Assembly: GCA_964035545.1 (NCBI GenBank)
Contig: OZ037765.1
Location: 25,419,504-25,483,503, forward strand
Direction: 5' to 3'
DNA length: 64,000 bases
DNA from: Bugula neritina
Lineage: Eukaryota > Animalia > Bryozoa
A program made the position numbers and the translations under genes. How positions within the stretch are numbered: the stretch's first letter is position 1; each line of letters opens with the position of its first letter. This document shows positions 1 to 64,000 of the stretch, piece by piece. The notes beneath the pieces are model-generated. The model worked only from the letters and a program-made list of their open reading frames with translations, was not told the origin of the DNA and searched no databases.

Positions 1-3000
1 TTGTTGCACTCACTTTTGGTAATTACATAATCAAGCCGGCCTTTCCTGAATGCAGCCCTCCACCTGTAGCCGTCAGCCTTATGGCAGCAGTCTGTATTGG
101 TAAGCAGTGCTACAAATACCACCCGTCTTTTCAAGGACTAAATAATAGTTTTAAAGCTAAAGTTAAAACCCTATTTTGTAATCCATTTATGATTTTAAAA
201 AAAACTTGTAGTTAAAGTATTTTTGTCAGTGCGTCAGCGGTTTAATGCGAAGATGTAAAATGTGTCATAATTAAGGTCAGCCTGTGCTGCCGCCACTTTG
301 TAGGTTGACATCTTTTGTAGTGACTCTCACCATAATCAATGCAATGAGTGTGAGAGTAGCAGCAAGGGTCCAGGCATTATTCACAGTAGCAAAACTAGCA
401 GCTCTGGCTCTCATTATCATAGCTGGCATAGTTTTTATGGCCATGGGTGAGTATTTAAGACTCTGTGTAAGTTTATTATAAGGCAATAAGTATTTTTTCC
501 TCAAAAATGCCAATATAAATTCCCATTTCATCAAGTTTTTTTTTCCTTAAAACAATGGTGAAAAAAATAGCATTTTGGGTGGCAAATTTTGTTGTTGTAA
601 AATTTCAAGCTGTAAAATGCTAAGTCTTATGTTTTAAAAAAATAATGCATACAACATGTTGAATCAATTATTCTTGCACTCAGGGGGACTAAACCCTAGT
701 CTCTTATATGTGTAATTAGTTAATTACTTGAAATTTCTAGTAGCTCTGCAACCATTCTCAGGTAATTGAAATCACTTTCATGCTATGAAAGTTACATAGT
801 ACTTAATTACCTCTGGTCACCTACATAATTATATACATACACTGTGCTGCATATCCTACAGCAGATTTAATTCTTTATATGAGATCAAATTAAGTCAGCC
901 TGCAGCTTATAAAGAAATGAGTTTATATAAAGTTAAAGAATAAATTACTATAGGCCTACTTTTCTAAAAAGCAGGAGTGCAATATTTAAACTTCAACATG
1001 GCAAATTTGTTTTTATCTCATAATGTGATAATAGAAAATAATTCCATATTTTTGGAAAATTAAATCACTTTACAAATTTGAATATTTGATTCTGAAGGAG
1101 CAATTTTACTATTATTTATAACTTCACAGGTGCCTAACTCTAACGGCGGCCAATTAAAAAAATATCAAACTGCACACTTTTTTTGTAAGTTCTGCTTATC
1201 CATAGCATGCATAGAATGTATTTCTTACATGCTGCATAAATAGTGAAATTTTGATAAGTTGTTATGCATGGCTGCACCAATAATGCTACTATCTTTTCAA
1301 ATAATAAAGTGTTTAGACTGGCAATTATCTGTTTAACTTCATTTCAATGGAACAGTTGGACAAGATGGAAGTAATTATAGAGTCATGCTAGATGTAAATT
1401 TATGCTAGAAAAATGTGTTCCGGTCTGCTTTCATTTCAAAAGTTTAGGATTCAAGAGTTTAGGTTTACAAGTTGGCATATACTACGCTGTCACTGCTTCA
1501 TTGTGCTATAATTGGCACTAATAATACATGCAGTAATGGAGAAAGTGAAAAAAGCCTGTGTTCTGGATCAAAAATGTATAGCAAATGTGTACCCCAAACC
1601 AAAATTAATCAAGAAAATTAAAGAACAAAAGCTATCTGTTTCTCTACTATTTCACCGAAATAAAAATAATTATCACAAAATATTTCACAGCAGTACTATT
1701 TGCAAGTTTTCAGCTACTGCTTTCAGGCATTAAAATACTACATTTTATATATTATATATTATTTATTAATAATTATATTCTTACTACAAAAGGTATAAGC
1801 TACATGCAAACATTATAGGCAAAGTAAACAACTTCAAGAAGCCCTTTGAAGGTTCTGTAACAGACGTTAAAGGAATATCCTTGGCTATATATTCTGCTCT
1901 CTTCTCCTATGCTGGGTGGTAAGTTTATCTAGAAAAGAAAATAAATATTAAAGTGTCTAGCTAACTGTTTGAACAGAAGTGGTAGCTCGGTTATATTTGG
2001 TTAAAATTTTACAAATTTCAGTTGGTGCACACCGAAAGTGTACAAACACGTAAATGCTTCTGGTGTAGCTTCGGTATGTAGCATTGATTTAATTTATTTA
2101 TTGTAGCATATTTTGGAAAAAAATCTGTCATGTTGACTATCACAAAGCTATTGTTTTATTCCACATAACATAGAAAAAGACAACATGCTATTTATGCACT
2201 AACTGGTTACATAATATGTGCAGTAGTTGAATCTGCCAATAAATACAAACAATACCCAATTATTAAAAACATTAGTCATTTAGCAATACTGTATTAAAAA
2301 TACATAACAGACAGCTAATTTTACATTTCTATTAATGGTATATAATTTTGAGGCATAATTACAAAAAACAGCTAGTTTGGGTAAATCTTAGTTTTAGCCT
2401 TCTATTTAAGATCAAGCAGTCTAGTATAAATAATGCAATAATGATGATTTTGTAGCAGAACCAACTTTGCCTTTTCTGACTACTATAGCCTAGTTAGTTC
2501 ACCAAAATACAAGCACTACTTGCATTTGATTTATTATATTTGCGTCTCAATTGCTATTTTTTAGCAAATAAAATAAGTGGCTAACTGGAAGCAGTTGATT
2601 AAGAATAGTCTATTTAGCAACTATGGCGTCTTTTAAATTTTAGAATTTAAATTGAGCAAATTAAATATTTTTGTGACTATTTGATGAGCTTGGTGATGAT
2701 TTTAGAAAGATTGTGAATGTGATGTCAATTTGGTAATGAGTATTGGATGATAATTCTTATTTAAAACATTTAATTCAATCCTGCAGGAATTTCCTCAACT
2801 TTGTCACAGAAGAAATTGAAGATTCTCAGAAGACTCTACCGAGAGCAATATACATTTCACTGCCAATCGTTTCCTTTGTGTATGTCATGGCTAACGTAGC
2901 CTACTTCACCAGAATGGATGTGCCGGAAATTATATCCTCTCTCGAGACGGCAGTGGTAAGATTGACATTCATAAATACTCATGTATATCACATGTTGGGT

Positions 3001-5132
3001 TACTTGACTTACTTCATTATAATATCTTTTATTTACTTTTCATTTTGTAGATTTTTGGAAACAAGTTCTTGGGGGTGATGTCTTGGATCATACCAGTGTT
3101 TGTAGCGCTGTCATGCTTTGGTGGAGTCAACGGTTTACTATTTACATCGGGAAGGTGAGCATCGCTAATCAAAACTAGACATGATATTTGCCGTAGCCTT
3201 TAACAAACTCAATTTGAAAAAAATGATATGCTAGTACTTAGTTATAATCCACTTCAATTACCTAACATGATTGCAACATACTGCTTGGAATATTTAATAA
3301 ATGAGTAAACCAAACGAACTCTATGTTTTTTGCCCCAAATAGCGATGTTTTTAATATACTCTATATGCAGTGTAGATGGGTAATTTGAATGAAGCTACTT
3401 TTTTCAGGCTATGTATATGTATACTCTTAAACTCTTCAACTAAGATCAATTGCTTAAAGTGTATAAAATTTTAGTAATGGTTAGCAATAGCTAAAGTAAT
3501 GGTATGTGATTATCACAATTGGAAGAGAAAGCATATTTCCAATTTCAATTATGTTTTTGGACCATTCTTGTGGATGTAAATTCTTGAAGTTAAAATAACA
3601 GGTGTAATGTTATAGCAAATTTGTTAATCATACCTTAGTATTAGTTGATCATACCTTAGTATAAGGTGATCATGCAAAGCCCTAGTTGACTGTATTTCAG
3701 ACTGTTTTTTGTTGGAGCTCGAGAAGGGCATTTACCTGAAGTAATGGGTATGATCCACTCGGAGAGACTAACTCCTTTACCAGCTATTCTATTCACTGTA
3801 AGTTGTTTTATATTTTCATTCAATATTTTTCGATTTCAGTCAGAATTTTCTGACAATTAATGTTTAGATTATGAAAGTAGAATGGAATTATACTATTTTA
3901 CTGGGCCACAATTAAATGTAACGTATTTTATTTTTCAGGGAGCCTTATCAGTAATAATGTTAATGTTTAGTGATAATATATACTCACTAATAAACTACGT
4001 CAGCTTTGTACAGTGGCTCTCTGTGGGCGGATCTATTGCCGCAATGATATACCTCAGATACAAGAGGCCAGACATGGACAGGCCAATCAAGGTGAAATTA
4101 AATTTCCCGTTTACTGTATAGCTGTTAGTCACATTTATTGAAAATAATAATTTTAGTAGCAATTTATACAATCAAATTTTAACGTTAAAGTTTTTGTATG
4201 CTATATCCAATTTTATTTTATATACTGAAAGTTACATTTATAATATATAAACTATTTCATGTTTAAATAGTATTAAGCTGGTACATATACTTATAATTAA
4301 TTTAACTTTTTAAAATTTAGATCATCAACATTTTGCATGTTGATTACAAATTTTTCCTTATACACTTGCATTTGCATACATTTGGAAAGTTATTATCACT
4401 CAAAGAACTTTCAGCTCTTTGAATGTTGGTACGAATTTTTATAAGCTACAATTGTTATAATCACATTGATTACTTTTTGCAAATCACTACTTTTTACCAT
4501 GAAGCAACTATTTTGAAATTGTATAACTTTTTTCAGCTACTAATAAATCGATAAAATGTTTAAAAGGCTCATTTAATAAATATATTATAATATAAGTAAG
4601 CTGCATTTGTACATCTATCCCTTGAATATATTTAAACTAACCCTTTCTATGTATATGTATTATGATTTCAGTTCAACATTGCCATTCCAATTATATTTAT
4701 TGGAGCTTGCATCTTCCTTCTGGTTGCATCACTGTTCGCGGCTCCCCGGGACACTGGCTTAGGATGCCTGATAACTTTGACCGGTATTCCAGTTTACCTC
4801 ATCTTTATAGCTTGGAAAAACAAACCAAAAACCTTCAATCGCATAGTTGGTATGTACACCTATTATTTGTAATGTAGGTAAATACACTCGAAGTATTGTC
4901 ACTTGCAAGTTAACTTAATGCTCCTAATGTTGTGAAATACAAGCACCATGTTACAAGACAAGGACGTGCCTACAACTCTGAGAATTAATTTCGTCTTTAC
5001 TAACCTACCCGATAAATAAATAAAGTTTCTTACATATATACATAGCTTTGAGATAGCTTTTTGAAATAAATTGGAAACTATAACCTTGTAGAATGTATGA
5101 ACAAATTATTTTGTGTTTGGGAATAAAACAAC

Positions 5133-5184
<52 letters not shown>

Positions 5185-5348
5185 GCAAAGCAACTAAATC
5201 CAAGCCTCAACTTTCAGTCATTTACTCAATTCAACTCACATTATATTGCATATTTTTCTGCAATAAGCTCCTTTATTTTGCAGTTTCATGGACAAACTCA
5301 TTTCAGAAAGTATTTGGAGTAGTTCGACAGACAGACAAATCTGATTGA
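1..5348 (+). CDS. SLC7-family L-type/y+L amino acid transporter light chain, 5'-truncated by the window edge
   Basis: Phase-consistent exons <1-99, 321-446, 1819-1918, 2787-2955, 3051-3154, 3701-3797, 3939-4091, 4672-4849, 5284-5348 (TGA). LAT-family motifs: [88 protein letters not shown]. Confidence 0.93.
5135..5178. repeat. (TA)n microsatellite in the last SLC7 intron
   Basis: Pure TA run; explains the YIYIYI ORF 5113-5322. Confidence 0.95.
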
Positions 5349-7680
5349 AATCATAACTAAAGATGAAGCTGAATGTGTCTAGGGCTAAGCTTTATGACAC
5401 TTCTAAGCTTGTATACTGAAGTTATAAAGTTATAGCGACTCTATTACTCTATCTACTTGATGATTAGTAGATGCAGTTCATTAGTAGTTACTGAGAAGTA
5501 AGCTGTTAGCTAATTGCTGCATACATAAATAAATGAATTATTGATTTAATAGCGAAGTTGATAAGTTACAAGATGCACTGAGTTGTTAAAATGATTAGCA
5601 ATGTTTGCTGTGTCAATGTAATAATGTAATTGCAATATTTTAATAATTTCATGTCATGTAATCATCAGATGGCCTAATATTATACTGTGCATATGTCTAT
5701 TAGTTATTAAGCTTTGTAATTTTTTAAAGATGTAATTTTATGTTTAAGACCTATGAGAACCTGCATTGTGTTTATTATATAACTCAGCCATGAAAGTTAA
5801 GACAACTCCTCTTCTAAAAGTTCTAAATTATTCAGTAACATTCATCTTGGCGCAAGGATCCTTTATTTACATCTGCTTAATTTTATATATTTATATATTA
5901 TTGCTCTGGAGTTTCGAGTTTTACCATGGTTTATCTTTTACTCTTGTATTTCTTGTCTATATTATATAATTATGTGATGTCTATTACAATAGTATATTTT
6001 TGCTGCAATAACTCCCATTTTAAATAATATTCATCGTAACAAGAAATGTTGGCAATGTATATCAACTCAGTTGCTATGTATAGTTATTATGTCTAATCAG
6101 CATAAAATGTTGTTTAAAAGTTTGAATTTCTATTATACAAACTTAAGGCTTTTTACTATATTATTCTCATAGAGTTTATAAGAAATTTTTCTTGTAAATA
6201 AACTGCACAAAAATAAGTTCCAAGACGCTAATCTATATAATATTATATAATGGAAATCTGATAGTTCCATATTGTGGTCATGAATCAATAGATTTTCCCG
6301 AATTACCTTGTCCTCTGGTTAGCTCATTTTTCCGTTGAACTAAACATATATCGCAATCTTCAAGTGTTGAAATGAAATTAAAGAATACAATCATCCGTGA
6401 ACAGGCTATTTGGTTCACCTTAATTTTTTAAAATGTGAAGAACCTAAGAGTTATCTCACCAAAATATTTGCATTTAAAGAAATAGTAGGACAACTCTGCA
6501 TGCAGACACGGTCACGTGAGCAAGGTTAAAGTGCATACTGCAGCGAATGCTGGCTATTGAGAGTACGTGTTTGTGTAGTGTTGAATAAGAACTATCGTCC
6601 AGTTCTGGAGACCAACTAGAAACTAAGGTGTAGTCAAATTGAACGCACAATTAATCAGGTAAGTTTTATTTATAGCAGCATATCTTTATTTGACAAGAAA
6701 ATGCAAAAAGCACGGATGTTACTATTATCATCCATGTATTAAGATAGTTGTATTCAATTGAAAATTTACTCAATCAATGCTTCATTATTCATATACACCC
6801 CCACTGTAACCCTAGAAGATGAAACGTATAGTTATATTATATTGCATCATATTTTAAATTGACTTATTTAATAAGGCATGTAATATGTAGTTTTACTAAG
6901 ATCAATATCTCAATGTATAGGGCCATATATTTAACAAGCATACCAGTACTTACCAAGGTTATATTATAATTTATTAGGTTGTTGTTGAAGGTATTTTTAT
7001 CATTATGTAATGTACATATATTATATTTCATGTAGTCTGCGGACATTTAAACACAAAATGAAAACTTTAATTAGGGAAATATTGATAAAAAAGTGTTATA
7101 TGCCATCAAATGTTAATTAATAATTGAGATTGAATAGTTGTTGCTTAATTGTGACATCATAGCTGTATATGCATGCATTCAAATTTGTCATAAACTATAA
7201 ATTTTGAATTATAATGATTTCAAGAAATCATTTAAAGGTTCTAAGTTTGTGTAGCTGTGGAATTATGAAATCAGATTTGTCATAAGCTATCAACCGTAGA
7301 GAATAACAAAAGGCTGCAATATTGACCTAGTAATGTAATACATAACGGGCTGGACAAAATCATGCATACCTTATATAGCAAACGCAGGTCTAGTGGGCGG
7401 AGCTAAGCAGCATAAGCTCTCCGTAGGCTAGTATGATTTCATAGGCCTGGTACAAGGTTCAAACTGATTGCTGTTAATTAATATAGCATGAATTCCTACT
7501 AGAGTGTTAGTTTATGAGGATATATAACCACTATTACCTATGCATACATGCTCATACCATTTATATAATTTACAAGCTTGGAAAAAACAGTACCAAATAA
7601 AAAGTGTTCGAGTCTTTTTGATTGAATAACTTCAGGTATAAATTGGAAGGCGGTTAGTTTTCTTTTCATAATTTTAAAGG

Positions 7681-10600
7681 ATGAGTTCTGCAGAAGAGAG
7701 GCGAGCTGCCAGAAGAAGAGCGAGGGAAGAGGCAGCGGCAGTAGAGTGAGTAGATAATACATTTACGAGGGGAATCTCAAAGCTCTTTGAGACTGTTTTA
7801 TTCTGAAAAAATAAATAATTTATATTTTATTTTGATTTTTTTTTTATATTTGGGGTTAGAAATTTTATATAAATGCTAATACATATGCTGATACATATGC
7901 TTATACATATGCTGATATACATATGCTTATACACATGCTAATACATATCTCAATAAGCATACTGATACATATGCTAATACATATGCTAATACATATGCTT
8001 ATACATATGCTAATACATATGCTGATATACATATGCTAATACACATGCTAATACATATCTCAATAAGCATACTGATACGTATGCTAATACATATACGGAT
8101 ACACATGCTAATACGTATGCTAATACGTATAAATAAAATATATGCTGTTTCCTTGTAACCTTCAGAGAAGATGCTGGGTAAATATCAGATCATGAAGTGT
8201 TGTCTATTTTATTTGCTCCAGTAATGCGAGTTTTGGTTATCTATTAATAGACTGAAAGTCTGTTACATTTCTTATTACTAGAACATGCATTGTCCCACCC
8301 AGTTTTTCACATTAAACAATGTTCATATGGGTGGTAGAGTTGGGTAAAAAAGAATTATTAACTAAACTAATTGCTATTTTTAAATGCTCACCAACTCCCA
8401 AATTTAACTTTGTTTTATTTTTTCTTAGTTTGTGATCCACCCTTTGTTTTTGATAGATTTTCGTGCATGCAACAGTGTTATCAGCTACTCTTCTCCATTC
8501 GTCTCTTTGGACTACATTCAGTTAGTGATTTTATAAGCCCTTCATATATGTGTCTCATGTGTAAACCCAGGTGTTGTCTATTTTACTGCTCACACGTATT
8601 ACAAGGCTATTGCTTCTATCAGCCCTTCAACACTCAGCTATATAATTGCATGATTTGTATAGCCTAGACTGACTTTTGCATGCTTTGAGTACATATTATA
8701 CTCATATTACTAGCAGGATTGTAGTTTATAATGGGCTGTAGAATAATTTTCATCTATTTAGAAGATTTTCTTTAGACTTGTAGAGGAAAACTCTGTAACA
8801 CTGAGATTTTAAATTAAATTACTGTAGAGTGTAGACTAACTTTGTGTTGCAGCAGTTCTATTATGATGCAATCATTTTATTGAATATGGCATTAGCTTTG
8901 TACTTTTTATTAGTTTACCAAGAAAGGCAAAAAAATGGCAAAAAATGCATAAATAAGCAGATGATTTTTTAATATGCGTTATATAATAGTAAACCTACAC
9001 ATAGAAAGCAATTTAATAATAAAATGCATAATATTGAATCATTATTATTCACTTTAAGAGCGAGTAGCTTGGCAAAATGAATATACACTTACTTGCTATA
9101 TAAGAGCTCTGCAACCTGTTAGACATGCTTCTAGCAAGATTGCTAGTATAAAACAAGTATATTAAGGTTACAGGGCAACTGTCAGGAGAACCAGCTGAGA
9201 GTTGGTTGCTCAGCATTAACTCTCACTCATTGTTATATCTTTAGATTATTGTCATGTTGTATTGCTGGTTGTTTTAGCTAAACTAAGCAATTGATGTGTT
9301 TGTCATGTGATTTGCATGTCCCTGGTTGACTTTGTGTATAGAGGAGCAAGTAATGAAGATGACGAAAGAGCGCGAAAGCGGGAAGAAAGAAGAAGAGCGC
9401 GGGCGACAGATGCGGCACCCGTAGTGTATGTCATGCAAATCTCAAGCTAATGTTACTCAAAAACATGATTGAGACTTCCAGTTGTATGTTATGTGAAGTA
9501 GCATGTACATGTAGCATGAACACTGTCTCTCTATGCTGATATTGTGACAGCAATTTGATCCCTCTTGGAATGATGTCATGCCTTGCTAGAAGCTTCCATG
9601 AAAAAAAAATTACATATTTTTCGTGACTTTACATATTTGATGAAAAACTAAAACTGTTTTGAAAGTTGATGTTTTAGAAGTTTTTAATATACATATAATA
9701 TTTTTCTAAAACAGAATCTGTAAATTTTTAGAGAAGATGTCACGGATAGTAGGGAGGAGCGGAGAAGACGCAGACGACAGGGTGGGGACGAAGAAGCTGA
9801 GCCATCCGTTGAAGAAGTAAGGAGATGTTTGTAATATGAATGAAACATTACATTTAATAGTAGAACAGGATTACTTGTTATACCTGTTTATAGCGAACGA
9901 ATGTATAGGAAAAAGACAACCAGGCATGTTGATTAGTGAAAACGAATATAAAGCTTGAGCCTTGAGTTAAGGTCATGAAGGTAGAAAACAAAAAATAATT
10001 ATATATCAAAATACATGCAGGATACTATTTAGTATTTGCTGTCACGCTGTATTTTAGCCTCATTTTATAGCTTCATTTTAGCCATTTAATGCATTTGGCT
10101 AGCATTCATATTTATGAAATAACAACAACTATGGAATGCTTCAGGATACTAGAAGAAGTAGAAGAAGTCGAGATGAAGTTGAAGAAGTCAGTGTGCCTGA
10201 CACATCAGCGGAGGATGAAGCAGCTGCTAGGGCAGAAGAGGTCAATTATGAATATGTGCACTTTGTACACAGCATAACCTATAATATATATGCTACTACA
10301 GTTACGAAATTTATTGGGCAATATGTTAACAGAAGTAACAACATATTGCATGTTTGAAATGCATATTCTCATTGTTTTAACTAACCTAGCCAAGATATGT
10401 GTTTGCTCTGAAGATTTTTGAAACAATACACACTTTTGCTACGCAAGTACATCATATCCATTTAAATTTCTGCCACCTGTAGTAACAAAATTGTTTGCTC
10501 CTAGTTTTTGATATTACAATATGATGATATATGTATACAGTGTGATATGATATGATATAGTGCATGAGTAGCTGTAAATGGTGCTGTTCAATGCTATAGG

Positions 10601-13600
10601 AACGGATAAGGCAAGAGCAAGAAGAACAAGAAAGAGCAGACTCAGAACGCCGGGCCCAGGTGAGTCTGCAGTCACTATTGTAGTGTTACACTAAATGTCA
10701 CGCATGTAGTAAGAGTTCGTAGTTATTTGTTCAACATTAATAGAATATTATATAATTGATTATAACTTTTGGGTTGAACATAACATTTGATATGCTGAGG
10801 AATTTGTTCTTAGGAGGAGGAGGAAAGAATGCGAGAGGAAGCGGCGAGAAGAGAGGAAGAGGAACGGCAGAGAGAAGAGGAACGCAGAAGACAGGAAGAA
10901 GAGGTAAGTATTCTCTACCTCGGCATTTCCTAGGGCAAGTCCTACTTTGTTACTGTAGACAAAGTTAGGGCAGAAACCTCTTTCGAATTCAAGTTGTGCT
11001 GCAGGTAAAAATCATTTCATATAAAGCTAATATGCATTCTAGCCAATCAGGTGGGAAGTTTTATCCAAACAAGTGACAATTGTTGCTATTAAACACCAAC
11101 ATTCAATGTACGCTTTTGTATATCATGGAGATAGGCAATCTGTGAGCATGCACTCTATGGTCTGCGTCTTGTCTGTGTCTACATGTTCACTATACCCAAT
11201 GCTTTGTGTTTGTGGCTAGGAAAGGCTAGCAGCAGAAAAAGCAGCAGCTGAGCAAGCTGAGAAGGTAATTAATATTTATGACAAGTAAATTACAAATGCT
11301 CTCCCCCCCCCCCTCTAAGTTATTGAGTATCCCTGCTGTTGTTATGAATAGTCTAAAATTCTAAAATTTTGAAGATATTATAGTATGATGAGGCTATAAG
11401 TTAATCATATTTTGGTGCTTTACACACAGGAAAAACTATTATAATATAAAACTATTATGATATTATGATGCTTTCTGTATACAAGAGATTATTATGATAT
11501 AAAGATATTATGATATCATGATGCTTTTTGTATAGGAGAGAATAAGACAGGAAGAAGAGGAAAAAAAGAAAAAGAAGAAAGGATTTGGTGGGCTAACTCC
11601 AGAGAAAAAGAAATTACTGAAGGTATTAAATAATTTCTCTTAGATGTGACCTTGACACCTAAACATCGTGTACAACGTAACTGCAGTTTCTTCTCTTTGT
11701 GAAATGACAGTAATGAAAAATTTAAAAATTTATGTTTCATTTACAACATGACTTTTATTGTTTGTTTTTAAAAGTGCATGAATACATTTGTGTTTGTAAT
11801 GTTGTTATACATACTAGCATTAAATCGCATTATAGATGTTTGACAGAGTGTGTTAATCCCAGATATATGTTGTTTTCTTGTGAGCTTTAAAAATGGTTTT
11901 AGGATTGTGAGTATTGACCTGCATGGTTTGTGTAAGCATGTGCTTTTTTACGCAGCAAATTATCATAGACTTTGCTCTGGCCGATTTGAAAAAGGAAGAG
12001 GAAGAAAAAGCACAGCATAAAAAGCAGGTTCTTGCCGAAATAGTTGAACCCCTAGAGGATAATTATTCGCTAGAGGATATGACATCATGTATGTTGCTAT
12101 GACGGTTATGAATACAAGAATAGTTTCAGCCTCTTTTCCGTAATATAAACCTTCACCTTTTCAGTGACCTAGGTTTATTTCATGCAGCTTTCAGACAGGT
12201 CTTTAGTAACAACTATAAAAACCCTTTGGCAAATTCAAGTCTATTCTTATTCTTAGAAACAACCTGGTATTTTGAAGACTTGGACAAAGTTACTTTAGTC
12301 TAACTTCAAAGTATTTAAATACCATTTGTTATCAAAAAAATTCAGTTATTTTTGGGAATTCTTCTGCCTTGAGATTTGTTCTGTAGTATAGCACACCACA
12401 AGTGCTTTAAACATTAGCCACTCTAGAAATAGTGCATGACTCACATAAGCCACTTCTGATTAAACTAATCTAGAAAATTTCTGCATCTCCTGTCTTCTGC
12501 ATGTCATTGCATCTCTGTGCATGAATTGCGAGTGGTCTACGGTCTTTCAGTCATTGTTATGGGTGCACGTCTGCATGCACAGCACTTCAGTTCAAGTATC
12601 ACTCCAGTACAATTGAACATAAATTATAATAAATAATTGCTAGACAATAATAATGGAAAGAGCTAGACAAGAACTTCACGCTGAAGCTTTAAGAAATAAG
12701 GAGGCTAAAGAAAATAAAATTAAAGAGTGCTGCCCAAATCTTCCTGATTTGTCTACAATGGCTGAAGGTAGAAACCCTTTCACTTGTCTTCTTGGCTTCT
12801 CTGTGCTCTCTTACCATATACTCCTGCAACATACACTCTCAACATATACTCTCAACATACACTCTCAACATACACTCTCAACATACGCTCTCAACATACA
12901 CTCTCAACATACACTCTCAACATACACTCTCAACATATACTCTCAACATACACTCTCAACATACACTCTCAACGTATATACTCTCAACATGCACTCTCAA
13001 CATACACTCTCAACATATACTCCTGCAACATACACTCTCAACATACGCTCTCAACATACACTCTCAACATACACTCTCAACATACACTCTCAACATACAC
13101 TCTCAACATACACTCTCAACGTATACTCTCAACATGCACTCTCAACATACACTCTCAACATATACTCCTGCAACATACACTCTCAACATACGCTCTCAAC
13201 ATACACTCTCAACATACACTCTCAACATATACTCTCAACATTTGCACACCCAAGTCATTTCAGGCAGGTGTAGCATCTGAGAAACTCGAAAAAAGCCTGT
13301 GTTCTAAATCAAATAAGTAGGCCTATATATATAGTAAATAGACTGGGCTATTAAAAATTTCTGTGATGTTGCAGCTATAAATCTGTCATTTATAGTTCTC
13401 TGGTTCTTCGATCTTTTCTTCCTGCGTCTTTTCGAAGTAACACTGCTGCTGGTGCACTAAATACTTCCTATCTATAAAGCATCACTGTTGGTTTATGTCA
13501 CTACATTATGTTTGAAAGTTATTTACATTTTCTTAAAACTTGTCATGGATATACTTTAATGTGAATGATTGCAGAACTTTTTGCTGCAAGATAGCTATCA

Positions 13601-15490
13601 CAAGGAAAGTGCAACTGTGCACCAATTATGTTTATGTATGTACTAGAGTCTAGACGGATCTGCTTCACTGTTTAACTGCTAAGTAAATATTTATTAGGGC
13701 AGTGGTAATTAAGAGTGGAAGAAATTATAACTTTCAGATGCTATGAGTGCAGTAGGCTTAGTAAACTAGTAATTGTTGAAAGAATGATCCATAATACTGC
13801 AGCTAAGTAATGTACTATGCGTGGCTTATAAATATACAAACAACTAATAATTATGCTTGATATATAATGGGATATAAAAAATATTGCTTAATTTGTAAAG
13901 TACAAAATACGTATTAATAATGGTAGTATTAGTAATATTAGTAAATACAAGTGGTTTTAATAGAACTCTTTCTGCTTGTTGTTAGAATTCGGATATATTT
14001 TGTGTCACTTCAAAAATGGATACTTTTGGTTTTACACGTGTAAAATATACTATGTGTAACCTACTGATGTGTCACATACTGATGTGTAACATACTGATGT
14101 GTCACATACTGATGTGTCACATACTGATGTGTCACATACTGACGTGTCACATACTGATGTGTCACATACTGATGTGTCACATACTGATGTGTCACATACT
14201 GATGTGTAACCTACTGATGTGTCACATACTGATGTGTCACATACTGACGTGTTTTGTTTATCATGTAGCCGAGTTACAAGCCCTTTGCAAGAAATTACAT
14301 GATAAAATTTCTAAATCAGAAGAAGACAAATATGATATAGAAGTTAAACTAGCAACTCAGGAGGCAGAGGTACCCTGTGGTTCTCTTCTTGAGAAACCAT
14401 TTAAATAGAAAGTGTACCCTGCCACCCCCTCTCCCCCCCCCACTCTGCTAAATACACTGCTTAGCTTAATTCTTTTACTTGTAATGTCATATATACATGT
14501 TAGAGGTGAGCTTTGTACCAGTATGACCAATGTGTGACCCCTTGTTTCATGTTATTTTTGCCATAGCTCAGCTGCAAACTTTATGCAAAGGAATTTATGA
14601 CAAAATATGTAAAAAAGAAAGTGAGAAATATGATGTAGAACTAGCCATTAGAAATCAGGAAAAACAGGTAAACCATTCTTAAAAATAGCAAGTGCATGCT
14701 TTAAGCTATTCGTTCAGGATATAGGTATAAGTTACAAGGCAATATTTTTGTCAAGCACTGCTGTCCAATGTTATTGATTATTGTTTGTGCTAAATGTTAA
14801 CTGCTTTTTTCAAGTGTAAGGTTTTCATCTCTGCTATAACAAAAAATATTTCACAATAGAAATATGTTTCAAATTATATTTTAACAACTTTGAGCAGAAA
14901 TTTTATAGCTTGGCATTTATTATTTAAGTAAAATTATGAGTTAGTAACTGTGAGTGAAGTCACCTTGAGTATCAGCTTTATTTACCCGCCATCAGTACCC
15001 TTGTACTAATACCTACTATGATTATATTTCACCCACTATTATGCTTGCTTTAACATCCTTCTTTCCAAACCCCATTTTGATTGATCAAAATGTGCTGTGA
15101 ATTACTTAAAGCACATGTGACATGCTTGCAGTACTATTGTAAGCCAGAGAGAAAATGACTCCCAACATTATAACTACTGAGTATATTTTCTCATGCAGGA
15201 TATTTCTCCTCAGCTGTATTTTGAATTATCATTAGCATATGTGTATGCTGTGGGACATGCACATTTATGGAATCATTTGTTATACTAAAGGAAGTTATAG
15301 AATATTTCACTTTAAGTTATATGACGGTTAGATGGTGCACTAACGTTATGGTATATATAATTTATCATATTGCAATGCATAAATAAATATATTATAGATA
15401 AATGAACTCACATTGAAAGTAAGTGATGTAAAAGGAAGATTTGCCAGGCCAGTACTGAAGAAGGTGGTTCGTGTTGAACGCAGACACTAA
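7681..15490 (+). CDS. TNNI: Troponin I, invertebrate type with long Glu/Arg-rich N-terminal extension (~310 aa)
   Basis: Exons 7681-7745, [8166-8177], 9342-9425, 9732-9816, 10145-10240, 10600-10659, 10814-10903, 11220-11264, 11536-11622, [11956-12088 or 12644-12767], [14269-14369 or 14567-14667], 15398-15490 (TAA). Hallmarks: KKKGFGGLTPEKKKLLK, IT-arm ..EEDKYDIE.., INELTLKVSDVKGRFARPVLKKV (inhibitory peptide). A probable non-coding first exon ends at 6658 (cag|gtaagt). Confidence 0.92.
7874..8130. repeat. 12-bp minisatellite (GCTAATACATAT)n in a TnI intron
   Basis: About 20 degenerate tandem copies visible directly. Confidence 0.9.
11956..12088 (+). other. TnI mutually exclusive exon, pair 1 variant a (133 nt, phase 0 to 1)
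   Basis: cgcag|CAAATT...ACATCAT|gtatgt; QIIIDFALADLKKEEEEKAQHKKQVLAEIVEPLEDNYSLEDMTS. Confidence 0.8.
12644..12767 (+). other. TnI mutually exclusive exon, pair 1 variant b (124 nt, phase 0 to 1)
   Basis: gctag|ACAATA...GCTGAAG|gtagaa; TIIMERARQELHAEALRNKEAKENKIKECCPNLPDLSTMAE. Confidence 0.8.
12816..13240. repeat. 13-bp minisatellite (AACATACACTCTC)n
   Basis: About 32 copies. The stop-free 13-mer explains three overlapping repetitive ORFs (TYTLNIHSQHTLS). Confidence 0.95.
14053..14250. repeat. 15-bp minisatellite (ATACTGATGTGTCAC)n
   Basis: About 13 copies ending ~18 nt before the acceptor at 14268. Confidence 0.95.
14269..14369 (+). other. TnI mutually exclusive exon, pair 2 variant a (101 nt, phase 1 to 0)
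   Basis: tgtag|CCGAG...GCAGAG|gtaccc; ELQALCKKLHDKISKSEEDKYDIEVKLATQEAE. Confidence 0.85.
14567..14667 (+). other. TnI mutually exclusive exon, pair 2 variant b (101 nt, phase 1 to 0)
   Basis: catag|CTCAG...AAACAG|gtaaac; QLQTLCKGIYDKICKKESEKYDVELAIRNQEKQ. Not present in the ORF track. Confidence 0.85.
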
Positions 15491-17989
15491 TATTGCTACA
15501 TACATTTAATAAACAGTCCCTTGGTTTTAGTAAGTAAATAGTCTTGTTATTGGTTTAAACATAAATGTGAGCTAATTTTCAATGCCTGTCAGGAAAGTTT
15601 TCTGTCACCGAGATGGGTTTAGCTTTATAAAAAAAATTCTTGAGATGTTTGCTAAAATTAAGCTTGCGGCTTTAGTCCTAACTTTGAGAATGTACAAAGC
15701 AAGAGAAAGCAAAGACACTACAGTCTTTGCAGTTTAAATTTGCCCACATTCATAAAATAACCTTCATTCACTGTTATATACAAGCGTGGCTAAAGTATGT
15801 GAAATGAAATCCCATCAGTTTACATACATGGTGTAATAATAATAAACTAAACATTATTTGCAGACATTGTAAGAAGAAAGCGCTACAGTCACCCAGTGGA
15901 GTAGTGAGAGGGATTTGCCAGACAAGAACACAGCCATACTTATCTCACACGTGTAATTTCTTTGATTCCCCAAAACAAGAATATTTTGAATACTTTAATG
16001 ATATAATGAAAGTAGTGTAGCTTTTCTGCAGAATTATAACAGGTTTTCGTCAATTACCAATAAACAGAAGTTTTTATCTAGTCTATATGATAATCTCTCA
16101 TCAAGAAAGTGCATTACCAAACAGGTTGAGTTTTGTACTTTGTTTTGTAAGACAGGCATTATGGCTTAGAGTTCTTTGAGCCTATTCCCTACCATCTTAG
16201 ATTATTCTCTGTTGTTGTTTGATTTGTTGTCTGCTATTATATTACATAATAGGAACATAATGTACATCTCTGTATACAACTATTTAGAAGTCTATTGCTT
16301 TTGATGTAACACTTATAATTATAACGTGTTGTTAACACACATTATTATTTCGAAGTCATGTCATTAGTTTTTGTGAATTAAACCTTGAGTTACAATACTC
16401 AGGCATATTATAAACTCATTAATACACTGTCTGTTGGAACATTTCAAATTGATTCAATCAATTGTATTGGACTGGTGTTGTTTGCAAGTAGCTTAGGGGT
16501 AGATAATTTGGATTTTACTTGAGTCTATCAGTTTTGACCCTTGGATTTAAAGCACCCAATGCTTCATTCCGTGACAACTACCCCTGCTACAAGAATCAAC
16601 TCTGCATCTCTCTGATGCTAGTAACATTACTAAAGCTAATACCATTACATTATGTGATAAAATGAACTACAGCGTTGTACAGTAACTCAGCTTAAAATTC
16701 CCCATGAATAAGTAATGAGTAAGTAATAAGTAGGATGAGTAAATAATATAAAGCTGGTTATTAGACTGGAAGTCGACAATTTGCTACCCACTGACTAAAG
16801 GTGCACAACTGTAGTTCATTTACATTGGATTAATTAGGCACTATCAGATATCAAAAGTGTTTGAGGGCCACACGGTCTGATCAACCTGCAATGATTATCA
16901 AGGATGGGCTGCAGGTAATTGCTGTGCAGCTTTCATGCAACAGATTAATCTTTATTCTTTGTATGCAGTTTGTATATTACAGCAGCTTACAACTTTCACA
17001 GCAGTAATTCCTTAACATAACATTTAAAGCTCCTTCCTGAGTTCAATTCAGCAAAATACTGCAGGAAATACTAACTAGTATCTTCCTGTAGCAATGAATA
17101 AACCAGTCATTGTATGACTCCGCCTGCTAGAATTATAAGTTATCCCCCTCCACCAATAGATTCGGCATTATACTATGTTGAACAATGAACAGTCATTTTG
17201 TTAAATGACTCAGGTTTACTGTACACTATATTATATTAATTTACTTATTGTTAAGCAAATAAAAAGTGGCATGGTTATTGAGTTGAGTAGAATTTATATA
17301 GGTATACTCTGCAGTTAACTATTTCAACTATTCTTACTTTTTCAACCCACTCATATGCTGCAAAATTACAAACACATATAAATTAGAATGTTTTCTCTGT
17401 GATATAGAGTGTGATTTACGGGTATTACTATAAAATAAGCTCATAAAATATAGTTTAAAAAAAAGGTAGTTTATTATATCAAATTTCAACATATCCAACA
17501 GGCCATTCTGAATTTAAAATTAGGGCAGACAGTTTCATATACTATTGTATACGCAGTAAATATTTTGAAAAGATAATAACCCCTATATATAAGCTGTATT
17601 TCTACTGTCACATCAATAACCTTGTTCAAACATTTCGTTGCAAGATTTGTTAAAATACTTGAAGTAATAAATATTTTGCTACAGCGATACACGAAAGAAG
17701 TTGTAATTACATCAGACTGAGTAGGTATTTATACTGAGCAATTGCACTATATAATATCAGTTTGTTAATTTAAACAAAATATATTTTGAAAGTAATTTAA
17801 TAGATTTAAAACTACAGCTTTCATAAATGACTTTTTATATTATAATAATCAACAGTTTACAAGTTTCTAGTTATATTATTAAAAATTCAAGAACAATTTT
17901 TTTTAAATGTTATAAAAAGTAACTCTACTTTTTAGTAGATTTAAGACTGACTAAAAGCTATTTTGCAGGTAAGGCTAAACTAACAGATG

Positions 17990-17999
17990 CCATATAAGG
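17990..17999. promoter_or_regulatory. CArG box (putative SRF site) upstream of troponin T
   Basis: CCATATAAGG, a perfect CC(A/T)6GG, ~550 bp upstream of the TnT ATG. Function is inferred. Confidence 0.45.
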
Positions 18000-18546
18000 C
18001 CTAGCTTTAGGCATCATTATAATATCCATGTCATCAAGCAATGCTTTCATGAGGGGATTTAGCTTCTTGTTTAAATATTGAAACAAAATAATATACACTT
18101 CAGCACGTACAATATTTTTTACAAACTACTTTATATTAAGCTTACAGTTACTCAACACCGGGACTGGCTAATAAAGCAAGGCATAGAGCTTTGGTTTCAA
18201 AGGAAAAATCGGTAGGAGTAATAATCTAATGTGAGTGAGTTATATACGTCTACATAGCTTATATTTAGTATAACTATAAATCTGTAATTAGTTTTTGATC
18301 TAATTTAATGCAAGTTAGCATGTTGGCCAAACATTGAATTTTATTTATTAACGTTTAAAGTTTTGAGCACATGGAAGTAGGTGACCTTGGTAAGGTTATC
18401 GCTGATGAAAAATTTATAATTTTGACTTATAAGAGAAACTAAAAACAATAGAATTAATAAAAAATCTTTATTTGCTGTCAGGTGGTTTTTCATTTGTCAT
18501 GTTGTAGCTGTTGTAGCTGCCAAGCTGACAGTGAACACATATAAAC

Positions 18547-21500
18547 ATGTCTGACAGTGAAGAGACACACCCTCACGCAGAGGAGCAGCCAGTATGTGAT
18601 TTAGCTGCTGTCTTAGAAGCCAAGAAGCAGCATGCGTCTGAAGATACTCTGGCCATGGAAGAGGCTGCTAAGATGCTGAGAGAAGAGATTGACAAAGAGA
18701 ATGCAGAGATTCAGAAACTCAAAGAGAAACAGGTTTGTTGAGTAAAGATGGTTCTAACATTGTAACCTTGAATCATCCTCAAGCATACTCTCACCGTATA
18801 GTCACCAGAGCTTAGCCGTGTTCTAGGGGTTAGTAAGCACATTAATTTAGAAGTCATGGGTTTGAGCCCTACAAAGGCCATTGGTGATGTTAGGAAGAGC
18901 ATCCAGTCATAATTTCTCCTGTGCCCCATCTGAATAAGTCCTTGGCCGATTTAACAAAAACCCTTTCCATCAGAGGTTTTCTCACAGGGATGGCGGCAAT
19001 AAACTTGTGTGAGTTTTTTTCATAGAACTTTACCAGAATTTACACACTTTTTAAGAGTGATAGAACCACAGTAAATATGCTAAATAATGCTCTAATAACT
19101 GTAGCCTATTAACAGCAAACCTACTACATGTAGTTTAAAACAAACAAAAAAACAGCTAATAATGGCCATGCTATCTAGAGTAAGTATGCAAAGAAATTAC
19201 ATTGACAGTATCTAAAATTAAATTTATATAAACTGTTGGGTTTCCACTATAAAGTAAATGAAAGAAATAAGTTATACTATTTTATAGCTAATGATCTATT
19301 TAGGAGATAAGGCTGCAGCGTAGAGCAGTAGAGATGGAGAGGCTGGCAGAGTTGAGGAGAGCAGAAGAGCAAAGAAGAAAAGAGGAAGAGGTATACAATG
19401 TTATTGTTTAACTAAAGGCTTAATTTTATTTTATACTAATTGGTTTGAATATTACTTGTTTACTACAAGTTGTTCAAACTAGTTTATTGATGTGCATGCA
19501 GAAGTACAAGCATAAGTAGACGATGATGTGTCAGCATCATACAAAAATAATAGAAATACTACAACTATGAGTCATTTATGGTATTTTCAAGATGGCAGCA
19601 CTCCATTGGCAAAATAGGCAACAACTAGCATATAACAATTTCTGTCAGATGATGAAAATACAAGGGAGATTTGTTTTTTATCTAAAAATTAATTAAAATA
19701 AGCGCTTATTAAAATCATGGTTGTTTGACTCGTGCAAGTTACCATTAACTTTGACTATGGTATGATACTTGACAAAGAAATAATAAATGTTGTAAGTGCA
19801 ATTGTACTATCTGTTATATTATGTTGGCTACAATAAAAGTCTGATAACTTGGGTAGCTGTATAGGAAGTAAATACATATTGACTTGTAGTAGAAAGATAA
19901 GCTCTGCTGGTTGTAGATATCAGATTTACTTGAGTTTATTTAAATCTTATATCTGGGCCATCATGTTTTGATGGTAACAGAAAGAAACTCTCTGTACAGA
20001 ATTGTAAATTTTTGCTTAGCTAATAATATCTACAAACAACCTCTGGTATTATCCTATCATACTACAAAATATATCTCTTAAAGTTATTGTTTAACTGCAA
20101 TGTGGTACTTATTTTTCAATATAGCACTGGCCTAACGTCTCTTTTGCTCTTTGTGCCAAAGTTTTTTTAAGCCAGTTACCTTCGTAAGGAGCACATTTTA
20201 TAACAGTCTAAATTATATAAGCTCCAAATGTAGCTCAAACCAAGTCACATTGTGAATAAGCAACAAGCTTGTGGTTATGTATATCTTGCAACAGGCTGAA
20301 AAAAAGAGAATAAAAGATGAAGAAAAAGAGAGAAAGCGTCTGGAAAAAGAACGAAAGCAAAAGGAAAAGGAAGAGCGAGCTAAAAATATAGGAAAAAAGA
20401 ACTTTACTGTCAAAAAAGCTGAAAAGTCATCTCTAAGTCAGGTAAAGTTACTTATAATTTGGCGCAATGAGCAAATATGCAACAGCACGAATGAGAACAC
20501 GACTCTAATATTATGCATAGCCGGCAATAAATTAAAAGACAAGTGTTGAGATGCTCATAAAAACGAAAGCTGCATAATATTCTATATAGACTCAGCACTT
20601 TTTATTCTTATTAATTGCAGATGGTTCAAATTTCTAGCATTTTGCAATGTTTGTGCAATAACTTCCTATTGCCCTCTAGCCTATTGCATACACCTGCAGC
20701 TCAAGCACATGGGTCTATACAGAAAGAAGTGTGTATTATAATCAGTCATTATGCCATATATGGGTGCTATGAACTGTGGGTAATTAGTGCAGAAACCACT
20801 GCAGTTATTAGGTTATAGCTCCTCAGTCATTAGTCGACTCTAATCAGGATATTCTAATAAAGGTAAAACCAAGAGCTTTTTCACAATGACTCAGGTATGA
20901 ATTTTTAGTATACAAAAGATAAACTATATATTTTACTATAGTAATTTTTTTATTTATAAGTGTACTAATTTAGCAGTTTTGCCTACCAAAGTTAAATAAT
21001 GTTAGTACATATTAGTTTATGTTGCAAAGTTATTGTTGCTACTGCATAACTCGGATATGAAAATTGTGGCTATTTTGCAAACTGTATCAAGGTGTTTATT
21101 TATGTGCATGATTTTATCAATTCATTTTTTTAGTTTGACAAACCAACTAGTACTAAGCATTGTGTAGTCCAATTTCAAACATGGCAAGAAATTTAAACCT
21201 GCATTGATGTTTCAGGTCATTAGCCAAAGTTAAAGGGACGGTACTTTGTATCTTCTTATGCTTCTATCTTACTTTTGGTGCTGCATAAGCAGAGTTATTT
21301 GTGCTGACAAAATACTAGCATTATCCCTGTAATATATTTTGGAGTGCAGCATGACTATATTAAACTTCTGTCATCAAAGCTTGAGATCTGAAACTATGAT
21401 TCGGAATATTCTTTGTGCATTAAAAACTGCAAACCTCTCTTCTCATTAACCTTTCCACTTTCAGCTTCCGCAGTAACTCGGCAAACATGATGCAATCCTG

Positions 21501-24500
21501 AAATAATGAAAGTTTGTACTGTGCATGGATGTAATTTGCTGCTATTTAGATTTTTATATTTCAATTTTTAAATCATCTTAATAATATTAGATAGTTTACT
21601 TGCTAAAATAGATTACTGCTAATATCAGCTGATAATCTAGAAGCTGAACAAATCTTCTCCTAGAATACATGCATGCAACGCATTTTAGCTGACATTTTCA
21701 TTTAAAATTACAATATAAACCAAAAGTTATAATAAATTCATAATCATTGGCTGGGCTACTCCTACATTCATATTAACAACTAAAGTTTAAATTTATGATA
21801 TATCATATATGTAATACTTTAGCCATTCATGGTGTGATATGATGTACATGCGAAGCTGCCCACTATTCATTAGCCACCAGTTATGAAATAATTTATTCAA
21901 TACAATATTATAATAATATCACAGGAGCTCAATTGTCTAACAGTAGCCATACCCTGAGTATAAATTTGAATGCACTAGATCTCACTCTGCCACTTGAAGG
22001 GCAAATCATGCAGCTAACAGCCATGCTTAACTAACCTCAGTTCATTACCAATGAACGTATTATTATTATAAGGCACCCACGAAAGTATAAGTTAATATCC
22101 ATCTTAAAGCTATTAGAGCTGTAAGCTTATTAATTAACACACACTTGCAATGAAAGTAGCATATGCAAACATTTTGCACTGTCTTTTACTTACACCTATT
22201 TTGCAAACCATCACAAAGTTATAACATTTATTAATGGCACTGAAAAATATAAATAAAACAGGTTCTAACACAGGCATAATCATTGCAGTTAAAATCTGTT
22301 ATAGCACTAATAGTGATTACTAATTAGTATTTGGCATTTTAAGTTGTGTTGTTTACAGAAGCTGCCGTCTAATTTTAGTACGAGAGTAGCCAGGAGAAGG
22401 CAGCGGAGATGGCCAAGACCAAGGAGCAGCTGGAAGAGGAGAAGAGAGTCGCCCTGAGTCAGCGAATAGTGCCTCTGGATTTATCTTCGATGGACACTGA
22501 AGCTCTGATAGCTAAGGCTAAGGAACTGCACGATAAGTTGTATAAGTTGGAGAGTGATAAATACGACCTGGATGATAGATATAAGAGACAGCAGTATGAC
22601 GTAAGCATAGCTTATACATGTAGTCTCTCAAGCAGAGTTAGCAGGTTCTATATTGGCTAAGATAACACAAGTGTAGTATATGTGTGCACCTGAACTAGAC
22701 TCTAGAAATTTATTCTTTTATAATTGTGAGACTATCGATAAATTTAAAAATTCAAATTAGTGTGTTAGAGGAAAATGAACTTTGACCCTGGCATATAATG
22801 CTCTTTTAACTTTATGACCTGCTGCCAGTCCGTAGAAATATTGGAAAACTTTTTAAATTTGTCTTCTTTCATTATGCATCTTGTAAATTCTAATACCTCC
22901 TTGCTCATACAAAATATTGTCATAATATTGCTATATACTGTATTGCTGAGTTCACAAGCCAGACTGGCAATAGTTGAGGTATAAACACACCTTTAATATT
23001 TATCAAGTTCCAAGCTTTTTAGTTTGCTGGTACAGCTAAACCAACTTTGGAAACAACTCCTTTGCATTGCGTAGTATCTAGTGATCTTCTCCTACAGGCA
23101 TGTATGGAGAATAAGCATTTACTTCAACTTTCTATTCCATTTAGGAGTAGTAGTGGAGAAATTGAGATAGCATAGGTTCTTGAATTTTATTATTAAATTT
23201 TGGTTTGGGGTGTGGGTTAAAATTTTTGTGAGAGCATAATTTCTTTTGCTACATTTCCAATCTAGAATACAGGCTTTTCTCAATTTCTCCATTACTGCCC
23301 CTACCTCTTCTATTCAACAGAGTTGAAAGTTAAACTCTGTAACTATTCTTGTATGATAACCTTTACGCCATTCTACATATAGATACATTAGCTGTATGAT
23401 GTTGATATAAAGTTCAGTTTAAAATAGCATAAAATAATTGCAGATGATGGAGTTGGCTGAGAGGGCACGTCAAATGAACAAAGGGTAAGTCATTGGAAAC
23501 TTATTTAGAAGTGCAACCCATTTACATGAAAAACCTCCGTTAGTTGATGAGATATTGTGAATATTTTGTAATCAGGTAAAGATTTTACTTTGGATGTTAG
23601 AAAGGGCATCCTTACGTCATGTACCACATCAGAAAATCTTTTAGCCTGTTTAATAACCCTTTCCATCAGGGTTCTCACAGGCATCCATAAACTCGAGTGA
23701 GTGAGCTGAAAGTTTCACTTCAATGTGGTTTGAGTCAGCAATGAAGAAATGAATAATATTCACTTATCTTGAACCTAAGTTAAACAGGTGAACTTGTAAC
23801 ACAACTTAAGTTCTAAATGACATGCTATCAGAATATGTGGTGTTGTCATGAGAATTCAATCCAAGCCTGAAATAAAAATGTATAGACAGCCTAACGAAGT
23901 TAGTCATCGAGTTTTTCTGTTGCTGCATCTAAATGCTAGAGGGCTAAAGGGCTAGAGGGCATATATCACATATATATATATATCACTCTGGTCTACTGCA
24001 GCACACATGTAGAGGTTATTGTGAATATGCAATATACTCAGAGTTATCTTTCCTAAATACCTAGTTTAAGTGTGGTGAGCAACTCCTTCTTTAACAAAAA
24101 CTTTTTATAGAGAAATATTTAATAATCTGTGTAGCTACTTGAAGAACATTTCACGTCTAAAGTTTACCTACCAACTTCAATGTCACTTGTACATACAAAC
24201 TTACCACATCATGCACTAAGTTTACTATACCAGCGTAGTGCTGTTTGTATTATTTATAATATAAATTATGGTGCTCTGAAGATGGATGTAATGCATATGT
24301 ATTAAAATTTAATTGACAAAATAATTAGATACTAGTCCAATATTATGATTATTAAAGATATGAACTTAACATCTAAAAAGCAGTATAGAGCATCAAAAAG
24401 CAGTTCTGTAATGCATTTTAGCTATAACATGTAGTTTGTTATCACAGAAAATGAATTTGAGCTTTTAAGAAAAAACCAAGTTTTTTAAATTTTGTGATAA

Positions 24501-26183
24501 ATAGTTGTCACAGTTAAAATAATGCGTAAGGTATAGTATATAAGTCAACATGATCATTTAAAATAGTTTGATCCTGCTTAACCATGCAGCAGTCTAATCC
24601 TAGAAGATAGCAGGTGTGCTTAAGGTGCCCTGAACACTTGCCTCATTCCCATAGAGGTTTCTAATGGCCTGATGATGTCAACAAGGCAGTAATAATTGCT
24701 TTTGCTCTAGCTTGATCTTCTAAAACTTTAAGACAGATTTCCTACCAAGATGTGATTGAAACTTATCGAGAGTTGCATTCTATCTACCTGTGGACAGAAA
24801 CAACTCTTTTAGTCCCAAACAAGATTTTCCAACTGAATCGCCAAATTTATCCTAAATTGGTTTTTTATGACAAACTAATTGCGATATCCAATGAGATTCT
24901 GTCTGCATTTTATGTAAAAATGAATTTCAGAGGACGTGGCGGCTCTACGACTGTGAAGATTCAGGAGGAACCAACTGGTCCTTGCCCGTAAGTTTTATTT
25001 TAGTCCTTTCCAAGTGGGTATTCAAGATTATGTAACTTTGAGTTTATATTGACAGTGGAAAAAGTGCGGGCGGTGCAGCTGATGGAGGGTAAGAAAGCAT
25101 GAGCACACCACACGTTATGTCTATTCACCATGTCTATGTCACCGTCATGTTTAATTCTTTTGTGATTAGCATGAAATTTTACTAACTTTTCATGTCATTT
25201 TACCACAGTATGACGCTATAGTCTTCTATCTATACTTTCTTGTACATCTTTTGCATTAAAGGTAAAAAAAGCAATTGAAAGTCATTAAAACTGTTTATAA
25301 ACTTTAGGCATTTTAAATTTTTTCCCCCCCAATACGTTATGCCCTTTAGCTCATTCACCATAATTGATAGATTTGCAAGGGATGTGACAACCCATAGCTG
25401 ACTTGACATACCCCAAGTACATCATAAGAGTGCCATGTTAAGTTGTCTATGCCCTACGCTGTCCAGTCTCATTTACTTTGTCAACAGTGCGTACTTGGCT
25501 ACATTTAGCAGGGCTTAAAAATTCTGCACCACGCTGCGTAGGGTAATTATATTAATATGTAATTTAAAACAATCAATTTTAGATTCGACAGATTGGCAGA
25601 GAAATTTCCTAATGTTCCAGTAAGTAACCAATATCTATATCAGGAAAATATTATACCTCTGCAACTTTGTTTTGATAACCCTGTTTCCTGAAGCTAGCAG
25701 TTGGTTGACTTTGTAAGTAATCAATGCCACGTTCGAAGCTATTTAAGATGATATGCCATGCAGCTGCAATATATTATTTTAATGCCTTATATGTGATTGT
25801 ATAAATTAGTGTAATTAATCATATAATTATATAAATATTAACATGCAGTGGTACACAATGAGCTTGGACTTGCAAGTGAACATGAAATTACTAAGAAAAA
25901 GGTTTAATTTACTTATTAGGAGAAAGTAATTGTTGCAAGCAAATTTGAAAGAAATGTTGACAGAAGAAACTTTTTTGAGAAGATGGGAGTATTTGAATCG
26001 GTAAGGTTACTTATAGCAATTCATAACTTGAAACTAACGAAATCTCTTGTTAATTTTACACAGCCAAAAGTAGCAGTATGTAGTAAGTATGACAGGCAAA
26101 CAGACACTAGAGGTTTCGCTGAACGTAGAAACATGTTCAAAGAAGATAAACCACAATCACAACCGGCTAAAGAAGATGCCTAA
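18547..26183 (+). CDS. TNNT: Troponin T, invertebrate type
   Basis: Exons 18547-18732, 19304-19390, 20295-20441, 22379-22600, 23444-23484, [24931-24987], [25056-25088], 25583-25619, then 26064-26183 (TAA), or alternatively 25920-26000 plus 26854-26907 (TAG). Motifs: KKNFTVKK, EMAKTKEQLEEEKRVALSQRIVPL, KLESDKYDL..RYKRQQYDMMELAERARQMNKG, PKVAVCSKYDRQTDTRGF. Confidence 0.92.
18812..19015 (+). mobile_element. Probable tRNA-derived SINE in a TnT intron
   Basis: A-box-like TAGCCGTGTTCTAGG and B-box-like GGTTTGAGCCC, followed by a core (GATGTTAGGAAGAGCATCC...AACCCTTTCCATCAG...TTCTCACAGG...ATAAACT) that recurs at ~23593-23702. Confidence 0.6.
23590..23705 (+). mobile_element. Second, degenerate copy of the same SINE-like core
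   Basis: GATGTTAGAAAGGGCATCC...AACCCTTTCCATCAGGGTTCTCACAGGCATCCATAAACTCGAGTGAGT matches 18886-19014. Confidence 0.6.
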
Positions 26184-27515
26184 ATAACATGCTAAAGAGC
26201 TTCATCACAGTTTAAAGTGAGATTATGCATGGTGTGCCTAAACTTGCAGTCAGCACAATGCATGGAACCTCAATCGCAACTACATGACGAGTATGTGTCA
26301 TATGAGTAGTGGCATGCTGTAGCCTCTGCGTGAAACACAACTTTGTACTTTCTATCAGGGTACTATGTCTGAAAGGAGTGAGATTTTAGTTATGGTGCTA
26401 AGCAATCTACAAAGCATGGAAAACAATAACCCTCCTGCGTACTATCCACTATTCAGCTTATTATAATTTCAATCTTGCAGCTCAGACATCTTTAGCTATG
26501 CACTAACATGATTCTAAATCTATTTTTCAACTTCTGACTGGGAAATTTGAAAGTAAGATTTCTTTTACAAGTGTAAAAAAGTCAACTTTAATAAATATTT
26601 TAAGGGCATTTAGGTGCATACAGCTCCTGTTTTGCAGTGTAGAACCTTGATACCCATATATGGCCACAGCATGATGCAACTGAGAGCCCTGGCTCTACTT
26701 GTTATGCTTTGTGATGGTGTAGTTGCTTATAGACTTAGCTTTCATAAAACCAACATATCTTTGCTTAAAAGTATATAGTTATTCTATAGTAATATATATG
26801 GTATACCAAATAGTTATTACAGCAATAATTAGCCTATCTTTTATTTATTTCAGGAATGGCTGGAACCAAATTCCAACAGCGGCAGCCAACTTCACATTGA
26901 ATCTTAGCCCATGTGGGAGAACTTCTATTAACTGTCTAATAATTGCTGTTCGTAGATTCTGTTTACGCCTTCTATATGTTTCATAGTTACGATTTGCTGC
27001 CCATAGTTGTTAAATTTTATCTCGTAGATTCGTTTGTGCTAATAATAGCCATAATCTAATAATATATGAGTTACAGTAGTTTATAAATGTATCTTGTTCC
27101 TTTCTCTCCATATATAAAAATATACTGCACTACACTTCGGTTTCAGCTCTATGCAAAAATTATGAAGCAACTAAACACATTATCAAATTTGCATGTTAAG
27201 CTTTTTTTATTTGGCTACACAGTGATTTAAAATGTTATAAGAAACACTCACAGCTAGCATTGTTGACAGAAGAAATTTGAAACATTAGAACAAACAAAAA
27301 TTATGGATATTAGATATATAACTTTCACAAAAAGAGCACTTAATCACGGAATATATAGAAAATAAAACACATAGCCATTCAAAAGAATGTTGTTTGAGAT
27401 CTGTTTAGTTCAGTTTATTCAAATTACACACAGATAGAAGCTAACATGTTGCAAATACACAGATAGAGCTAGCACTTAGCAGGTTTCAAAGGTGTCTCGA
27501 GCATTCTAGAATGCT

Positions 27516-33745
<6,230 letters not shown>

Positions 33746-35427
33746 CTCTAAACGCAAACTCTGATATGGTAGAAGCGAAAGTAAATTGGTGAGTAAATGA
33801 AGATTGGAAATAAAAACTTTTGCTGACTTACTTGCAGTTAGTCAGCAGTGAATGAGCTGCTGCCACTGTTCATAGACCAACCACCGCGGTAATCAATTTA
33901 TTGATTCTACCTAACGTCAACTATATGAATTTAAACAAAAGGCACATCAATGTTTTATAATTATAGATAAAATACAATAACAAGTTAAACTTTTCATACT
34001 TAGTATTGATTGAGGGGCCAAACAAGGTGATGTGTTCATTTTTAGTACAAAGCTGCATTGATTTTCGATCTTTATCAACACTGCTGGTAAAGAAGATGGC
34101 TGGAAATATGGAAAAATTGTTCGTGGTTATGAAATGCTTGGAGTTTGCGTAAAATGAAGGCATATATATTTGAAGATGAAAGAAACTACACAAGGCAGTG
34201 TGCATGGCACTGACTTTGCCAGTTATTGACCGAAACATACTGTACACATTTGAAATTGTATAGATTAATGCATGTATTCATGAACAATTTGAGATATCAC
34301 ATAGGAAATGTTTTTTCAACAGCAATTTAATACTCTGCGCAAAATTTTAATTTGTTATGGGACACTAATGTTTGGCAAATTTGGTATAGGATAGATTTCC
34401 ATGATCTATTATGGTCATTCAATAGTTTGCAGTAAATCAACGAAACTGAAATGATTATCAAGGCTATGCAACTCATAAATGTTCACTTTATCACTTGGTT
34501 CATTTTTTTATCATTTTAATTTTTGTTTTCTCACCAATCTCCGCTTTGTCCTGTTTAGGTAGCGGATGTTTTTTTTATTACTTTAATGTTTTCGCAAAAA
34601 CAATTTTCTTTTTTCTTATAAATTGAATAGCATGTTTATCATCAACAGCTGGCAACATTAAATACTTCATGCAATAGTTTATTATAGAGCTCCAAGAAAA
34701 TGACATAGAAAAAGACATAGAAAGTTCATTGCACATATCATGTAAGAAAATAAGTTAACATAGCATGTATGTTATTGTCAGGCACAAAAATAACACCAAA
34801 CAAAAATATTGCAACACTTATAAAACTTTTGGCATTAGAATAGTAAGATCTAAAACATTTTCTGTTAAAACAAATGCAAATATAAGAAAAAGCTAAGTAG
34901 TAGAATTATGCTGCTAAGAAAAGGAATATGGAGAAGCTGTTTCATCAGGAATTGACATTTCATCAAACTCCTGAGATTCTCCGAGTTGACAGTCCGGGTA
35001 AGAAAGAGAAGCGTGTGAGTGAGTTTCATCAGTAATAAATATAGTCTCTTCGTGCTCAGTCACTCTAAATATAGAACATATAATATAATCTTTCTCTTTA
35101 ACGAAAGACTCTTGAAGGCTCATTCACAAATGGACCAACAAACAATTTACATTACATTACTGTCCATATAATTTAGTCTAATTATACAAAATATATAGTA
35201 AATCAAGAGTTGCTGAACAGAAGGACTTCCCAGGTTTATATAAAAACATTCATTTCTGAATATTTGCAAATCGTAAAGAACAAAATAACTCACCGACACA
35301 GACAATAAACCCATTAAACCAATAACACCATATTGCACCCGTACCCTATAGCTGTGTTAGCAAACATCAAATGTTTTATATTATATGTTACCGAGTAATA
35401 TTAATGGACATGTAAAGCAGCATTAGA

Positions 35428-35552
35428 AATACACAATACGGGAGTATACACAATACGGGAGTATACACAATACGGGAGTATACACAATACGGGAGTATAC
35501 ACAATATGGGAGTATACACAATACGGGAGTATACACAATATGTGAGTATACA
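35428..35552. repeat. 17-bp minisatellite (GGGAGTATACACAATAC)n in the PKD2-A 3' region
   Basis: About 7 near-identical tandem copies ~110 bp beyond the stop codon. Confidence 0.92.
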
Positions 35553-35660
35553 ACAAGTGAGATGATTGTATTACACACGAGTGTGATGTGGGAGAGACAC
35601 TGCAGGGTTGGAAGGCGAGAATGAATAATCATGTTTAGAAGTGTTAGGTGAAAGAATGAG

Positions 35661-38600
35661 TTAGTAAGCCGGGCTTACGTTACGAGCACGGCTACCACGC
35701 CCACCACCGCTGCCAGCACTGGGTGAGCGACGTGATCCGCTGCCACCATCAATGTTAGAATCTGAGTCCCACCTCTCCAGTTCTTCTCTCACCAGACGCT
35801 CCATCTGGTCTCTCTTCATCTCGTCGGAATGTTCAGTGGACTACACAGAAACATACATCATTAACATTGGTAAGCAGCAACATGGCTTTCTACAGCAGGC
35901 GTTCAATATAGATAGGCGAGAAGCAGTTGGAAAAGTTTCCATGAAATACTTTGTTAAAATTTATGAATACTGTCTGGATTTCAACTGATTGCCATGTGAC
36001 ACTTTTGAAATAATAAGATTCATCATATATTACATAACTATTGAATGAAAAAGTCAGCAGAACTCTGCTCTATTTATGCACCTTAATTTTTCAAGTGTTT
36101 GCAAACAATATTCTCTTATAAAAAGTTAGCAGTTGTCTACCCACAGTGCTAATTACAAAGAGAGTAGCAATGAATACCTCTGTGATTGAATCTAATATCT
36201 TCCCCATGTTTTCCTTCCTCTTTAGCTTGGCTTTCTCCATTGCCTCCAGTTTGACTAAGACAGCATCAATCTTGGACACAATGCTGCCAATGGAGTGCTC
36301 CATTCTATCCACCCTTCTCGATAATACCTGAAATTTTAAAATACAGACTCTACAACTTTGCCTGGCATCGCTATATACACTGGCATACTGACCACAGCCT
36401 TCCAGATCAGCTTAACCAATGAAATTTATTCTTGCTAAATATATCAATTCCCAAATAAATACATTAACTAGCAGCGCTGAGCTCCTCGAAACGTGACTTA
36501 CTGTAAACTCTTCGTAAGCAACGCCATTAATAGGCCGAAGTCCTTGTCGCCGTGAAGACCTGGTGCCACTGGTGCCCTCGTCATCGCTGTCCTCTCCACT
36601 GCTGTACGTGCGGCTGCTCCGTGATTTGGCTCGATTAGTTCTGGCCTCCAGCTCGGAGAATTCTCTAGCCAGTGTCGCCTATGTATCACAACAGAGCGTC
36701 GTAACCAATCACAAACAAAGGAAAGATGCAGTGCCATGATTCAATAAGATAGTTAAAAGCTGGCTAAAAGAAATGCCCATAGAACTACATAAAATAAAGA
36801 CACCATTTACACAGTTATATAACATGACAATACAACTATTAAACTTACACGTTGACCCTCAAGGTCATCCTGCATCTTACGCTGTTCTTCTTCGTCTAGT
36901 ATTCGGTCACCGTTCAAGTCATACTTGGCAAATGCAGCTTCAATCTCTTCATCTCTGTAACCTCGTCTAGAAAATTGTGAGATTTTCATGTTAAAAATGA
37001 TATTCCAAATTGTGTTATGATATATCACAATAACTTATTAATCTTGGAGCGTATAAAGTGTGTGAAGCTAAGTCATATATATATACAATATGCGCATGTT
37101 AATAGGAACGGAGAGAAATATTTACGATTTAAGTTCAGTCCTAAACTCAGACATGTCAATTTTCTTATTGTTGTCTTTATCTGCACTTCTCAGAGCCTTC
37201 TGTATGCCACTGATCTTGTCCTTCTTCAGGTTCATTTTGCTCATCATTTTGTTGTATTGCTAAATCATGAAATGAATAAACATCTGAAACAACCACTAAT
37301 TGTATAACAACAAACAGCTAAATGCTAAATACAATCAAAGGAAGTAGAAATGTCTCCCAGCAATTATTCATTGTGTATAAACCACAAGCGGCTCTAAACA
37401 AGTAGGTATAAACAACTGTATTACACATGTTTACAGCCTTACTTCATATCATACAGTGCTCCGACGTGTATATTGTTTCCTTCCACTTACCTGTTTGAAA
37501 AACTCTCCCATTTCTATTTCGTTCTTGGCATCGGCCAGCTCAGCCTTGACCTCGGCGTACGTGTCGTTAATGATGGCCAAGAACATGTTGAGCAAGACAA
37601 AGAAGACGAAGAAGACAAAGAAGATGAAGTAGATGGGGCCGAGTACGCGGTGAGCCGACTCCAGCTCGTGGAAGTCGAAATCTCCCAGGATGATACGGAA
37701 GAGAGTCAACCTACACGAGTCACGGGGAACATTCATAACGAATCAAACACAACTTTAAAAACAGAATTGAAAGCAATGATTCACATATCACAATCTAAAA
37801 CAATATTAAACTACATCATGAAAAAACTTTAAAAATTGCCGATTGTTTATTCAAATAGAACATACATGGCATTGATGAGGTCACTGAAATCCCGGACTTG
37901 AGTACCGAAGAGCAGGTAGCCGAGTTGGGCGAAGGCAAAGAAGATAATCATAAACATGACAAGAAAGCCGACAATGTCTTTTTTAGCCTTTCCAAGAGTA
38001 GTGGTCAGCTGAGACATGGTCTTGTTGAAGCTGACATACTTAAACACCTACAAGTATGAGTTTAGTGCTAGTTACAAAAACATGAATAACCTTTCAGTAC
38101 CTGCAATAGCTATCAACAGCAACATTAGTGCATATCTTTCAACTGTAACGCACAAGTCGTTGGCTAGTCATACCAATAATAATAGTAATACACAAGTGAG
38201 CATGCTTGTTAAAACATTCGCTATATAGTTATGAGATTACTCTTTTTTTCTAATTCACACAGAATCACAGAAATGTAGATCATGACAAACTTTCCAAAAA
38301 ACTAGCAAACATCTTCAGTTTTGCTTCTTGAACAAAAAGCATAGAGCTACATGCCATCCAATACACAGACATATATATTCTATCAGATAGAACATGGCCA
38401 CTATATCTACCAGATAACTTACCTTAATCCAGGCCAGGAAGATTGCCCCGGCTATGATGTAGTTGAACTGCACAGACCAGTAACTGAGAAACTCAAAGTC
38501 TCCAAACTCGTCGGGTTCAGCCAGCAATTTGGTCAGCTTGTCACTCACCTTTCAAATATAAACATATTGAGTCATATGCTGCTAAGAGCAGCAGCAAGCA

Positions 38601-41600
38601 GCATGTATGCTGTTGGTAAGCCTCAGTCACCCTCTTTCTATGTTATGCTTAGCTGAGCCATGCAACACTTTCACATCTATAAACTTCAATGATCACGTCT
38701 TGTATGGGTGGAGTCCAATAGCAGATTAGGTATTTTCATACATAAACATGCTACTGCTATAGTACACGGTTATTTATAGTTTATAGCAAGACTGTAAAGA
38801 ATAGAATGTTTCACAACTCTGTGATATTTTATCATTTACTTGTCTTTCTCCAGATCTGGTAGACAGAGTGAACTGCTCTCAGAGAAATATAACTCACTGA
38901 AACAAATAGTCACAGCCTACGTTTAGCTATAGTTTGTAGTTTCAACTCACTTCCCAGTAGCGGTAAGCACTGAAAGCCACACAGATCAGGGAGATGCCAA
39001 GGATGAGCAGATCCAGCCAGTTCCAGATGTCATAGAGATACTTGAGTTTGTGCTTCTTGATCTACACACACAAAAACATGATAAGGAATTGTCTCCCTAC
39101 GGCTAATTAACACGTGGGCAGTGAAAAAGTAAATTAGTGTGCGGGTCTTACCTCCAGAGACTCTTCAACAATGTAGTAGAGGAGGAAAAGGACAAATATC
39201 CCCTCACAACCCAGCACAATGTAGTCAAATGTGGACACATATCTTATCAACTTAACAGTACGAAAGGTCCAGGAGGGAATAACTCCACCAGTAGCAGGGA
39301 ATTCAACCAGCAATCTAACAAGGAAAAAAATGTCAATGTGATAATGCAACTCTAACCAGCTTAGGTAAAATTCTTTTTATGGTGATATATTTTAATAACC
39401 AATAACTCACAATTATAGAATAGCTACAAAAATATTAGGAGAGCTTTTAAAAGAGAAAAGGGTTTTAAGTATTTCAATAATATAAAAGTGCAATGTACAC
39501 ACGTATCTCCCTTTCTGATTACCATTAGCAATTCCATATATGAATTGCTATATCATCTCAAAGTTCACCAATAGTGATAGCTCAAGCTTTGGTTCCATGT
39601 AGTGCCCACAAATTTTCAAAAGAATTTAAGACAAACATGAGAATACTGTACATACAAACCTCACAATACAAAACAAGTTGATGTTAGCATTATAGACAGT
39701 AAAGTCAAAGAAGACAACTCTAGTTCCCCTGTCTATCCACAAGTTCTGCTTTAGATCTTGAATAATCGCAACAGAATGCGAGGAGTTAGTAGCCAAATTC
39801 TGGTAGTAGCCAGCACCGCTGTACGTGTGTAGCATCCCTTTCACATTACCAGACTCCAAATCGTCAGCTTTATGATACGTCCATCTGTTAGAATACACAT
39901 CTTATAAACATTCGTAGTAATCTTCTGTTGATAGAAAAATGACATCTTAATAAAACTAAAGAGGGCTGACTACTGCCACCCCCCTCCCCCCCCCCTTAAT
40001 AGAAACATTAGCTTACGCTGATCCCTCCATCTTGCCAAAGGGATTAGTTTCTTCTACGGAGGCGGTGTAGGCGCTATAGCACTGCTTGATCTCTTCTTCA
40101 AAGTCAGAATGAATGTCACAGGAGCTGTTGCTCACCTAAAGAAGAGTGGCCGGCCATTAGCAGGAGAACTTAACCAAAGACATAACTGTTTAAATTAATC
40201 AACCTGGTTAAGCATTGCTTAAAGTAAGGTGAGATAAAGATCAACTGGAAACAGATGTTATTTCTAACAGCACTAGGTATTTAGTAATGAGTGAAGGCAC
40301 AGCCATTACCTTGATCTGTCTGATACGGGGTACACCAAGCATCTTGTTCTCAAAGTAGATATAGCCGAGGTCTTCTCCAGTCACATTATCACTGTTATAG
40401 TACGTCTCCCAGTCCTTGTACAATCCATTGATCAATGGGCCCTCCGAAAACTGTCAGCCAAAATTGCAGATCGTATGACGAGGTTTTCATGTTGCATATT
40501 ATATCTAACTTTATGTTATGTTACACATAGGCTGCATTGTATGCAAATAGGAAATATTCTTGTCATTGCATTTTGGGATTAGTGATGACACACACCATAC
40601 AGGTGACACACTTTACCGGTGACACATCATACAGGTGACACACCATACAGGTGACACACTCTACAGGTGACACACCATGCAGGTGACACACTATACAAGT
40701 GACACACACTATACAGACTGCAACGCATCACAAGCAATGAGTAGCACCTGTCAGCTGATCTCGCATCATAAACACATGCTTTCCAGGAGAAACTCAGAGT
40801 ATTATGACTCACTCTCCAGAAATCCTGCATGGTGGTCATCCCTCGGAAGCTATTCTTAGTATCAGCAAAAGTAGAATCAAGAAAGAGCTCCTCCATGACT
40901 TTTGTGTAGTAGTACATGTTGATGTTTGTCATTCCGAATGTCACTAAATGAAATAAAAAATAGAACAAATGAAAATATAATATATGGGAAGCTTAGCTTT
41001 ATAAAACTTGTGCTGAAAATTGTAAAACTTGAATTCAACTTTGATAATTTATGAAATTTAACAAAATAACCATCACTCTTTGATCATACTAGTTTCTCCT
41101 TTTTATGCCTCGAAAAATAAGGGTCACCACGTAATCATATTGATTTTTGCAATTAAATATTCAACAATCGATAGTGTACATAGATATTAATTAAATGCAT
41201 ATCATGGTTATTCAATATTAAGTATATTGTAACTTTTGTTTGATATTAATGGAATATTGATTGGGGGTTATCAAAGGTGAAACAAACATGGCCGAATCAG
41301 ATAAAATGCAGTTTTCTTATTCAGTGAATAGTAAAGATACAGCATACAGCGGAGCATCAAAAATGATGAATGATCACTTAAATATGCAAATCGGTTTAGA
41401 CATCACATAAACTCATCAAACTAGTTCTGACCTAATGTATTCAAATAGAACAAAAACACAGCCCTTCCGCTTCAACATTTACAGCTAAATGTTAGAAAGT
41501 AAGAGTCTTGGCTAATAAAAATACTTTGTTTTTCATCAAAACAATACATAATATGTCGCACACGCTTTTGAATTAGCTACTGCATCATAACCAAAGTTTA

Positions 41601-42454
41601 GACTCAACAAGCACACACACACACGTTCACACACATACACTCGCATACACACATGTGCACATAATAGGTGCAAGTAACACTTACAGACAAGAAGAATAGT
41701 GAGAAATATGCCGTAGATTAGGAGCTCTCTGAGCAAAACATAAGCTTTGGTCTCACTGTCGGCAGTCTTAGAGTCCATAAGGCTAGAAGTTACCCAAATA
41801 GCTGCGAAAATAATAGTTGGTGCAAAGTAAACGAAAGTGATTTAAAAACAACAGTGTGCAGGTGAAGGCAGCCATGGCCGTGAGGCACTCTTCAAACCGT
41901 TACTTACATATAACCAGAACAGTGAGAAATGTTGCATATAAACACAGCTCTCTCAGAATTGTAGCTGCTTTTGTATTGTTATCTTCAAGGGCTTCGGCAT
42001 CCAATGTGAGCCGAGTAGCCCAAAGAGCTAATACACACAGATAATATAATCAATTTACAGTTGACTCTGATACAATGTTTTCAAATAAAATAAATTCTAT
42101 CAGCCACATATTCTGTTCACCAAGTCAACTTGCTTAAGAAATTTTTAAAAAATCATATATTTACTTACATCTTAAGCCATTCTTAAACTTGGTAAAGCCA
42201 GAGACGGGAGCTGGCTTGCTCTTGTTCTTTTGCTGCCCGGCAATCTGAATTTCACCATTGACGTACACCTCTCCCTCCATTGCAGTTGGCATCATGTCTC
42301 CTTCGTCAGCCAAAGTCAAGTCTCGGCTCTCAAACTCCCCGCTACCACTTTGTTGGGAGTCTGGCCGACCTCCCGGTGCATCCAAACCGTCGTCATTCCA
42401 GGCATTTCGAGAGTTGCTGCTGGACGACCTCTTACCAGACGAGTGTCGACTCAT
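35661..42454 (-). CDS. PKD2: Polycystin-2 (TRPP channel), tandem paralogue A (more canonical)
   Basis: 16 exons: 42454-42169, 41801-41685, 40943-40813, 40450-40310, 40135-40017, 39884-39660, 39314-39152, 39061-38951, 38548-38423, 38047-37866, 37710-37491, 37259-37126, 36966-36849, 36678-36502, 36327-36178, 35840-35661. Motifs: [78 protein letters not shown]. Confidence 0.95.
40587..40715. repeat. 16-bp minisatellite (AGGTGACACACCATAC)n in a PKD2-A intron
   Basis: About 8 degenerate copies. Confidence 0.88.
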
Positions 42455-45400
42455 CTTGCGTTTTAGGTGAACAACTCACAGAGAAAGCTTACAGCTGAAA
42501 TCTTTCACCTTCACTATAAGCTACCAGAATACAGCAAACTTGTCAAGTCGAATAACAGTGATCAATAAATGTGCAGCAACTCAGGATATCAGAAAGACAA
42601 AGGGTTCGATTGTTACGTCAAACTGAAAAGCCAATCACATCGTTAGCTTTATTGATTTTTACTACAACACAGTAAAAAAAGCTTCACCTGTTCAAAGGGA
42701 AAAATTTAAAATAAAATTATTATTTTCTATTAAAAAACATCTAATTTTTTTACAACTTCGAATAATAGCCAAAAATATGCAATATAACCGTAATTTTTTA
42801 TATGAAATATTAGGCATATGAACACCAATAGTAAAAATAAACGAGAATAGCCTAGCACAATAATGGCTAACTATAAAACAGAAAATGCAAGCAAGGTAAG
42901 AAGTAATCAGAGAAATAAACTATACTGAAGACGCTCAATAGTACAACTCTTACTGATTTCCTACTAGTACACAACATCCAAGCAAGAATGAAAAGCAAAT
43001 AAAGTAATACTTTAAAGAATCAATGTTTATGTAAATATCTTTCTTCCATGAACCAGCAATTTGGCATCAAAGACAAACAGGAATTACTGTTAAAAGTGAG
43101 TTAGAAGTGAAATAGCTAATGCAGTATTAGAGGTACTTGAGAACAGTATAGCAACTTTATGTACAGCAAACTATTAAGCAAATATAAAGACTATCATGAC
43201 CACCCATAGAGCATGCATACATACATATGGTGAAATTAACTTCACAGTATTTCTTAAAAGTTTATATACCAATCCCAGTATGTTAATTATTCAAAAAAAC
43301 TTACCTTGCAGTATGGTTGTTAGTAAAATTATATAACACTATTATCACACTACCATTGGTATAGACAGTAATTACAATGAAAATTAGTTAGTGTACTTGG
43401 TACAAGTAATTTAGTATAGTCAAATAAGTCATTACTATACCCGCCACTCGCGCAGGACCACGGCGGTGAAAGGTGACCAAAGGTGACCAAATAAGTCATT
43501 ACTATAACTATAAGTATAAGTAAAGCATAAAAATTAGCATATTTACTATTAGTATTACTAAATTAGTGACACCTTAATATAATTAAAAGTTATTATATTA
43601 ATAATTGTAACAATACTGAATATTGATGTACTCATGTACTTAGACTATAGTTATACTAATTTTACAATACTTATACTTATAGGCTACATTACAGTATAAC
43701 TATGGTAATGCTAATAATATATTACTATTAGTAATTATAATACACCAAAATTATATTTATATTATATATTTAAAGTTATTAAATAATTAACTCAATTATT
43801 AAGCTACTTAAATTGTAATTTATTCTATATTATTAATATTTAATTATTAAATTTAATAGCTTTCTTTATTATTTAGTATTTACTTTTCGTGTCCCGTGCA
43901 GAGCACTTGTGGTTAATGCACATACTCATAGTGATAGTCATACTCATACTGACACTAATACTAATACAGTAGGTAACAGTCAAGAGTCATAGTGATGACC
44001 AAAATTACTAATCAATAGATATAGTTTACTTATAGTAATAGTTATAGGTATAACGATGTCGATACTCGATACAGTTAAAATTACACTTGTAACGTAGTTT
44101 TACGTCTTAGAGTTAAACTCAGTGTTAATGCTTTAACTTTAAGTTTGCATTACAAACTTTTACTTGAACTTTTAGTTTTAGCCACCGATTTTAAATTATA
44201 TCAATATTGACCCAATGACAGAGTTCTAATTATTAATCACTTAGTCTTACATTTACAGGTACTAGTAGCACTAGTACTAGTACTGTAGTAGTCGTAGCAG
44301 TGATACTGATTGTCATACTCATAGAGTCATAGTCATTGTGATTGTCACTATCATTGTCATACTCATACTCATAGTCATTGTGATTGTGAAACTGGATATG
44401 TTAAACAAAGTCGAAATGAATTATTATTAAATCAACTTTTTCAGAAACATAATTGAAATAAAAATGTTACTGTTGAGATCAATAATTTAACATAAGTAGC
44501 GTAGCTTACATTAAACTTGATGATAAAATTAAAATAAAAAGTTGAGAAGACTTCCCCAAGCAGTTGATTTTACTTTTGATAACAGAGATTTTGACGATGA
44601 AGTTATCTCCCCTAATACACAAAAATAAAGTTATCGGGGAAGCATAACTCTTGAAAATTTTGCCCTCTCTCCAACATATTATTGCATCTTCACACGCAAA
44701 CCATACCACATTTTTATCTATAATAAATCAACAAACCCAAGACAGCAAATTAGTGAATAATATTTATTAAAATACAGGCTAATAAGTATAGACAAATTAT
44801 AATCTAGTTTTAACAGTAATTAGCTATGAAGCTATGTATACTACGATGTGATGGTTGAGCCTACGCAGCAATAAATTAAGGCATTATTAGAACCCAATGT
44901 TTAATTAGTAATTAATTTAGCTATAGCCTACCAATAAGTTGTAGCATCTGCACAAAATAATTTTTGTTCCATACTTAATAACTCTGTATACATTTTACAA
45001 CTGCTTATGAGAGGCTTTTTTATTTTAAATATTTGATATATTATATTGTATAACAAAATATCTGCTATATTATGTTTTATATTCTAACAAAATGGCATTT
45101 ATCTTTATCAAAATTTAAAAATGGAGTTTAAAAAGTGTTAGTAAGTTATATATAACAAACGCAATTGCTTATTTTTTTGTTTTATTAGAGAAATGGTCAT
45201 ATTCTGTCAATATATAAATATAACAAGATAGGAAGAAAAAAGACTTCTTTTTTACAAAATTAATGAAAATGATCATTTAAATTATAAAAACTAAGTATAC
45301 ACTCGTTCCATTCTCTTTATTGTAAATTTTATAAGTAGGCATATAAATTTCAACTTTAAATTTGAAGAAATAAATGATGAAATCATAACATTTCATTCCT

Positions 45401-45489
45401 TATTGAAAGCTTGACACTACATAAGGTTCCACCTATAGTAAGCTTTTGTGACTTATTTTGTTATTGGAACAGCACTGTAAATTGAGGGC

Positions 45490-48140
45490 CTACGGTCCAT
45501 GCCATTGGTATTGAGGAGTGTGCAGACTTCCTGGGGTGTAGGTAGCTGCATGATTATTCTGCATGTGACAAGATCTGTTATATTGTAGACTTGGAGGGTT
45601 GCCAGGAATCTGCAGGTTATTCTCTTCACCTCTTCGATCTATGATTGAAGGAATCTGTAATGTAGCATGATGTCGGTTTACATCTTGGCCTCTATACTCC
45701 ACATTATCTGGCTAAAAATATAAAATAAGTTAACACCACACATTACATTGTGCACATAATACTGTATGGCCTTTAAAATTTTGTATGCTAATGAGACTTT
45801 GTCTGTATGACAAGAACACTTTTCGATACAGCGAGTTCATTTGAGATAGCATGCTGAGGTACTGCATAGTAATATGCTTAAGCACCACCAAACTAGCATT
45901 AGCAAGAGTGGTGTCTATCAAAGATGGAATGATGAGAAGTTTATACTTGTCTGAACATGTCTGGTGTCATTTGTCAAAAATGAGATAGAGACACCAGGAG
46001 AATGTGCAAGATGAGTGTAGAAAGAGGAAGACAGCCTATACTATGATAGAGCAGCACCATCAAAACTGGCTTTTAATGGTTAAACCTGAAAGAGGAGGGT
46101 GGGAGGAATCTGGTGTGGAGAAGCCCGGTGGTTGTCAGGTAAAAGGTAAGCACCATTACTCTCTTTCATTAACTTCTTAGATAAACTCTGTGCCTATTAA
46201 ATACTGCAACAATATAAGCTGATTGAATCTTAAAATACAATCTAAAAATAATGTTGTTAATCACAGCATCTGATGGGAAAGAAGTTCTTTGGAGACAGTT
46301 CTCTAAACTAAACATATTGCTGCCACCCAAATGCTGCCAACTCTGATCACAAGTTCTATAGTTTTTTGTACTCTACTGTGACACTCTTAGTAGAAGTTAT
46401 TAGAGACTAGTTCAAAAGCATTACCTCAAAAAAGTCAACACTTGTAGCCCCAATGCTGCTAGAGCTTGATGGCAAAGGAGGAGCTAACATTGGCTGAGCT
46501 CTATAAAAGCCACCAGGTTGCTCTGCAAAGCTATTGATTTCACCAGGTTGGTTGAGGTGCTGGTAGAGTGGTTGGGCAGATGATGTCAGCTCCTCAGGTT
46601 CTTCACCACTATTTTGTTGATTCAGTTTCTTTCTTGACTTTCTTGATCGTCTGTTTTGAAACCAAACCTGCATAACATATATATGTATATGTTGTAGTAG
46701 CATATTGTTGTTTATGATTCAGTACTAATAGATGCAGAGCTTAACAGTAGTAAAGAGGGCCGTATAGCTATTAAGTATTCTAGCTATACGGAATTTAGAT
46801 ACCCACAAAGTACTGATCTTTTTGACCTTGACTAGCTGGTGAGTAACGCCTACACAAGTTCCGGCTAAAATTAACTTTAGAAGTAGAATAGTTAGTGCGC
46901 ACATGCATATTTCTAATATTATAAGTTATTATTTTTCAACCATTGGTTTTTCACAAGAGAGCAAATAATCATGCATTGCTATTATTTAATCTAATGGGCA
47001 GTAGATATGCTTAACGCTGTGCATAAATATTACCTTTTCTATAAAACTAAAACTTCTATTTAAAAAAGAGCTATGCTATTGCATGAGATATGTTTTGAAG
47101 TATAAATTTTAAAGAAATATCGAAGAAAGAAAATTATAAAACGAAACATTGTAGAAAAGTATGCAAATAGTTTAAATACCTGAATTCGATCTTCATCCAG
47201 TCCTAAAGCTTCACTGATGTACATCCTCCGCCTGTAGTCAGGGTACTCATTCTTGTCAAACTCCTCCTTTAAGAAATTAATGACCTCTGGCGAAAAATTA
47301 GTCCTACTTCTGCGTCTACCCTTTGTAGTAGAAGCAGGGTTTTCTTGGGCACTTAATTTTTGTGGTGGTGCGAGAGGTTGTTGTTGTGGACTTGGTGAAA
47401 CTTGCATTGGTGATGCCACAGTCATCTCTGAACTCTCTACTCACAAAAAAAAAATAATTTTTTTCATGGTTTTACTTGATGAAAGTATTTTTGGGCCTAT
47501 TTTAGTAAGATGAGCAGAAGACCACTTTTTTAAAAGACAAAGTTTCGTTTTCAAGCAATTATGCTGTTTCAAGGGATACTGATGGAAGCATTATAATCAT
47601 GTTACGTAGCTATGCATAATTCTAACACTTTTGACTTGTATATAGTAGCCTACTTTTGAATTTTTTTTCAATTTCGGTTCTAAACTAGCTCATTAAAATG
47701 TACCTACTTTGTCTGTAAATACTCGAAGGTAAATAGTTTAAGAAAAACCTCTAAGCCGGGCCTGTCAGTTTTCAAGAACTCAATTAATGTAACTACTAAC
47801 TTACAACTAGATTTTAACCAACATCAAAGCTAGGTTCTAATTTCACCATTGTCCAGCAAACCTTTAGATGCTTATATAATTATACAAGCTGTACAAGCAA
47901 AGTGAAAACTTCTCTTCATTCTTTCCATTTATTTGAAAGGATTTTAGTTATCTATATTACTATTAGAATATTCATTTAATTGCCAAGCAAACATACCAAA
48001 TGAAATTTGTAGTTTTTTAATGTTTAATTGTAGTTCAACAATTTGACAGAGCTGTTTCAAACAAAAATAATATTGGATATATATCAATATACTACGGAGT
48101 TCTTACCTGCCTCCATATTTCTTTCATCACCTTGTTTCAT
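45490..48140 (-). CDS. Divergent PRD-class (paired-like, Q50) homeobox protein
   Basis: Exons 47436-47180, 46667-46425, 45711-45490 (TAG); tentative first coding exon 48140-48107. Homeodomain RRRSRTNFSPEVINFLKEEFDKNEYPDYRRRMYISEALGLDEDRIQ|VWFQNRRSRKSRKK, with the PRD-typical intron between residues 46 and 47. Confidence 0.85.
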
Positions 48141-50049
48141 ACTTCTGAAGATTTATAGCAATGGTAGATTATCAATCTGTTTCCTGTTACCAGCAAGCTT
48201 CAAATGGCAGAATATTGATACAATTTTACAGAAAAAAAATTGTATTTAATTATAAGCATAATGATTCTAAATTTCAAAGCCTTAGGAACTGAGAAAGGGA
48301 ACCCCTCAAATAGTTTTCCATTCATAACAAGAAACCCCTCAAACTTTAGCTTGTAATTTTAGACTATAAATTCTTACTATGATTTGTAAGTGAAATGTAT
48401 TTCTATGATAGTTGTCCATTGTTTTAAAGCAATTTGGTACCTTCAAAGACTATTGCCCAGATAGAGTGCTAGTCATTATTATAACACAATATGTGCTATT
48501 TGGAACTCTGCACCTGGAAATATGTAACAACATGTTGTGAATTCACTAAGGTGATACTTCTGTTTCACACAAATTTGCCTTATAATTTATATTATTTGTA
48601 ATTTGGCCTAAGAAGTTCGAAGAAAAGGTGGAAATATATAAAAAATTACTTTCAGTTTGCTAAGAAATTAATTTATAGAACGTTCTATACTTTTCCTAAT
48701 GAACCAACCAATGAAGGCTTAAATATTTTGGTTTCATCCCACTTAGACGATTTTTTTTATTTTGGTACAATATATATAATAATATACAAATATAACCATT
48801 TGCTAAACATGAAATAAGCTACCAAGCCAGCTATTTGCTTTAACTCAATACTAATTTAGCTACAGTTTATTTTATTTAGAATAACATAATAACAGAATAA
48901 AATGCACAAATGCATTTCATGGTATATCACATACTGCTATTTTACAACTTTTTTCTTATTATATTTTGCCTATCTTTTACCTTTAAGTTTAAGGTTTGTG
49001 CAAGATGGCTTCTTATAGAAGCATTGTTACTGCAAGTGGCTTGCTGGTAGCTTCTTTGCTTTCTATTATTAAATAATAGCATAAAATACATATATTACAC
49101 TAAACTCTATAAATATCGTCTAAGTGAGAAGCATCCATGTGGGATGACACCAATATTTTATCTCAAAGTGTAGGCTCACCGGCAATAAACATGAAGTGTT
49201 AGGTGTAGAAGATACCTAGACCATTATCTACGTTACTACATAATTCTGTAAGTTGATAGGTTCTACAATTGAAAGTTAGCTTCATGGTTACTTTAACTGT
49301 AATTAGGCTAGTAGAAGCTCAACACCAATGGAAATTAGAAAATGAGTTGCATGTAAGGCTAAATAATATATAAATGTTAAATAAGTTAGATTCCAAAAGT
49401 CATATTTATTGCATTTGTATAGAAAATAGGATGAAAAAATAATTAGGATATCAAGGATATCAAAACCCCCCAAAAAGAGCAATAACAGTATAAAATACAA
49501 TCACAAAAAATAACAGAATACATCAAATTAATCACAATTCCCTAAGCAATATCATAGTGCTGTATAAAAGAATGTACCGTAAAGCAGTAAAATAAAAAAG
49601 TATAGAAGCAACTTTTCGTCAATACATTTGGTAATCGTTTGCATAGGATATGAATATATGAACATTTCCCAGAGCAGAAAAGCAAATAATTCCTGATCAA
49701 AAATAACTATGCATATAACAAATGCATGATACTAAACCCAGGTAGTACCTGAGAGGGTAAAAATATAACTAGCGCTTATGATTGCTTGCAAAATTAAACT
49801 TTTAATCTAGAAAACTCCTCTAAAAGTTATCTTGGGAAAAAAAGTTTACAAATGTATCAATGAATAATATACATCGGTGGACCTTATCTTCTACAAATAC
49901 ATATATATTAAGGTTCGCTAGGACAAAAAAATACATCTTAATTAAGGTGGGGCTATAATGAACCTACTTCTACATTAGCTATAACACTCGAACTTTTAGC
50001 CTACAAAGAAACGAGCTGTTTGAAGTCAACTGTCACTGGAAGCCCGCAA

Positions 50050-53000
50050 TCACCGAGACATTTGAACAAGTTCTAAGTCTATCCACTCAGTAATGTCATG
50101 CACCACATCTATTCTCTCCATTTCATTCTCATTAAGGCTCAACAATAAATGCTTAATAGCATATCCTTGATGTGATAGCTCAAATAACAAACAGTACGTA
50201 GGGCTTTCTTGTTTGCCTAGCTCATCAATGTCTCTCTGGGAAAAATTCCTCTCTTCTGTAAAAAAAACTTGATGGTAAAGGATCACTGATTTAAGGCAAA
50301 CTTATAGGGCAGGAGAGGCAAAAACCACAAGCATTACAAGTTATGATGCAATCAATTCCCTTTTGCAATCCTAACAAAGCCAAGCTATAGAAAAGCTTAT
50401 CATAGATTGAACTGAAGTTCAAATCCCACTTTGTCCATGGCTTGTATAAGATAATAAACTGATAGCTTTCACCAAGTGTTTGTGATTATAGTGATCCTGG
50501 TGATCAGCAAATTTTACTTCACAACTTTATTTGACTTACCGCGGACATAAGGAATAAAAAATAATCAAATTTCAATAGAGAAAAACTTAACAATAAATGC
50601 TTTATTTACTGGTGAAATCTACTATACAATACACATATCCTTATGCAGAGGTCAAAATATATTTTAATAGGCATTGAATAAAAATTGGCTTATAAAAAAG
50701 CATTTAAATGTAAATTATTCATAAATGATATGCAAGAACCTACTTGCTAGTCCAATCCAGTTTCTGCCCAGAATATTGTCACAATCCAACACTTCAAGAA
50801 TCTTCTTGGGGATTGTGTAAGCAGGTCTGTTCAGAATTTCTTCTCTTCTTGCATTGCTGTCTGGTGTATTGCTACAGACACCTTGCCAAACGTAGTCTGT
50901 TACTGACTCAGTTTTCTCTAAGCTGATGGACAATAATAACAAGTAACTTCAGTTTACCCTAATAAATATATGTGTGGTGAAAATGCCAAAGCTAAAATTT
51001 TCCGTAACACGTGCATTGTAAAGGGTCTTAATTGGAGTGTTTTTAAAATAGCCAATAACTTAGATGAGCCAAAAATGTTCTACTTTTATACTAAATTAGG
51101 AAAAAATTTAGTTACTAAAATATGCAATTAATTTTACCTTTATTCAACAAGCACGCAGCTGCCTATAATAAATACTCACTACTTAGAGTCTGAAAACTAG
51201 CATTAGTCAAAGTAAAAAGAAGCCTTATTCTGATACAAAACTTACATCACTATTGTAATTATCCTTAAACTATTGTTCAGATCACAGGCTATTTAGAATA
51301 ATCCTTTATCTATAGTTTAAACTAAGATCTAAAATTAAAGGCCTCGGTGAATAAAAGTTTTATTTTGCTGTGAAAAATTACAAGTGCACACTAAACAACA
51401 CACACTAGCAATAGAAAACTTAGAGCGCATTTATGACAGTTGTAAAAGAAAATAAAGTGACAATTTGCTAAATAATATGATGAGTGGTTATATCTAGTAG
51501 GAATAAACTCATCTCAATTCTGGGAAAGTATACTATCAAATTGCTCTGAACAAATTGAAAAACAAGTCACAAATAAATTGAACATAACAAATATGCAAAC
51601 TAACTTGACACCAGAGCAGGATAGAACAGGGGCCTGGTCCAGAATATTGATGGCATGGAAAGGTCTCTCTACACAGGAGTCTCCTAGGGGACATGGAGGG
51701 CCAAATACTGTCTGATGCGGTCTCTTGAAACTCTTGTTGAAGTGATTTATTAGGTCAACCAGATTTTTCACAAATACCCTCTTCGATGTCTTTTCACTGT
51801 TCAAACTAAAGATAACTACTAAGTTAACAACACTGGTGGGAAGTCAGAGTGTTGCAATAACTTGATCAGCTCTATGTATTTCAACTGTCAATATTTCGAC
51901 TCTAACCATTAAAGCAAAAAGTTTGTATATAAGACATTGTTGCATAGGAAATGCTAGCAAAGTAAGTCATGAAACGAAATACCAACTAACCTAATAAGAA
52001 AGAAGCTGAGTGAATGATCTGCTGCGGGTATTGGAACACACTTCAACTGGCTCCATTTTGTGTTGACAGTGCGAAGTACGCAAACATCACAGTCAAACAG
52101 ATCAAACCTACCAACACTTGAGTGGTAGTTAATGTTACTAGTTCTAGCTTTTAGACTGAGCTCATTGAGAAATGCTGTGATGAACAGGAGACACCGGTTC
52201 CCTTTGTATGACATAATGAGGTTTGGAGTCATGTCTACGGCTGGCAAGGCAACTGGAACCGAAGGCCCATCACCTTGCTGGAACTTGGAGATGAGAGGAA
52301 ACTGAAACTGATCTACAATTATAATGACATGCCTGCTACAAACTAAGAACATGGCGCTACAAACTAAGAACATGGGGTGTATCTAACCTTATTTTCTGTA
52401 GTTATTGTAAGGATTGAAATACCATTGCTATTGGTAGGTAGCACCACGTGCAACTCTCTCATTATGCTAATGATTTTCTCCGAGGCTACGCAGTTCAATA
52501 CTCTTTTCAAGTTGGCGTCGGAGACCGTGCCTTGCTCCACTTGTGAGTATTGACCCACGGACAATGTATACAGAGCATCACATATTCTGTGAGGGTGAAT
52601 GAGCAAGGAGTGTCTGATGGTGGCACACGATTTACCAATTGACTTGCTGTAGGACAGGTCTGGAATCAGTAAATTACACGCAGACATTAACAATAAAGTA
52701 TCATACTTTTTTGTGCAGAAGATTTCAAATAATAAACAAGAATTATGTCAACTTTATGAATACAAACTTATTAATCATAAACTCAATGCATGCCACCATA
52801 AAAGAAGAAAAATTTAAAGGTCCACAATTAAGTTCTTAGTCAATTATTCAACAAATAGTTTTTGACTTCATGACAGTAATAAAAAATTAAAATACCTGAC
52901 ACGTAGGCTAGCCCAGCATTATGTAAGTATTGCAGGGTACCAGAGAACATTATTTCAAAGTTGGATTGATCCACCTCAAATCCATCATTTAATGCTCGGA

Positions 53001-56000
53001 GTTGCTCTTCTATGTCATTTGTCTCAATAAATCGAAACCCTTCCTTGTTGTTTTTCTGCGACAGCATTACTGCGATGTATGGATATACAGACACGGGTGC
53101 AGTTTTCAGGACGTTCTCAGACAAGTTTTTCAACTCTCCAAGCAGCCTAGAACGAATGGCAGCTATCTCAGAGCACAAAGCAAATGGATACTGATTGGGG
53201 GAGGTGAGCACCAGTCGATTTTGATGAGGTCTGATTATCTTGTTGATTTTAGATATTAGTGCAGCATCAGGCCCTTGGCCAACATTTGAGAGGACCAACA
53301 AGACTTTACCATCCAATGAAATGCTGTTGGTTTGATTCGCTGATCGCGTGTAGGTGTGAATCTCATCAAGTAAGTTGGAGAGTTTGAGCTCCAACTCTCG
53401 GCTGCAACTAAATGCTTGAGCATCAATCACTATCACATTCATAGAATGCTTACAGAAAATTAGAGGTGAAAGCCATGGATTCAGTAGTTCAGTGTTTGGG
53501 CCTGTAAGCGATAAAATTTCTAGGTGCATTCTGTGAGAAATCCTATCAAACTCTGTCAGGTTTGAAAATCTTCGCAAACTGCCAAAACTAAGAGGGCCAT
53601 CCGAAACATGATCGGGCATGTTGAGCAGAAATTCTCTACTTTCACCTTGTATTGCTGCTTTCTCAAAAATCCTCTCTACTGTTTCGTGCATCTCATAGCT
53701 GCAAGTCACTCCATCAATTGGAGAACTGTTACTACAGTCAGCTGGCAGAAACATGCTTTCTGTTTCAGAAAAACAAGCATGGACATGGCATTCATTTACA
53801 ACGCCACCGTATGGACAAGATGATCTAGTTATGTTCTCAAATATCTGCAAACGTAACTGATCTGCATGATTGGTAGCATGTTTACCAATTCCGTGGAAAA
53901 TAATTCGATAACGACACAAGCGTTCCATGATTTTAACTTGAATACTGGTTCGGGTTTTATGAAGCATTTCTGTGCCTTTCCTTAAAAATTCTGGAGAAGA
54001 TGTTGATTGCCCATGGGTGCTCAGGGGATCTGGTTCCACCAATGAAAACATATCACTTGAATTGTAGGATTGAACAATACTAGGGCGAACTGTGTTGATT
54101 GAAAATGTTCGCTCAAACCTGTTGTTTGTCAATTTTGCTGTTGGTTTTTTTATGGTAAAAGTAATGGGTTGATCTTTGCGTTGGGTTAGTAAATTCTTGA
54201 ACCATACTGTAAACTAAAAAAAACATATATAATATAAGTTGATTACTTAATTGAATTTGAGCTACATGTTGATAGATGAAAAAATAGGATGCAAACAGTT
54301 GGACTTGACCGAACTTAGCGGTGTAGAGTGAGCCCTTACCACTACAATACAAGATCAAACTGAAATAAAACGATTTAAATGTGATTATTAAGCTTGCAGT
54401 TACATTCATTTCGATTAAAAATATTTAGCTGCTTTTAGTCAGACTTAAACTTTGACTGATCGAAAACAATTAAACATATTTAAAATTGTAAATTAATACA
54501 TCCAGATAGATATAAAGTGAAACTAAAAAAATTTGTGAATATTTTGACTTGTTTTCTTCAAAAAGACTAGTTTGGCAGTAGGTTGCAAACTACAAAATGG
54601 CATCTAATGAAGTATGCAACTTTCGAAAGTGACAGGCAATCTTCAAATAAAAATGTTAATAGTACTGCAGAAGCTCTACATATTTAACAAAATAACAAAA
54701 CTGATACACAGTATATTAACAGAACTTCACTTTAGTCAATATTTTAAATGCCTACAAAAAATCAGCCCATAAAAAGAAATTAATATACTTTGGCAGAATA
54801 ATTTACAATATTCTGGTGCTTAGGTTGACTATATCAGTACTTGATTAGGATTTTCCTATATTTACCAACAATTTCCAAATAAAACAATTAGATTTTTGTT
54901 ATAAAAACAACCGGTGTTAGAAAGTTGATAAGAAAAGTGTATCTGAAATGATGCATATAGAATGCAAGGGCACTCACTCCAGATGGTGGTTCAAAGGGTA
55001 CTGGCCTGTCATCTATAGATATTAGCCAATCACCAGGCTCTAAGACTTGCTGAAGTGGATCTATGGAGGCAGAGTGGTAGATCTCCTTTACCATAACCCA
55101 TTTTTTCTACATCAACATACAATAAAATGATATGAAAAAGCATAGATAAGATAGAGAGGACAACTCATCAAACTAATTGGTGCAAAAAATGTTAACATAA
55201 AGAGATTTACGCCTTATAAAAACTACATCCATCAAATACTCAGGGTGTTATCATTAGAACCAGGGGTACATAAATCTAACCAGCATCAAGTATGAAAACA
55301 ACATCAGCTTATTAGTTGAAAAAAATAGGCCAAGTAAAGCAGTATGACTAGAACCATATAATTGTATGAATGCGCTGGGTCAAGTAAATTCAACTGAAAA
55401 AAAAACAAATATTTAAAATCCATCAGTATATAAGAACCATATTTTGACTAATTAGGGTATAGAACTGTATTTGTTGGAATATTGAATCTTATATAATAGA
55501 CAGGGGCAACTCTTTACTTGCATGCCTTCAGTGCATTGCATATAGCTAATTTCCTAAATATATCTAGGAACCTCAAGGTAAATTTCTTCAGCATAGAAAT
55601 GTAAAAATAGAGATGACCAGCTATTAAAACAATGATCTAATAATATATATGTTATGATTAAACTTACATGATGTTGAGCATTTGACTTCTTCTTTTTGAA
55701 CTTGACAGAATTGATAATTAGAGAGGCTGCCTGATAATGAACTTGCATCTCATTTGACCAGATAATGCACACAGGTTTATCTAAAGCTGATGCAACTAGC
55801 TCGCTATACTCTTGGCCAGAGTTAAGTCTAGGAGCAGCTACAGAAAAGCAGAAAAATCCTAAAACTATTTTTCCATAATGACAACGATCTACATCAATTT
55901 GTTTTGAAATTGGAGAAAAAAATTGCTTTATCATAATCATTTACAAATACATGTGCAATAAGTTACCATAACTATCACCGAAAGTTAATAGGCTAAGGTC

Positions 56001-57320
56001 GAGAGAGCCTGTGGAGCTTGGTATAGATGAGATTTCCCCAAGTGACTCTGCTGTTGCATATTTAGTAACTTCTAAATTCCAAGTGCTGAGAGAATGCGCT
56101 TTTGGGCTGTTACAGTAAATCTCTAAAGATGATGTAACACCGTTTACAGCCAGAAGAATGTCACCAACTTGCAAGCCTAGATTAAGATTCGTACCCGAGG
56201 CATTCGTAATTTGATACTAAAATATAAAACACTTGTTTTATAACTTAATTAAATTTTTCTTGCAAAATTTTGAAACAAAGAAATCAGATGCAAGGCTTTA
56301 TATATATACACACATACACACACACAGAGATAGATAAGTAAAAAAAGTGTTCGGAAGACAATAGCTGGTCTGACAAAAAAACTAGGTTTCAAAAAGTCCA
56401 AAATAAAATGCAACAATAGTCTATAAAATCTTAGCCTGCCAATTGTTAATTTAAGATTTTCAGGCTGCAAAAATGCTAAAAACCACTTTTTTACCCATAT
56501 TAAGCTTTGCTTAAATCACATCTGAACTAAAAAACAACTGCTTATGACATGGTGACTAACACAAAATTTAACCACTGAACTCAGATGAGTTGATGGTGGC
56601 ACAAAATCACAGAGTATTTTTCAACTTTCACGACCAAATGCAGGCATTACGATACAAAGAAGCACTTGTTTGACCAATTTCTGCAAGATCTGTAGCTATT
56701 TTTGCATAAACATGACATTTTATCACAAAAAAAGTAAATTTCAAAGCAAAAAATCTGCTAACTCCATTCTGCCTCTTTTCTTATTCATTCTAATAACCAC
56801 ATCTAATATGAAAATATAATGATGTAAATGGGTAATATGTAATGCGATTGATTATATCTAAAACACGACCTCAGACCAATAAACTATTACTGAGATAATA
56901 ATTTAAATTGTATAAGCTCAATTCTTTTGAATCTTCAAACACTGAGGCACTCTTCTAGCAAAACCAATAATTAGCGCACACGTTCTTTATAATTACAATC
57001 ACAAATACAGGTATTCAATTAAACAAATACCTTATGTGATTAACTGAAAATATGACAATTTGTGTTTTAAATGTTCAATAAGAACCAGAGAAAAAGTTAA
57101 TAATATTTTGTACTAAAAAGTTTCACACAGTATTTGCATCTCTAAACTAAAACTTTATCACAAACAATAATATACATGTGCAGCTGTTGGTTTAGCAAGT
57201 TATTGAAAATACACTTACTGTGCCATTTTCTAGTTTTTGAAATGAAAGCCCAAATCGATCATTTTCCTTAGGAATACATATCTTATGAACGCCAGTTGGA
57301 GAAGGTGTATTGGTCGCCAT
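50050..57320 (-). CDS. PDZ-PDZ / degenerate Roc / COR / C-terminal death-domain protein (ROCO-like)
   Basis: 10 phase-consistent exons: 57320-57219, 56216-55967, 55837-55668, 55106-54978, 54213-52896, 52659-52388, 52307-51991, 51805-51605, 50922-50744, 50255-50050 (TGA). PDZ1: DRFGLSF...GLQVGDILLAVNG. PDZ2: LEPGDWLISIDD...PITFTIKK. COR-like: TLQYLHNAGL, LLIHPHRICDAL, IISIMRELHVV..FQFP. Death domain: LDCDNILGRNWIGLAS..FSQRDIDEL..SPTYCLL..MERIDVVHDI. Confidence 0.78.
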
Positions 57321-58952
57321 GGAGGGTCACACTGATCAAATGATTGACTATAAGTGAAGGAGAGTCATTACCAGCTCTGTTGATTAAAGCTATAAATATA
57401 AAGTGAGTCAACAAGCATATGGAAGAAAATAATTTGTAGAAAATTCAGCAAAAACCAAGACAGTAGCAACCAATCAATAAGAACCAAAGTTATTGTAAAA
57501 AAAAAGTACATAAAAAAAGCTCCAAATTTGAAAATGTGAGTGTCGGCCACATGATTGAAATAAAATAAGCAAGCTTTGATGTTAGTTTAAGAAAATTTTT
57601 AAATATTAATCAAAGTTTACATAGTAGTTAAATTGAACCAGGCACCCATACAAATACCTAGTATTTATGTGGATAATTCAACTGCTTAAAAAGTAAAAGT
57701 TATTTAATTTCATGATAATCATATCTACATTGACACTGTCTATATTACAATAAATATTGATACTCCCTTATCAAAATAATGTACCCAGTACCAATCATTC
57801 ACACCTTTCTTTAGCTCAGAGTCAGTTTTAATAAGAGTTACTAACTGCTTATGCTGACTAGGAACTGAGTGTCACGGTCAGAATTAGTTTAGCATGATTC
57901 ACACGAAGCTTATTGACATTAAACTATAATAGCAAAAATCAAAGAATTACAATTCAATTACCACATTTCCAAAAATAGTTATTATTATACAGATTATCAA
58001 AATAACAATAGCAATAAACTTAAATCAAGATGTGAATAATAAACTAAAATATGAATGTCATAATACTAACTATTATAATTATATTACTAATGCTAATAGC
58101 AATATTAAATTTAATACCTAACATAAACACCATTTTCAGGTTTTGTCATAACTCATATAAAAACAAGAAACTATCATTATCATATGGCGATTATCATAAT
58201 CAATGGAATACTTAATGTTTTAGAATTTTACATTTCAGTCGAATTTAAATTATCAATATGAATATGAATATTCATATTGGGCATGCTTACAGGGCATAAA
58301 CTGATAAAGAGAATTGGCTACATGAGTGCTGAAGGCAAGATGAAGAGAAAAAGAAAACCCAAAAACACCAGACTCAGCGTATGGATACCATAACTATAAT
58401 TCTAACTAAGATGAAGATTAGAAATAAATATTCATTATTCATATAAATGCGTAGAAATTGAATAGCATTACTATTAGTATAATTAGTATGACTATTACTG
58501 TAACTGAGTATAAATATTACTATTAGTACTACTACTAGGCTATTAGTATTAGTAGTACTATCAGTATCACTATCAGTAGAAGTATAAGTATTACTATTAG
58601 TATTACTATTACTAATAGCAATACTAATAGTAATAGTATTACTATTACAGTATTAGTACCAGTGACCTGAGACCGAGGACAGAGACCGTTAAGTTTGAAC
58701 TGGATTCTCTATATAAATGTTTTAGTTTGTTAAGTTTTATCCTGAACTTTGAAGCTGCAAAAATATTAATATCAAATTTAATATCAATATGGTTATCTTT
58801 ACCATTATATTTATTAAGATCTGATAAGTGATTATTAATATTTATATTAGGACATTGATAGGTACGTAGATTTTCAGGAAAACACTAACAGCAACTTATT
58901 GGATACGCAAAAATAAAGTAGCTGGATTTAAAATTAGTTTTACTGGGTGAAC

Positions 58953-61900
58953 TATATGTGACCTCCCACCACAAAACAGGGAACGTTGGTCAGTTTTTCA
59001 AAATCAAGTTATTAGTATAGAGTTAAAGAGCAGATCTTTGCAATCATTTTGCAATTTATTTGAAGTCTCTAGTGCAAATAGAACTCGAGATATTGATATT
59101 CAAAAACCTTGGCGTTTTTAAAACAATCAATTTACGTTTTTGAGAAATTCGCTTTTAAAGTAAGGAGGTCTGGAATAATTTATGGATTATTTGTTTACAT
59201 TTGTCAAGCCTTAGCAACGGGCCTTTTTATTCTAGCAAACTGGACAAATTTGGTATCAAAACATTTGTTTAAGTATGGGCTTTCAGCTCAACCAGTTTTT
59301 ACGTTTCCTAAACAAAAAATTAGGTCAAAGATGGCCGCCAAATTTGTTGTAACTTTATTTTCCCGAATAGCTATTAAATTGTGATAACAGTTGAAAACTT
59401 TGCTACTTTCAGCACATATAAGGACCTTTAAGCACTTTTTTGCACCGACATTCATTTGAACCAACTATGCTAACTAGGTGTCGTAAGAAACAAAATGGCA
59501 GCCATTTCCTCTTTTACGTTTGCTATTTCCCTCATTATTAATATCTCATGTAACATGTCCAACTGTAGCTATTGAGCCATGCCATTCGATAGTATCAATT
59601 GTTTCATGCGTAAAAATCATATGAGAGAATCATTCAACTATTATGATATTATACAAAATTTATTCAGTCATACAGTTACGAAAATAAGGTATAGGTTATT
59701 TTTAATCTTCAAATCAATTATTATAAACAGATAAAAGTGTAGAAATTCAGCATAAATGAAACTTAAATTAATTCATATAGCAGAAAGACTGCTCAGGTGG
59801 TTCGTATGGTCTCTGAATCTATGTCCTTGTTCTTCATAGCGTGAGTTTACAGAGTATAAGCACATAACCAAGAGCTTAATTGCTGCTACAAACGATATTC
59901 CAGTAGTCAAAGTTGATAGATGCTGCTACTATAAATCTACCCTGTTCATCTATAGCCACTTAGACCTGCAATTATAATATTAATTTATTTTTAGATTATA
60001 AAAGAGAACAATAGTGCATTAGAAATTAAATCTGGCTATAATATGTAATTGTTTTAACACCATTTAACTACTATATTACAGCAGCTAATAATTATTGAGC
60101 AATTTCTCAACATTTAAGTTTATAGCGAATTTGAAGGCACATTTGCAAACTAGTTATTTTTAAAATTTTTGAGCATAATGAAATACTAGACACCTTTTTT
60201 CGAGTAAAGTTAGCAGAAGCTATAAGCTTGCAAGCGGTAGCTCTCCAAATGCAAGGAGTCCGGATCACAAATGTAAGAATGATAGGTTATATGCAGCATG
60301 CTCTTGAGCTGTATAGGCGACATACCAAACAGCACCTCATTGAAAAGTTCCATCATGTTGCCCTCACATCTTCACTTTCCTAAAATGAAAATAATGTTAT
60401 ATTCCTGAATAATAATCATGATGTAGTAATAAAATTATTTTCTTTTCCTATTGCCATCAAAAATTAAGTCGTTTGAATATTTAGCATGTTTGAATCTGCA
60501 GTACTAAAGCAATAAGCTTGTATTTGAAAAATAAAACAACTAACTAATCAATATACTATTTAACATTCAATTCAAAGTGAGTAGACAGAGCTAAGCAAGT
60601 AGCAACAAAACCTACTAAATATAGCTACTGCAAAACCAATTTAAATTCAATTACTTACTTAAATATAAATAAATATAATAAATAAATCAGCATAAGTAGT
60701 TGTAGTACTCCAATTCTATTTTGAAACTGGAAAGTCTTGCATGATAAAAGTGATGTATTCTAATAGTCATAGATAACTATAAGATTTAAACTAAGGGTAG
60801 CTGTAAGTGTTAGGCTGACAGTGACCAACAACAAGTGACTTGATTTTGACATCATTATTATTGTTTCACTCGTAAAGATCTTAAAGTTAATCACTGTTAT
60901 TATGAATATTATTATTATACTTGAACTTATTCAAATTGAATCACATTCGACATTTCAGTATGAGTATAGATTATGTTAAATATTCATATTCAATATAAAA
61001 GTGGCGCTCCGCTGACTGTGGACCACTTAACATACCCAGACTTAAAATTTCTATAAATAATCAATATGAAAATGAACATTTAATACTATGAACTTCAAGT
61101 TAATGATAATAATAATATAATATTCAATAAGATTATCCCAAGAACTAACTGAAAGAATTACTAATAGTATTAGTGTAATACTGAACCCTATTTAATAGTA
61201 TTATCAATGTGAGTAGGCCTATGAGCATTTAGTTTTGAATAAAAATAAAACGCTCAATACTAAAAATTTCAAGTTAAAAATATCATCTTTTTAGCATCAG
61301 CTGTTAAAAATGAAAGTCAAGAAAGCATTTGACCTACATAGGCTAGAGTAAATCACTAAATCAAAATAAAAATGTTATACTATTATTATTTATTAATACA
61401 AATAACTTAATAAGTATATAACTCGGATTTATTATGATATTTTAATCATGATTATTAATATTATTATTAAATTCAACAACTACAACATTAGAAGTAGAAG
61501 TATAACTTTAACTATAAGTATAAGTTAATAACTACTAGTAAATTATATAATTATTTAGTAGCGTAAATGAGCTATTTTCAGTATAATTACCTGCTTTGTA
61601 GTGATTTAATCATAAAGTCCAAAGATAAAGATCAATATTAAACTACAGCTAAGGAAATTAGTTGCGTTAAAAGCTAACTTAATCTTTGCAGCCAGCGCCA
61701 AAAATAGCTAATACTAAACTTAGTTTCAGAAGTAGGCTTCCTATCATGCGAGGAGAATGCAAGAGCTATCTTTATTAAACAAAGGATTATTTGTAGGATT
61801 CCGCGCTATGAAATGTTTTAATTTCATTTTCGTAATAGTAATGATAACTCCGAGTCAACTTGACTACGATCCGCCATTTTGAAGAACTATTTAATGCATA

Positions 61901-62117
61901 GTTACCAACTTTAGAGTTGATTTTGAGGTTGAATGAGTTAGCAAATGCTTGCGAAAATATGATATTTGAAATCCTTGAGTTTTTCTGTATAAGAAAAGTT
62001 TAAAATTTAAAGACTGGCAAAAAATTTCAATTTTTGGTTTTTCAAAATTTAACCTTCATTTACTACACTTCATGAATGCCGCCAAGTTCCCGGTTTTGTC
62101 GTGATGGGTCACATATA
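58953..62117. mobile_element. Putative non-autonomous DNA transposon bounded by imperfect ~37-bp TIRs
   Basis: The left end TATATGTGACCTCCCACCACAAAACAGGGAACGTTGG matches the reverse complement of the right end, TATATGTGACCCATCACGACAAAACCGGGAACTTGG. Both ends have a terminal TA. No transposase ORF is visible. Confidence 0.55.
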
Positions 62118-64000
62118 ACCCAGCCGCATGTCGTTGAGTGCAAATGAATTTTAAACAACGGTCAATATCAACGAAGCGAGGTCATCTCAACACGGTTTAG
62201 AGTTATTTTCCCTCTGTAAGCACAGATTATCCGACAGAAAATTTTATTTAAAAATTGTCACTCGTAAAACCAATGGGTTAAAGGACAAGGGTATATTATA
62301 CCTCACTCTGGGTAAAACTAATGTAAGCCAGAAGCCCGTAACCACACCATAATTATAAGAGTAATTTTATTAGTATTCTCAATAATTAAATTTATCAACA
62401 ATTATAATACAGTTAATAAATTTCAATAATAATACCAATAGTTATAAATGTTACTCGGCCGAGCTTAAGGTTAATGCCTAATCCCGCTAATGTCAATAAT
62501 GAATAAACATCAAAATGTTGCCCGCCTGTGGCTGTTGCACTTGCTCACACTCACAGTCTGAGTCACTTTGACCATTGTTATCACTTATGATTATTCAACT
62601 ATAAGATTAAAAAATAATTTGAAATAATTAATAATAATATTAGTATAGTTATTTCATTTTGCAAATAATATTAACTAAGCATCAGCATGACAATCACCAT
62701 GTCATTGATTTTATATCACGAAGTCAAACTCAACACTGATGACTCAAACAGTGACAGTCAAAACTCAAATGACCTAATACTCTAATAGTAATACTAATAG
62801 TAATAGTAATACTAATACTAATAGTAATTGAAATTCAATCACAATGCAGTCAAATTCTTCTTTTGGTGGTATCAGTATCTGTCTGGTTTTGTCGAACTGA
62901 TTTTGTACTGAATTGAAATTAATTGATCTTGATTATTATATCTTTATTCTATAGATATAATATCAATAACACTTTTAGTTTTATATTTGTTGATACGTGA
63001 GCTGTTTTTTGGTGCTAACGGAATTTTACATGATTTGACTTTAGCCTTAGAAAATCGGTTGAAGCAGCATCTAGTTGATGATCACTGAGCGCATTGGTTT
63101 GGTGGTCTCGAATTTGGACAACGATATGTATACAAATACTGTACTCAGTTACCTCCAAATTGGTGCTGTTTCTAGGGGTATTTTTAGCTGTAGTTCAAAA
63201 CTCAAATTTTGATAGTTGAGTGGTATGGTGAGTGATCGATGTACCCGATTTATAGTGCTAACCGGAAACAAGAACTGTGGCATAAAACGTATACTTTTTT
63301 CCGTACCTGTAGGAAAGAGCTGTTCAGTTACTAAAACTCAGTCAAAGTAAAGGTTCGTAAAGCCAAATGGTTGTCTTAGTTAACACTGTTAGCAGTCAAC
63401 ATTGACAGTTTGCAGTCGCAATATTAGAAAAATATACAAGCCATACTAAGAGTAAATATATTTTTGAGTTATTTATTTTTAAGAGTAAGTGAGTTACAGT
63501 TTGAGTTACACTTCCAGTTACTGTTAGTGTTACACTTACTGCTACTACTACTAGCAGTAACTGTAAGTGTAACTGTAACTCACTTACTAGCAGTGCTAGT
63601 GTTATTCTTACTCTTAGTTTTACACTTACTGTAACTGTTGGTGTTACTGTTAGTGTTAGTATTACTTATACTTGAGTTGTTACCAGTTGGCGTTGAGTAG
63701 TACTAGGTCTAGTAGTAAGGGTAAGCTAGGAAAGAAGCAAGGTCTAACTGCAAGACGAAGTCTACCTCTAGGCTCTAACTCTAAGTACTAGAGTCTAGGC
63801 TCATAGGGTAATTTTGTTTAGTTATTTACTATTAGTATTAGTTTTACCATATCATAATCAAATGGAAATTCAAAATAATTAAATGGGAATGTTTTTATAA
63901 CTGATTGATTTGCAATCATTAATAATATAATAATTAGTATTACTATTATCATAATTGTTATTAGCCATTCATATTATACTTGATTATATTTATACTAATA

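Follow-up and report, generated by a model that had tools for sequence, protein, structure and literature searches.

The window analysed here, a 64,000-nucleotide stretch of contig OZ037765.1 from the bryozoan Bugula neritina, contains a minus-strand gene of ten exons that runs from position 57320 to position 50050, as confirmed by a script check. The exons sum to 3132 nt, or 1043 codons, a total divisible by three with every frame open, and they are separated by introns of 80-1002 nt that follow the GT...AG rule throughout and have consistent phases. The gene begins with an ATG at 57320 and closes with a TGA at 50052-50050. At the E8/E9 junction, an alternative GT/AG pair lies two bases off, leaving the length unchanged and altering one residue. 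An earlier note on this DNA had proposed that ten exons splice into one open frame of about 1000 residues, and splice sites, phases, codon count and conserved exon order all bear this out; the locus is predicted to encode a single protein of about 1043 residues.

An orthologue with the same order of parts is present in the bryozoan Watersipora subatra, where it is annotated as a 1023-residue 'uncharacterized protein'. Searching with this protein by tblastn gave eight collinear minus-strand matches covering its residues 42-1023 (E 1e-2 to 1.7e-55), far in excess of chance. The whole gene is also found, in order, on two metagenome contigs (L002 and L003), and it is single copy in the B. neritina genome. 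Named family members come exclusively from cheilostome bryozoans, the rest being unlabelled marine metagenome and SRA contigs, and word-indexed searches with either the W. subatra query or a family profile returned only the W. subatra protein at full length; its proteome is the one annotated proteome with the family. A PKD2-like channel gene adjoins the gene in two species. The window gene was searched exon by exon, with the W. subatra protein serving as full-length stand-in. For the C-terminal half, only single-region alignments were used, since MAFFT scattered the non-overlapping exon rows even when W. subatra anchors were supplied, and its output was discarded.

The N-terminal part, spread over five exons, is predicted to form two PDZ-like units. 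Exon 1 (57219..57320) holds the start codon and the first strands of PDZ1, including RFGLSF, a motif resembling a carboxylate-binding loop. It went undetected by tblastn with the W. subatra protein, and its support consists of the ATG, the GT splice donor and a PDZ-like start similar to that of the W. subatra protein. The remainder of PDZ1, with the motif GDILLAVNGV, and a serine-rich linker lie in exon 2 (55967..56216), identified by Pfam, by profile and by tblastn to W. subatra residues 42-158. Exon 3 (55668..55837) contributes a linker and the first PDZ2 strand; it was located by tblastn to the W. subatra protein and to another contig (L001), and its splice sites were checked. The PDZ2 core follows in exon 4 (54978..55106), as indicated by Pfam PDZ_6 and a PDZ2 profile, and the last PDZ2 strand opens exon 5.

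Profile searches favoured PDZ2 over PDZ1. For PDZ2 (exons 3-5), Pfam PDZ_6 stayed below threshold on both the window (E4, E 0.037) and W. subatra (E 0.016), and a six-sequence profile compared with the PDB matched the PDZ domains of site-2 protease (E 4.7e-4) and CASK (E 0.005). Further PDZ matches reached E 0.01, and PDZ domains made up the majority of the 60 chains listed, which gives modest support for a PDZ domain. For PDZ1, the Pfam matches were likewise below threshold (PDZ_6 on E2 of the window, E 0.011; PDZ on W. subatra, E 0.005). Its four-species profile retrieved almost only PDZ chains from the PDB (best E 0.0095), via the GD..VNG motif only; the PDZ1 sequences contain an RFG[LF]SF loop, and phmmer of W. 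subatra residues 1-95 against the PDB gave nothing useful. The PDZ1 assignment, which depends mainly on a GD-x-I-x-x-VNG motif, is thus a weak one. Of the two N-terminal PDZ-like units claimed initially, the second is backed by profile matches, but the first has weak matches to show.

The large exon 5 (52896..54213; 439 codons) continues after the last PDZ2 strand with a linker, a Roc-like domain and the first COR-A helices. Its AF2 model (pLDDT 74, pTM 0.73, with the linker at low confidence) places the Roc-like domain at about residues 98-370 of E5, with some 70 extra residues inserted between beta2 and beta3. Foldseek ranked LRRK1 (E 1.6e-5), the RocCOR of C. tepidum (3dpu, 6hlu), LRRK2 and M. 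barkeri Roco2 at the top, with alignments of 350-390 columns. VIA aligned the model with LRRK1 residues 630-920 (Z 14.7 over 231 residues) and LRRK2 residues 1329-1586 (Z about 14.5); these ranges include Roc and the start of COR-A, whereas alignments with plain GTPases cover only some 156 residues. In the ESM Atlas, the best shape match was a mollusc Roc/COR-A cluster (TM 0.55, 320 residues aligned, residues 90-439; next match 0.43), and a feature search with E5 also returned Roc/COR-A clusters. In the matching clusters, Pfam Roc recognizes 82-100% of the members, but it does not recognize the family described here. Judged by these model comparisons, the central domain shows a Ras-like G-domain fold that runs directly into COR-A, as in ROCO proteins.

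Sequence comparison gave a sparser picture. Pfam Roc (PF08477), COR-A (PF16095) and COR-B matched none of the window exons (E up to 1), and Pfam Roc/COR did not match the W. subatra protein or nine relatives (E up to 0.1). A six-frame COR-A scan of the genome found 24 other loci and missed this gene, and the family profile retrieved no GTPase or ROCO protein among PDB sequences, the best hit being a weak match to MukE (E 0.02). When the family was compared by hhalign with the canonical ROCO proteins of the same genome, the last part of Roc and the beginning of COR-A aligned at the homologous place (P 0.003, 54 columns), setting LxYLHNxG at the COR-A start onto YMHNxG of the canonical proteins; a separate hhalign comparison of the COR-A alignment with these proteins was not significant (P 0.055). 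The two COR-type motifs quoted in the earlier note are indeed present, LQYLHNAGL at 52909-52935 in E5 and LLIHPHRICD within E6, and the Roc-COR layout it described holds at the level of fold through COR-A but finds no counterpart in Roc or COR sequence profiles.

Exon 6 (52388..52659) supplies the rest of COR-A, a winged-helix-like part with an HPHR motif (tblastn to W. subatra 643-720, E 3e-13), and is conserved in three contigs (L002, L003 and L005). Next comes exon 7 (51991..52307; W. subatra 744-839, E 2e-13), which encodes an alpha/beta domain where COR-B would be expected. This COR-B-like domain ends in exon 8 (51612..51805; W. subatra 830-908), which also carries a Cys/His motif, FGPPCP...C...FH...C, conserved in four species. 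ESM Atlas features of W. subatra residues 640-935 pointed to COR-B/COR-A clusters (score 0.93). The AF2 model of W. subatra 736-930 was weak (pLDDT 56, core 65-88); it matched C. tepidum COR-B with Z 6.1 and a Foldseek E of 0.11, and unrelated KA1-like folds scored higher (Z 7.7). Neither hhalign of the COR-B alignment nor E7/E8 HMMs gave a significant match to the canonical ROCOs of the genome. The proposed COR region is therefore upheld for the COR-A fold; COR-B is not established, as the model is poor, the match is of a generic alpha/beta kind and the hhalign and HMM results lack significance.

The C-terminus is probably a death domain. Its first helices, preceded by a linker, are encoded by exon 9 (50744..50917; W. 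subatra 901-958, E 1e-8), and helices 3-6 together with the TGA by exon 10 (50050..50255), recognized with a four-species profile. On W. subatra residues 941-1016, Pfam Death (PF00531) scored 21.9 bits (E 1.9e-4; cut-off 22.6) over profile positions 5-85 of 86. The four-species profile of the last exon matched the death domain of p75NTR (E 1e-3), followed by those of IRAK4 and MyD88, in agreement with the death domain initially suggested. Pfam Death found no match on the window exons alone, the exon-split domain of this gene was missed when the genome was scanned with Pfam Death in six frames, and phmmer of the W. subatra death-domain region against the PDB returned nothing useful. The genome has roughly 20 death-domain loci.

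Within the Roc-like domain, the motifs that bind and hydrolyse GTP in active relatives are degenerate. At G1 (53872..53913, minus strand; residues 101-114 of E5), alignment and motif scan revealed that beta1 leads directly into alpha1 and that Walker A is absent. At G3 (53500..53523, minus strand), where LEILSLTG forms the end of beta3 (strand 227-236 in the model), the DxxG aspartate is gone, and at G4 (53281..53304, minus strand), where VLLVLSNV forms beta5 (strand 303-309 in the model), there is no NKxD. The loss extends to the family: Walker A ([AG]xxxxGK[ST]) was found in none of 12 members by alignment and motif scan, nor were DxxG and NKxD at their expected strands in any of the 12. A GK pair at the G1 site is unique to B. 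neritina; in most other members beta1 closes with FHH, and GK occurs there in none of them. In the same genome, the canonical LRR-Roc-COR genes retain GxxxxGKT. The claim that every catalytic motif is altered is thus confirmed for the quoted G1, G3 and G4 stretches and across the family, and the motif loss suggests that the domain would be GTPase-dead.

The conclusion that these parts form one ROCO-derived protein was weighed against other readings. The ten-exon model could fuse two neighbouring genes, one encoding the PDZ units and G domain and the other the death-domain end, or it could represent a decaying pseudogene, and it is true that homology does not confirm exon 1. We rejected this as highly improbable because the annotated W. 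subatra protein has all parts in a single chain, two more contigs from other organisms show the identical exon order, and the locus combines open frames, canonical splice sites, short introns (80-1002 nt) and a total divisible by three. It is likewise unlikely, if less remote, that the central domain is a pseudoGTPase with a small-GTPase fold of non-ROCO ancestry (for example, Rab, Arf or Rag-like), that the winged-helix and alpha/beta region behind it is unrelated, and that the Roc-COR likeness would then be convergent or generic. VIA aligned Gtr1/RagA with the E5 model at Z 14.3-14.6 (rmsd 2.5-2.7), equal to the LRRK1 and LRRK2 values, and on Z-score alone Rag/Gtr GTPases fit the G domain as well as Roc does; the uniform lack of Roc and COR profile matches and the closer resemblance of the COR-B-position model to KA1-like folds than to COR-B point the same way. 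Against this, ROCO chains lead the Foldseek list and align over some 230 residues, including helices beyond the G domain, compared with about 156 for plain GTPases; in the Atlas shape search, a Roc/COR-A cluster covering residues 90-439 stands well ahead of the next match; two independent feature searches gave Roc/COR-A and COR-B/COR-A; and hhalign places LxYLHNxG on the COR-A motif of canonical ROCOs.

If the domain does descend from Roc, 'dead' could still be the wrong word for it, as it might remain a working switch or ligand binder, holding nucleotide in a non-canonical way or metal through conserved His and Cys residues. Some pseudoGTPases retain nucleotide binding without catalysis. In this family, H107, H145, C160, C171, H230 and C254 (E5 numbering) are invariant or nearly so, and the most conserved stretch, W-x-SP-x-x-x-C-K-H-S, surrounds the former switch II, implying a function there. 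However, the P-loop has shrunk to a short beta1-alpha1 turn in every member, which goes beyond mere mutation, and the base-specificity motif NKxD has been lost as well, so that no recognizable phosphate or guanine contacts are left. We accordingly give a retained switch little credence. The reading we favour is a ROCO pseudoGTPase scaffold, single copy and evolving fast, whose family is small and rare.

ROCO proteins, including LRRK2, LRRK1, DAPK1 and MFHAS1, are relevant to disease and are defined as GTPases. In pseudoGTPases such as the pG domains of p190RhoGAP and CENP-M, which are not ROCO proteins, the G-domain fold is kept as a structural module and the nucleotide motifs are lost. Our literature search returned no paper pairing 'pseudoGTPase' or 'pseudo-GTPase' with ROCO, Roc-COR or COR domain; a single, unrelated virology review contains both spellings alongside LRRK2. 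According to a review (PMC6337361), a death domain occurs in no ROCO group but that of DAPK1. Like DAPK1, the bryozoan protein has Roc, COR and a probable C-terminal death domain in this order with no LRR ahead of Roc. Unlike DAPK1, it lacks a kinase, a calmodulin-binding segment and ankyrin repeats, none of which Pfam detected in the exons or in full-length W. subatra; it carries two putative N-terminal PDZ units and has lost the P-loop and the other G motifs. Among solved structures, the central exon matches the Roc-COR portions of LRRK1 and LRRK2 best, yet identity is 10-14%, and the bryozoan protein differs in the absence of LRR, kinase, WD40 and GTP motifs and in its beta2-beta3 insertion of about 70 residues. 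It shares the Roc-COR core with LRR-Roc-COR proteins of the MFHAS1 type and with the C. tepidum and M. barkeri Roco proteins (structures 3dpu, 6hlu and 4wnr matched). The canonical LRR-Roc-COR set of the B. neritina genome is expanded and consists of long intronless frames through LRR-Roc-COR, with LRRs and an intact GxxxxGKT, whereas the gene described here has ten exons, a single copy, no LRR and no P-loop. In B. neritina, the closest relative also bears a caspase p20 domain. Mollusc 'COR domain-containing' proteins in the ESM Atlas resemble the family in joining COR-A with Death or CARD in lophotrochozoans, but these clusters list no PDZ and have no detectable sequence relationship to it. 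The architecture had been called apparently novel; an orthologue has in fact already been deposited, though unnamed, and mollusc clusters combining COR-A with Death or CARD exist, so that what is new is the combination of a PDZ tandem with a dead Roc.

Overall, we consider it likely that the protein comprises, in order, PDZ1, PDZ2, a Roc-derived G domain devoid of nucleotide motifs, COR-A, an alpha/beta domain at the COR-B position, the Cys/His motif and a death domain, and that it acts as a scaffold. Its Roc-COR core would not cycle GTP and would serve as a fixed structural unit, probably dimerizing. The PDZ units may dock the protein on the C-terminal tails of membrane or junction proteins, and the death domain may bring in further proteins with a death fold to build an oligomeric complex for immune or apoptotic signalling. 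In another version, the dead core would pair with the many active LRR-Roc-COR proteins of the genome and modulate them. From these features we infer an adaptor or dominant-regulator role. A bolder and distinctly tentative proposal is that this is the first natural ROCO family with a nucleotide-free, constitutive dimerization hub. Such a hub would either connect membrane proteins held by the PDZ units, for which the neighbouring PKD2-like channel is one candidate, with death-domain signalling, or use COR to bind the expanded set of caspase-LRR-Roc-COR proteins and keep them in check.

The impact is limited in that bryozoans and unlabelled marine contigs are the only sources of the family to date and its function is putative. 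A PDZ tandem ahead of Roc-COR-DD, with neither LRR nor kinase, would constitute a fourth architecture beside the three recognized ROCO groups, and it fits a wider picture in which lophotrochozoan ROCO proteins linked to death folds and caspases have diversified, probably for roles in immunity or cell death. A family that retains the Roc/COR-A fold without the nucleotide motifs would reveal the role of the scaffold minus the switch. For LRRK2, the relation between the GTP cycle of Roc and COR-mediated dimerization is still debated (PMC6337361); should the hub proposal prove true, the bryozoan proteins would offer a natural experiment separating COR-mediated assembly from that cycle.

Reading the minus-strand open frames between 57320 and 50050 against the sequence of the window, AT-rich animal DNA of about 29-40% GC, yielded a gene of ten exons. 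A script run on exon boundaries and lengths placed the start ATG at 57320 and the stop TGA at 50052-50050, found GT...AG boundaries for each of the nine introns (80-1002 nt) and returned mutually consistent phases with a summed coding length of 3132 nt, or 1043 codons. The earlier note's proposal that ten exons splice into one frame of about 1000 amino acids thus holds for the predicted gene. At the junction of exons 8 and 9 (51610-51612 / 50915-50917), two GT/AG pairs are available, shifted by two bases at either end; frame and length are unchanged with either, one residue differs (Glu or Gly), and homology favours neither. Searches used individual window exons or a full-length orthologue (P0004).

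The central exon (52896-54213) gave no Pfam match, nor did ten of its relatives, and a 12-sequence family profile found no GTPase among PDB sequences. An AlphaFold2 model built on the same 12-sequence alignment (pLDDT 74, pTM 0.73) displayed a Ras-like beta/alpha core in which a helical insert, about 70 residues long, separates beta2 from beta3; more helices come after the core. Foldseek against the PDB placed LRRK1 at the top (E 1.6e-5), followed by the C. tepidum RocCOR tandem (3dpu), LRR-Roc-COR (6hlu), LRRK2 and M. barkeri Roco2, over 350-390 alignment columns. VIA-align matched the model to LRRK1 630-920 (Z 14.7, 231 residues) and LRRK2 1329-1586 (Z about 14.5), ranges that comprise Roc together with the beginning of COR-A. 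In the ESM Atlas, the best shape match was a mollusc 'COR domain-containing' cluster (TM 0.55, 320 residues aligned, exon residues 90-439; next row 0.43) with Roc in 97% and COR-A in 67% of its members, and the feature search independently returned Roc/COR-A clusters. On the basis of structure, not sequence profiles, the predicted fold of the central exon is Roc plus COR-A; of the check proposed earlier, the structural half delivered a Roc/COR-A match for this exon and the Pfam half none.

The earlier note had also held that every catalytic motif is altered, and the family bears this out. In the model, beta1 (residues 101-109) is joined to alpha1 (111-125) by a turn of a single residue, leaving no P-loop, and none of the 12 aligned sequences carries a Walker A motif, [AG]xxxxGK[ST]. 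The end of beta1 reads FHH in most of them, and the GK pair at 53872-53913 (minus strand) is peculiar to the window's species within the alignment. DxxG is absent at beta3 (LEILSLTG, 53500-53523, minus), NKxD after beta5 (VLLVLSNV, 53281-53304, minus) and a SAK-like motif after beta6. Canonical ROCO genes of the same genome retain GRSLSGKT or GQTMSGKT. Because these motifs are missing and the proposed G1, G3 and G4 positions fit the order of strands in the model, we infer on good grounds, from alignment and model, that the central domain is GTPase-dead.

The same domain could be a pseudoGTPase from outside the ROCO lineage, which we consider unlikely. Plain GTPases such as Gtr1/RagA equalled it in VIA-align Z, but their alignments span only about 156 residues. 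When the family was compared with seven canonical LRR-Roc-COR proteins from this genome, hhalign returned a short alignment (P 0.003) that falls precisely where Roc ends and COR-A begins, with family YPH..V.LSQ...L.YLHNxG on canonical vP..W..v.Q...L.YMHNxG. It is quite unlikely, too, that the domain acts as a non-canonical ligand-binding switch. In favour of such a switch, the most conserved stretch of the family, W-x-SP-x-x-x-C-K-H-S-x-N, surrounds the former switch II, and H107, H145, C160, C171, H230 and C254 (exon 5 numbering) are invariant or nearly so. That the gene model merges neighbouring genes, or is a pseudogene, seems very improbable: in tblastn, P0004 gave eight minus-strand matches in the window that kept protein order and spanned its residues 42-1023, and window exons recovered the whole gene in order on two metagenome or SRA contigs (L002 and L003), as well as a portion of the gene on L001 and L005.

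Around the Roc/COR-A fold, the predicted flanking domains drew profile matches of differing clarity. The first, putative PDZ unit gave sub-threshold matches to Pfam PDZ on P0004 (E 0.005) and to PDZ_6 on the window (E 0.011); the hits of its profile were almost all PDZ, via the GD..VNG motif only (best E 0.0095), and its sequence contains an RFG[LF]SF loop. The second gave a PDZ_6 match below threshold, and its six-sequence profile retrieved PDZ chains with E-values between 4.7e-4 and 0.01, PDZ domains making up the majority of the 60 chains listed. Pfam Death scored 21.9 bits on P0004 941-1016, slightly under the 22.6 cut-off; on the window, the intron-split domain escaped both exon and genome scans. 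A last-exon profile from four species retrieved the p75NTR death domain (E 1e-3), then IRAK4 and MyD88.

Between these ends, exon 6, which is conserved in five species, carries an HPHR motif and a 'G-x-x-S...L' stretch; its alignment to canonical ROCOs was not significant (hhalign, P 0.055), with a plausible placement within COR-A. Atlas features of P0004 640-935 pointed to COR-B/COR-A clusters (0.93). The only usable alignment for the COR-B position, of four species, gave a poor model of P0004 736-930 (pLDDT 56 overall; beta-alpha-beta4-alpha core at 65-88), for which Foldseek found nothing significant (C. tepidum COR domain at rank 9, E 0.11). In an exhaustive VIA search, the top score went to KA1-like alpha/beta domains (Z 7.7); C. 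tepidum COR-B 789-885 reached Z 6.1. Since the model is poor, KA1-like folds rank above CtRoco COR-B and profile comparisons with canonical ROCOs were null, a COR-B domain at exons 7-8 is compatible with these results but unproven. After this COR-B-like domain, a C-x4-5-C-x5-6-H-x11-13-C motif (51612-51805, minus) is conserved in four species; it and the conserved His/Cys of the G domain may be metal sites.

When the 430-residue central-exon frame was searched exhaustively with phmmer against 1.84 billion representative proteins, only 11 came back at E <= 1e-3. Ten, each about 400 residues long, are fragmentary and come from marine metagenome or SRA contigs; they resemble this large exon predicted as a gene in its own right. 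The other is P0004, an 'uncharacterized protein' of 1023 residues from the bryozoan Watersipora subatra, and word-indexed searches found no further full-length relative. Family alignments are shallow (4-12 sequences), and the window's genome carries a single copy of the gene. As the central exon is only 33% identical in Watersipora and 24% in L002, against >90% for neighbouring PKD2-like exons in L002, the family evolves fast.

Downstream on the same strand lie two PKD2-like genes, at ~42447-37487 and ~29762-33733. On L002, a PKD2-like gene (9700-12838) likewise follows the family member by about 2 kb in the same orientation, with exons up to 92-97% identical to the 37487-42447 copy, so microsynteny is conserved. 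The interval separating the studied gene from the PKD2-like genes holds a two-exon homeobox gene (47440-47063 and 46718-46410, minus), whose homeodomain ends WFQNRRSRKSRK; on L002, tblastx detected no equivalent of it. On L003 (265-1020) and L004 (470-1225), a CREPT (RPRD1-like) gene adjoins the family member on the opposite strand.

Three ROCO groups are recognized: LRR-RocCOR, LRR-RocCOR-kinase and DAPK1 with its death domain (2019 review, PMC6337361). DAPK1 already has the Roc-COR-DD order predicted for this protein; different here are the added PDZ-like tandem and the loss of the GTP motifs by which ROCO proteins are judged, and the protein has neither the kinase nor the ankyrin repeats of DAPK1. 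Some members of the mollusc COR-A clusters carry Death or CARD domains. The literature searched held no paper joining a pseudoGTPase with ROCO, Roc-COR or COR domain; pseudoGTPase and LRRK2 were co-mentioned only in one virology review on an unrelated subject.

The genome contains at least 24 COR-A matches, many clustered, on contigs C7 (~4.8-7.7 Mb), C1 (~32.8-33.7 Mb) and C6, and about 20 Pfam Death loci. Many COR-A matches lie in intron-free frames of ~650-700 codons encoding LRR-Roc-COR with intact GxxxxGKT; the closest named relative of a canonical ROCO is Bugula neritina EB796_002463 (89% identity; caspase p20, Roc and COR-A), an identity that places the window in a bugulid bryozoan or one of its close relatives. 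The members of this expanded set are candidate caspase-linked ROCO receptors. In CtRoco, dimerisation is mediated by COR-B (PMC6337361). In the studied protein, the PDZ-like units would bind C-terminal tails, the Roc-COR core, devoid of nucleotide, would serve as a fixed, probably dimeric unit, and the probable death domain would seed death-fold assemblies; in another reading, the dead core may pair with active ROCO paralogues.
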